From Mantamonas sphyraenae STR306 (Eukaryota; Protista; CRuMs), in assembly GCA_026936335.1 (NCBI GenBank), contig JAPMXV010000020.1:124001-188000 (forward strand): a stretch of DNA of 64,000 nt, given 5' to 3'. Positions 1 to 64,000 of the stretch are shown here, one piece after another (the stretch's first letter is position 1; the number at the start of each line of letters is the position of its first letter). The notes beneath the pieces are model-generated. The model had not been told where the DNA came from and made no database searches. It saw only the letters and a program-made list of their open reading frames with translations. Made by a program: the position numbers and the translations under genes.

Positions 1-2065
1 CAACGACGGAGCAACACCGTCGCCAACAGCAAACCAGGCAAGCACGTTGTGTTTCGCGAACCTGTGAGCGAGACGCAGGGCGACGGCAGCACACGCCGCG
101 GCAGACAGCAGCAGCAGACGCAGCAACAGGAAGCACGACGGGCATTGGATGCAGAGCGATCGCCACCGTCGGTGCAGCAGATCATGCAGGGGTTGCGGCG
201 ACGCACAAACGGAGAGGAGGGTGCAGAGGAGTCTCTGCACAGCGACGAAGAAGACCAAGACGTTCAGCCAAGCACACCCATGCGTGGCGTGCATGATGCC
301 GTGGCCGGCATCAAGGAGCAACGTGGTCAGGGAGGCAACGCATCGCTGTTTAGTCCTTCGCCATTCAAAGGAGGCACGTCCACGTCGTCCTCGTACGCAT
401 CCAGCAGCAGCAGCAGCAGCAGCAGCGGGTCGTGGTCGACGAAGGGTTTACACAGGAGGAGCTGGAAGACGAAGGGTGTACGATGACAGTGAGGATGATG
501 ATGATGACGAGGGTGACCACGCGGTGGGACAGGGGAAAGAGCACCAAGAGGAGGAGCTGTGGATGGACGAGGAGAGCGAGCAGACGAGAGAAATGGCGCC
601 GTTGGAAGTGGTGGAGGCCATTGCAGCAAGCATGCCGGCCACGGAAGAGGTGAGAGAGGTGGTTGCACGTGCTGTGGGCGAAGCGTGGGGTCGCATGGGC
701 GAGGAAGAACGACGAGCGCTGAGGGAACATGTGCAAGGGACGCAACATGCAAAGGATGCGTGGATGAGTGAGCAGCTGCAGCGACTGTGGCGCAGTAGGA
801 TGTGTCCAGAGGTGGATGTGGATAGGCTGAACTTTCTGGAGGCGATGGACGAGCGAGCCACAAGCGTGGTGCGACACTTTCGCCACAGCACAAGTGTACA
901 TAGCAGCACGCTGGTACGACTGGCCATTGTGGGGCCACGACGATCGGGCAAAACCACCCTGCTGTACCTTGCGGCGCGTGCGCTGCTGACGGAACTGGTG
1001 GCAAACGGCGAGTGGGCAGACACGTTTGTCTTTGTCGTCAACTGGAAACGATTGCTGCTGGACGTGGGCATCATCGACCAGCTCTTTCTGGTCATGATTG
1101 AAGCCACCGTGGAGCAACTCAGCGCCCAGCGCCCGGACTTGGCGGCGTATGCGGACGAACTCAGCGTGCACCTGCAATCACAAATCACAGACGGACCGGT
1201 GGCGCGGTTGAGTGCCGAGTTTCGCGAGACATACGCACCGCAATTGGTGCGCTTGCAGCTGCTCGCGACGAATCTGCAACGTGCGTGGAACGACAATGCC
1301 AAGCTGGATGAGTTTACAAAGCTGTGCACGCAGCTGCCCGTGTACATGAGCCAAATCTTTGGTTTCCAGCAGGTGTGCTTTGTGTTTGACAATCTGGACG
1401 CCACGCAGCTGCTGTTCAAGAACGGCAACCGCACAAGCAAACCCCTGTGCAACCTGCTCAAGGAGACACTGAGCGAACACAGCGCCATTGTCAGCGCCTC
1501 GCGCACAGGCCTGCTGTACAACCTGTTTCGTGACAACGACGGCTCGCAGCTCGTGTTCACCAGCACCGCAGACGTTGTGTCCAGCGTTCGCTTCGACGAA
1601 GAGTTTGGGCAGAGCGTGCCCGCCGAGTGGTTTTCCTTTGCCTTTGAGAGTCAGGAGAGCGTGCAGCTGAAGTACGAGCATGTGGGTGGACCCCCAGGCC
1701 TGCTCACACAGTATGTGCAGCTGGCACTCATGCTGGACGAGATGCAGGACAACTGGGGCGACAATCGCATCCACCTGAGCAAAGACGAGGAAGACGAGAG
1801 CAGTGCCATGGCCGGCTCAGCAGACTCGGCCTGTGTGCTGCGACTGGACACGGCCGCGGGGCAGGAGGCCCATCTGCTGGCGAGCATGGTCACCATCGAA
1901 CTGCTGGTCAATTGTGGCCTCATTGTCACGCAAGACAGCAAGAGCAGGCAGGCCACGCTGGCAAAGGGCAAGCCGGTGCCCATGCTACTCAACAAGCGCC
2001 AGCTGCTGGCCCAAGTGGTGATCGGTGTGCCGGGAGGACGCAGAAGGGTTGTCTTCCGCCAATGA
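1..2065 (+). CDS. Uncharacterised P-loop NTPase-domain protein, 5'-partial, with frame breaks at ~427-476
   Basis: Frame is open from base 1 (QRRSNTVANSKPGKHVVF...). The main ORF 149-2065 has a Walker A motif LAIVGPRRSGKTTLL and a Walker B-like FVFDNLD. Joining the acidic N-terminus needs either two -1 shifts at GGG runs (427-429, 474-476) or a 46-nt intron at 429-474. Confidence 0.6.
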
Positions 2066-2094
2066 AGGGATGGTTTGTTTCTGATCCGATCCGA

Positions 2095-3001
2095 TCACGC
2101 GTCAAACACAATATGCCGTCCCAGCGTCGGGTAGAAGCGCGTGCCGATGGTGACGAGGAGGGGGATGTCACGCAGCTCCCAGGAAAACTCTGCAGCGACT
2201 GTGGATGCACGCACGCTCTCGTCGGCGTGGTGATGCTCAATCCAGCGAGCCAGCAGGGCGCTGTCACACAGCATCTGGTACAGTTGGTCCTCGAGCCAAC
2301 TGATGCACACGTTTGTGTCCAAGCCAAGATCCATCATCATGGCCAACCCTTCCAAGATGCGCGAGATGGCACCGGTGCCTTCGTTGTCTGCCGTTTGTAC
2401 ATGCACGTTCTCGTCCGTGTCACTGGTGCGATCCGACGGTTCGTAGCTGATGACGCTGCACACGTCATTGTTCAGGTTGACCAGAAGGCAGCGTGCAGCA
2501 AGGACATCCTCGCTCTGACCCAGCACAAACCAGGGGAGACTGGCCCACTCCTTCAGCTCGTCTGTGATCTGTGTGTAGCAGTCCAACTGCCGCACATCTG
2601 TGTGTTTCTGTGCCGTTTGCACTCCCATCAGTGCAAAGTCGCTCACATAGTGCGCGCAGCAGCCGGCCAACAACGCTCGTGCTGTCGACGAGCTTGCCAC
2701 ACTGCTGCTTTCGTCGCTCACCACCGAATGCACGCTGATGTCGCTCACCACACTCTGTGTGTCCACACTGCCCATCCGTCCTTTGTACCCAACGCCAACA
2801 AACCTCCTGCGAGCCGCCCCTGCCTCTTCCTCCGCTGCTGCTGCTGCTGCTGCTGCTGTTCTTCGTCCTCTTCGTCCTCGTCCTCGTCCTCACTGTCGCT
2901 GTTGTCCACTCCCACCATGCGCACAGCACGCAGCGGTTGCGTTGCGCTGCCCAGCAACTCTTCATCTCTCTCCTTCAGCTTTCCTTGCTCCTGCTCCTGC
3001 A

Positions 3002-3036
<35 letters not shown>

Positions 3037-5000
3037 TGCTCCACGTTGACTGCCTCCATGGGCACCTCGCCGTCGACGCCTGTCCAATCCTCCTCCACGA
3101 CGAGCATGGTACGCTCCTCGGCGTCGTAATCGACGGGCACCTGCAGGATTTCGCCGCAGCGAATAAAATAACTGAGCACAAAGATGAGATTGTTGACCAG
3201 CTCGGGATTGCTGCCCACCACCACAGTTTTCAGCACCGCAGGTTCGCCGCTGTCTGCGCGGAAGCCGTACAGTTCAGCCAGTTGCTTGCGCAGGAGTCTG
3301 TTTGCGTCGTCCACGCCTCCCGAGGCCCTTCCACTGCTGCTACTGGCCGCTTGTGTGGCGAGCAGACCTGATGTCAGCCGCTGTTGGCCGTCATCCGAAC
3401 TCGGCCATCGGTTCTCCACCGTGTTGACCCACGATTGGTTGTGTCGCAAAAAGGTTTCGATGACAGTGTTGAGCAGGAAGCCCGTGCGACGTGTGTTGAG
3501 CGAATCCATGAGGGAGCGCAGCACTTGCAGGAACGAGCCCAGCAAGGCCATTTTGGCCTTGGCTGGCTTGCAAATCATGCCCAACCACACCAGTTCCGAC
3601 AGACGCGGCGCCACAAAGAACTCGTTGATGCTGTCCACAAAGTGTGCACATGCGGCGTGCACAGTCTTGAACCGCTGCAGTGCATACGCCTGGAACATCA
3701 TCATCGAGCGGTGGCTGTGCACATTGCGCTTGTTGCGTCCGCCGCTGCTATAGATGTGCACAATGCGCAGCAGCGACTCTTCCAGCAGCCTTCGGATGCG
3801 CACCATGCGCATCTCAATCACGTTGAGGTGCTGATGGATCAACTCCCGCAGCGTTTCGTTGTCCTCCAAGTAGAATACAATGCCCACGGCAATGGCAGGC
3901 GTGCGTGGCAGGTCGCTTGTGTTGGCACTCTTTGATGAGGACGAGGAGGATGAGGAGGAGGATGAGGATGATGACGAAGAAGACGTCGTCGACGAGGACG
4001 CCGATTGGCTCGATTTGCCCTGCGAGTTGCCCCCTGCCTTGGAACCACTCGCCATGCCTCCACTGCTGCTACTGCTGTTGATTTGGTCCACCGACGCATA
4101 CTCCTTGCGTAGGGACATGGAACGTCCGCCCAGCCGTGCTGGGTGTGAGTCGTCGTCGTCGTCGCCTCCGTGTGTGCTGTTCCCACGTGCACGCATGCCT
4201 CTCCCAGTCCCGTCGATGTCATCTCGCTCGCTTTCGCTGCGTGTGAGGGTGCGTGGAATGTCAGAGGCTGAACTTGTGTCCAGCACAAGCTCATGATCGT
4301 CCAGAGACGACCCTGTTTCGCTGCTGCTCAAATCCGAGCCCAGAACCATGCTACTTGGGCTGTCGCCACTGTGGCTGTACATGCGCAGGTGGGCCTGCCT
4401 TTTGCCGTATGTGCTGTGCGAGCGGGAGGAGGAACGACGCATGGAGCCGCCGCCAGCGGGCGACCACGACGGCTGCGTGGACAAGGGAAGCGGCTGTGAA
4501 GCACGCCGCACAGGGCGCGCCACACGCTCGCTGTCCGCACCCAGGTTGAAGATCTTGGTCAATAACACCATCTTCTTCTGCGGTACACTGTGCATCTTTG
4601 TGCTGGTGCTGCTATGTTTCAGCGGCAGCGCGCCAAACATCAGCTCGGCCACTTGCTGCATCTCCAGACGAGCACGCGACACCGCAGGCGCAAGTGCCGT
4701 CCGCACCTTGCGCTGGCTGCCACTCTGAGCCTCACGTGATCCGTTGCCCGACAGCGAGGATGAGGACGAGGACGACGATGAGGAGGAAGACGCGTCCAGT
4801 TCCACGGTGAGGGTTGTGCCGAGGGGAATGCCCGAATCAAACAGAAACTTGCACTGCTTGTTTTCCGTTTCTTGGCACACGACGACGCGCACCCGCCCTC
4901 CCAGGTCCAACTGCAGGTCCTCCAACGACGTGTCCTTGCGGTTGGCCGTCTCGCCCGCTTCACCCCCCACGGACTGCGGGCCAAAGAGGAAATTCCACAT
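2095..5000 (-). CDS. FNIP: Folliculin-interacting protein (FNIP1/2, Lst4 family)
   Basis: FNIP N-terminal motifs VRVVVCQETENKQCKFLFDS and ELMFGALPLKHSSTSTKMH. Middle motif KTVVVGSNPELVNNLIFVLSYFIRCGEI. C-terminal motifs LLAGCCAHYVSDFALMG, CISWLEDQLYQM and DIPLLVTIG. Split over two ORFs (2745-5081 and 2095-2775) by a frame break near 2860. Start taken as MWNFLFG at 5000. Confidence 0.85.
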
Positions 5001-5077
5001 CCTTGCCGGACCCGGCGCAGACAAGACGTCTTTGGCGTCCCAACACGCGCACGCGCATGTCCATAACGTGTGGGCAT

Positions 5078-7595
5078 TCATTCATAGATGCCACTTTCGG
5101 CCTCGCTCAGTTCCCGATCTGGGTTCAGCGCAGGCGACGGCTGCAACGCGTCGTCGTCGTCTGCCTGCAATCCTTGCAGCACCATACGCATCATCTTGTT
5201 CCATGTCTGCGGAGAGTACGAGTGCACACGTGCTGCACGCGCGTTGATGGCATCCCGCAGCCTGTGTACAACCACACGCTCCTCCTCGCGACTCTCCTGC
5301 TCTTGCGGGTGCTCTTGTTCCTGCTCGTGCTCCTCCTTCCCATCATCTGCTTTGCCCTCCTCTTCCTCACTCAGATCCAGCAGCAGTCGCGTGAGCATTT
5401 CCACGCCGCTGTCGCCCAACAGCTCAAAGTCGGACATAAACTCGCCCAGCACCTGGGTGGCGTGTTCCTGCAGGGCTGTGGACGTTTCGTACCGCTGTGG
5501 CTCGGCTTGCAGCGTCTTGAGCTCCTGCAACACAGCCAGAGGCGGAATCTTGACGAAAATGAACGGATCGCAGGTTTCCAGCATGTCGCGCATGTCGTCA
5601 CCCAGATAGCGCACGCCTGTGTCGACAGCCTCGCCGATCATGGCCATCTGCATCACCTTGAGGTCGTTGTCCAGGAACTCCATGCAGTCTTCGTAGGCCT
5701 CTTCAAAGCGCAGCAGCAGGGCCTTGAGCTCCCCGTGGTCGGACAGGCGTGGACGGATGCGGTGCTCTTCCACCTCACCGTACTCTTGCAACTTGAAGCG
5801 CAACTGCATCCACGCGTGCAGCATCTTGTTGGCAATCTCCGACAGGTAGCGGTTGGGATTCTCAGCCATCACCTCTGCGCGCGACAACATGTCCTCGGAA
5901 AAGTCGTCCCGCCCATGGCCGTCTGTTTCTGCGAGTGCGTTCAGCTCGCCGATTTCCATCAGCAGCTGCGCGCGTGCGTCACGCACCTCCATCAACAGCG
6001 ACGTAATCAGCACGTATGTGTCGCCCACCTCGCTCACCTCGTTCTCCAGCCTCTCGATCGGCGATTCATGCGGGATCGGGGCATTGTGGTATCGCGTGGC
6101 CGTGGCCATTGACGAAATGCTGTTGCTGCTGCTGCTGCTGGATGAAGATGAAGAGGAGGACGAGGTGGAAGCGGTGGAAGAGGACGCCGATGTGGATGAG
6201 GAAGACGACGACGAGGAGGAGGATGCAGTCGTTGTGTGGGCCTCGACCAACTCTCCGTCGTCCGATGTCTGTGCTGTTGTGGTCGTCACGGCCAATCGAC
6301 GCGCCGTGCTCGTGCGCTGTTCCTCCAGCGACGACAAGAATGACGACGCACGGCTCTGCGTCTGGTTGTGAACCTGATTGTGCTGCTGCTGCTGCTGCTG
6401 TTGCTGCTGTTGCTGCTGCTGTTGCTGCTGTTGCTGCTGCTGGTGGGCGCTGTTGAGGTCGTGGACGACATCGACGCCGGATTCGCCCGTTTCCATGCTG
6501 CGCGCCAGGTAGGGGGACTGCGACACGAGGTTGCTGCTTGCGGACGAGCTGCTAAACGCTGTGGAAGCAGAAAGGCCCATGCTGGCTGCAGCTGCCACGC
6601 CAGAACCCATCATCATGATGTGCGATCCGCTCGACTCGGGGGTGTGCACACGCTCGTCCAGAAAGCTCTCGATCTGGGTCAACACAGATTCGGTTTCGAT
6701 GGCATTCAGCAGAGGCAAGCGAGCCTCGTGTGCAATGCGCTCGGTGTCCTTGACCATCTCCCTTTCAAACGACGTCCATGTGCCGTCAAACTGTCGCAGC
6801 GACGTCTTCAGCTCCGCACACTGCGCCTCCAGCTTTGCACGCTCCTCTTCCAACACCTCCGGATCCACGTTTCCGTTGGCACCCGTTTGCATGCCAGCTC
6901 CGGATACACCTGCGGATGAGGACGACCCACCATCCGATCCGCCGCCTCCAGGCGACCCTGCACGTTCGCTGGCCTCACGCACACGTTGGGCATACCTGGC
7001 CTTGGTCAACATGGACGAAGAAGCCAGTGGCGATGAGGAGGAGGCCTGGTCGCCGCCGTGACCCCCTGCGCCGCCGCCGCCGCCTGCGCCGTGACGACGC
7101 GTGCGGCCGCTCAGTTCTGCACTGCGGTGGCAGCTCTGTGCAAAGCGACGCAGATGGCGACGCAGCTGGAGAAAGTCCCACTGCAGCTTCACACTGAGGT
7201 GTCGCAATAGGGAGGAGTGACGAAACTGCTGGCCGTTGATCATCACCACCGGCCACTTGGACAACACATCTCCCAACAGACAAAACACGGCGGGATAGCA
7301 TTCGTAGTTGCCTTTGAAGTCGACGCTGAAATGGGGCGGAAACTGTTTGCGATAATCCTTGGAGGTGCGCCGGATGCTCTGCCGGATGCACAGGTCGTTG
7401 ATGGCATCCAGCAGCTCCTGCCGCAGGTTGTCATACTCGTGCCACCATTCCGTCGACGTTGGATCCGCGTTACGTTCGTGCCGCGTCAACGCTCGCGCGG
7501 CGTGGAAGGCATGGTTGAAGTCACGGAACCGGTGTTCGATCTGATACTTCTGAGGCGACGCATTGTGGTTGACTGTCGTCGTACGGCTGGATGTC

Positions 7596-7631
<36 letters not shown>

Positions 7632-8542
7632 GAAGACGACGATGACGCCCCAGCACTGTTGCTGCTGTGTTGCCGTGCCGTGTTGGCAGCAGCCGCCGCC
7701 GCCGCCGCCGCGACTGTGTTTTCGCCGTGTGCTCGTGCCAGCATGCGTCGTGTGCGTGGCGACGGTGTGCTTGGCTCATTGGCCACCACCCTGGGTGAAG
7801 AAGAATCGTGTTGCACCACATGCACCGTTTCGCTTGCTTCCTCCTCCTCCTCCTGCTCGTCCTGCTCGTCCTCTTCTTGCGTCTGCTCCGTCACCACTGC
7901 CGCTGCCTCTCGTTGGCTTTGCGACGGCGGTGGCGGCTTTGGCGTGGACCGCACCCGGATACTCTCGTTGGCCTCGCCATCCCTGACCACCTCGCTCTCT
8001 CGTTCCCTATGTACACTGGCCATGTCCTGGCCCTGCCCCGTGTTGACGCGCAAAGTGCCACCGCCAAAATCCGTTTCGCGGCCGTTGCCTCCACCCCGTT
8101 CTTCCAGCGACCGTGCCGCACGTCCTGCACGACTCCTGCGACTCAACACCGTGTGGTTGTGTTCATCACGCACCAGTGCGTCGTTTGGTGTCTCTTGTGT
8201 CTCCACACTCGTCTCATGGGCGTCCTCAGCGCCGCCCACACCCTTGCGTGTCCCGTCGCCCTCTTCTTCCGTCGACGCCGTCCGCTCCAGCGACGTCACG
8301 GTGGTCATTGTCATGTGCAACGCACGCGGAGCACGCGATGCGTTGTGGATGGGTGGAAAGAACGTTGTGGTTTCATCCGCATTGGCCGGTTTCGGCGGAT
8401 GAGGCACCACCACCACCTGCTCCTCCGCTGTTCCTGCCTGTCCTTCACCTCCCTGGCCATGCGGTCCCGTGTCCAAACTCTCTGCGTCGGCCGTGTCCAC
8501 CAGCGTGGCGGCTGCACGGGTGCGCAACGAGAATGAGTGCAT
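5078..8542 (-). CDS. Uncharacterised protein with LST2/ZFYVE28 N-terminal-like helical domain(s) and no FYVE finger
   Basis: Uninterrupted ORF. RTSKDYRKQFP, LRQFDGTWTSFEREMV and DMLETCDPFIFVKIPPLAVLQEL resemble, from memory, LST2 RANRDFRVKFP, LRHFDVLFAEFELSYV and [23 protein letters not shown]. Contains poly-S, poly-Q and poly-E tracts. Start uncertain (8542 or 8695). Confidence 0.6.
6382..6441 (-). repeat. CAG/CAA poly-glutamine tract (about 20 Q) in the LST2-like gene
   Basis: (TGC/TGT)n run on the + strand. One of many coding trinucleotide tracts in the window, for example (GAT)n at ~7596-7629. Confidence 0.9.
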
Positions 8543-8704
8543 GATGCTGGACTGCCAGGTGAGGAAAAAGTGTGTCGGTGAGTGACTCTTTTTTTGTGTG
8601 GCCTCGCGCATGCTGCTTCTCCAACTCGGTGTGCCACACATGCGTTCCCGACGATTCATCCATGCGACTTTGTGCTCACACACAGCAGTGCCCATTGCGC
8701 CGCC

Positions 8705-10530
8705 TCAACGGCCAAAAAAATCGCCGTCAAAGTCCATCTTGACGACGCGGATGTCCTCTGCAATCTGCGGGTTCTCCTGGGCAAACAGGTTCCACATGTC
8801 GTACACGGCGGTGCGGTAGCTAAAGTGGCCGCCGCTCTTTGTGCGCAGCTCGACAATGTGGTAAAACTCACGCAGGTTCATCTTGAACAGCGTTCGCTTG
8901 CGCATGGCCATGCAGCTCACATAGGCCGCCTCGTGGGGAAAGTCTGCAGCGATCGTTTCAAATGCCTCCCGTGATCGTTCCATGGCACTGGTGTACAGTT
9001 CCAGGCCACCCGCCTCCTCCAGATCACGCGGCACCTCCCAGCCCAACGACACACCCAGGGGCTGGTTGATTTGTGTGCACATGCGATGGCGCTGCAAGTC
9101 ACGGTAGGCGCCATAATCCATGGCTGTGTCAAACACCAGCGCCTGACCACACTCAAACTCGCGGCTGGGCCAATCCCAACGGCTGCGGTTGCCCTGCACC
9201 GCTTCGTACACGCCTTGCTTGTCCTCCTCACTCATCTCCTGCACCACAGCCACAATGTCGGCGTAGCTGTGTCCAGAGGCACTGTACAGCATGGTGGCCA
9301 CAGCCTCGTCGCGCAACGAAAGACCATCCGAAGAGGGATGGAAGCTCACACGCGGTGTGGCATCACCGTCGGGTGTAGAAAGGTGGCCGAGGTGCTTGGC
9401 TGCCAATTGTGTCAACACCTCCTTCTGCTTGACAAGATACTCTTTGGGATCGGTGCGTTTGACCAGCGTCGGCGCACCTTTCACCTGGTAGTTGACAGCC
9501 TCGCCGATGCGCTCGAGCATGTCACGTGAGGCATCGTTCAACGTATCCTCCTGTGCCATGTCCTCCAGCAGGGCGTTCACCTTGTCCGACTGCGGGTTGA
9601 AGGCAGGGCTCAGGGCGGCGTTTTGGATCTCCTCGCCAATGCGGCTGATCTCCTGCGTGGGGCTGGCCTTGAGCTTGCTGATGCAATGGCGCAACGAACG
9701 TGCGTTCATCACCAGTCCAAGGTTGGTGATTGTTGCCGTGGGCAACACATACCGTGCAACGTCCAGAGCACGTGCGCGCAGTCGATTCTGGTACAGCTTG
9801 TCGCTCATTTGCTTGCCCTCTGCGTCCGGCTCGGGCTTTGGGTACGCTTTGCCATAGTATTCAATCATCACGTCCACCAGCTTGGCATAGGTGTCCATCA
9901 GGTACGCAATGGTTTCTGTGTACAGCTCGGCGTGCGCAGACTCCATCAGGACAGGCGGCTCGTAGTGCTTGAAGAATGGCACATAGCGTGTACTCTTCTC
10001 CTGGTACGACGCAATCCGGTTGTCCTCGATCGCCTTGGACGCAAGGATCGACACGTTCTCGCACGCGATGGAGATGGTCGCCATGTCTGCCACACTGTAC
10101 GTTGTCGACAAGTAACGGTGGTCGCACGAGGATGTGAGTTGATGCACGTCGCATGCGTGGCCGTCGGAGCAGCATGTGCCCCCACATGTGCAGGGAAGGG
10201 CCGCAGTGTGTTTTTGCTTTTGGCGCGAAAAGCGCGCCAAAAATCCCACGCTCGACACGTCAGCGAGGTTTCGGAGGACTTGGGCACTCACCTGGCATCA
10301 CCGTAGCCCAGGACCCACTTTTCGTGGAATGCTTCGGCCTTGGAATCGCTGAGGGAAACGAGGGAATCGCGGATGGAGGCTGTGGAGCGGGAGTACTTGG
10401 CCATGCTGACGGCGAGGACTTCGGGCGACACACCGACAATGGCAAAGATGTCTCTGTCAGCTGTGTCCTGCTCCTGTTCCGTCATTTGTTCCTGCTTCTG
10501 CTGCTGTGTTTGTTCGTCGGTGGACGACAT
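8705..10530 (-). CDS. thyX: FAD-dependent thymidylate synthase ThyX, two-domain (long) type; exons 10292-10530, 8705-10094 (542 aa)
   Basis: Motifs AKYSRS, KWVLGYGDASVADMA (rebuilt across the GTGAGT...TACAG intron at 10095-10291), SYQEKSTRY, DVARYVLP, DYGAYRDLQRHR and ELRTKSGGHFSYR. Confidence 0.92.
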
Positions 10531-10576
10531 GGCAATGGCGTTTTTGTTTCTCTGGGAGGCGCCCAGCCCCCGCACT

Positions 10577-11993
10577 TCACCCCTCCTCCTGTGTGTTGAG
10601 CAGCTCTTCGTCCATGGCATCCGCCGGCTCCTGGTCATTGTCGTTGTCGTCTGTGGGATCGGTGTCGTCTTGGGTGGCGGTGCTTGCAGCAGTGGAGGCG
10701 GTTGAAGACGGGGCAGCGCGAAGCTGTCTGCGCTGAGGCACGGGGGCGTTGGCCTGCTGCAGTGCCATAGCACTGATACTGAGGCTGGCTGTGGAGGCTG
10801 TGGCAGAGTTGGAGGCTGATGACGTGGATTGTTGGGCGCCTGCAGCGCCACTGTCGGAAGAAAAGATGCTTGGCGACGGAACGACGCCTTGCTCCTCTGT
10901 GTTGCGAGATTGTGACTGTACCTGTGATTGTGATTGAGATTGAGATTGCGATTGCGATTGAGATTGAGATTGCGAGTCGTCGTGCTGCATAGCCCGCATG
11001 TTGGCCATGTAGCGTTGGAAGGCGTTGAGCTTTTGCTGGTGTTCCTGGGGATCCACTGCGTCGTCTGCGCCTGTGGCCTGGCTGTCCTCGTCAATGACAT
11101 CCACGTCGTCCAGGTCGCCGTACAGCCTGGTGCCTGGCACTGTGTCTGCTGTGCCAGCGTCTGCCAAGCTGATGGCCTGCATGTGGTCCAGTGAGTGGAC
11201 CAAAAAGTCGCGCATGGTGTTCAACTCCTGGCTGGCAATGTTGTTCAGCTGCAGAAGCGCCGTGTCCACGGACAACGACTCCAGATCGCGCAGGATCTTG
11301 TTGCGTCGCACTTCATACAAATCCTGAACCAACGACCGCGTGTTGGCCACTTGCTCAATGTCGTCGGCGGCACTGCAAGGTGGCGAAAGAGAGGGGGAGG
11401 TGTCAGCGGGTGGAAGGGGACGGGGGACGGCGGGAAGAGGGGGGGATGGCAACCACGCACAAGTTGAATAACAAATTGGAGTGTTCCAAATAGTGGAAGG
11501 GCACGTCTGTGTACACGTCGCTGTCCTTTTCCGTGTCGACAGCAGTGGCCAGCGCGTCTGCAGAGAGCCACTCCGGCACCTCGATCTGACAGCGCTGGTG
11601 CTTCTTCAGCGCAATGGCAAGCCACAGTGGCACCGAAATGGGCAGACCTGCTTGGAACGGACCAATCCGTCTCTGTGTGGGGTGGCCACGGTGGGAGAGA
11701 AGGCCCCGGAGCGGGTGAGTTTGTGGAAGTCGCAAGGTCAGGGTTGATCACACGCCGTGTGACGTTTTTGCACCGCGCAACGCTCGCAAGAGGGCGAAAG
11801 TGGGGCAAGTGGAATGGAGCAGGGTTGGCAAACGGGTGTGGGAGGCGCAGAGAAGGTAGGCCAGACTTACGTCGATGAGGTCCAGTGGCTCAAGGTTGAA
11901 GTTGGGAACAATACGGATGGAGTCGTCTTCGGCCAGAAACTCCAGCTCGGCCGGAGTGAACGAGGAGTACGACTCGTAGGCCTCGTTGGACAT
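10577..11993 (-). CDS. GINS2: GINS complex subunit Psf2; exons 11871-11993, 11461-11672, 10577-11372 (376 aa)
   Basis: FTPAELEFLAEDDSIRIVPNF, GPFQAGLPISVPLWLAIALKKHQRCQIEVPEWL, PFHYLE and DLYEVRRNKI. Two canonical introns (GTAAGT, GTGCGT donors) keep the frame. Long low-complexity C-terminal tail. Confidence 0.93.
10905..10976 (-). repeat. Hexamer-like repeat encoding (SQ)n in the GINS2 tail
   Basis: + strand gattga/gattgc iterations; translates as SQSQSQSQSQSQSQSQVQSQS. Confidence 0.9.
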
Positions 11994-12107
11994 TGGGCAC
12001 GGGATGATGGGATTGGTGAGGAAGGTGACAAAAAAGGTGAAAAGGGGGGAGAATGGAACTGCGGGTCGTGGCGACGTGTGCGCGAGCGACGCAAACCACA
12101 AAGTGCG

Positions 12108-14303
12108 ATGAGCAACAGCAGTGCGGCCAAGGAGAGCACAGAAAACACCGCTGTGGAGAATCAAGAGGTGGATTCGCCCATGACACGGGAGCCAAAGCTG
12201 GCATCGTCATCATCGTCATCGTCGTCGTCGTCGGGCAAGACGGGAGCGAAGAACGAGGATGAAGCGGCGGCAACGGCCACGTCAAAACGCAGCGAGAGCG
12301 GGGCAAGCAGCAGCGGCGAAAGCAAGAGCACAAGCACAGATACAAAAAAGGGAGAGAAGAGCTCAGAGACGAGAGAGACACAGGATGGGAAGGAGGCAAG
12401 GAGCAAGGAAAGCGCAAAACACGAGGCGAGGGCAACCGACTCGCCCAAGGTGCCGCAAGAAGCGGCCGCGCCACAGGACGATGACTCGGACGAGGAGCAA
12501 GAGACGCCCCCACGAGAGGACACATCAAACAAGGAGAGTGGAGGTGCAAAGAAGACCAATGAGAAGGACAGCACAGGGAGCGGGGGCTCGAAAGAGCAGA
12601 ACGCAACGGACAAATCGGCGGCCGGGGCGAGCTCGAACTCGAGTGCAGTGAAGGCAGGGGAGGAGGAGGAGGAGGAGGCAGACGACGCATCCACGAAAGC
12701 GCAAGGCGAACGTGCACACGGGGACAACGTGCATGTGGTCGAAATGGGCGCAGAGGAAGACGGGGCACGGGCAAAGCAGAAGGGCCAAGAGTGGGAGGAA
12801 GAAGAGGAGGGCAACGACAACGACGACGACGACGACGCCGCCGCATATGCACAGCACCTGGAACACAAGGAGGATGAAGAGGATGAAGAGGAAGGAGAAG
12901 ATGAGGAGGAGAGACAGGATGCGGCACACGTGTACGGAGAGTACGAGGAGGAGGAGGACGAGGAGGATGAATCGGATGAGGACGAGGAGCTGGAACGGCG
13001 CAAACAGAGCATCTTTGGAACACCTGCGCAGGGATTCGGAGCACATCGTGGGCAACAGGGGGCACCGAGTGCACTGATGGCCGGGGAGGATGCACAGGAC
13101 GTGAGCTACATCAACAAACTGGTGGAAACGACGCCGCGGATGAAACTGGGTGGCCTTGAGCGCATGGAACCAACCACGGGCCAGCGCATGATGGCATCGA
13201 ACGGAGCACGCTCTGCAGCGGGACACACGTCGGCACGAGGAGGAGGAGGGGGAGGAGCACGTGAGCCGGAGTTTCTGTTGCCGGCGGAAAAGATGGACGA
13301 GCGGCTGCTGTTGTCGCCGCTTGCATTGAAGCCCGTGTCGCCGTTTCTGGAAAAGCAGCGTGCGGACGAAAGGAGGCGACGTGCGGCCGAGTCGCAGCGA
13401 CACACGTCGCATGGACGCACACACGTGGGCAAACTGCCGTTTCCGCGGCCCACGGAAGGATCGACGTCGGCGGGGGCGGGAACAGGGGCAGGGGCCAAGA
13501 AGAAGGGGAAGAAGAAGAAGAAGAAGAAGACAGGGACGGCCGGGGATGGTGCAAGCAAGAGGAAGGGTGGGGCGGTGGCACGTGGCAGCATGGCACGCAC
13601 ACACACAAGCGGACCGGGCATCGGCAGTGGACAGGTGTCGCCACGCACGGCGAAACTGACGGCACACAACAAACGACGGGGCGTATCTGCGTCGAGCAGC
13701 CGGTCGGGTGCGTCGCCGCCGCGTACGAGCGCAGGCGCAGGAGCGGTGGCGGAAGGCAGGGCCATGCGCCAAAAGGTGGCCAAGCGCAGGCGGGAGCAAA
13801 GGGAACAGTGGAAGCAAAAGACAAAGCGCAATCCTTTCCAGGTGGATCTGGTGGCGGAGGCGGAGCGGATCGAGGAGGAGATGCGTGTGCGGGACGCGGA
13901 ACGCACACGCAGGCGAAAGATGATCGAACAGCGGAAGCGACAGGTGCAGAACGACATCATCCTGAAAGCCATCGAGGAAAACTCGGCGGTGGAGTTTGTG
14001 CGCCAGCAGAAGCGGATGATGATGGAGGAGGAGCGGCAGATCAAAGCACAAATCCTGGAGGAGCGCACCTCGCTGCCCATCCGCAGGAAGCAGGCTCGCC
14101 TCGAACGTGAGCGTCAGGAATTGCAGGAGAAGCGGGCACAGAAGGAGGAGCGCAACCGCTTGCGACAGGAGCGCATCCGCATGGCCAAACAGCGAAAACC
14201 AGGCATTGCTGCAACGCATCACTCCAAACGCGAGACACACGCAGAGTTTCTCAAGCGACTGGAGGAGGAACGAGACGAAGCCAGTGGCATCCACCACGGG
14301 TGA
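12108..14303 (+). CDS. Uncharacterised protein with a disordered acidic N-terminus and a C-terminal coiled coil
   Basis: Intronless ORF from MSNSSAAKES. C-terminal block KRNPFQVDLVAEAERIEEE...QNDIILKAIEE looks conserved and helical. A ciliary or cytoskeletal role is only a guess. Confidence 0.7.
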   Translation: MSNSSAAKESTENTAVENQEVDSPMTREPKLASSSSSSSSSSGKTGAKNEDEAAATATSKRSESGASSSGESKSTSTDTKKGEKSSETRETQDGKEARSKESAKHEARATDSPKVPQEAAAPQDDDSDEEQETPPREDTSNKESGGAKKTNEKDSTGSGGSKEQNATDKSAAGASSNSSAVKAGEEEEEEADDASTKAQGERAHGDNVHVVEMGAEEDGARAKQKGQEWEEEEEGNDNDDDDDAAAYAQHLEHKEDEEDEEEGEDEEERQDAAHVYGEYEEEEDEEDESDEDEELERRKQSIFGTPAQGFGAHRGQQGAPSALMAGEDAQDVSYINKLVETTPRMKLGGLERMEPTTGQRMMASNGARSAAGHTSARGGGGGGAREPEFLLPAEKMDERLLLSPLALKPVSPFLEKQRADERRRRAAESQRHTSHGRTHVGKLPFPRPTEGSTSAGAGTGAGAKKKGKKKKKKKTGTAGDGASKRKGGAVARGSMARTHTSGPGIGSGQVSPRTAKLTAHNKRRGVSASSSRSGASPPRTSAGAGAVAEGRAMRQKVAKRRREQREQWKQKTKRNPFQVDLVAEAERIEEEMRVRDAERTRRRKMIEQRKRQVQNDIILKAIEENSAVEFVRQQKRMMMEEERQIKAQILEERTSLPIRRKQARLERERQELQEKRAQKEERNRLRQERIRMAKQRKPGIAATHHSKRETHAEFLKRLEEERDEASGIHHG

Positions 14304-14360
14304 TGAGAAGAGAGAGTGGGAGGAGCTGCAATGCTTGGAAAATGGATGCCATGATGTTTT

Positions 14361-16526
14361 TCATGATGACGATGATGATGACGAGTCCGACGCCCAGGCC
14401 ACGTCTCGGCCACCAGGGGTCAATGTCACGTCAAAGGTGAAACCGTCGTCGTCGCTGCTGTCACTCTCGTCCAGTATGGCCCGTCTTGTGGCTTCTTGAC
14501 GCCGTTCGACTTCGCGTCGCACCGAATCGTGGACAGAGCGTGCGGACGACGACGATGCGTGCTTGTCTGTGTCTGAGCCGCCTCTTTCTCGACCACCAGA
14601 CGAGGACACGTGGCCACTCTGCATCATGTGTCCACGTGACACACGTTGGCGTCGTGGTGTGCGTTTGCCTGCTGATGCTGACGATGACGACGATGAAGAG
14701 GAGGAGGAGGATGTGGTCTTACGTCTCTCCTTGCTGCTGCTGGTGATGCGCACGTCGTCGTAGGCAGACAGGTTGAGATCAAGGAATTGGGCGGTGACCC
14801 GGTTGGCTTCCACCTCGGGAGCCAAGCCGAGCATTTGCCGAGCCTCCTGGCGCAGATCCTGGAGCACCTCTTCGATGGTGGTGAAGTATTCGTTCTGCAG
14901 CTGGATGAGTTGGAGCTGTGTCTGACGAGCATCCATGCGCCGTTCAAATATGAGCAGGGTGTGGTGTTGAAACTCCAGCGAGGTGCGATCCAGGCCCTCG
15001 ATGGCATCCTGCACCGTGTCACGTAGCCGTTCTTGGAATTGGTTGCGTGTCCACTGCATGCCATGCATGAACGACGAGGCCTGCAGCGCACGCGTCTTCA
15101 TGTCTGCCTTGGGTCCTCCCTCCTCCTCCACGTACTCCATCACATCCTGCAATGCACCCTTCAGCTTGGCATTCTCCACCTCCAGTCGTGCCATCTCTTC
15201 GCTGAGCCATTCGATACGTTTGCGATCACCGCCGCCACCGCCACCGCCGCCGTCCAACTCGCGACGGCCTTTGCCAGTGCCCTTTGCCGCCTGACTGTCC
15301 CGCAGCTTGCGCTTCAGGTACGTGTACTCGCCTGCCTTGACGACGGATTGGTAGGGCACTCTGTGGTTGAGCTGCCTCCGCAACTCCTTGTTCTCCTTGG
15401 TCAGCTTTGCGCGCAGGCGCTTCTCCACCTTTTTCTCCCGTTTCTCGTACTTTGTGTTGAGTTTGTACAGCAGATCCTTAAACACACGCAGGGGCACGTC
15501 CGGGAGCACCTCTTCGCGAAACTCACGGATGGTGCTCACCGCCGAACGCGGCACCCAGTACCGCCACTCCGAGGCAGCACGCGGCGTGGCTGGCCCCACA
15601 CGTCCACCCACCGCCTGGCCGTCGTCTTCCATCGACAGAGTGTCCAAGAATGTCAGTCCTTCGTCGTAGTCGTGGTACAACTCGGCAAAGCGGCGGTACT
15701 CGGGCACACTGGCCAGGATTTGCAGCAGCCTCGCGTTGTCCGCCTGCAGCTGCCGTGCAAGCGACCTCTGCTCCTGCTGCTCTGCACGCAGGGTGTCCAT
15801 GAGCTCTGCGTCGCGTTGCATGGCTTCCACTTGTTGCGAGAGGGCATGCACGCGCGCACGCAGCTCTCGCTTTTCGTCGTGAGCTGCACGGTACTCCTGC
15901 TGGTATTGTTCGGTGACCTCAGACAGCCGTTCCAAATCCTGCGACTGTGCTTGCAACTGTGCGTCCTTGACCGCCTGTGTGGCTTGGATATCAAGCACGT
16001 TGCGATATGTGCTCTGCAACACCTCGTCCTTCTCCGCCTGCACCTGTGCCAGCTGCTCACGCACAAAGTCCAGTTGCTTCTGCACCGCAAGGTGTGCTGC
16101 TTGTGCCTCCTCTGTGTGTCGTTTCTCCTCCACAAACTGCTGGCCCACAAACTCCAGCGATTGCTGAACCAGGCCGCGCTGCTCCCGCTCGTGCGCCAGC
16201 TGCTCCTCCGTCAGCGCCAGCCTGTCTCCCAACTCGGTCACCAGCATGCCCAGACGCCTGTTTTCTGCCCTCCATTTGCTGGTTTCCGTCTGTGTGGGTG
16301 TGACCGCGGCAGGAAGGGTTTTTCCAGTGTCAGCAGCGCAAACAAGATGGCGCACCACCAACGGCTACGACTTGCACACACGTACCGCACTCTGCGACAG
16401 GGCATTCGCACGCAAGGCACTGATTTCCTGCCGAGCTTCGCTCAGCTCCTGTTCCGCCTGTTTCCAAAGCTTGTGTGCACGCACGACTTTGTCCTCATAC
16501 TCTGCGTGCAGGTCTTCGGCCTTCAT
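14361..16526 (-). CDS. Uncharacterised long coiled-coil protein; exons 16386-16526 (or from 16553), 14361-16289
   Basis: GTACGT...CACAG intron at 16290-16385 (96 nt, phase 0) joins MKAEDLHAEYEDK... to TETSKWRAENRRL. Heptad-rich, with an internal globular-looking block WRYWVPRSAV...RRQLNHRVPY. Confidence 0.7.
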
Positions 16527-16549
16527 TTTCGCTGCTGCCGGGGATGTCA

Positions 16550-19484
16550 TCATCTCTCCTCTTCCTTGTCCCCTTCCACGTCGTCGCTCGCTACCGGTGG
16601 TGTTGATGTGCGCACTATGCTGGTGCTTGTGTTGGTTGTGGTCGAGCTGCTGGTGGTTGTCGTTGTCGTCACACCCAGCGTGGATGTCGTCGTGGTTGTT
16701 GTTGTCGTGGTTGGCTTGCGTTCGTTGGCGTCCTCCTCCTCTTCACCCTCTTTCCTCTTTCCCTTCTCCTGGCCCTGTTTGCCCGATGTGTCCTTCTTGC
16801 TGCTGCTGTCGTCGTCCCCTTTGGGGTCATCATTGCCTGCGTCGTTGCCCTTCTCCTTCGCGGCGTCCTTGCCAACCGAGTGGGCGCCACTGCTGCCCAT
16901 CTGGTGCAGGATGGACAGCTGCTTCTTGAGGGCTTTGATTTGCCGCTTGCTCTTCACGTCCTGCTTGGGTTCAAACACAAGCGGCACGTCGGGCTGTGCG
17001 GCACGGTGACCAATCAGCGAACAGCCGTCCTGCAACTCGTCGCCGTGGCCATACTCTGCGCCACAGCACGTCCACACGTCCGTGGCGTCGGTGTCGGCCA
17101 TGAGACGTGGCTTCTTGTGGCCTGTGTGGTGCATGACGGAACACTCTGCCGTGCGGTTGAACATCATCGCAAATCGTTCCTGACAACGCTCGCAGGTGCG
17201 ATACACGCGCTGCAGCTCGTCGTGCTTCGTCAAATGGTTGGTGTAGTCAAAGCCCTGCACACCCAGCTTGGCCTGCTTGGCCTTTTCCATGATGACGAGG
17301 TCCATGCCTTCCTTGAGCTCCTCCAATTCGGTGAGCACCTGGCCCTCCATGGCGTCGTACAGGACGTACTTGTCCCAGTTTGCGTAGCTGCCGGTCAGCT
17401 TGCGCACTGCAATCTTGAGTTGTCCTCAAACGTGGTCTGGCTGCGCCTGTCCACCACCAGCGTCATGTGCCCCGGTTGCAGTCGTCCCTCGCTGTCCACG
17501 CGTGCGTGCTCGCCCGCGTACTCGTACAGATTCAGCACCAGTGTGGTCTTTGGACGCGACCGTTTGCTGGCACTCAGGTCGGGCTTGAACGTGGCTTCCG
17601 ACCCGCTCGTTTGCTCCGAGCCCCCACCACCACCATCCGCGCTGCCTGTGCTCTTGCGCGTTGCGCTCAGACGCTCAATCGACGCACTCAGGTTCTTGCG
17701 CTTGAGTTTGAGCTTGCCCACCGCCTTGACAGCAGCCACCTCGGGGCTTTGGGTCACCGATGGGGTGGTGCGTGGTGCACTGAGTCGAGCCACCGCCTGA
17801 TCGATTGCAGCTTGACTCACCTTGGCCGCTTTTCGCTTGCGCTTGGCTGCTGCTTCTGCCTCGCCCTCCGCCGTGGCCGCAGCATCCTGTTTCTTCTCTG
17901 GCACTTTGTACAATCGGCTCACTGCCTGCTCTTGCTGCTCCTTGGTCAGTTTGATGCCTCCGCCGGCCGACGGCGCCACCATCGCGGCCGCCTTGCCTTT
18001 GCCTCTTTTTCCTCGCGCTCTCGCTCCTCCGCAATGTGTGCATTCGTCTTTGCCAGCCGATCGGCCACCCGTTTGCCGTTGCGTTTGGTGCTGCGACGTG
18101 GCGATCCCGATGCAGACGCCACCGACGACGACGAGGCGTAGCCGCTCTTGCCGCCGCCTCGTGCTTTCTTCCCTGCTGCCGTCTTTTTGCGACTGCCCCG
18201 CTTGGTGTCACGTTCACGTGCTCGTCGCCCACTCGAGCTGCCAGCATCGCCGGAAGTACGTGCAGGCGAGGGCAAAGGACGTGACAATTCCTGTACCATG
18301 GCTTCCTGACGCTTGCGTTGGCGTCGGCTCTTGCTGCTCTTGCTGCTGCGCCCCTTGCGTGGGCTGCCACTTCGGCTGCGGCTTCGACTCCTGCTCCTGC
18401 CCTCCCTCAACTTCTTCACCCGCTTGCTCTTGGCGGCCCCACGTCCACGTGTGTTGTTGTTGTTGCTGCTGCTGCTGCGCTTGCCACGTTTGCGGGTACT
18501 GTTGGTGGACCTTCGTGACGAGGTCGACCTTCGTGACGAGGTCGATCTGGCTGTGGCCAACCCATCGCTCGCCGTCCGCTTCTTCTTGCGTCGTCCCAAA
18601 TAATCGTCCTGCAAATGCATGCGGGGCTTCAACACCAGCGACTCCTCAGACACCCGTGGCTGCAGTCCCATCTGCCGCATGTTCTTCAGGATCACTCGCT
18701 TCTGTGCTGCACTGATGTGCGGGTCCTCCAACGCGTTGTACTGAAAGTCTGGCACCATGGGCGGGTCCTTGTACGGCGTCGTCCCACTGCCCGAGTCGCT
18801 GCTACGTGTGGCTCCTGCGATCGCCGGGAACCGTGTCCGTGGCGACCCTCCATCCACTCCCTGTGGTTGCCATCCCTCTTCAGCCTCGCTGTCACTCATG
18901 GGAAGACTCTTGGGCCGCTGTGTGGGTGGGTGTGAGTGAGCGTGTGGCCGTGTGTGTGGACGTATGCGGGGCGAAAACACCCTCGAAACGGCTCAACGGC
19001 CCAATTTGACACGCAACAACCCACTCACCTCGCTGAGCCGATTCATGGCTGCCTGCTGCCTGCGTTGAGACGCCTTCTTGGCGCTGTTGTCCCCGCGCTG
19101 CTTCTTGACCTTGGCCTTCCCTTTGCTGCCCTTGCCCTTGCTGGTCTTTGCCTTGCTGCTGCGTTTGCGGCGAGGTGAGGCTCGGCCTTCGCTCTCGCTG
19201 TCCGACACCATTTTGGCCGCAGAGCGCAGATGCGGTGTCACAGGACTCGACGGCAATTCTTCGTCTGCCTGAGCCGTGCCCTGCAAAGCCTTGTCCGCTG
19301 TGCTGTTCGCTGGAGCCACTTGCGGCTGTTTGCCAGATTTGTCCCCCTTCTCCTCATTCCCGTGGTCAGCATTCACATCCTGCTGCTGCCCCGCAGCGGG
19401 CTGGTTCTGCTCCGGTGCATCGACACTGTCGGATGTGTCGTGCATGCGGGCCCCGCGGTCATCAAGAAGATCAAGGGACGACAT
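16550..19484 (-). CDS. Basic protein with repeated 'xxxRLs' motifs, a DCX/ubiquitin-like domain and a C-terminal CHORD/Btk-like Zn motif; intron 18918-19028; frame breaks at ~17993 and ~17420
   Basis: Four ORF pieces (18993-19484, 17946-18917, 17395-17982, 16550-17407) join through one GTGAGT...CACAG intron and two single missing-A sites. Cys/His motif CERC...C...HHTGH...WTCCG...GC...GH. Confidence 0.6.
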
Positions 19485-19535
19485 GTGGGTTGGTGGGATG
19501 TGCGCAAGCGTGGTTCATGGATTCCATTCGTCCCT

Positions 19536-21507
19536 TCATGCGCAGCTCCAGTGCATGATGGATCCGTCATCACCCACACTGACCATCCCACGTGCGTCGT
19601 CGACAAAGGCAACGTCTGTGACGGTGGACGAGTGGCCGTGTGACGAAGCAACCAGGGAAAAGCCACTCTTGGCATCGACGGCGTACTGTGCAACCATTCC
19701 CGTGCGACTTCCGACGGCAACGAGCCCGCCCTGTGGGGCCATGCAGACACAGGTGATCTCACCGACCTCGTGGGCTACCTTGTGCGACAGATGGTCGTCA
19801 GCAAGGGCGGCATCCGAGGCAAACACGCGCAGATAGCCATCCTGGGTGGCACACACAAATGTGATCACCTTGTGGCTTGTCCACAACACATCCACATCGT
19901 TGACAGCGCCCGTGGATGCTTCCCACTCGCCCAGTTTCTTTTCGTTCTTCAGGTCAAACAGCATCGCTGTGCGGTCGTCGCTGCACGTGAGTGCCAACGC
20001 ATCGTCCCACAGGAAACGCACCCGATTGACACGCGACGCATGGTCAGCAAAGTGAACCATCAGCGCCTGCGAGCTTGCGTCCCACAGCCGGACGCTTCCG
20101 TCGCCGCCGCCGCTGAGCAGCATCTTGCGGTTGTCGCTGACGGCAATGGCCGACACGCCGTTGCTGCGTGCCACATTGTCCATGTGCCACAGCAGCTGGT
20201 TGCTTTCGTTGTGGCACGTCACCGTGCCGTTGGCCCAGCCTGCAATCAGGACTCCATCAAACAGGGCCACAGCCGACGCCACACCGGCGTCCTTGACACG
20301 CACCAGCGTGCTTACATTGCCATGGCCATCCCAAACCCTAAGAGTGCCATCGGCACCGCTGGAGGCGCATTGCTGGCCATCCACACCCAATGAAAGCACA
20401 GGGCCGCTGTGAGCTTGCATCAGCAACTCACCATCGCCCGACTGCACACCTTCCACAGACGAAAGAACCATCTGACCAAGATCGGTGGCCATCAGAAGCA
20501 TGTTTGTGTCCACGGTGGCCATGAGCGAGGTCGATGTCACAGCACCTTCCACTTGCAAGGCGGCAGCCACTTCCAGCGAGTCTCCCTCGCCCACCAGCAG
20601 TGACACAGAGCCATCCTTGCACCCAACCAGCAGATTGAGGTCAAAGGTGTCGTCCAGTTGTGGCATCACAGCCATGCTGCACACAGACGCCCCCACGCTG
20701 ACGTGGCCTTTCAGTATGGCCGTGCGCAGCAGCACACACAGCACGTCTGACGTCTGTGTGCCCGCGTACACATACCTGCCCTTGGGTTCAAACTCGATGG
20801 CTGTGTACGCGCGCGTTATCTTGCCTGTGTTGGCCGTCTCGACCTGCAGCTGGCCGCTTTGTGGATCAAACGTCCACAACTGCAGCGAGGAACCGCCTGT
20901 GGCAAACAGGTACTGTGTGGTGATCTTTCCCTTTGCGTCCTGTTTGCATCCCTGGGCCCACGTGGCACACTGCAGGTTCTGTAGGTTCTGATTGGCCACC
21001 GAGCTGCAGATCAGCCCGCTGGCCAGTTCCCACACAAAGAGGCGGCCATCTAGACCCACCGACAGCAGGAAGCGTTCGTCGTGTGAAATGGCCAACAAGG
21101 AAACACCCTCGTCGTGTTCCTCCAGCCTGTGAGGGTGTGAGCAAGGGGAAACGCGCGGGGTTGTGCGGGACACGGACAACGGTCGGCTTCATCGTGGCGG
21201 GCAGGGGCGTGACTCACCTGTGCAGCAGTTGACCCGACTCCAAATCCCACACCACCACATCCAACGCCCCACTGACAACGAATTTCCCCGATGCACTGAC
21301 TGCCAGCGCAGACACGCCCTGTGGCGCCGAGTCGTCAAAGAGCAAAACCGAGTCGCTGGGGTCATCCACAGCCGTCACCGTCACCGCCTTTCCCGAGCAT
21401 GCAACCACATGTGTGCCATTTGGATGCAGATGCACCCCGTTGGCAACCGAGCCGGAGAAGCCCGTCGCCCGGGACAACTGCAAGCTGGACAGTGAGGAGG
21501 AGCTCAT
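19536..21507 (-). CDS. CFAP52: WD40-repeat protein, CFAP52/WDR16-like; exons 21218-21507, 19536-21126 (626 aa)
   Basis: N-terminus LQLSRATGFSGSVANGVHLHPNG resembles CFAP52 (LEAVIGFNGHVPTGLKCHPD). Many WD repeats. Ends MVSVGDDGSIMHW. Length matches the family. It may be a divergent paralogue. Confidence 0.75.
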
Positions 21508-21533
21508 GTGCAGTGGAATTTTGTTGCTTCGTT

Positions 21534-21628
21534 CATCGCATGGTGCTCGGTCGATGCCAGGGCGAGACGAAATGTGTCATCGCAGAGTGGAATGTGGTTT
21601 GCATGGGTGATCGACGTCATGGCGAGTG
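21534..21628 (-). promoter_or_regulatory. Candidate SECIS element in the 3' UTR of the FAM241-like gene
   Basis: Minus strand: helix I CA(C)TCGC/GCGATG; core ATGAC (21620-21616) and CGAG (21549-21546); helix II GTCGAT/ATCGAC plus CCA/TGG; unpaired AAA at 21600-21598; extra mini-helix GCGA-GAC/GTC-TCGC. The apex is longer than canonical. Confidence 0.5.
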
Positions 21629-21683
21629 CGTGTGTGTGTGTGTGGGGGGGGGTGGACCGGCGGATGCGAGGCAATGTTGCTCT

Positions 21684-22305
21684 CTAGCATCCGCTGTGAA
21701 AACACAAAGGCAATGTGAGCACATGGAAAGGAAAGCACGACGACTAAAGAAACACCGAGGGCTCAAGCATGGGCAACATACCCTCTGGATCAGGCGGAAG
21801 GAGGCGGTTTCGGCAAATCATCAATGGTCTGAATCCTGCCGCCGGCGCGCTGGCCTCCTGCGCTGCGCCCTGTTCCGAATGAACTGCTGCCACCGGCCTC
21901 AGCACTCTGCAAACACCAGCGACAGAAAAGGGAGATGGGGTCAGCATTCAGCAATGAGGAGTGGTCACAGAGACAAGGCTGGAAGGCTGGCGGAAAACGC
22001 ACAGGATTCCAGCACACGCCCACCGCAATGGCCAGAGTGACAACAAGGAGACCGCGGGTGCCAAAGAACATGAGGGCGACAAAGTAAGCCATGCCCAAGT
22101 GGAGGAAGCTGACGGGGCTGCCAAACAGGCGCAGGGTGCCTGCTTCCCTGTCGAGGGCATCCATCATCCTCGAGGAGGAAGAAGAGGTGGAGGAGGAGGA
22201 GGTGGAGGAGGTGGATTGGGCTTCAAGGTCGCCCGTAAATGAGGCCTTGCCACCCTTTGACGGGGCAGGGTCGCGGACGATTTCGCCGTTGACAATGCGT
22301 GTCAT
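21684..22305 (-). CDS. FAM241/DUF4605-like small membrane protein, candidate selenoprotein (in-frame TGA at 21790-21792); exons 22003-22305, 21782-21906, 21684-21693 (145 aa)
   Basis: MTRIVNGEIVRD and LMFFGTRGLLVVTL resemble FAM241 (MVRILANGEIVQD, LMMLGVRGLLLVGL). Gly-rich tail RIQTIDDLPKPPPSA-TGA-TCC-AGA-GG|GTATGT...GCTCAC...TTTTCACAG|C-GGA-TGC-TAG gives ...SA-U-SRGGC*. The donor of the first intron is uncertain (GTGCGT at 22002 chosen). Confidence 0.7.
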
Positions 22306-22405
22306 GTGTGTGGGTTACAGTAGCTGCGCGGTGGCAACCACACCGGCATTCTCAAGGACCTCGGCATCCCCCCCCCAACCCCCCCACCCCCCATTTCCAG
22401 GGACG

Positions 22406-24035
22406 ATGAGCAAGAGCCAGAGCCAGATGAGCAGCTCGACATCCAACGCCAGCATTGCGAGCATGGCGTCGTCGGATGAGTCGAGAACAAGCAGCCCCTC
22501 CTCCTCCTCCTCGGCTTCCAACAGCCACAGTGGCAATCAGGGCGGCGGGAACAACAACGTCAACGCAGGGCTGGCAGGCGCCATGCAGATGCAAATGCCA
22601 GGCCCTGTGTTTGGCACGCTGGCGCCGGGTATGCACATGCAGCAGGCGGCGGCGGCAGCGGCGGCGGCGGCGCAGCAGCAGGCCAGCCACTCGCCGTACG
22701 AGACATGGAAGGCGGCAGCGGCAATTGGGCAGATGTTTGCGGCCCGTTACTACCCGACACTGATCAACAATCCCGTCAACCTGATTACGTTGTACAAACA
22801 CGACAGCACGTTTGTGTGCGCACAGACCGGCTCGTCCACGCTCACCGAAGCCGACGTGGCCATTGGCCTCAACGACATCAAAGCCAAATGGGTGGCGCTG
22901 GAGCTGGCCGATGCCGATGTGGATGTGCAGAGTGTAGACTGTGTCAACACCGAGCACGACTCGGTGCTGGTCAGCGTCACCGGAACCATGCAGGCTCGCT
23001 ACGAAGCACACCCACGTCGCTTTGTCCAGCAGTTTCTGCTCGCTGTGCAGCATCTCGTACGTCGATCCACTCTGCAGCCCCACCTCCCACCTCCACACAT
23101 GCTATTTCCCACTTTTGTCAGCAGCAATGCGCAGCGTGGCCACGCCGCTGCGTGCCGCCCTGTAGCTTTGGCGCGTTTTGGCCCGGCCGGAACTCCCAAA
23201 ACCTCGTTGTTTGCTCACCCCACGCACCGGCCCACGCTGCCACCCACACCACCCACACCCACACCCTATCCCTCAGCCGCGCCGAGGTTACTATCTGCAG
23301 TCGGACATGCTGCGCTTCTTGGATGAGAGCGAGCGCGTGGAGGCAGACGAGGCGGGCGATTCGGTGCTCACGCTGAAAACGCTTCCGGACGAGCTGCGCA
23401 CCCAGTTCCTGGGACCCAAGGAGAAGGGCTCGCGCAATGCATCCATCGACGTGGCGCCGTACGTTTTGCCCATCTGCCCATCTGCCCTTTCCCCGCCCTT
23501 GTCGAGCGTGGCTTTGCATGCGTTTGGCGGCAACACGAGCCCTCGACGTCCATCATGCAAGATCGGGAGGAACGTCGCTGCTCTTTTTTTAGCTCACACA
23601 CACGCACACACGCTCATTGCGCTGCCACGGCCGTTGCATGAATGTGGATCCCTGCGCACACACATCCACCACACACGAAATCCACAGTTCGGAGACGGAC
23701 GCGTCCGTGTCGTCGCTGGCTGAAAGTGATGAAGCAAAGGCGGAGGCGCAGATGGAGGGCCAGGCGGGCGAGAGCGATGAGGGCGAAGGCGCAGAAGAGG
23801 GCGAAGGAGAGGGCGAGGCAGACGGAGAGGGCGACGGTGAGGCAGATGGGGACGATGAAGGCGCACGCGCATTGAGCAAGAGTGCAAAGAAGCGCAGGCG
23901 CAGGCGAAAGAAGAAGAAGGAGGCGGCGGAAGCGGCCGAGGCGGCCGCCGCAGCCGCAGCCGCCGCAGCAGAGGGGAAGGAAGCAACGACGACAACGACG
24001 ACGGAGACGACGGACGACGACGGAGACGACGGCAA

Positions 24036-24075
<40 letters not shown>

Positions 24076-24829
24076 TGGGGCAGCAGAGAAGGAGAGTGGC
24101 AACACCAGCAACGTGGCCACAAAACCCAGCAACGTGACGGCGGTGAGGAAAAACGAGGGCAGCAAGAGCAAGGGCAAACCCAGCAGTGCGGGCGGAATGT
24201 CCTGGGCAACGATTGCCAAGCAGCAGGGAACGGAGAGCAACACCAACAACACCATCAACACCAACACCAACACCAACACCAACGCAGGCGGAGCGACAGG
24301 AGCACGTGGACAGGGAAGCGCCAGTGCACCCAAAGCCACCAGCACCACTTCCAACACCAGCAACAGCAACAACAGCAGCAACATGAGTGGCAAGAAAGGC
24401 ACGGGCTCCGCTGGCAGAATGTCGGCGGCCTCCTCCGCCTCCGCGTCCACGTCCTCGTCCTCGTCCACCACCGCCACCACCAGCAGCAGCAGCAGCAGTG
24501 CAGGTGCAGGTGGCGCGAGTGCCGGAGGACGGTCCACCAACGGTCCGCTTCTCAGCGACAAAGTCAATCCCACCGAGCTCTTTGTCCGCAACGGTGGCAA
24601 GCTCAAGGAGAAGGAACTGAGGGATGCGTTTGAGCAGTATGGCAAGGTCGAAAAGGTGTACACACGCAAGAGCGCAGCGTTTGTCACCTTTGAGACTGCG
24701 CAGGGTGTGCAAAGGGCACTCGAGAGCAACCCCAAGCCCTTTTCCATCGGCTCCACACAGGTCGAGGTGGCCCAGCGCCGTCTGCGCCTGTCCACGCTGG
24801 AAAAGTCAAACTCTTCGAATGGCCAATAA
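22406..24829 (+). CDS. G3BP/Rasputin/Bre5-like protein (NTF2-like domain + RRM); exons 22406-23056, 23277-23458, 23688-24829; frame break at ~24013
   Basis: NTF2 domain: IGQMFAARYYPTL...LYKHDSTF...VLVSVTG...RRFVQQFLLA...YYLQSDMLRFL. Family motif MSWATIA. RRM: LFVRNG...LRDAFEQYGKV...AAFVTFE. Two GTACGT...CAG introns. Confidence 0.85.
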
Positions 24830-24882
24830 CCGTAATCGGGCCCCGAATCAACTCGAAAACTTCCCCCCTCCTCCCTGTTCAT

Positions 24883-25302
24883 TCAACCTTCTCTCCTTTC
24901 CCTCCCTCCACTCCCAGCTCGGCTGCTCCCACTCTCCTTGCCATCCGTTCTTTCGATGGTCTGTGCAAACGTCTGCATGGGCTGCACGAACCGTTCAAAC
25001 CCAAGCGACTCAAACGCAGCCAACACGTCGCCGGCGGCCACACGTTTGCGCTTGTCCTGTTCGCAGTGCTCCTCCGCCTCGCTGACCACAAAACTGACAA
25101 ATTCGCTGGCCGCCTTTTGTACAAGCTCCAGCGCGTCTGCACTGAGCCGCGTGCGAGCAGGCAAGCTCCGTAGCATCAGCTTCCGCACGTTCTTCTTTGG
25201 CAGATACACGTCAGCATACCGCACTTCTGCCTCCTCTGGGTCCAAATCTGCCATATGCACTCCTTCCTCATCGTCGTCCGCACCACCTTCCGCCCTGCTC
25301 AT
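24883..25302 (-). CDS. H2B-type histone-fold protein (NF-YB / DR1 / POLE3 family)
   Basis: DVYLPKKNVRKLM...ELVQKAASEFVSFVVSEAEEHCEQDKRKRV...DVLAAFESLGFERFV. The exact subfamily cannot be resolved by eye. Confidence 0.85.
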   Translation of the reverse strand: MSRAEGGADDDEEGVHMADLDPEEAEVRYADVYLPKKNVRKLMLRSLPARTRLSADALELVQKAASEFVSFVVSEAEEHCEQDKRKRVAAGDVLAAFESLGFERFVQPMQTFAQTIERTDGKESGSSRAGSGGRERREG

Positions 25303-25486
25303 GTCGCACACACACAACCCCCACGCTTTGTTGAGTTTTTCCTGGCTCCACTGACGATGCCAATCTTTCGCTGCAATTCAACCCCCACCACTTCCTGCTT
25401 CGTCTTCTCTCCTTTTCATTGCCACCAACCACCAACCGCCCACTCACCCTCTGCTGCGTTGGCCCACGGCCTGATCACAGTCACAA

Positions 25487-28400
25487 TCACAAAATCAAAC
25501 ACTTCTCCTCCTCGTTGTCCTCGTCCTCGCTATCCACCTCTGTCACCGTGAGGTTGTCCTTGTCCAAGGCGTGCGACAGGTCCACGTCGACTCCCCGCTG
25601 CTTGTAAAACAAGACGTACGCGGAGCTGCCGTCGACTGCATCCTCCTCCACCTCGCTGATCATGCTGTCGTTGTAGCAGTGCCACTTGTCCAGCTCCGGG
25701 TGTTTGCAGTGTGCAATGTAGTGGCCTCCACCCAGGCCACCAAAATGGTTGGTGACAGCGTACAGGTCGTACACCGGAAATTCTTCCTCCTCGTTGACGC
25801 TGTACTCGTTCAGGTCCAGGCCCTCGTGGTCAAAGTTGACAATCTTGTGTGACTTGACCCAAGCACGCCCGTGCAGCAACTGGAAGCGCTTCAGGTGCAC
25901 AATCAGCACAGGCGGCATCTTCCACAAATCCAACTTGCGCGTCGCTTCGCGCAAGTCCTTGCACTTGGGACATCGCCAGACCTCGTCATCCGACATCTTT
26001 TCGCTCTGAGTGAACCAGTTGAAGCACTCTTGCAGGTCGATAGGCTGGTTGCGCACCTCTCGGTTCTCTTCAACCGACGCGTGCGTCTCCACCTGCCGTT
26101 CAGCCGCCCACGAGTAGTACATGGACACCACCACCAAGTCCCAGTCCAATGCCACCGTCTCTCCGTCTTGCAGATCCAGTGCTTCGTCGTCACACGCGAT
26201 TGCATGCCCGATACAAAACTTGTTCCACGAGCAGCGTCCACAGCCCGTCCCGGCTGCGTTCACCACACGCAGCACAAAGGGAAAGTCATCCTCGTGCTCA
26301 TTCGGATTCTCGTCTCCACCAGGCGTCACGTACTCCTCCTCTCCTTCCTCCTCCTCTTCCTGTGCCTCATCCTCCTCCTCTCCACGGCCCATCTTGGGCA
26401 GTCGTGACAGCTGGAAGCTGCGCTTCACGTTGTTCCACATGTGATGGTACAGCTGTCGGTTCGTCCACCCTGCAATGTTCTCCGTAAACAGTCGTGGCAA
26501 CCCAAACAGTTGCGGCTTGTACGGGTTGATGAAGTACACCTCCTCCCGGATCAGCTTGCGGTGGATGAACGACACCATAATGACCTCTTCCAGCTCCTCC
26601 AGCTCCACCACTTCTTCGCCCTCTTCGCCCTCTTCCGCCTCTTCCGCCTCTTCTGCCTCTTCGTCCTCCTCGTTGTCATCTGCCTCTGCAACCTCCTGCT
26701 CCTGTTGCGCCGGTGTCTCCTCGCCCTGTTTCTTCTTGTCTGGAAACACCAGCTCGACACCTCCACGGCCCACGCCTCCGCTCCTGCTCTGCGACTCAAG
26801 TGCACTGGCAGGCAGGGTGACGTCGACTGTGCGGCCGGAGCGTGCCAGCAGCGGTTTGATTTCAAAGGCGTACGAGTTGTTGCGCACCATGTCCACACTT
26901 TGGTTGTCGTTGAGGATGCGTGACACATACCCGTTGCCCAAGTCCACCACCAGCACCTGTTCCACGTCCAGGCCGGCCAGGGCCGCCAGTTCGCGTCGCA
27001 GATCGCCAATCTTGTCCTGGGCCGTCATCTTGACGCCGTACTGCACGGGCGTCTGGGTGCCGTCGTACGGAAACAGCACCAACTCGATCCAGCGGTTGGT
27101 GTCCACGGGCAAGGGCAGCGACAGCGTGCGGAACGTCTCAAACTTGACTGTTTCAAAGCCACACTCGTTGCACTGCGTGCTGGCCTTCATCTGGCCCGTC
27201 ATCAGATCCACAATCACACTCTGGTCACGCATCTTGTACGTGTCCCAGTACTCGTCAGCCACCTCCTTGTCCGGACGACCCTCGCTGTCTTTGTACTCGG
27301 TTGGCGGCTTGTCCAGCACACGGTTCAGGTCCTCGTGCAGGCCATCCAAAAGGTACGCCAGAAACTCCTGCGAGTCCTGCTGGCTCGGTGTGTTGAATTC
27401 CGGATTGAACTTGCCAATGGTCCAGCGGAACTTGAGGGGGGCAATCGAGTGTGCCTTGCCCGCCCACAGCTGCTTGATCAGCTCGCCATAGCGCTTGGCA
27501 ATCAGTCCCTTGTATCCAATGGGGTTCACCGTGTTGGTTTCCGCCATGTAAAAGTCGTTCAGGATGTACGGCGTCAGGAACGGCGTGTTGCTGAGACACT
27601 GCACCGCGCTGTTCATGAAGCAGGTGTTGCCCAGATTCTTCAGACCTGTGAGTCCCGGCTCCACCTCCACTTCTTCCTCCTCCGCATCCGCCTTGGCGCT
27701 CAAGGTCTGCTCTTCGGGCCACTCGCCCGTGTCTGTCTGCACCTCCATAAACAGGTTCTGCCCGTTGACAATCTGGGCATCCTCCAGAGTGACGTCACCT
27801 CGTGTCAACAGCGTGGGCTTGGCCAGATCGAAGCAGTTCCACAGGCGCAGCTTGTCCACCTGCAGCTCTGGATCCGTCACCAGCTTGCCATCGCTCATGC
27901 GCATCGACGTGCGCTGGTCGTTGCGGATGGCCGCCACGTGTGCCTGCAGCTCTGACACCGTGTTGAACCTGCTGAACGACACCGTGAAGCCAATCAGACG
28001 CCGCTGCGCCTTTTTGCTGCTCATCTTCTCGGGCTCCTTCGGATACTTGGTCAGAATACGCAGCGTCAGCGGGTACAACTCCACCATGGCCTTGCCCTGA
28101 AACCCTGCTGCCACCACGTAGCGCGGCAGCGGCGGCCCGCCTCCGTACCACGAAAAGATGGCGCTCCAGATCGGTTTGCTCACGAGCACATAGTCGTGGT
28201 TCTCCTTGATTCCCTGGCGCAGCACCATGCGAAACTCGGCCTTGGGGTCGATCAAATCCACGTTGTCGATCTCTTTGGCAAAGCGCGCAGAGCTGCCGCT
28301 TGCGTCATCGCCACCGTCCCCAGCGCCAGTCGTACCGTCCAGGTACTTTTCGTAGGCCGACCACCAGGCGTAAGAGACCACGTACCAGCAGTCACCAAGC

Positions 28401-30272
28401 ACCTTGCCGCGCACACTTTGCTTGTCCAGCAGCTCACGCATGTACTCGCGCTCGACATCGCTGCTGACGGGCTTGAGTCCTAGATCCAGCGACGCCACCT
28501 TGTTGATGACCTGCAGAAACTGGATGGCCGCAGGATTGCTCTCCACCCATTGCATGTACTCTGCAAATGTGATCTTGTCGTCGTTGTCACGGTCATACTC
28601 TGCAAACGCCGCGTCCACAAGCTCCTCCATCGCGTTGCTGCTCAGCGCATCCGACAGCATGCGCTTCGGCCGTTCCTTACCCACCTCTGCGGATGAGGAG
28701 GCAGCGTCTGCAACGTCGTCAACGGCAGCAGCAGCGGTCGTCGGCAGCTTGCGCTTCCGCGTCAGTGGAGCTGTTTGCCGAGGAGGAGGAGGAGGAGGAG
28801 GACGCTGCGACAAGCTGGCTGATCTCGTCTGTGCTCAACGAGTCCACACTCTCAAACACATCCTCGATGCGCCAGACACTCTTGACCATTTGGGTCATCT
28901 CCGGGCGGGACAGCTTGCCGTCTTCGTCCGAGTCAAACAGGTTGAAGCAGAACTTCATGCGCTGGGTGTCGCTCCCACGGATGCACCCAGACAGCCCGCA
29001 AACAAGCTCGCGAAAGTCGACCGAGCCGTCCTTGTTGTCATCAAAGGTATCAAAGAGGATGTGTGCGAGTGCGGTGGGCAGGGGAGGACACAACAGCTGC
29101 ACAAGCGTCTCCTTCTCGATGACGCCGTTGGGAGTCTTGCCCTTGACCTCGTAGTATTTGCGCTCCAAATCCTTGATATCAGTCTCGTTAACTGTGGTTG
29201 GCGACGGGTGGGTGGATACGACCGCAGAGTGTGAGCATGGGCGTGCGTTGAGAGATGGTGGACCAGGTCGATGCGAAACGTACAGTTGGTGACGGAAGCA
29301 AGGCTCTGGGACAGAGTGACGGCTTGCTCATCGCTTGCATTTGCACCTGTGTCGTACATGGTACCTGCGTTTTCAAAGATCCACGTCGTGAGAGTGGTGG
29401 AAGACTGGTTTTCGCGGGCCCAATCGCGGAACTCGTCGAGGGTAAACTTGTCGACCTGGGACGGACAGACGGGCGTTCAGCATCGGTAAGCATGTGCACG
29501 GCGAGGTTGCATGGGATAGTAACACAGTGGTACGTGAGAAGATTGCTCAATAAGCGTGTGGACATTGTGCCGGGGGCGTTTGGACAAGGAGCGCAAACTC
29601 ACAGATTGGAAGCAGTCGGCGATCACCTTCTGGGTGGTTGCATCGCCGTCGGTGGAGGAAAGAATGGTTTCCATCTCTGCGCGTGTGATTTCTCCGTTGC
29701 CTTGGACATCGCAGATGTTGAAAATAACTGTGCAGCGGGCAAGGGGCCGTGTGTGAGGGCCCCGCGTTGGCCATTCCTGTTGCGCAAAGGCGCGGCCAGG
29801 GTGCGAGCGAGTGGATGGGAAGGCGGGCTGGGTGGGCACACGTACACTGGGTGCGCTCTTCGGCAGTGCCCTTGGCAAAGACGACGAGGCCGCAGAGAAA
29901 GTCTTTGAAGGAGAGGGAGCCCTTGTTGTCGGAATCAAAGACGCCGTAGATGCGCTCGGAGAGGATGCGTGGCACGTTGTCACCAAGGACTTCACGCATG
30001 AACGTGCTCTTGTCCATGGTGCCCTTGACCCCTTTGGGGGACAGGCGCTGGAAGGCCTTGCGGAAACGCTCCTCTTCCTCAGCAGAGCCTGTGGGGCGGT
30101 GGGCGGTGGGAGGTTGGGTGAGAAGTTGCTGATTGCAGGGGAAGCAGGAACAAAGTGTGGACAAGAGAGCAAGGGAGACCTCCCTTCATTGGTGGGGGAA
30201 AGGAGGAGGAAGGGACATACAACGGTGCACAGCATCGTCGTAGCTGATGATACGAGAGGATCCAATGCCCAT
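25487..30272 (-). CDS. USP32: USP32-like ubiquitin-specific protease (EF-hands, DUSP, UBL, USP catalytic domain, CAAX); exons 30221-30272, 29846-30088, 29603-29727, 29284-29455, 25487-29191; frame break at ~28736
   Basis: N-terminus MGIGSSRIISYDDAVHR (cf. MGAKESRIGFLSYEEALRR). EF-hands DSDNKGSLSFKDF, DDNKDGSVDFRE, DSDEDGKLSRPE and DRDNDDKITFAEY. DUSP WYGGGP. Cys box GLKNLGNTCFMNSAVQCL, QQDSQEF, His box HFGGLGGGHY. Ends CLIL. Confidence 0.88.
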
Positions 30273-30390
30273 GTGTGCGTGTGGCGATCGGCGTTGGCTT
30301 GTGCGAACAAGAGCAGAGCCAGAAAAGGTGGCACAAAGACGTCGGTTCACGTGCCATTCACTGGTTCATGGATAGGGTGCTTCATTCTGT

Positions 30391-31283
30391 TCACAGCTTG
30401 ATGTTTGTGTCGACGTTGACATCGACAAAGTCGAGGCCTTCCTTGCGCTTGACACCCTCCACCTCGTACATGATGGCGTCCTGGTGCTTCTTGAGCTGCT
30501 CGGCGTTGGCCTTGCCCTCCATAGCCTTGGCCTGCTTCTTAAAGTCACCCAGCATGTCCAGGTACTGCTTCTGCAGGTCGCTGAGCTGCTTTTCTGCATT
30601 TTCTCGGAGCGTGCCGTGCGGTCCACGGGAAGCCACAGACAAGATGCATGGGACAGGTGGGTGCCAAAGTGGCGTCAGTATACACTGGGAGGGCAATGGG
30701 GGCAGAAGGACAAACGGGGAACAGGTGCGGGCGAGCGAAACGCGGGCGGGCATTTGTGAAGCGGCCGGTGGGGACAGACCGCCGGAGGAGGCTGGCAAAG
30801 GGTGACGCCACGCCATAAGTGGGCGCTGGAGGAGACAAGCGTGCGCTGGAGCCGGATGAACGGGGGATGCGTGCATGTGGATGGCGCTGGATGTGCGTGT
30901 TGGGGCGACGGAAAACGGTTGGAAGAGGGGATTCCCTCTCGCGCCAACTCACCGGCGCAGGTGGTCTGCGAGACCTGGAAGGCCATGCCACGGCTCACCA
31001 CGCCACGGGTGGTGGAAGCCACGAGAGAAGTCTGTTTGCCGAGAGCAGAGAATGGCCGGGGATGGGAGGAGGTCGGGTGTGAGTGTGTGTGTGGCGCGGT
31101 GGGGTGTGTGTGGCTGACGTTGGCTGGGATTCTCCCGGCGTTCTTCTCTTTTGGACACACAGCGTACCTTGCTCACAGTCGATCGAAGGGTGAAGCTCTG
31201 CGTGTGGCGGGAGGTGGGTGTACATCAGTGAGCAAGTGGTGGTTTGTGGAGGAGGTGCGAGGCATGTGGTTTTACCGTACCAT
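30391..31283 (-). CDS. Small mitochondrial protein, probable ATP synthase peripheral-stalk subunit F6/h; exons 31281-31283, 31168-31197, 30953-31031, 30391-30593 (104 aa)
   Basis: Three phase-compatible GT-AG introns give MSFTLRSTVSKTSLVASTTRGVVSRGMAF (presequence-like: S/T/R-rich, no acidic residues). It is followed by EKQLSDLQKQYLDMLGDFKKQ...KHQDAIMYEVEGVKRKEG, which resembles F6 (DPIQKLFVDKIREYK...YQQELERELFKLKQMFG). Confidence 0.6.
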
Positions 31284-31643
31284 GATGTGGTTTTGGGGTG
31301 GGTGGGACGGCGAGTGAATCGAGAACTCAATCCCACATTTGTGGACGTACAGGGGGATGGAAGGGGGAAGGGGGGAAGGGGGGGGTCACATGGCACAGCT
31401 CTTGTGTGCATGTTGGCGGCCCGCACTTCGACCCAAAACAAAACACTTGTGAGTTGCGCATCCGTCGATGTCAAGATGGAACCAATCGTCTGCACGAGCT
31501 GTCCAATGGGCAATGTGTACATGCAATGGTGGTTGGAGAGGGGACTGTGTTGAAGAGGAGCTCGGCTGACCCGCACTCTGTCCGTTTGCGTTTTGCCAGA
31601 TTCCCGAGAAAAACAGCCGGATTTCTGAACGCACACAGGCATC

Positions 31644-33323
31644 ATGACGTTTGAACATTGCAAAACTGAGCAAGAGATCACATGTCACAAAGACAGGACT
31701 GAAACAAGGACGTTTGTGGAGAACGAATGCAAACCCGACTCGCTGCGAGAGCACACGTCGACCGGGGATGCTCAGCAACTGCCCGAGGTTGTCCCCTCGT
31801 TTGATCGCAACACACACCAGGCAGACGCAAACATGGGAGAGGGCGAACAACGCGTGAGAACTGTAGCGCAGAAGCAGCGAGCGAGGATCACAGAGACGAC
31901 GAGAAAGGAGGGCGGGCGGTTGCGAATGACCGCACTCTTGAGCGAAAGCAGCAGCAGAAGCAACGGTGGGGAAAAGGAGGAAGGATCCAACCACGAAGAT
32001 GTGCTATACTTTGGTGTGGATCCCAACGGCAAGGCGTATGGCAAAGTGGTTGCGGAGACACGTGGAAGGGCCGTGCGCGGAACCCCAGCCAAGCTGGGCG
32101 GATGCACAGGAGCTTTTGCGGAAACCACATCACACGAGGACACGCATTCATGTGAACAAGACGCTGGGGACACGCAGCAGAGTTCTTCAGGCAGCCAGAA
32201 GGCGGCGAGCGGTGCGTGCGGTGTGGGGGAATTCGCCGATCCGGCGATTGGCCAAACGCAAACGTGCAGTGGCGAATTCCAGAAGAGTTCCAGCGGCCCT
32301 GAGGAGGGTCCAGGGTTCAAGGAGAGTTGTACAGCGGGCGACTCATGCCCCAACTATGCCTCGGTGCAGACGGAAGCGGAATCGGAATCCGGATCGGGCT
32401 GGCAGCCGGATGCGCAGCCGTGGCGCTCAGAGCGGGCCGAGAACAAGCAGAAGCGCGCGCGAAGAAGCAGTCGCAGCCGCAGTGGCAGTCGACATGGAAG
32501 CAAGGAGCGAGGGGACACACGTGCGGAGTCGCCGTCATCGATGGGCCAGATGCCCACACATCCCCAGCAAAAGTGTGGGGCCATCATCCTGTCCAAGGAC
32601 GCAGACCATGTGTTGCTGGTCAAGGGGATCAAATCGTGCAAGTTTGGTTTTGCCAAGGGCGAGATCAAGGACGGCGAAAGCGAAGTGGAGTGTGCTGCTC
32701 GCGAGTGCAAGGAGGAGATCGGCATGGACATTGGACAGAGCATCGACGCACGCCGCTGCTTTCGTCCAGCCAAGAGCACCACCGACAACGCCTTCTTTGT
32801 CATCCAGAGCGATTTGGCACCCATTCAGGATCTGGAACAGTTGGGGTTGCACATCGACGAGGCAGAGATTGCAGAGTGCCGTTGGTTCTCGCGCCAGCAG
32901 CTCGAAGACATCATCGAAAGCCAGCCGGCCTCCCTCATCTACGACCTACGCGTGTTTGTCCAGTTCAGCTCCATCCTGCCAAAGACAAGTGAGGACACGC
33001 ACGAGGCCACTCCATCCAAGGGCAAACGACGCAACACCCCTTCCCCACCTCGTGGGTCCAACCGCAAGACTTTCACCACTGGAGGAGACCAGAGCGGAAG
33101 TGGAGGTTCCGCACGAGGACGCAGTCGCCAGAGACGCCGTCGTGGAAACACGAGCAAGGATGCAAACCACGGCCCCAGCACCATGTCCCGCTCGAGCACG
33201 TCCACAGGAGGAAGGCGGCGATCCGTGCGCCGCAGTCGGAGCACATCGTCGTCCTCGTCCTCTTCTGGCGACGTCTCAAGTCAACCTGACATCGACGCCT
33301 CGTGGCGGATTCGTTCCTCCTGA
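31644..33323 (+). CDS. Nudix hydrolase with a Dcp2-like catalytic domain
   Basis: CGAIILSKDADHVLLVKG...FGFAKGEIKDGESEVECAARECKEEIGMDI (Nudix box) and EIAECRWF. Flanks are low-complexity and RS-rich. Start codon uncertain. Confidence 0.8.
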   Translation: MTFEHCKTEQEITCHKDRTETRTFVENECKPDSLREHTSTGDAQQLPEVVPSFDRNTHQADANMGEGEQRVRTVAQKQRARITETTRKEGGRLRMTALLSESSSRSNGGEKEEGSNHEDVLYFGVDPNGKAYGKVVAETRGRAVRGTPAKLGGCTGAFAETTSHEDTHSCEQDAGDTQQSSSGSQKAASGACGVGEFADPAIGQTQTCSGEFQKSSSGPEEGPGFKESCTAGDSCPNYASVQTEAESESGSGWQPDAQPWRSERAENKQKRARRSSRSRSGSRHGSKERGDTRAESPSSMGQMPTHPQQKCGAIILSKDADHVLLVKGIKSCKFGFAKGEIKDGESEVECAARECKEEIGMDIGQSIDARRCFRPAKSTTDNAFFVIQSDLAPIQDLEQLGLHIDEAEIAECRWFSRQQLEDIIESQPASLIYDLRVFVQFSSILPKTSEDTHEATPSKGKRRNTPSPPRGSNRKTFTTGGDQSGSGGSARGRSRQRRRRGNTSKDANHGPSTMSRSSTSTGGRRRSVRRSRSTSSSSSSSGDVSSQPDIDASWRIRSS

Positions 33324-33389
33324 TCCCTCACATCTGCATTGTACATAAAAATACACACTAATCCCATCTACTTATTCCCTGTCCTCACA

Positions 33390-36300
33390 CTACCCCAACA
33401 CATCCAACAACTCGACAGCGAGCTGCTGGCCCTGAGCATCGGCCGAATCGCCTGCAAACACATCCAACAGGTCGCTCAGCTTGTCGTTGGCCGACAGGGC
33501 ATCGCGGTATGTTTGCACGCGCGGTGTTTGGCTGTCGACAATGGTGAGCAACATGGAGAGCAGGGCATGGCAGTTTTCCAGCCGTTCCCTGTTCAGCGCC
33601 ACACACAGGGCGTCCACGTTCCCGGGAGACAACACAAACTCGTGGCATTCGGCCACCTTGTACATCTCTACAAAGCGCACCAGACAGGCAATGGCCTTGT
33701 CGGTGATAAACTCGTCCTGCTCTGCCAGGAGCACCGCCACATAGTCCAGTTCGGGAAGCAGCGCCGCCGCACCCTCCTGCAGCTTGGTTGCCTCCTCCAC
33801 GCCGCCGTCGGCCAGGTTGTTGTGCAAACCGTCCAACCCGTCTTGGATGTAGTACAGCAGTGCGTATGTCATGTCCAGAAGCACCTCGAGGTATGTGGTC
33901 ACGCCGTTCTCTACAGAAAACACGAGGATGCTTCGGATCTTGTCCACCAGGCCGTACTCGTACAGCTTCAGCTTGTCGATTTCGGGCCACTGCACACACT
34001 TGGCCACCAGTCGTACCGTGTGGATGGTGTTGTTCTTGTGCTCCATCTGCAGAAACTCGAAAATCGGTTCCAGCAGGCCCATCTGCACAATGCGGTCCAG
34101 GTACGCAAAGTTGTGCTCCACAATGAAGTTGAGCACCTTGAGCGCAAAGCGGCTGCCGTCGTCGCTCAGCATCTGCAACTTGTACTTGGGCAGCAAGTGG
34201 TCCACAATCAGCGCGTCAATCAACTGCGTCGACTCGCTCTGCTCGTCAACGTTGTACACGTTGACATCGTTCAGCAGCGGCATGAATATGTCACAGCACA
34301 GCTTCAGCGCCATGAAACGCGTCTGCTCCTTCTGCGAGTCCAGCAGCGAACACAGCGCTGGCAGCAGGTCTCGCAACAGCGCGTGCTCCACAGCCAACGA
34401 GTACTGGAACTGTGCCAGCGATGACACAATGTTCAGTACGGTGCCTCCAAAGTCCATGGGCACCACGCCGTCCACGACCTCCATCAGACTCACGAAAACA
34501 CTCAGCTCCTCGATGAAGCCGGCCTGCACAATGCGCGCACGAAACAGCGCACTGTCCACCAGCTGCTCAATCACAGGCAGCAAGGGCACGCTGGCCTTCA
34601 GTTGTTTCACCACAAGCGTCGTCGGCTTGCGCGACACCTTCATCTTGTTCAGGCAGGCCATGATGGGGTCGGTCAGTCCGTCGAGCGACCCGCAGATGCT
34701 GTCCGTGAGCGCATACACACATTCGGACAAGTGGCTGTCGCTCTCTTTGCTGGCCTTTTCCAATTGATCGACAAGCTTGCGTTTGTCCACCGCCTGCAGC
34801 AGCCAGCGCGGGTCCAGCGCCACGAGGATGCTCATTGTCAACATAGCTTTCGCGCGCTGCTCTGCGTGTGTACCGTCCATGATTTTCAGCAGCGTGGGCA
34901 CAAGCAGCTTGTTGTCCATCAGCGTGCTCTGGAACCGCTGTGTGGCCGACAACAGGCCCACGTTGAGCAGATTGAGAAAGTTGGTCACCAGTTTGCCTTC
35001 CTTTAGGCCATTGATCAGGAACTTGGCACCCGTCTTGTCGATGATACTGTGCACCAGCGAATGGTTGTGCTTGGACAGTCGCGCAAGAGCCGACAACACG
35101 GTCACCTGCAGGTTGGCGTCCTTGGTGCTGTTGTAGATTGCCAGCAGTAGCATGGCCACCTCATGTGTTGCAAAGGGGGCCGAGAATTCGCTGCTGTGTG
35201 CCGCAATGTTGTCCACCGTCTTGGCAGCGTAGTGCTGCACAACCGAGTCCTCGCCCGTGCGCAGGCAGCGTATCACAGCCTTGAATGTGTGCTTGCTCAC
35301 TTGCCACTCGTTCGAGTCATACTCGTCGTTGAGGGTGGCCACGTAAAACAGCAGCTCGCCCAGCGTGGCAATGCACTTGCGCTTGAGAGGCACGTTGCGC
35401 TCGCGCAACAGGTCCGTCAGCACACCCATGGCGTTGGTTTGCACAAACTGCGCTGCAATGTACATGGCGTACCGGATATACAGGCCAATGACGTTCACCG
35501 CATGCGCCTTGAGCTTGTCGTTGTTCGACACCTTGGCCACCTTGACTACATACGCCATCAGGGGATGCCGAAGCACGTGCTCGGCCACCTCTGTGTCCTT
35601 GCACAGCGACTGCAGGTAGTTGAACACCTGCACCATCGTGCGCGCTTTGCGCGACTCTGTCATCATCGTCAGCAGTTCGTGCAGAAACGCGTCCCGTTCA
35701 TCTTTTGACAGCTTGCGCACCTGGCTGCGCGACATCAGATCAAACGAAAACTGCGATGCATCCACACTCGGCGACTTGCTGGGTGGTTTCTCGATCCGCT
35801 TGTTCAGAATGATGGGTTTGACCACAAGGTCCGACTTTTGGAACATCAGCCCTTGCACAAACGACAACAGCTCCTCCAGCGTCATGGGCACAAGCACAGA
35901 CGTGTCCAGGGCATCCTCCTCCACGGCACCCTCTGTGCCTCCCTCCTGGTGTGTCGTCGGAGACGCCTTTGGCGTGCTCTTGTGGCCACGATTCTGGTTG
36001 TAGATCACTGCCGAGTCTGGCCTGCTCATGCTCGATGCTCCCACTCCCGTTTGCCTGCTGCTGCTGCTACTGCTGCTGCTGCTGCTGCCACTTCCTCCAT
36101 GTGTGCTCTGTGCCCGTGCTGCTTCCATGGATACGGTCCTGGGCGTGGCCTGTGCGCTCTGTGGCCGCACAACGGATGAGGGTGTTGAAGGCACATCCCT
36201 GTTGTTCCTTGTGTTCCCACTGCTGCTGCTACTGTTGGACTTGCCCTTTCCGCTCGTGGTGTCGTCGTACTCCCCGATGCCCGAGTCGGAAATGGAGGAA

Positions 36301-38025
36301 AAGTGCGACTCCGAGTCGTCCTCCTCCAAGAAATCGTCCGGGTACTCCTCATCCTCTTCGTCCTCCTCTTCGTCCACCTCCTGGATCTCCAGCGCTTCGC
36401 CGTGTCCAGAAATGGTGTTGTGAGCATGGCTGTGCTCGTGATCAGTCCCTGAGCCCAGACGCGACGAGGACGACGACGACGCCTGGCTGTGTGCGTCTGA
36501 ATCCGTGCCGCTGCTTGCGCTGTCACCCGTGTGTGCGTCAAACTGCAGTTCCTCGTCGTAGTTGCGCAGGGCCACGTCTTGCTCTCCTTGCACGCCCTGT
36601 TCGCGCGCGTATGCTTCGTCCAAGTCTTCCATGTTGGTTTTCACGTTGAAGCTGATGCGTCCAACGTCCACCGTCGACGCAAACGAAGACGGGTTGTGTT
36701 TGTCCAAATCTTCCAGTGTCATATCTTTTGAGGTGCGGCTCTGCTGTAGCTGCATGCGCTCCACCCACTTCTCGTACGACGGCTGCTCCGGCACGTCGAG
36801 ATACGTCAGCGGCTTGTCGCCCCACACCTTGTGACAACACAGGTGTTGCCAGCTGATGCGCGACCATGGATCCTTTTGCAACAATGACAGCACAAGGTCC
36901 TGAAAGGCGTCCGACACATTCTCCATGGCCGGCACGGGCTGGTTGATGATCGAGTTGAGCAGATCTTTCAGACTACTTGAATAGTACGGCAGCCTGCCCT
37001 GGGACATTTGGTACAAAAGCACGCCCAGCGACCACAGATCGGACTGGAAGCTGGGGATGCTGTCGTCTGCAAACAGCTCGGGTGCCATGTAGCTCGGTGT
37101 GCCGCGCTTGCCCATTTTCTGCGTGTGGTGGTGAGCGCGTCAGCGTGTGCACAAGGATGGGGTATGGATCACAGCGCACAACCACACGCGTGGAACGTCG
37201 TTTTCACATGCTTGTGTCCTCTGAACCTGTCGTCACGGGACAGGCGAAAACTCACAAGCTTGGGATTCCACCCGTCCTCCTGAATGTCCTCCACTCGCTG
37301 CGCCAGGCCGAAATCACCCAGTTTGAGCATGCCAAAGTCGTCGTCCAGGATATTGGACGGCTTCAGGTCACAATAAACAATTCCCTGTGTGTGGAGGTGT
37401 CTGTGGAAGAGGGCAGCGACTCGCTGTGTCAGAGAGGGCGCCACGCACGGTTCATACACGGCTGTACGGCCCCTGCATGGCATCGGCACAGCGCAGAACG
37501 CCGCCACAGGAAGCACCATGCACACAAACACCTCCGGGTGTGGCTAGGCGGTGTCGTGTGCAACGGTGCGGCGTGCGTGCGCGTGGCAACGATCGGCTGT
37601 GAAAAGTGGGCGGTGGAAACAACAGCCAAGCAGAGACACTCTTGTCCCCGCCCCGCCAGGCAGAGGGCCACAGTCACAAGGACAGGCAACACGTACTGGA
37701 GGCCAGCAAGCAGATCCCGGGCGGCAACAAGCACCGCGTCTTCGGGCCACACGCGGTCCGTGTCTAGGATGTCTTGGAAGGAACGACCGGTGCAGTACTC
37801 CAGAATGATCCACAGGTGGTTGCGCGTCTCGTACCAGCCGTAGAAGCGCATGATGTTTGGGTGTTGCATGGAGTGCAGTATGCGCACCTCATTTAGGATC
37901 TTGGGTTTGCGTGACTTGTCCACGCTCTTGATGGCGTAGAACTCGATGTTCTTCTTTTCCCGGCCTTTGTACACCACCGAGTACTGGCCGCGGCCAATCT
38001 CAGAGTAGATCCGATAGTTCTCCAT
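33390..38025 (-). CDS. ULK4: ULK4/RUNKEL kinase with C-terminal HEAT/ARM repeats; exons 37697-38025, 37256-37400, 33390-37118 (1400 aa)
   Basis: MENYRIYSEIGRGQYSVVYKGREKKNIEFYAIK, WYETRNHLWIILEYCTG, YCDLKPSNIL, KRGTPSYMAPELF, VKPIILNKRIEK, ATLGELLFYVAT and VVQHYAAKTVDNI are ULK4 signatures. Confidence 0.93.
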
Positions 38026-38128
38026 CACGGTTCGGCACTCTCGTGTCTCGGCAGCGTCGTAGCGGGGTTGTATGGTCTGGGTGGGTCGGGGCGCCGCGCC
38101 AGGCGACACAGCCAAGTCCAGCAACCCC

Positions 38129-39121
38129 ATGTCGCGCCACGACCTCATGCGTGTCGACGAGCTCGCAGGCAAGGATGAATGGACGGCGTTTGCTCACAGT
38201 GGGCTCAGTGCCTCGTTGCTCAAGGGGCTGGCCAGTGGCGACCGATACGCCATTCGAAAAGGCCGCACGGACGTCTTTCGACAGACCAAGCACGCTCTGT
38301 GGACGGGCTCCTACCTACTTGAAGACTCAGGGGAGACAGTGCAGCTGGACACGCAACGATTGGCTGAAGCTGTGTGCAGCAACGAGCAGTTTGACGGCAG
38401 CGAGTTCCAAGATGGCCCCGGTGATGCTGCTGGACAGTTCCAGACGGTGATTGAGGTGTTAAACATGGACTGCATTGACGCAGCAAAGATGATGCTGGAC
38501 GACGGGGCCGAACAGGTGACCGTGTTGAACATGGCGAGTGCTGTGAATCCTTGCGGAGGGGTTCAGGGCGGTGCTGGCGCCCAAGAGGAGAATTTGAGCA
38601 GGAGGACCTCGTTGCTGTTTCATTTGGCAGATCCCACGGGCTTGGATGCCAAACGAAGTTGGCAGTACCCGATCCCAGAGTACGGAGGCCTTTGGTCTCC
38701 AGACGTGCTGGTCATGCGCGGGAACGAAGCCAGTGGCTACCCGTTCCTGGAAAGCCCCTTTCCCATCAACATCATCAGCGTGGCGGCGTATGCACGGCCG
38801 TTTGTGATCAAGAACAGGCTGGAGCAAGACGCAGAGGACGGCACGCGAGCCAAACTGCGCACCCTGCTGGGCATTGCGGCCTCCAAGAAGCAGACGCATC
38901 TTGTGCTCAGTGCCCTAGGTTGTGGAGCGTATCGCAATCCGCCGGAGCACATTGCGCTTCTCTTTCAGGAGGCGTTGGCCGAGTTTGACGGGGCTTTCGA
39001 ACGCGTGGTCTTTGCCATCATCGAAGACCACAACTCCAAGCACAGGAAAAATGGGAATGTCAAACCGTTTGTTGATGTGTTTGGTTTGGCGTCAGATGAG
39101 GGTGAGGGAGAGGAGGATTGA
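38129..39121 (+). CDS. TIGR02452/DUF2263 family bacterial-type poly(ADP-ribose) glycohydrolase (macrodomain)
   Basis: VLNMASAVNPCGGVQGGAGAQEENLSRRTSL (GG-x-QEE signature), SPDVLVMR and LVLSALGCGAYRNPP. Intronless. Confidence 0.88.
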   Translation: MSRHDLMRVDELAGKDEWTAFAHSGLSASLLKGLASGDRYAIRKGRTDVFRQTKHALWTGSYLLEDSGETVQLDTQRLAEAVCSNEQFDGSEFQDGPGDAAGQFQTVIEVLNMDCIDAAKMMLDDGAEQVTVLNMASAVNPCGGVQGGAGAQEENLSRRTSLLFHLADPTGLDAKRSWQYPIPEYGGLWSPDVLVMRGNEASGYPFLESPFPINIISVAAYARPFVIKNRLEQDAEDGTRAKLRTLLGIAASKKQTHLVLSALGCGAYRNPPEHIALLFQEALAEFDGAFERVVFAIIEDHNSKHRKNGNVKPFVDVFGLASDEGEGEED

Positions 39122-39137
39122 CGTCGACTGTGCAGCG

Positions 39138-39742
39138 TCATTGGAGCGAGTCCAGCTCTTGTTGCAGCGCCTGCTCCTTCGCCTGGTAGTCCAGGGCTTG
39201 GTGTGCCAGCTGGACGGAGTGTACACATACACAGACCATTACCATATGCATTGTGTAGCCGTGCGCCGATTCGATGTTAGTGTGTGCATGAGGCCGTGTT
39301 TTTGCGAGAAATGGATGAAATGGGTGCGAAAATCCGTTGAGACAAATTTGGCGCGCAGGGTCCTGGCGCTTTCATGCATGCGTGTGTCCAACATGCGGTC
39401 GGAAGCACACGGAGGAAGCGTGCCTCTACAACATACCAGGTCACATGCCAGCTCATACTTGACTTGAAAGGCACGGGCGAGGCCAGCTTGCCTCTCGACT
39501 TCTTCTTCCAGCTGCTGGATGCGTGCCTGCATGTCTGCGTTGTCCTCGCCACCGCTGCGCTGCTTCCCCTTGCGCTGATTATTGGCAGACGCCGTTGTGT
39601 TGCCAGCCGATCCGTCGCTGACCCATTGGCCGTGTTGGAACGTCAGCGTGTGTCCGCCGAGCTGCATGGTGATGGGATCCTCCACGGAGTTGATGTCCAC
39701 GTCCATGTTGGCCTTGGAGGACGATTTTCGCAGGAACGACAT
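39138..39742 (-). CDS. CBY1: Chibby family protein; exons 39437-39742, 39138-39209 (125 aa)
   Basis: PITMQLGGHTLTFQHGQWVSD (cf. PTMNLAGQSLKFENGQWIAE) followed by the coiled coil RIQQLEEE...KYELACDL|LAHQALD. GTATGT...CCAG intron. Confidence 0.82.
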
Positions 39743-39823
39743 CGTGTGTTGGGTTCTCTTCAATTGCCCCGGACTGCGCGCTGCCGTCAACACGAACTCG
39801 CCACTTTTTCCGGCTGCGGCCCA

Positions 39824-42800
39824 ATGCCTTTCCCAGTCGCCCTTCCGGCGGTGGACAGCAGTGGCGTCTTTGCCTTGGGCGACCTGGTGGTCCGTGAAGC
39901 GGCACACCTGTTTAATTTCCCAGTCACATCGCTGAACACGTCGGAGGAGATCACGCTGCAGCTTGCGGCCGACAACCCAGCGGTGCTGGCCTTCCAGCTG
40001 GACAACCCTAACCTGGGTGTGGATGAACACCAGCAACATAACCATTTGTTCAATGTGGCCAATCACGTCGACAGCGTCACGTTACAGCCGGGGGAAACGT
40101 GCAATCTGGTCCTGGTGTTGGTCCTCGACGGTTCTCAGCCCGTCTCCCGTCCCGCCAGCACTGACGTATCTCCTCGTGCGGCCAGTCCTTCCGAGGGTCA
40201 ATTCCACTCCAGCTCGCACGCGTCTCCGTATGCTGCTTCGTCGGCACAGGCACAGTCGGGCTTGCACCTGCAGCTGCACAAGGTGTCGGCATTGCGCACA
40301 CGCGACGTGCGCTCCAGTTCCGCCGACTCCATCGGCTCAAGCCTCTATGACGACGATGACAACGCAGCCATGGACATTCAATTGGACTCACCGCGCACCG
40401 AACTCCCTGGACGATCCAACAGCACAGGTGGCAAATCCCCTCCCGGTCGCTGGTCGCCTTTTGTCGTGCACATCATCATGCAACAGGGCGTGGAGGTGGT
40501 CACTGTGCCCTGTGTAGGCAACATGTGCGTGTCCACCTTTGAGGTGGACACACCCCTCCTCTGGTTTGAGGACTGCCTGCTGGGCAACCGCTACGAACGA
40601 CCTCTCAATGTGCACAACACCAGCCAAGCTCCGCTTCGGCTGCGTATCACCAGTGTGCCTCCCAACGCGTCCCAAAGGGCACCTGTCCTTGCGTACTACA
40701 ACCAAGAACCTGTGCAAGTGCTTACAGTCGAGGGAATGGGCTACGCCAAGCTCAGCATGGTTTTCCAGCCCGTGGCCATCAGCCGTGGCAAGCAGGTGGC
40801 CACCATCCATCTGGAGAACCTCAACAACAATGATTCGGACATGGTTGTGCCCGTGCATGGCTACGTGAGCGCAGACGACTCCCGTTCCCCGGTTACTCTC
40901 GAGTACGGCGCCACCACAGAGTTTGGCACTGTGTACGCAAACTGTTGGGCCTGCAAGCCGATTGTGTTTCGAAATACCTCTCTCACCACCCAGTTGGTCG
41001 AGTTTTCTCTCGAATTGGCACAGCAGATCGTGTTCACCGTTCCCGACGCACGGACGCAACAGACCAACGACGCTGCCACGGGATCCTCGGCTTCCACCGC
41101 ACTGTCAATGGCGGGAATGGAGCTTGGTGACAGTCTCGTGGGCGAGACAGACACAGCCAGCTTGTTGGACAGCAGCGAACCCAACGCACGCGACACAGTC
41201 AGCGAAATCGTCCTTGGCCCTGCAAGCATGCGCAAGCTTCTTCTGTGGTTCCGGCCACAACCCGACGCACGTCGTCCTTTGCGCTTCAATCTCAGCTCCT
41301 TCCGCGTCTACTTCAAATCTACGCCACAGCAGCGTCCAGGCGAAGCCGACAACATCCAAACCATGGCCCCGTACCTCAAACCCTCCGGAAACAGCGCCGG
41401 TGACTCGTCGTCCATGAACGACAACAGCATCAGCGCGTCCACAAGCACTGATGACGACGACAACATCGTGGCCGATGACTTGGACGACGATGCGGCAGCG
41501 CAGGACGACCACGCAGACAAACAAAGCGATCGCGATAGCGACGACGACGACGACGGCGAGCACGACGGCGATAGCACCAAAGAGACCGTGGGTGCAAAGA
41601 CAGCCTCAGCGTCTGCTAAAGAGAGCCGAATTTCCGACGACGACGATAGCGATCGGGAAGACGACCGAATGGAAACCGAAGGGAGCCTGGGCAGCGCCAG
41701 CAGCACGCGCACGGTGCGTCTGAGCGAACAGCAGCAGGTTGCGTTGAACGAGACACGAAACGCAGCTCCCGTGTCACCCGCTGGCAAGAAAAAGACGCTG
41801 TCGAGGGCGACGTCGTCTACAGCCATGCACGAATATGCTTCGGGCAGCAACACGGGCGACCGAGACGAAGTGGGCGAGGTTTGGGCATCCATCAAGTGCA
41901 CGGCGCGCGTGTGTTTGTCTGTCGTCAAGCTGGTCACACAGGAGCTGGACTTTGGCGACTGCGTCGTGGGCCAGCGCAGCTCCACATCCACACAGATCCA
42001 TAACCTGAGTTCGCTCCCAGCACACTTGTCGCTGCTGCTCGAGAGCAACCAACTGAGCATCGAACCACGCTCGTTTGTCATTCCGCCGCGGAGCGTGCAC
42101 GAGATGACCGTCGACTTTCTTCCCACCGAGAGTACACTCAAGTATCGCAACCAAGTGACTGTGGTCAACAGATGCAATCGCAGCAACGACTTGTCGCTGC
42201 AGGTTAGTGCCGCCAATCACGACCTGCACCGCATGGCGTTCCACTCGCTGTTCTACAAAATCACAGATGTGACAAAGGCGTCGCTTGGCAGCCTGAGTTT
42301 CGGCAATGTGCTTGCCAACTCGCTCCACCTGCAGATCATACACATCAAAAATATCACGCGAAGCGAGCTCGTGCTCAGTCTGGACACCAACGCACCGTCG
42401 CAGCTGACGATCATGCAGCGTGCCGAGGCCACGGTTGCCGAGCGCAACGACGACGACGAGCGTGGCCAAAACCGCGAAGGAGGCAACACACAACGGCTGA
42501 TGGATATGTTGGACGAAAAACTCACTGTACAGAGCATGTCGTCGTCGTCGTCAAGCAGCACGCCGTTTTATCTGCTGGACGACCAGAGCGAGGTCCAGTT
42601 TGTGCACCAGGAAGCCAAGAGCAGGCGTGAGGCCCTGGCAGCCATACAGTCGCGGCTAATCGAGCCCGTGAAGCACCTGCGTCTGGAGCCGCGCGCACGT
42701 GCCGTGCTGTACGTCGTGTTCACGCCCGAACATCCAGAAGACGCAGCAGACAATGACGAGACAGCCACGGAGGACACGGCGAGCACCAGTGGAGGGGACG

Positions 42801-45800
42801 GAGACGGGAGCGCAGACACAAGCAGTGACCAGGAACAGGACGACGAGACCGCCGACGAGGATCAGGAAGGCGTGACAGAATTAGTCGAGGGCGCATGGGC
42901 GCTCGACGCACCAGGGCCCAGGCAGGGCAAGAGCACACAACGGGGGGACGTGCAGAGTGCAACGAGTGGCACTCGTGCCGCAGGCACAGGGATGGTGCGA
43001 TCACGCAGTCACTTTAACCTTTCCAATCGCGGGGTGCTGCAGGGGGTGTCGTACTCGATCCTCATCCAATTGGAGGACTTTGACAGGACGTATGCAACGT
43101 CGTCTGCATTTTGGCAGGAGGAGAACCTGGATGTGGTGCGCAGTCTCCCTGTGGAGGCGCAGGTGTGTTCTGCAAACACGACACTCACGCAGGCCAACAT
43201 CAATTTTGGCACTGTACAGACGCGGGAGTCGCGCACACGCATTCTGGTCATCCACAACGGCGCTGACATGCCGCTGCACTACAGCATCAACAAGAGCGGC
43301 AGCATGAGTTCGTCCGACATCCTTTTCCTGAACAACCGCGTGAGCATCGTGCCGCCGCACGACACGAAGGAAGTGCACTTTGTGTTTTGCCCCACGCTGG
43401 CTGGCAGGTTCGAGGAAACACTGACGGTGCAGAATCTGCATGACGAAAGCGACCGCCACGAGGTGCGAGTCAAGGCCAACGTGGTCAGTCGTTCGCGCTT
43501 TTTCCTGCAGGATCTGTACGCGGATCTGGGCACGTCGCTGATGTCTGGCAGTGCGCATTTGTCGGGCGAAGGTGTGTTGCAGCTGTCCAACACGAGCAAA
43601 CAGACGCGCACGTACGACATCAGCCTGGTGCACCCGATGGCCAAGACTGTGTTTGGCGTCGAGGCGCGCTTTGTCCTCCGCAGAGACAATGCACAGTACC
43701 AGGACATGGCGAAAGTGGACCAACAAATCGAAGAGCTGGAGCGCAAGATGCAAAAGTATGTGATCAAGAAGAAGTTGCACAAGCTGGAGGACACGCGCAA
43801 GAAGCTGCAATCCCTGTATGAAATCAAGTCTGGCCAATCCGAGGTGCTGGGCCGTGATGTAAACTGGGACGCTGTGTTTGCAATGAGCTCGCCTACGGCG
43901 TCGTCGCTCGCGCTGGCATCACGCATCCCAAACGATCAAGAATTCAGCAGTGTCTTCAGCAACCGGCTGTGTTTCTCGCTGTTGCCGAACAGCACGCAAA
44001 CCATCCTGGTGCGACTTGTGGCGCATGCACGTGTGCATATTGACGACAGCATGGCCATCGATGCACTTGCGTTGCCGCACGTGGCTGTGCTGCGTGTGCA
44101 GGAGGCCAAGAACAACGACGTTGTCAAGAACGTGGGCCTGCTGACTACGGTGTGTTTAACGCCTGAAACGCACGAATACACGCGCAAGAGCCTGATGCGC
44201 ATGCGTGGCATCCATGCAGTGGGCGACGACCCGAGTACCATGCAGCAGCAGTTGCTGTGGAACGCAGCGGAATGCCATGTTGAAATCGAACGCACGCTGG
44301 CCAACGGGGCCAAGGGATCGATCGACGAGGCAGCACGCATGGCGTCGCGGCAAGTTGCACGCATGCTACACACGATCCTACGCACACATCCAAACCGAGC
44401 TCAGGCTGGCTCGGCGTCATCTTCGACGGCGGGCAGCACAGGGTCCATGGCAGGCAAGCGCAACCACAGCCATTCGTCGCTGCACGATCTGGCTCGCATT
44501 GACGAAGACAGTGAAAGCGACACGCACACGGACCTGGAGCTGGAAAACGAGCTGTTTGGAGGTGTCGACAGGCGGTACAGGTGGCATGACGAAGAGGGAA
44601 ACACGCCGGGACGACCTGACAGCTCGCTTTCGTCTGTGAGCGGGTCTTCGGAAAGTGATTCAACGTGGCAGGGCTCGGTGGGCGTGTCTAGGAGCGACAG
44701 CCTGGAGGACCTGCTGCGTGCGTACGAGCTGGACGAACATGTGCTTGTGGATGCGTCGTCGGAAATGGGCTGGACAGAGACTGGTGGCGACGCCGCATCG
44801 GGTGAGTATGTGCGCGAAACCACGCCCGTCAAGAAACAGCGTGGGGATGGCATGATGATGCATGGTGAAGGGAGCGAAAGCAGTCAGAGCGGAGTGTTGA
44901 GCGAGGACAGCACGAAAGAGGAGCAGGCTGCGTCTGCAGAGAAGCTGCTGATTGTATGTGGAGAGGGCGTGGTGGACCTGGGCGACGTGGATGTGTTTGG
45001 ACAGCATGCGCCTGCACAAGTGCTCGTGGAGAATGTTGGCGACGTGCGTGTGCCATTCACAGTGGCAGTTCCAGAGGAGTTTGCACACGCAATGACGGTG
45101 CGCCCCGAGAGCGGCAGTATTGGTCCCGTGGACAGTGTGACGCTGCAGGTGCACTTCCACGAATGGGAGGTGGGACGCAAGCATGCGCACTTTGTAGTGC
45201 GGCAGGCTGACCGGCCTGAAGATCCAGGAAGCGAAATGCGTGTGGAAGTCACTGCAAACATGGTGTCGCAACAGCTGGTGGAAGTGGTGTACGTGGATGG
45301 ACCCAACGGCGAACAGGAGGTTGGGCTGGAGCAGGACGAGGACAGCGCAGGAAACATGGTGGTGAGAGGCAGCGAAGTGGACCTGGGCCTGTTTTATCTG
45401 CGTCAAAAGAGTGTATTGTCTGAAGGAAAACGCATGCTCATCCGCAACGTGTGCGAACAGGCCGTGTGGGTGACGGTGAGCAGCAACATGGGACGCCAGA
45501 TTGCCTTTGCCGACGGCAGGTCGACTGCGTCCAGCCTTCCACTGGTGTTGGGAGTGCAAGAGAGCGTGGAGGTGAGCGTACACCTCGATGGTCAGTATGC
45601 CTTCCATGGAGCGCAGGAGGACCACGTGCGTGAGATTGTTGCTGGTGTGAGGCTGCGCGTGGATCTGGACTCGGGCGACGAGCACGTACGCGACTACGTC
45701 GTGCCTGTGCGCGCTCTCGTGGGCATCAGCACAGTGGAGGTTGAACAGAGCACTGTGTTTCTGGGTCTTCACCGGTTGGAAGAAGACGCAAGCGTCCCTC

Positions 45801-48800
45801 TGCGTTTGCCAGTCACTGTGCGCGTGCGCAACTTGAACACGCGCATGCCAGCCATCGTGTCTGTGCACACGGCATGTGACAACGTCCAGCTGCGTGACAA
45901 CTACGAAGGAACGAGTGTGGACGGGGCGGGAGAGCTTGAAGTCGACCTGTGGCTCGAGGCTGGGCGCTCGCTGGGACTTGTATGGGGTTCTGTGGTTGTG
46001 TGCAATACGCTCGAAGGCGTCCATGGCAAGGAGTACGCTGTTGTGATGTATGCGTACGTGAGCAGTCCATTGGATTGTGGGCTGAGCATTATGCCGTCGC
46101 GGCTGCACCAGAGTGACGTCGGCCACACGATGCCCGGCCGACGAGTACCGCACGTGGACATGGAGCGGGCGCACATGGATTACCACAGCGTGTATGTGAG
46201 TGGGGACGACACCATGATGGGCGGGTATGTGCGTCCGGTGTACCTGCAGCTGCGCAACACCAAAGACCATGCCATCACGCTACACGCTCTGTCGGACATG
46301 CCGGTGAGTGTGCAGATGGTGCGCTCAAACGCCATCGCGCCGCTGCTGCGTGAGAAACGTCGCTCATCGGACACAGAGATCCTTCGCCATCGCGTGCCCT
46401 TTCCGACGCTTGACGTAGCAGGCGCATCTGCGTCGTCGTCGGCTGTGTCGGCAGGGTGTGCGCCGGTGGACCTTGCGTCTACAGATGTGCGTGAGCTGAT
46501 GCCGTGCTCCACGTTGTTCACCTTGAAGCCAGGCCAGGCCATCGAGCTGGAGGTGCACGCACCCGCAGCCACGCCGGGGGACATGGAGAAGCGGCAATGG
46601 AAGAGACTGCGACGTGGGATGTGCATGCGCTTCTCTGCCATCCTGATGTTGGTGGTGAACAAAGAGCAGCCAGACAGCGAGATCGAGGAAGTCGCAGGCG
46701 ACGGCGACGGCGACAAGGGCAAGGACCGTGCAGAGGACGACGCGCAAGGGACCAACCTGCAACTGTTGCCTGGTGTTGACTCGGTGTGTCACTGCTTCTC
46801 CGTGTCAGGCGTGTTCTGCCACACCATGGGAGAACTGAAAGAACGCACGGTCAACCTCGGGTACGTGGGCTCCCTCAACGACTGGGACAAGGTTTACTTT
46901 GACACAGAGGTGGTCAATTTGTCAAACAACCCGCTGTACATTTCGTGGCCGATGCAGGACGCCGAGTTTCCTGTCAAGGCTGTGGAGCCTGCGCTGGACA
47001 ACGACGTTGCGTCGGTGCCATCCAACGGCTCGCAACGACTGTCGTTTGCACTGGACCCGACGCTTGCAGTGTCGATTCCGCGTCGTGCCGTGGCTCATCA
47101 ACAGCGTATGCCGCTGGAGATCAGCTTTGTGGTGAACTTGGTCAACGTGCACAACCCTGCCAACCAGATGTCGTTGAACGTGCGCGCCACAGTGTTGTTC
47201 TCCCCCCTGTTTTACCACAACCAAAGCATGTGGTTTACGTTCCTGCGGGGACAGTTTACGTTTCTGCGTGTGGACTGGAAGGACTTTCAGATGCGCACGG
47301 TGGGTACGCAGGTGCCACGCGCCGTGCGCCTGTCGTCTGTGATGCTGCCTGTGTTGAACCACCCAGGCAGTGTGGCGTTGCAATCGGTGACCACACAACC
47401 GCTGGCTGCGAGCTCACGCAGCCCGCTTGTGTCGCTGTCGTCGCGACGCAGCCCTGAAACGACGATGCGACGCAACGACCGCAGCGGGGTGTCGGAGTAT
47501 GTGATGAAGGTGGCCAACCGCATCCAACAGCCTGTGATGATGCAGTTTTCGTTGGAGCTGACCGAAACGGTTGTCCCGTACATCGACCTGGACGTGCTGT
47601 TCAACAACGAGCCAACGCACGAGGTGTTGCTCGAAGGAGGTGACAGCATCGATGCGCTGCTGTCTGCAGCTGCGCGAGACGACAAGAAACTGAGCGAGGC
47701 CACTCTGTTGGAGATGTACTTCCACAGCGAAGAGTTTGCACGCGCATCTGGCTGCGAACGCCCGACGAAGGATTCCATTGTGATTGGCCATCTGCTGGTG
47801 ACCACAATGGCAGGTGAGATGATCGATCGTGAGGACGGGGACGACTCGGCTGCGTCTCTGGTGGCATATCAAAACAGCGATGGTCAAGCAACGTCCATGA
47901 TGGCGTTGGGTGACGGCGGAAACAGCGGCAGCAACAGCGGCAACACACGTGACGGCGTATCAGAAGACAGATACCGCATCCATGCTGTGTACCAGGACGT
48001 CGTTGCTATCTGGATGCGTCTGCGTCTGCGTCCTTCGGTGACAATTGCCGACCGTGTGATCCAGATGATGCCCACCAAGAATCCGGGCGTGTTCTCTGGC
48101 TTTCTGCTTGTGCAAAACCGTTCACCCATGCTACCACTCAAGTGGCGAGCTGTGATTGTGCCCACACCTGAAGGGGATTGGCTGGCTCTGTCGCAGGAGG
48201 AAGACACCATTTGCTATCCGAGCGTGGACCAGCGCATCAGCGTGCTGCTGGATATCAACAAGATCCCGCAGCACGTGGAGTTGGGCCAAACCACGTACTA
48301 CGTGCACGTGGTAGACACCGAACAGCCTACAGTACACACGTCGCGACGCCGAATCGGCTTTTCCAAACACAGCCAAGAGGTGGCCAAGGCCAGGCGACGC
48401 TCGCAATTGGAACTGCAGTTGCACGTGGACAGGGACAACACAAGCAGCTCGGCAGACAGCAGCTCTTCGGTGAGTCGCAGCACAAGTGCACATGAGGATC
48501 TGGATAGGCTGGGAACGTCGGGACCACACGGAGAGCTGCTGAACGAGGAGGAGGTGCTGAGGAGTTTGCAGCAGAAAGTGACGGCAGCAACACCGCGCAA
48601 GGAAAAGGCAGATGCCCTGGCGAATCCGGAAATGGCCACGCTGAGGCTGGAAGGGTGTTCGGAGGTGGCAGGCTCACACATGCGGTACGAATTGGACATG
48701 GGTGTGCACACGATGCAGAAGCGTACCGTGACTGCGCAGCTGTGGATCGTCAACGACATGTCATTCACACAACACTTTACGCTGCGGTCTGTAAAGCCTG

Positions 48801-50830
48801 GTGACCGTCGCTGGCTGACGGTGTCCCACGAGACGGGCAAGGTGCGCGCCAACGCCTCGCTCAAGGTGACGCTGAACTTCAACATTGACGAGGTCGCTGT
48901 GCGTTCTGGGTTTCTGGTGCTGGACAACATGGCAAATGGGAACGACACCAAGTTTGTGCGGATCAGCATGGATGTGGTGCAGCCGTTGGACCGAGACCGT
49001 GATCTGACGCTTCTGTTTCACGTGTGTGCCACCAAAAGCGACATCACCGACTGGATCAATCCGGAGATCGACTTGGGATCGGTGTACTGCGATCACGTGT
49101 ACCGTTCGCACTCGTTTGTGCTGCGCAACAACAGCAATCAGCCGTTGGAGCTGATGGTAGACGTGGAGAAAGACAAGGCCACACAAGCGTGTGCCCTTCA
49201 CCTGTCCAAGTCGTTCTCACTGCCCAAACTGTTCACGTCCATCACACTGGCCAAAAACACCAGCAAGACGGTGTATGTATTCTTCCAGCCGCGGCTAGGC
49301 GAATCGATGCCGAGCAATCAGGACTTTGTGCAGCAGTTTGAGGCGAGTCTGGTCATTCGCTGCCGTCTTATCAAGGACCTGGAGAAGCGAGTTAAGGTTA
49401 CTGCGCGCATTCATCAGTCACAAATGCAAGTGTTGCCGCGGTTGCTGGAGTGGAACTGGGAAAACGCGACAGCGAACAACGGGCGACGCAAGCGCAGCTC
49501 AAGCACAGCCGAGGGGTCTTCGGTTAGCACTGGGCGAGAAGGAACGGCTGCGGTCAGGGCAAGGACCACAAGCAGCAGCAGCAGCACAAGCGCGGGTGAT
49601 GACAACGGCAGCAGCAGCAGCAGTAGCAGCAGGGAGATCGCTGGAGGGCAGGAAGAAAGTGTGCAGGAGCTCAGCAGTACAGCGTTGGCTGGTGCACAGG
49701 CGCTTGCGGGAGGCCAGGAGAGCAGCGGTCAGAACAGCGACGCTGAAGAGGATGAGGAGGGGGACATTTCGTTGCACAGCAACATCCCTGCTCCAGAGGA
49801 AGAAATGGAGATGGTGCTGATCAGCGCCATGGGCATGATGTCGCTGACAGACTCGACAGAGTACATGGAGTCGCCCATGCGTGCGAGACTGACTGGGCGC
49901 GGGTTGAGGGAAGGACCACGACGAGGAAGCGGCGACGGCAGTGTGGGCGCCGTGCTGTTTGAGGGAAGCACAGAGCGGACGATCAAGATTGGCAACTTGT
50001 TTGAGGACAAGAAGCTGCACGTGCGGATGTTTATGAGCGGCAACCTGTTCACAGTGGATGGGTACCAGGACAACGACGTGATCACGGTGCCCGCCGGAGA
50101 CGAGGTGACGGTGCTTGTGCGACCCAACATGGTGGCCATCAGCAAGCGGTTGGACATGTTTGAGCGCGAGTGGGCCATTGAAGAGCATCTGACGATGTAC
50201 AATCTTGAGCGGTTGAGCGAAAAGTACCGTGTGCTGATCAAGTTCCACCGGCACCCGCTTGTAAACGGTCTGGTGGGCGGAACCCCCAGCTACAGTGCCG
50301 CACGGCTGCACGCCATGCTTGAGGAGCGCATCTCTGTGTTCTTGGTGCGCTTTTCGGCTCTTTGGCGTCGCGTTCTGGGCGATGAGTCGTCGGAGGCAAT
50401 GGTGCACTCGGAAACGGCAGGGACGATGACGACGTCGTCGGCTCTGGACAAAAGCATTGTGCTGATGCATGCAGCGGACGAGTTGGAGAGCTTGCAACAC
50501 GGGGCAGTGGCAAAGGAAGTGTTGCAAGAGGAGCATGAGCTGTACGAGACATACCGGTTCATCACTGACGAACTGGCGTTCCACGGACTGCAATTCCACC
50601 AGCAGACGATGGAGTCGTTCCAGCTGGCCGAACTGCTGTTTGGGTACGTGTTGTCGCATCCGTTGATTCGAGGCTTTATTGCGCAGCAAGAGGTGGGCCA
50701 CATCCAGGTGCCCGAATACTGGCACAAGTGGTTGTCACGTGTGCGCACCTACGTCGCTCACTTCCCCGACGTCCCCTCCGAGTGGCTGATGGAAGAGGCG
50801 AACCGCATTGATGCGCTGTGGCTTGAGTGA
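39824..50830 (+). CDS. Giant (3668 aa) intronless protein with many ASH/PapD-like Ig-fold repeats, function unknown
   Basis: Uninterrupted 11-kb ORF with recurring 'lDFGx...l.i.N.s..p' units (ELDFGDCVVG...IHNLSSLPA; INFGTVQ...IHNGADMPL; VDLGDV...VENVGDVRV; IDLGSVY...LRNNSNQPL). Start taken as MPFPVALP because the upstream part of the ORF overlaps Chibby. Confidence 0.8.
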   Translation: MPFPVALPAVDSSGVFALGDLVVREAAHLFNFPVTSLNTSEEITLQLAADNPAVLAFQLDNPNLGVDEHQQHNHLFNVANHVDSVTLQPGETCNLVLVLVLDGSQPVSRPASTDVSPRAASPSEGQFHSSSHASPYAASSAQAQSGLHLQLHKVSALRTRDVRSSSADSIGSSLYDDDDNAAMDIQLDSPRTELPGRSNSTGGKSPPGRWSPFVVHIIMQQGVEVVTVPCVGNMCVSTFEVDTPLLWFEDCLLGNRYERPLNVHNTSQAPLRLRITSVPPNASQRAPVLAYYNQEPVQVLTVEGMGYAKLSMVFQPVAISRGKQVATIHLENLNNNDSDMVVPVHGYVSADDSRSPVTLEYGATTEFGTVYANCWACKPIVFRNTSLTTQLVEFSLELAQQIVFTVPDARTQQTNDAATGSSASTALSMAGMELGDSLVGETDTASLLDSSEPNARDTVSEIVLGPASMRKLLLWFRPQPDARRPLRFNLSSFRVYFKSTPQQRPGEADNIQTMAPYLKPSGNSAGDSSSMNDNSISASTSTDDDDNIVADDLDDDAAAQDDHADKQSDRDSDDDDDGEHDGDSTKETVGAKTASASAKESRISDDDDSDREDDRMETEGSLGSASSTRTVRLSEQQQVALNETRNAAPVSPAGKKKTLSRATSSTAMHEYASGSNTGDRDEVGEVWASIKCTARVCLSVVKLVTQELDFGDCVVGQRSSTSTQIHNLSSLPAHLSLLLESNQLSIEPRSFVIPPRSVHEMTVDFLPTESTLKYRNQVTVVNRCNRSNDLSLQVSAANHDLHRMAFHSLFYKITDVTKASLGSLSFGNVLANSLHLQIIHIKNITRSELVLSLDTNAPSQLTIMQRAEATVAERNDDDERGQNREGGNTQRLMDMLDEKLTVQSMSSSSSSSTPFYLLDDQSEVQFVHQEAKSRREALAAIQSRLIEPVKHLRLEPRARAVLYVVFTPEHPEDAADNDETATEDTASTSGGDGDGSADTSSDQEQDDETADEDQEGVTELVEGAWALDAPGPRQGKSTQRGDVQSATSGTRAAGTGMVRSRSHFNLSNRGVLQGVSYSILIQLEDFDRTYATSSAFWQEENLDVVRSLPVEAQVCSANTTLTQANINFGTVQTRESRTRILVIHNGADMPLHYSINKSGSMSSSDILFLNNRVSIVPPHDTKEVHFVFCPTLAGRFEETLTVQNLHDESDRHEVRVKANVVSRSRFFLQDLYADLGTSLMSGSAHLSGEGVLQLSNTSKQTRTYDISLVHPMAKTVFGVEARFVLRRDNAQYQDMAKVDQQIEELERKMQKYVIKKKLHKLEDTRKKLQSLYEIKSGQSEVLGRDVNWDAVFAMSSPTASSLALASRIPNDQEFSSVFSNRLCFSLLPNSTQTILVRLVAHARVHIDDSMAIDALALPHVAVLRVQEAKNNDVVKNVGLLTTVCLTPETHEYTRKSLMRMRGIHAVGDDPSTMQQQLLWNAAECHVEIERTLANGAKGSIDEAARMASRQVARMLHTILRTHPNRAQAGSASSSTAGSTGSMAGKRNHSHSSLHDLARIDEDSESDTHTDLELENELFGGVDRRYRWHDEEGNTPGRPDSSLSSVSGSSESDSTWQGSVGVSRSDSLEDLLRAYELDEHVLVDASSEMGWTETGGDAASGEYVRETTPVKKQRGDGMMMHGEGSESSQSGVLSEDSTKEEQAASAEKLLIVCGEGVVDLGDVDVFGQHAPAQVLVENVGDVRVPFTVAVPEEFAHAMTVRPESGSIGPVDSVTLQVHFHEWEVGRKHAHFVVRQADRPEDPGSEMRVEVTANMVSQQLVEVVYVDGPNGEQEVGLEQDEDSAGNMVVRGSEVDLGLFYLRQKSVLSEGKRMLIRNVCEQAVWVTVSSNMGRQIAFADGRSTASSLPLVLGVQESVEVSVHLDGQYAFHGAQEDHVREIVAGVRLRVDLDSGDEHVRDYVVPVRALVGISTVEVEQSTVFLGLHRLEEDASVPLRLPVTVRVRNLNTRMPAIVSVHTACDNVQLRDNYEGTSVDGAGELEVDLWLEAGRSLGLVWGSVVVCNTLEGVHGKEYAVVMYAYVSSPLDCGLSIMPSRLHQSDVGHTMPGRRVPHVDMERAHMDYHSVYVSGDDTMMGGYVRPVYLQLRNTKDHAITLHALSDMPVSVQMVRSNAIAPLLREKRRSSDTEILRHRVPFPTLDVAGASASSSAVSAGCAPVDLASTDVRELMPCSTLFTLKPGQAIELEVHAPAATPGDMEKRQWKRLRRGMCMRFSAILMLVVNKEQPDSEIEEVAGDGDGDKGKDRAEDDAQGTNLQLLPGVDSVCHCFSVSGVFCHTMGELKERTVNLGYVGSLNDWDKVYFDTEVVNLSNNPLYISWPMQDAEFPVKAVEPALDNDVASVPSNGSQRLSFALDPTLAVSIPRRAVAHQQRMPLEISFVVNLVNVHNPANQMSLNVRATVLFSPLFYHNQSMWFTFLRGQFTFLRVDWKDFQMRTVGTQVPRAVRLSSVMLPVLNHPGSVALQSVTTQPLAASSRSPLVSLSSRRSPETTMRRNDRSGVSEYVMKVANRIQQPVMMQFSLELTETVVPYIDLDVLFNNEPTHEVLLEGGDSIDALLSAAARDDKKLSEATLLEMYFHSEEFARASGCERPTKDSIVIGHLLVTTMAGEMIDREDGDDSAASLVAYQNSDGQATSMMALGDGGNSGSNSGNTRDGVSEDRYRIHAVYQDVVAIWMRLRLRPSVTIADRVIQMMPTKNPGVFSGFLLVQNRSPMLPLKWRAVIVPTPEGDWLALSQEEDTICYPSVDQRISVLLDINKIPQHVELGQTTYYVHVVDTEQPTVHTSRRRIGFSKHSQEVAKARRRSQLELQLHVDRDNTSSSADSSSSVSRSTSAHEDLDRLGTSGPHGELLNEEEVLRSLQQKVTAATPRKEKADALANPEMATLRLEGCSEVAGSHMRYELDMGVHTMQKRTVTAQLWIVNDMSFTQHFTLRSVKPGDRRWLTVSHETGKVRANASLKVTLNFNIDEVAVRSGFLVLDNMANGNDTKFVRISMDVVQPLDRDRDLTLLFHVCATKSDITDWINPEIDLGSVYCDHVYRSHSFVLRNNSNQPLELMVDVEKDKATQACALHLSKSFSLPKLFTSITLAKNTSKTVYVFFQPRLGESMPSNQDFVQQFEASLVIRCRLIKDLEKRVKVTARIHQSQMQVLPRLLEWNWENATANNGRRKRSSSTAEGSSVSTGREGTAAVRARTTSSSSSTSAGDDNGSSSSSSSREIAGGQEESVQELSSTALAGAQALAGGQESSGQNSDAEEDEEGDISLHSNIPAPEEEMEMVLISAMGMMSLTDSTEYMESPMRARLTGRGLREGPRRGSGDGSVGAVLFEGSTERTIKIGNLFEDKKLHVRMFMSGNLFTVDGYQDNDVITVPAGDEVTVLVRPNMVAISKRLDMFEREWAIEEHLTMYNLERLSEKYRVLIKFHRHPLVNGLVGGTPSYSAARLHAMLEERISVFLVRFSALWRRVLGDESSEAMVHSETAGTMTTSSALDKSIVLMHAADELESLQHGAVAKEVLQEEHELYETYRFITDELAFHGLQFHQQTMESFQLAELLFGYVLSHPLIRGFIAQQEVGHIQVPEYWHKWLSRVRTYVAHFPDVPSEWLMEEANRIDALWLE

Positions 50831-50848
50831 TGAGAGGTTGAGCTGAGC

Positions 50849-52253
50849 TCAGAGAACAAACTCCACGCCCTCGTACTTGACCGGTGCAATGAATGTTTCC
50901 GGCATAAGAATAGTGTTGGTTTTGCTGTGGGTGGTGTTTGATGTGGAGTTAGCAAAGAGTGTCGAGGAAAAAGGCGGTGCACACGCCCACAGCCACGTAC
51001 ATGTCGATGACAGTGATGTAGGACTCGACGTCATCGTCGACTTCCTTTGTCTTGAGGGCGACGATTTCTGTGTTGTGGCCAGGGACGAAGCGGAAGGCTG
51101 AAAAGCCGCGCTCGGGGTTCAGGGGCCCGACTTCGGTGAAGGTGACGTCGGAGAACTTTTCGTTGGCGGCAATGAGGATGTTGCTGCCACGACGCTGATC
51201 CAAGACGTCGTTGTAGGCCTCCTTGGAGGCACGTCGAGGCAGGAAGTACCAACGCTTGTCAAACGGGTTCCAGTTGGCACTCTCGTGGAGCAGGTAGCCC
51301 GGGTGTTCGTAGCCCGTGCTGCTGCGCAGCTTGTTGTAGTGTGTGCTCCAATCCATGGACTGCACGCGCAGGTGTTTGTCCAACACTTTGACGTACTGCG
51401 GGTTCTTGCTGACGATTTTCTGTGTGCCGGTGACGGGAAACGAGGCGAGGCGTGGGGTTGGCGTTGAAAGGGTGTGAGTGCGCATTCTCGCCTGCAGCCA
51501 ATGGGGGCTGTGCTGGGCCACACGTACGCCTTGGTTGTTTGTGTACTCCTTGCCCATGGAGCCAATGTACAGATAGTCGTCCTTGACGGTGGCCCACTCG
51601 CACTTGAAGCCTTTTTGGCTGTTGCCGTCGCCATCGGTGAGGATTTGGCGCGGGTACACACTTTCACCGTGGACCTGGTACACTGGGTGGGGATGGGGTG
51701 CGGTAAATGAGCGTCAGAGGCAAGCAAGGGACACTGTGCAGTCCAGGTGGGGTCACGTACGGATGCCCGTGCGGTCGTCGCAGGCGTAGAGGCGGTCGTT
51801 GAACTTGACAAGAGTGCTGAGCTCCATGCCGCGCGACTTTGACTTTTTTGTGCCCTCTGCAAACTTGGAGGTGAGGGTGATCTCTTCCTCCCACACGATG
51901 CGGTACTTGTTGGTCTGGGCATTGCGGTAGAGGGCACCTGTGCGAAGGAGAGCCTTCCACTTGGCGGCATGCGGCACCTTGGAATCCTCGTCCATGTCGG
52001 AAATGATGGCAATCTTAAAGAGGCCCTTTTCGTAGTTGGGCACAACCATTTCGTCTGCGTCGACGAGGCGACGACGGGTCTCCTCTTTGTGGACGTGGTG
52101 TTCCTTGACCGGGTCCATGGTGAGGGTGAGAAGGAGGAGGACGGCGGTGAGGGCGGTGAGGACAAAGACCTGCGGGTAGTTGCTCCACAGGTGGCGCACC
52201 CTGCTGTTGACCGACGAGCCACTCGGCGTGGTGGACGAGGCGGGCGTCAACAT
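50849..52253 (-). CDS. CANT1: Calcium-activated nucleotidase (apyrase); exons 51761-52253, 51528-51682, 51001-51419, 50849-50924 (380 aa)
   Basis: Signal-anchor VFVLTALTAVLLLLTL, then IAIISDMDEDSK, RGMELSTL, DDRTGI, KGFKCEWATVKD, GYLLHES, FLPRRAS, RGFSAFRFVP and KYEGVEFV. Three GTACGT...CAG introns. Confidence 0.93.
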
Positions 52254-52332
52254 GGCAGCGGGTGTGGACACACGAGTTGGGGTGGGTGCGGGTGGGGGGC
52301 AAGGCGGGGGCGAGGTCGAAACCAACGCTTCG

Positions 52333-55300
52333 ATGCCGGTGCCCATCAAAATCCCAGATAAACCCAAGTTTGGGCGGTCCAAGGGAGGCACGGAGCAGAG
52401 TGATGCGGAGGAGGAGAAGAAGAGCAAGCTGGCGAGCAGGCTGGGCGGTGGACGCAGCAGCAGCAGCGGGCGAACGAGCACAGGCTTTGCGGCGCGAAGG
52501 AGCAAGGACAAGGCAGGCGAGGAACGACAAGAGGAGGAGCAAGGGGACAACAAGGAGAAGGGCAGCAGTGGCACCAAGTCTGCACTGAGCGTACGCGTGA
52601 GCAGCGTGCGCAGCGGCGGAATCGGCAGCAGCAGAGGAGGTGGGAAGGAGGCAGCTGCTGATCAGGCGGGCGCGGAAAGCGCGGACGCAAACGAAGGCGG
52701 CACAGAGACACAGGGCAGCAGTGGCGGCGATGAAGGCAGCAGCAGCGGAGGTGCAGGAGGATTGAGCACACGCAGCACACGCAGCTCGGGACTGAAAAAG
52801 GGCGTGGCGGCATCGGCAAGCAGCGGGGGCAGCAGCAGCGGTGCAAGTGCCGGCTGGACGCTTGCTCGCGACGCGACGAAACCGTACTCGTGGCGCAATC
52901 TGCTGCAATTCCTGCTGTTGGCAGGAGCAGAAACATCCAAGATGGTAAGTGGGGCGGCGGTGGGACGTGCAATGGTACGAGTGGACAAAGACTGACATGA
53001 CTGATGGCATGACGGACGTGGAAAAGGCGCCATTTTTGAAGGCACAGAGCGCAGCGGTGTTTTCGGGCCTGGACTGGTTCCTGCCGCAGAGTGCAGGGTC
53101 ACGCAAGAGTGTGGAGAGTGGCAAGGTTGTGTGGCGAGGCACACAGCGCACAGTGAGCAAGGAGGAGGTCAAGTTCCTGTTGAACCTGTCGGATCTGCTG
53201 GTGAGTTGGCGAGCTGCATGACGGCGGTGCAGGAGGACAGGAGGACACTGACACCGATGTGCGGGATGGCATGCTATGGTGTGTGTGATTGCAACACGCA
53301 TGGCTGTTCCCGAGAGCAGTCGTTGGACGAATTGCAGACATACGGCGTGTTCAACTTGTTTGTCAAGTCGTGGCCGCTGTACGAGAAACTCACGTTGCAG
53401 GAAGAGACTCTGGCCCACATCCAACACTACTACCACGACCAACGGTTGTGTACGCCTGCGGTCCTGATCACCATCATGCAGATTAGCAAAGTGGAGTCGC
53501 ACAGGTACCACGACGTGTGCGTGGAGCTGACCAAAGAATGGCAAGGCAAGGATGTGCATGGCCACCTGCTGGCACAGTACCTGCGCCTGTGCACCGAAAA
53601 CCGCGTGCCGCAAGCAGTGCATCTGGGCAGCACAGAGGGTAGTGACAGGCTGCAGCACGCGTGGCCGACGCAAAACGTGCGCGAACAGGCGATGACGCTG
53701 GAAGCCCTGTTCAGTGTGTATGCCCTGGGCATTGTGCAGGCAGACGTTGCGCATCTGAGTGCGTTGGTACGTGGCCTGGCGAGCCAGGCGTTGGGTGCAC
53801 GGCAGACAAACAGCATCTACCTGGACTCGGAGGCGTGGGAGGTGGTGGAGCGCATCCAACACCTGAGCGTGCTTGTGCTGCTGGCGGCAATCAACCCCAG
53901 CGTGGACCGGTTTGCTGACGAGACGCACCCGCTGATTGAAGCCAACAGCGAAACGATGTTTGCGAAATCGTTTGGCTTTGTGGAGGAGCTGATGGCCTCG
54001 CTGCTGCGGGAGATGCGTGCTCAGGACAGCGGCAACAGCAGCCACGCCAGCATGATGGACAGTTACAGTGCAAGTGGCAGCAGCATGAGCAGCATGAGCA
54101 ATGCATCGCGTGCGCGAGGTGCCTCCAACACGGCAGACGACACGTGGGACATGCTGCGCAGCTTGGGATCGGTGCAGGTGCTTGCGCCTGTGCTTCTCAC
54201 TTGGTCCACTGTGCTCAACATGATGATGGGCCCGTTTCCGGGTCTGCGCACCATGTACGACCCGGAGGACTACGCAGCCGTGGCCATCAAGCACAAGGCG
54301 CCCGTGCAGCTGCGTGCGGCGCTGGTGTACCTTCAGGAGCACGCGCCGATTGTGCGTCTGGAAAGGAACCCGCGGTACACGGCGATGAACTGGACGCACC
54401 ACTACAAGGCGTGCGTGGGAAAGGTGCTTGCGAGCTCGCTGACGTCGTGGAACATCGAAACGATGGTGTCGTGCTGGAACTGGTTTGTGTCGCTCGGATG
54501 CGAGGTTGTGCGCGACGACGTGCAACTTGCGCGTCTGGTGGAGCCCGAGGCAGGCGACAGCAGTGCAGGCAGCCTTGCGCAGTGGTCGCAGGTGGGCCCC
54601 GTGCTGGTGGACATTTCACTGGACCAGTTTCCCGATGTGTTTGCGCCCTACCTGCAGATCCAACGCGCATGTGTGGTGGATGAGGAGAGTGCGCTGTCTG
54701 TGTTTCGTCAGCTGTGTCGGCTGCCGTGCTACACGCACGAACTGCGCCAAGACCAATACCAGATGTGCACGCGGTCGGGCAACCGCATCGATTTGCTGGA
54801 ACCTCTGGAGTTTGACGACGGGATGATCACGCTGCTGCCGCGCATCGACCAGGGCGTGGTGCGTGCCGAAGAGGACGGATACATGATTGTGCGGTGGGAG
54901 CACGAGTACTCGGCGTGCCTCTTGTTTGACAACCTCATGGGCACCTACCTGAAGCTCGTGGAAGAAATGCCGAGCAAAGGCAGCGGCATGCACATGGACA
55001 AGAGCACGAATCTGCTGAGCGACGTGACGTCGTCCGAACAGGAGCTGGCCAACGAGCTGATTGGCGAGATTGCCACGGTTGTGGTGCTCATCGAGGCCAT
55101 GTTTGCAGCCAACGGCAACCTGGTGCCACTGTGGGAGGAGCATGTACAGGAATACGGCGCGCCGCGTAGCCAGCGAGGGTCGTCCAGCTCCACTGACCTG
55201 TCTGGCTTTGGGTTCCGTGCGCCGCGCGGTCAGGGCCAAGGTGTGGAAGAGTGGCAGCTGCTGGAGAGGACGTTTGGCTTGATGCACGCGGTGGTGGATT

Positions 55301-58300
55301 ACCACCCGCAGCTGGCGTACCAGGTGCTGCCCCCGTTGGTGCGTATTGTGCTGCACCACGTGCCGCACGTGCCACAGCGTGTGTGGGCGCTGCTGCAATC
55401 TGCAGATATCTTGCCCGACCAGAGCGGCACCTCTGGCTTCACCATCCGCGTGCTTCAGACGGTCGAGTGTGTGGAGGGCGACTACAGCGTGACCCTCGAG
55501 ATGTTGCAACTTATCCGTGCGCTGGAGGAGTGTTCGCAGAGAGTGCAGCTGCCACTGCGCAAGCGCACCACGCTGAGTCACAGCCTGTCGGGCACCACGT
55601 CGCTGACGAGCGAAAACTTTGAGGGTGTTCTCAATTACGTGTGCTACGACATCTTTGCGGCATCGCACTCGTGGCGGTACCAGGACGTGCAGCAGCGATG
55701 GAAGCTGAACACGCTCGCGCTGGACATCTTTCTGACGTGTGTGGAAAACACAAACACGGCTGTGTTTGGCGAACTGGAGGACACCACACTGCGCACACGG
55801 ATGCTTGACGTGTTCCTGCACGAGGGCAACCTGTACGCAGAGCTGCTGGATCTGGTGGCCATTGGAGCCGAGGCGTCGCGCAGCATCCATCGCCAGAGCC
55901 GCATGGACGAGATGGTGGTGTTTACACGCTTGATGGTGCAGGTGTTCCAGCTTATTGAACAGCTCCTGGTGGAGGTTGTGCAGCGTAAGCGCAACGACAG
56001 ACGGCCGACCCCGTTTGAACGCTCCATCTTGGAAACCAAGGGCATGAGCGACGCGACCGACTTTGTGGTGACACTGGCCCAGTACATCCAGTACTCATAC
56101 GACGACCAGCTGCCCATGATGGCCACGCGCCTGTTGACACACCTGTGTGCCATGTCACGCACCTCGTCGTTCTCGCTCGTGGGTTTCCTGCGCGACGAGT
56201 CGGACAAGCTGCGCAAGATGTTTATCAAGCGCCTGAGCGACACGAAAGCTGACGTACAGCTGAAAAAGACCATTCTGGCACTCATTTCTGTGTCGCTGGA
56301 GACACAGAGCGGTTTGGCCGAGCTGTTTCTGAACCCGAAGCCACAGCGAAGCGCAGGCGGAAGCAGTGGCGGCAGTGTGAGCAAGACCACTTCCCGCAAG
56401 GTGGGTGCAAGCGCAAGCGGGGCAAAGAGCAGCGAGGGTGAAGCCGGCACAGCGTCGTCGTCCTCGTCATCGTCCTCGTCGTCGTCGTCGTCCGAGACAG
56501 AGGCATCTGCAGGCGACGAAAAGGGCAAAGGGAAGGGTCTGACAGTTGGCGATCTGGGAGCAAAACGCACCATTGGCAAGTCTGCGAGTGGAGTGGGAGG
56601 GCGTGGGAGCACGGCGAGCAAGGGAGGAGCTGTGTCCGGTGTTGGCAACAACGACTGCGTGGAAGCGATCATGGCTCTGGTGAACGAGAGTGCATCGTTG
56701 ATGGATGACGAGCCGGACTTGCTGGTGGAGGTGTTTGGCCTGCTGTTCCAGCTGTGGTCTGTAGCAGTGGAGCATGCACAGGTTGTGGAAGCATTTCGCA
56801 GCAACAAGACGTTCTGGGCATCTGTGTCGCACATGCTTTTTGTTGACGCGTACGACGAGATTGCGGCGCTGCGCTCGCACGTGAGCGCGACGTCTGCGGC
56901 GCAAGGTGCTGCTGGAGGACGTGGGCGCTCGATGAGCGATGCGTCGAGTGCGTCGAGTGCAGCTGCGTCTGCTGCACTGGCGTTGGCTGGCAACGCAAAC
57001 GCGCAGGATGGCCTGACTGCACTTGAGCACGGAGCCAACATCAACCGCATTGCGCACAGGCTGAAAGCACGCGCGTTTATCTTTCGCATTGTGACGCTGG
57101 AGGTGTACAATAGCCCGGGCGGAGGAGGCAAGGGCAGCGCTGGGAGCGGGCCGGGCTTTGAGGAGATGCTGGGCCGGTTTGTGCAGGAACAGCGGTACAC
57201 GGAGTGGATTAAGCAGTTCTTCCAGTACCAAGAGGACGACAGCAACCGCAAAACGCTGGTGACGCTGTCACGCAAGTTGAACATCAACATGGCTAGCTAC
57301 ATCACCAACACGCTGGAGCCGTCTGGAGAGGCTGAGCTTGGGTTCAACTTTCTGTACAACGCGGACCTGATGCTGCGCAAGATGTACCACAAGGTGCAGC
57401 GCAGCGAGGCCACCAAGTATTCGCCTGCGCTGTGGCTCCTGCTGCCAAGCATCCGGGCCAGCACGGTGAACAGGCAATCGGTGCGAGATGTGGAGCGGCT
57501 GATCTCGTTCACCAAGAGACTGAACAATCAGATGAGCATTCAAGAGACGCGTAGGAGCGTGCTGACGTCGCTGAAGTGGCTTGTGGAGGTGATGTCTTTC
57601 AAGCGGCCGGATGCGCTGTACGTGCGTTTGCAGGCGACGAAGAGTGTGAAGAGCATGGGACGCAGCCTGAGCTCGTCGGGTCGGTCGCTGTCGGGCAAAA
57701 GCATTGGCAGCAGCACAGGAAGTGGAGACGGAGGCTTGGGTGCGTCTCCGTTTGAGGACTCGACGAGTGTGGAGGTGTGGGACTGCCTGCTGGAACGGCT
57801 TGCAGATCTGATGCAGAAGCAGGGCTGGAGCACACTGGGCACACAGGAAATGAGCGAACTGTGTCTGATCGTGTTGTCGCACGTGAAGCGCAACAAGTGC
57901 GTGGTGGGCATGAAGGCTGATATCATCGACGCCCTGACCACGAGCCTGCAGATGGTCATGGATGCGGCGGCTGCACCGGAGGAGACGTTTGCTGTGCGTC
58001 GATTCCTGCTGTGCAGCCAGTTGATCCTGCTGAGCATGAACCAGACGCTGCGGCTTGCACACGCGGTGCAGAGTGGCACAGCGGGCGACGCGATCGGGGC
58101 GCGGAATCTGGTGAAGCGCGCGAGCTCGTTGATGTTGTTCATGAATGAGGGTGGCGCATGGACGCTGGATGCTATCGAGAGGCACCCGTTTGCAGACCCT
58201 GCATTGCACCTACTCACCGTTGTGTGCAGGTGCATCGTGGAAAGCGAGCCGGAACTGCTGGAGCTGAGTCTGAGTGTGCTGAGCACAGTGATCCGTGAGC

Positions 58301-60312
58301 TTGCATTTGTGGATGTCAAGTCGTGGCTTCCCACGCTGCGGCGCGAAGGAGTGATGATCAAGCTGTTTGAGCTGCGCACCGAACTGCTGAAGGAGCCGAA
58401 CGCGCAGGCGATCAAGCAGCTGCACAGCATCTACTCGTTCATGATCATGATGGCGCAGAGCGAACACGCAGCAGACGCCATGTACGATCAGGAGCTGTTG
58501 ACGTACCTGTGCAACGACGTCTTTGCAACACACGGCATGGAGCTGTACACGGACGATGGGACGAGCAACAAACTGCACGCAGTGTGGTGCATGGAGTTGT
58601 GTCTGATGACGACGTTGCTGCAGACCCTGGGCCAGAGTGGCGCCACATTGGGTGAACACGGAAGTGGAGGCAGCGGAGGCAAAGCCGCGAGCAGCAGCAG
58701 CAGCGCCAAACGTGGTGGTGTTGGGGGTGGCACAAACTCCTCGAGGTACACGCAGTCGCACAACAGTTCTATGATGGACACAGAGTCATCGACGCTTGCG
58801 GACTCGATTAACAGAGACGTGCAGTCGCAGCAACGCGAACGCGTGCTGCGTGCACAGCGCATTCTGGGCCAGGTGCTGGACTATGTGAGCATCCACCACA
58901 CGCGCTTCCTGGAGGTTTTGGAGGCGCAGTCGTCGACACGTGCAGAGACGCACTTGGAGCTTCTGACGCTGCGCAGTGTGGAGGAAACCGAACGGATCAC
59001 GGGCTTGTTCTTCCAGGTGGCACACTATGCAAAGCAGTGGCGCTTTGAACTGCCTCAACTGGCCAACGAGTTGTCGTGGCACATCCTGTTTCTTGTGCAG
59101 CGATACATGCAGTACCTGTTCTCGCCGATGGCGCCGATGCACTACTCGCAGGCGGTTTCGCGTGAAGAAAAGGGCCTGCAGAAGCATGTGGTGACGACGC
59201 TTGGACAGCAGTCGCTGCTGGTGAGTTCCAACAGCATGGTGGGTGGCTCTGCCATGGCGGGTGCCGGCGGGTATTCAAGTGCTGTTGGGATGGGAGGCGG
59301 TGCAGGAGGCGCAGGCGTGCGCAGGCTGGTGGCAGTCAGTACAGTCAAGAAGCGCAAGGGCGGTGCAAGCAAGAGCAGCGTGGGTGCAGGCAAGAGTGTG
59401 CAATTTGGCAGCGGGTCGGAAAACGGCGAGAGCAACAAGGACGAGGCGGACAGCGCAGGCGGGATTGGAGGCGATCTGATGAAGCGACGCAAGGAGAAAA
59501 AGGCAAAGGAGGCAGCCGCAGCGGCTGCGGCCGTGTCGGATGCAACAGCCACAACGAGTACGGTGGGTACGGAAGCGCTGGGAGGAGGTGGAGGAGGTGA
59601 CGACGGGACGGAAAACATGCAGGGAGGCAGCACGCTGTTCCAGCGCTCGATCAACGATGGGATCTACCTGAATCTGCGGAACAGTTTGGCTTGCATGCGT
59701 TTGTTGATCCCAGACATTCTGGAGGTCGCAACGGAGCAGTTTGAAAGCAGCGGGTCGTTGGATTGGCAGTGGGAGGACAGAGATCTGCTTGGACACACGC
59801 CGTTGTTTGCGTTCCGGGCCAAAAACAGCGAAAGCAACGAAGACCCAACGCTGGGCGATGTGGTGAAGTTCCTGGCACACAGTTTCAAGGCGCTGACGGA
59901 CATGCTTGCAAGCAACCGATCCAAGGCGGACACGGTGAGCCTGTCGTGGCTGTCGGAGGAGCAACTGCGCTCTGTGTTGCGTTTCTGCGTGGAAGTGGCG
60001 GCACAGACAATTGTGAACCATGTGATGCTGTACTACCAGGGAGAAAAAGGGCGTCATTTCCTGGAGGCAGTGCGGGAGTCGCGACGGCGAGGTGGACGGC
60101 AGGCAGCGACGTCGGCAGACTTTGGCAAGGATATGTTGGACCGACTGTGCAAGACAGTGTACGGCAGCTCGACGTATGCAGCGTTCAAGCGGATGGTGGG
60201 CAAGATCAACAACGTGTCGGCCATGGAGACGGAGGAGCTGAATGCGGTGGTGGCATGGCTGGATCATTTGGAAGGTGTGGTGCAACCGATGCGTGCGTCT
60301 TTGTGGATGTGA
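52333..60312 (+). CDS. NUP188: Nucleoporin Nup188; exons 52333-52944, 53027-53200, 53320-60312 (~2590 aa)
   Basis: LSDLL|SLDELQ, HYYHDQRL, ECVEGDYSVTL, IFAASHSWRY...RWKL and SLETQSGLAELFLN (cf. AVETQPGLIELFLN). Large helical solenoid with G/S-rich insertions. Confidence 0.8.
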
Positions 60313-60358
60313 ACAGGAGGGCGCTGAGAGAGGCAAATCAAAATCCAACAACCAAACC

Positions 60359-61669
60359 ATGTTCACGAGGGTGTTGATGAACCGCGGTATGGCACGCAGT
60401 GCGGTGTGCTTTGGCCAGGCCAACACGGCACGGACGGTGGTGGGTCAGTACGACGCCGAGGCGCTGGTGGAGGAGCTGGAACAGCAACAGGTGGCAGATG
60501 GGAAGGCAGGGAAGACGAAAACGATCAACACGACGGGCTATGCAACGCCGGAACTGGATGATGAGCCGAAGCGCGCACGTGCCACGGTGGTGGAGAGGGT
60601 GGCAGAACCGGTGGCGTATGTGGACAACACGTACGAGCTGCTGCGACCTCGCATCACGGTGGTGGGAGTGGGTGGCGCCGGAGGTGAGTTTCGGAGCAAC
60701 AACGGATTTGAAAAAGCGCGCGCGAGCGGGCGATTTTCCTGTGCGGCGAGCTGACACGCAAGAGGGATCTGCACAGGCAATGCGGTGAACAACATGATTG
60801 CTTCCAACTTGGAGGGAGTTGACTTTCTCGTTTGCAACACAGACTCGCAAGCACTGGCGCAATCGATGACGGCGAACCGCATTCAGCTTGGCGCCAAAAT
60901 CACGCACGGGTTGGGCGCAGGCGCAAAGCCGGATCAGGGCCGTCTGGCAGCAGAGGAGTCGCTGGAGGAGATCCTGGACGAGATTGAAGAGTGCAACATG
61001 GTGTTCATCACAGGCGGTCTGGGAGGAGGCACGGGAACAGGTGCCGCGCCCGTGATTGCCCGCGCGGCAAGCGAGCTGGGCATCCTGACAGTGGCGGTGG
61101 TGTCCAAGCCGTTTGGATTCGAGGGAAGGCAGCGTAACCTGGTGGCTGAGGCTGGTATGACGGAGCTGGAAAAGTTCTGCGACTCGCTGGTGGTGATTCC
61201 CAACCAGAAGCTGTTGGCAAACTCGACGCCGCAGACAACACTGGAAGACGCTTTCCGAATGGCAGACGACGTGTTGCTCAGTGGCGTCAAGGGAGTGACC
61301 AGTCTCATCAACGAGGCCGGTCTGGTCAACCTGGACTTTGCCGATGTGCGCACGGTGATGGCCAACATGGGCCGTGCTCTGATGGGCACAGGCGTGGCCA
61401 ACGGCGAGGACCGTGCGGCCAAGGCAGCGTTGGCAGCGTTGAACAACCCTCTGCTGGAGGACTGTGATCTGAGCAGCGCATATGGCGTCCTACTTAACGT
61501 CAGCGGTGGAAAGGACCTGGCTCTGCTCGAGGTCGATGAGGCGGCCAACATTGTGCAGGGTGCCGTCGCCGACGACGCAAACATTATTTTCGGCAGCAGC
61601 TTTGATGAGACGCTGACCGGCTCCGTGAAGGTGTCGGTGGTGGTCACAGGGATTGAGCCAGAGATGTGA
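60359..61669 (+). CDS. ftsZ: Mitochondrial FtsZ (short type, no C-terminal tail); exons 60359-60683, 60777-61669 (405 aa)
   Basis: PRITVVGVGGAG|GNAVNNMI, NTDSQAL, GLGAGA, GLGGGTGTGAAP, PFGFEG and NLDFADV. Presequence-like N-terminus MFTRVLMNRGMARS. Ends at VVVTGIEPEM. Confidence 0.95.
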
Positions 61670-61779
61670 TTGGAATGAACGACACGATGCAATGCAGGTT
61701 GATTGATTTTGAGAATGTGTCGGTGGTGGTGGTGGGGGGGTGGGAAGTGATGCACACATGCCGCACCAGTGTATCGCAT

Positions 61780-63561
61780 TTAGACGTCCAGAGAGTCGCG
61801 GATGCAAGAGGTGATGGCCTTGAGAAAGTTCATGGAGCCCGAGCGGGGCTTGGAGAGGCCACGAGTGCTGCGGTGCTTGACAATGTGGACAAACTCGGGC
61901 CCTTCGAGGGTGCCGCTCCTGTCGTCGTCAAAGACGGTAAAGACGGCTTCGACAATCTCGTCTTCGAGCTCGACGCCTGCGATGGCCTTGGCGGCCTGCT
62001 TCATGAGGTCTGGGGTGAGGCTGTCGCCCATTTTGGTGACGAGCTGGATGGCAATCTCGACCTCATCGAGGTGGTCGAGGAAGGTGTTGAATTCGTGGAA
62101 CTGGCGAAAGTTGATGCGGTACTCGTTGCCGTTGAGGCGCTCCTTGATGTTGAGCATGAGGCGCGGGAGGTCACGCATGCGTGCGTAGCCGACGGTGGAG
62201 CGCATAAAGTCCTGCACCGAGATGGTGCCTGTACCCTCGGGATCAAAGTGGTCAAACTCGCGCTGCAACACCTCTTCACGAAGGCCGTTGAGGAACTTGA
62301 GAAAGGTGGGCAGATCCAGCTTGCCCTGGCCCTTTTCGCCAAAGAAGTGGAGCACCAGACCCGAGTTGGCCTTGAGCGTGCTGTGCATCTTGCTGTGCTT
62401 GTCGCGTCGCGAGAACCCAATCATGACCTGGTTGAACTCGGTGCGATCGATGACCCCGTTGCCGTCGAGGTCAAACATACGAAAGGCAATTTCAAAGAAT
62501 TGGGGCGGGGCTGGGAGGAGGAGGGTCGCGGGGAGCGGATTGGGCAACGGGTTAGTGGGTGATCGGCGGTCGGAGGGACCCCACAACTGGGGCGTGCGAC
62601 AACATACTGCGCAGCAGGGTGAGGAAGAACATGTACTCGTCAAAGTCAATGAGACCGTCACCGTCGGTGTCGGCCATGGCAATGTAGGAGGTCTTGCCGG
62701 TCTTGCCTTGCTGGGAAAAGGATTTCTGTGCGCGAGAGGGTCGTCAGCGCGAGTGGGGAATGCGAGCATGGCAGCGGGAGCTTGGTAGGGGGCGGGGTGC
62801 ACATGTGTGTGTGTGTGTGTCGGTTGGGTGTGGCGTGGGGCACACGTACCTTGTCGAGGAGAGTGCTTGCAGTGTCGCTGTGATACTCAAACGGGGTGAT
62901 GGAGCGCATAAAGTCGTCCACGGTCATGAAGTACTTGCCGCCCTTCTTCTTGCTGGCAAAGTACTCAAACACCTTTTCAAAGTTGCTGTTCTGGCGAATG
63001 CGATTCTCGTAGTTGCCTGCCACCTTGTCCTTGTAGCCCATGCTCTGCAAATGAATGGCGCGTGTGCGTGTGAGCGAGCGGGCAGCTGGGGAGGGGAATC
63101 GTGGGCAGGCGCACGAACGAGCTCTTTTAGGCGCCAGGGAAGGGAAGGGCAGGCTGGGCAGCAGTTGCACATAAGCTCAATGGATATGCAAAGAGGCACG
63201 GAGCAACGTGGAAGGCACTCACCTCCATTTCATAGGGGCCCGAGGTGGAGAGGAGCTGGGTGGCAAAGACAATTGCCGCGCCCGAGCACACGAGCGTGCG
63301 AAGGTCCAGGAGGCTGGCGAGACCCTCGTGAGAAGACTGTTGGTGCGAATGTTGCTCGTACTGACGAGTGGCCTGCCTGACTACCTGTTGGCGACCTGTC
63401 TGCTGGCCATGGTGGCCCAGGACAGGCGGCTGTGTGTGAAGGGATCGCAGGGCACGAAGGCCGCCCACGGCACGCACATGCTGAGTCTGCTGTGTCTGTA
63501 CCGTGCCTGCCGTGCGTCCCACGACCTTGCAGAGCTGCTTGCTACGTCCTCGGGCAAACAT
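61780..63561 (-). CDS. MICU1: Mitochondrial calcium uptake protein (MICU family, EF-hands); exons 63223-63561, 62850-63044, 62608-62725, 61780-62510 (460 aa)
   Basis: YENRIRQNSNFEKVFEYFAS...MTVDDFMRSITP, DTDGDGLIDFDEYMFFLTLL, FEIAFRMFDLDGNG and FTVFDDDRSGTL. Presequence-like N-terminus. Confidence 0.88.
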
Positions 63562-63643
63562 CCAGGTGGGAGGGAAGGGAAATGGTGGGGGTGGGAGCGC
63601 TGGAGGATTCATTGCTTGGAATCATTCAATGCCACCCTATGGC

Positions 63644-64000
63644 CTACACAAGGGTGCCGTCCAGAAGATCGCCACGCAGTTCGCTGTACTGCTTGGAGGC
63701 GTAGCGCATGCCGAGGGCGAGGACGATGACGGCGCCGAGGAAGCCAAAGAGCTCGCCATCGGAGGTGGTGGGCAGGGCGAGGAGAAAGTCGTAGGCACCG
63801 TGGATGAGGACAGGCACAGAGAGGAGCTTGACCACGCCAATGCTCTCTTTGAAAAAGTCACGGCGGGCCATGCCAACGCCAATGATGACGCCGTCGAGGG
63901 TGTGCAGAGGGACGGCCATGAGGGCGCGGAAGATGGCGACAGGCACAGTCCAGGTGACGGAGGTGCTGATGACGTAACCCACGTTCTCGAGGGTTGCAAA
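63644..64000 (-). CDS. PrsW family glutamic intramembrane protease, 5'-partial
   Basis: FATLENVGY, RALMAVPLH and PVLIHGAYD match PrsW motifs 2-4. Several hydrophobic helices. Confidence 0.8.
   Translation of the reverse strand, partial: FATLENVGYVISTSVTWTVPVAIFRALMAVPLHTLDGVIIGVGMARRDFFKESIGVVKLLSVPVLIHGAYDFLLALPTTSDGELFGFLGAVIVLALGMRYASKQYSELRGDLLDGTLV

Follow-up and report, generated by a model that had tools for sequence, protein, structure and literature searches.

A gene in the genome of the CRuMs protist Mantamonas sphyraenae STR306 is best explained, as a whole, as encoding a 145-residue membrane selenoprotein with a FAM241-like body and a SelK-type tail, a reading to which we give a probability of roughly 85%. 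The gene lies on the minus strand of the window, the 64,000-nt stretch of contig JAPMXV010000020.1 that was analysed, and has three exons (Table 1). Its ATG is at 22305 and the open reading frame track ends it at TGA 21792-21790; with that codon read as selenocysteine (Sec, U), the predicted product carries U at residue 140 and terminates in U-SRGGC. Judged by sequence comparison, UGA140 almost certainly encodes Sec, because the UGA is conserved, the Cys-ending tail behind it is conserved, a SECIS element lies in the 3'UTR and the decoding machinery is present in the genome. A selenoprotein had been proposed here by an earlier, sequence-only reading of the DNA, and this computational evidence (conserved TGA and tail, SECIS, Sec machinery) strongly supports the proposal.

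Table 1. Features of the candidate selenoprotein gene, in window positions.
Feature	Position	Strand	Description
Exon 1 CDS	22003..22305	-	101 codons; M-x-x-I-V-N-G-E-I-V N-terminus, Ser-rich linker, hydrophobic segment up to the conserved Cys
Membrane segment, DUF4605-like part	22012..22104	-	residues ~68-98, central FFG-x-x-x-L
Intron 1	21907..22002	-	96 nt, in frame, GTGCGT..CTGAC..TGCAG
Exon 2	21782..21906	-	Gly-rich linker, SelK-like tail motif, predicted Sec codon, codons S and R, two bases of G
SelK-like tail motif within exon 2	21837-21793	-	directly before the predicted Sec codon
In-frame TGA, predicted Sec codon	21790..21792	-	residue 140/145; same column in homologues L019 and L020
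Intron 2, predicted	21694..21781	-	88 nt; spliced tail agrees with homologue tails ending GC
Exon 3 coding end	21684..21693	-	G-G-C, then TAG stop
SECIS element, type II with long apex	21534..21632	-	pattern and fold comparison

The sequence-only reading had noted that the frame halts at the TGA (21790-21792) and that a textbook 88-nt intron sequence (21781-21694) begins eight nucleotides further on, and we found both in the sequence. This intron has the donor GTATGT at 21781, the branch CTCAC, a pyrimidine tract and the acceptor CACAG ending at 21694, and its donor, branch and acceptor agree with the introns of the M. sphyraenae SelK, GPx and SPS2 genes. Among the five AG acceptors within 200 nt, only that at 21694 has the CACAG context, and only that one yields the short Cys-ending tail SRGGC-TAG. 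The splice is a prediction from sequence, and the unspliced frame stays open for eight codons, so that retention of intron 2 would give the tail SRGYVAHA-TGA. A product with Sec inserted and intron 2 retained, U-SRGYVAHA, would lack a resolving Cys and might form an intermolecular diselenide as SelK does. We regard this form as very unlikely, since the donor, branch and acceptor follow the consensus and the spliced tail ends in GC exactly like the intron-free homologue transcripts. The spliced, Cys-ending tail of the predicted 145-residue protein is highly probable. Intron 1, which the earlier reading had left out, coincides with an alignment gap that the cDNA-derived homologues show across its translation (22002-21907). 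Homology searches used single exons or a contiguous genomic reading frame as the query, and the junction was translated only to check the frame. An intron begins 1-8 nt past the Sec codon in three selenogenes of this genome: the candidate gene (21790-21781), GPx (L007:1148-1152) and SPS2 (L011:1427-1431).

Exon 1, searched against 1.84 billion representative proteins, matched the proteins P0001 (E 8.7e-11, 47% identity) and P0002 (E 1.4e-4, 28%). A further match, P0003, is to a bacterial Ig-repeat protein and was discarded, the similarity being one of low complexity. The Mantamonas plastica protein P0001, taken from EukProt and annotated as complete, ends in DLPKPPPSS at the column of the M. 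sphyraenae TGA; its own stop codon is not visible in the protein record. P0002 and P0004 lie on AT-rich, intron-free contigs of one JGI soil sample, with an NKAP-like gene as antisense neighbour, and appear to be transcripts of a distant eukaryote. The soil cDNAs (L019 and L020) are 27-28% identical to the M. sphyraenae protein, and their tails read D-L-P-R-S-G-S-N-G-TGA-S-S-G-C-TAA and TGA-S-S-S-G-C-TAA, with the TGA at the M. sphyraenae column. Past the TGA, the two differ in a single whole codon and in one base whose change is synonymous. When P0002 served as the query against the M. sphyraenae genome, exon 1 of the candidate gene was the sole match (E 3.3e-8). Word-index protein searches gave no further relatives, and metagenome scans gave 30 pattern matches, all attributable to chance, and no confirmed locus.

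The position of the TGA, the Ser after it and the terminal G-C are thus kept at 28% identity, and they agree with the spliced form and not with the unspliced one. Because TGA and C-terminal GC are conserved in the transcript of a distant homologue, the observation in this gene is more than chance; the TGA codon itself was seen in two independent lineages only, L019 and L020 being near-identical variants. The alignment of the homologues also revealed an invariant Cys at the C-terminal end of the membrane segment, a Gly-rich linker and a T-x-x-D-L-P motif. The earlier suggestion that an unrecognised UGA cuts short those homologues whose annotation ends near DLPK is borne out by P0002 and P0004, which have TGA there, and P0001 fits it (same column, codon not seen). 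The soil cDNAs likewise gave both things that the earlier reading had said to look for, a TGA at the tail position and conserved coding after it. Its U-x4-C pair held in part: Sec and a terminal Cys occur in all TGA tails, but the spacing is x3 or x4, so that x4 is not fixed.

The putative SECIS element of the candidate gene has the core ATGAC (21620-21616) and CGAG (21549-21546), a helix II base of 6 bp, an unpaired AAA (21600-21598, at +15) and a long apex. The long-apex motif spans 21622-21546, and the element would lie 81 nt past the UGA in the predicted spliced mRNA. The arrangement CCATGAC..AAA..CGAG is common to the SECIS of the candidate gene and of M. sphyraenae SelK, SPS2 and deiodinase. 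All control selenogenes (SelK, SPS2, TrxR, Rdx/SelW-like and deiodinase) have ATGAC elements with 42-70-nt interiors, three of them with CC-ATGAC and CGAG flanks. A genome-wide search (50 Mb, both strands) gave 38 occurrences of this motif at about 36 sites, and the chance expectation of the motif in a 180-nt UTR is about 1e-4, for a pattern that was drawn up with the candidate element already known and whose gap ranges are spanned by the controls. Helix II closes on the core in five motif sites, namely the candidate gene, SelK, deiodinase and two unstable ones, and among the motif sites the helix that stacks on the core is longest in the candidate gene. Two other motif sites, L039 and L057, were rejected as SECIS since they look like antisense coding sequence. 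The fold energy of the candidate SECIS was no better than that of shuffled sequences (z -0.3), and neither were those of the control SECIS. Both soil cDNAs carry a canonical GUGA SECIS (GUGAA, a 10-bp helix II, AAAA, UGAG) 29 nt into the scanned 3'UTR, with helix II kept despite an A-to-G change. In L019 the SECIS core lies only ~44 nt past the UGA, a distance that is short by mammalian standards.

These data bear on whether the TGA is an ordinary stop, in which case the protein would end in PPPSA and the intron and the hairpin would sit in the 3'UTR by chance. TGA does serve as a true stop in this genome, in the Rdx and Sep15 genes; the loose SECIS descriptor matches 0.16 sites per kb; and gene callers terminate all homologues at the TGA column. 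An ordinary stop would nevertheless require that TGA, GC-stop tail and SECIS were conserved by chance at 28% identity, and that a motif with 36 sites per 50 Mb fell by chance in a 180-nt UTR. The Cys-form Sep15 gene, our negative control, had no SECIS match. We therefore consider an ordinary stop extremely unlikely, and retain Sec.

Rfam SECIS_1 (RF00031) had no match in the window, the genome or the homologue cDNAs, and it also missed every control SECIS of the genome, so that standard tools would miss the selenoproteome of this organism. Long ministems have been described for SECIS of Ostreococcus and Dictyostelium (PMC2375036). In M. sphyraenae the SECIS all begin with ATGAC, often as CC-ATGAC with CGAG, and their apices measure 42-70 nt.

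The sequence-only reading had asked whether the genome holds the machinery for Sec, and it does. The genome searched comprised 25,061,354 bases in 78 contigs. It contains a tRNA-Sec (64.6 bits, anticodon TCA), SepSecS (E 6e-137), an SPS2 with its own in-frame TGA, eEFSec domain 4 (E 1e-11), a PSTK-like gene (E 4e-12, under the cut-off) and an SBP2-like L7Ae gene, whose K-rich motif and RNA-binding domain pattern we take to be those of SBP2. The GPx, TrxR (GCUG), Rdx, SelH-like, SelK and deiodinase genes likewise carry an in-frame TGA at their Sec position. We gave almost no weight to a variant genetic code or leaky readthrough by which the UGA would encode Cys or Trp: nothing found speaks for it, the in-frame TGA codons seen all stand where Sec is known (Rdx, GPx, TrxR, SPS2, deiodinase and SelK), long matches such as SepSecS have none, and the genome has a true tRNA-Sec and SECIS elements. 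The published genome is described as 25.06 Mb in 78 contigs with 59% GC (PMC10492846).

Several of the other genes showed features of their own. The SelH-like gene (L018, G000:C52:88637-88789, minus strand) has S-x-x-U instead of C-x-x-U, and its best SECIS-like hairpin has the 3' core CAGG rather than CGAG, either a variant or an assembly error. The GPx gene (L007, G000:C3:86548-87153) has an in-frame TGA, and the SECIS descriptor matched nothing within 600 nt of its 3'UTR; its SECIS may be a long ATGAC hairpin in which GAGA replaces AAA. The Sep15/SelM-family gene (L010, G000:C13:42377-42592, minus strand) is a Cys form with C-N-C, and an AhpC-TSA_2 (SelU-like) gene (L023, G000:C71:71660-71863) with C-x-x-C is apparently a Cys form as well.

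We compared the predicted protein with known small membrane selenoproteins. It has one hydrophobic span of ~30 residues (Kyte-Doolittle maximum 2.08); an AlphaFold model of P0001 placed a helix at 62-93 with a pLDDT of 54, too poor for a fold search, and the fold search and the PDB sequence search were uninformative. Exon 2 encodes 8 G, 4 P and 4 K/R in 38 residues. An F-G-x-G stretch in exon 2 was considered as a p97-binding SHP box and rejected, since the final Leu is missing and P0002 does not conserve the stretch. The 15 residues that immediately precede U, aligned with pieces of the M. sphyraenae SelK tail in a register set by eye, scored 39, and the best of 5,776 stop-adjacent controls scored 23. 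The motif R-I-x-T-I-x-D-L-P-K-x-P is common to both tails. Architectural criteria for the SelK/SelS family reportedly go back to Shchedrina 2011; in those terms the candidate has 145 residues, one membrane segment (single pass or hairpin), a tail rich in G, P and basic residues, and, where Sec or Cys is expected within about five residues of the C-terminus, a terminal Cys with Sec sixth from the end (fifth or sixth in the homologues). Neither PF10961 (SelK_SelG) nor PF06936 (Selenoprotein_S) matched the candidate protein or its homologues.

Like SelK (SELENOK, PF10961), the candidate is small, with one hydrophobic segment, a Gly/Pro/basic tail and Sec near the C-terminus, and its tail before U is close to the RRMGTMK / LPKSPPATS-U-GR of M. 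sphyraenae SelK. However, its membrane segment is central where that of SelK is N-terminal, and its Sec is fifth to sixth from the end and followed by a terminal Cys, whereas Sec of SelK is second to third (PMC9344019). Because the N-terminal and membrane parts are unlike SelK and the tail is alike, the candidate is, on its predicted sequence, not a member of the SelK family and yet is built like SelK. With SelS (SELENOS, PF06936) it shares a membrane anchor and a disordered tail bearing Sec, but it has neither a coiled coil nor a p97 VIM motif. The Sec of SelS can pair with an intramolecular Cys. That Cys precedes Sec, whereas the Cys of the candidate follows it. MSP and hypothetical selenoproteins 1-3 of Ostreococcus and Dictyostelium (PMC2375036), the last three compared by description only, are also protist selenoproteins that so far lack a function, as is the UGSC family (PMC7539508), a protist selenoprotein without an assigned function; MSP differs in having two Sec residues.

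Kinship of the N-terminal and membrane parts with FAM241/DUF4605 (PF15378) is probable. DUF4605 is the best Pfam match of P0001 (21.7 bits, E 1.8e-4), and it scores 11 bits (E 0.38) with the M. sphyraenae protein; both lie under the 27-bit gathering threshold. DUF4605 matches neither P0002 nor P0004, and a genome-wide PF15378 search of M. sphyraenae found nothing. The family membership put forward by the sequence-only reading is likely, but it falls short of the Pfam threshold, and we do not class the protein as a member. Two ESM Atlas queries both returned a diatom-rich cluster (0.91-0.92), an oomycete cluster (0.87) and the DUF4605 cluster (0.86, with 182-187 features shared), scores under 0.9 being leads only. 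The N-terminal motif of the candidate presumably corresponds to the conserved start of FAM241B. The candidate resembles FAM241A and FAM241B in size, in its low-complexity linker, in a hydrophobic segment with a central G-x-R-G-L-L and presumably in its N-terminal motif. The human proteins (121 and 132 residues) differ in having the membrane segment near the C-terminus, and they are not described as selenoproteins. A 20-residue N-terminal motif of FAM241B has been reported to be conserved, and FAM241 has been reported at the ER and with OST (PMC11880036); the same 2024 study found no function and no single-celled homologues.

The protein could instead be a selenoprotein of another origin, either a SelK paralogue that has diverged or a separate subfamily of SelK/SelS type, its FAM241 likeness being confined to the hydrophobic segment. 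The strong likeness of its tail to M. sphyraenae SelK would fit such an origin, as would the sub-threshold DUF4605 scores and the Atlas scores that are only leads. We consider it unlikely: SelK_SelG does not match, hhalign gave a probability of 0.25% between the family profile and SelK exon 2, a separate true SelK gene is present in the genome, DUF4605 tops the Pfam matches of P0001, and the N-terminus presumably resembles the FAM241B start.

FAM241/DUF4605 may be an old eukaryotic family whose ancestor was a selenoprotein of the ER, carrying a tail of SelK type and a U-x3/4-C pair, an idea to which we give about even odds. This form would have been kept in CRuMs, in the soil eukaryote and perhaps in diatoms and oomycetes (the Atlas clusters), where annotations would stop at the UGA, and animal FAM241A/B would be descendants without the tail. 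Our literature search found no link of FAM241, C10orf35, C4orf32 or DUF4605 to selenium; Shchedrina 2011 may already include the family among its subfamilies of SelK/SelS. The SelK/SelS architecture is already known, and what is new is probably the apparent FAM241-like selenoprotein and FAM241 outside animals. New eukaryotic selenoprotein families are rare. If the ancestral-selenoprotein reading is true, it would add an undescribed family and give the first mechanistic lead for a human family without known function. The analysis also points to a group of protist proteins whose annotation goes wrong at a UGA, and it describes the selenoproteome of a deep-branching lineage together with its unusual, long-apex style of SECIS.

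A mechanism can be proposed from established knowledge of Sec decoding and, beyond that, by analogy. SBP2 bound to the SECIS would, with eEFSec, recode UGA140 as Sec. One long hydrophobic segment may anchor the protein in the ER membrane, as a single pass or a hairpin, and the disordered Gly/Pro/Arg-rich C-tail would then face the cytosol. There Sec and the terminal Cys, 3-4 residues apart, might cycle between selenolate/thiol and selenenylsulfide, with the thioredoxin system reducing the latter again; the genome encodes a GCUG-type TrxR. The R-I-x-T-I-x-D-L-P-K-x-P motif probably docks a partner, perhaps in ERAD or OST complexes, and the juxtamembrane Cys could conceivably be palmitoylated or act as another redox partner. 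We tentatively suggest, with somewhat less than even confidence, that the protein is, like SelK and SelS, a redox adaptor at membrane complexes that serve ER quality control, either ERAD with p97/Derlin or OST. The role of SelK in ERAD has been reviewed (PMC9344019), and a part in ER quality control can be tested directly, given the Sec/Cys redox tail in common with SelK.

The candidate gene is closely packed between its neighbours. A WD40 gene (21507-19536, minus strand) begins only 39 nt past the candidate SECIS core, so that the 3'UTR of the candidate gene must overlap the WD40 promoter. On the other side, an NTF2 and RRM (G3BP-like) gene (22091-24829, plus strand) starts head to head with the candidate gene, ~100 nt from its ATG.
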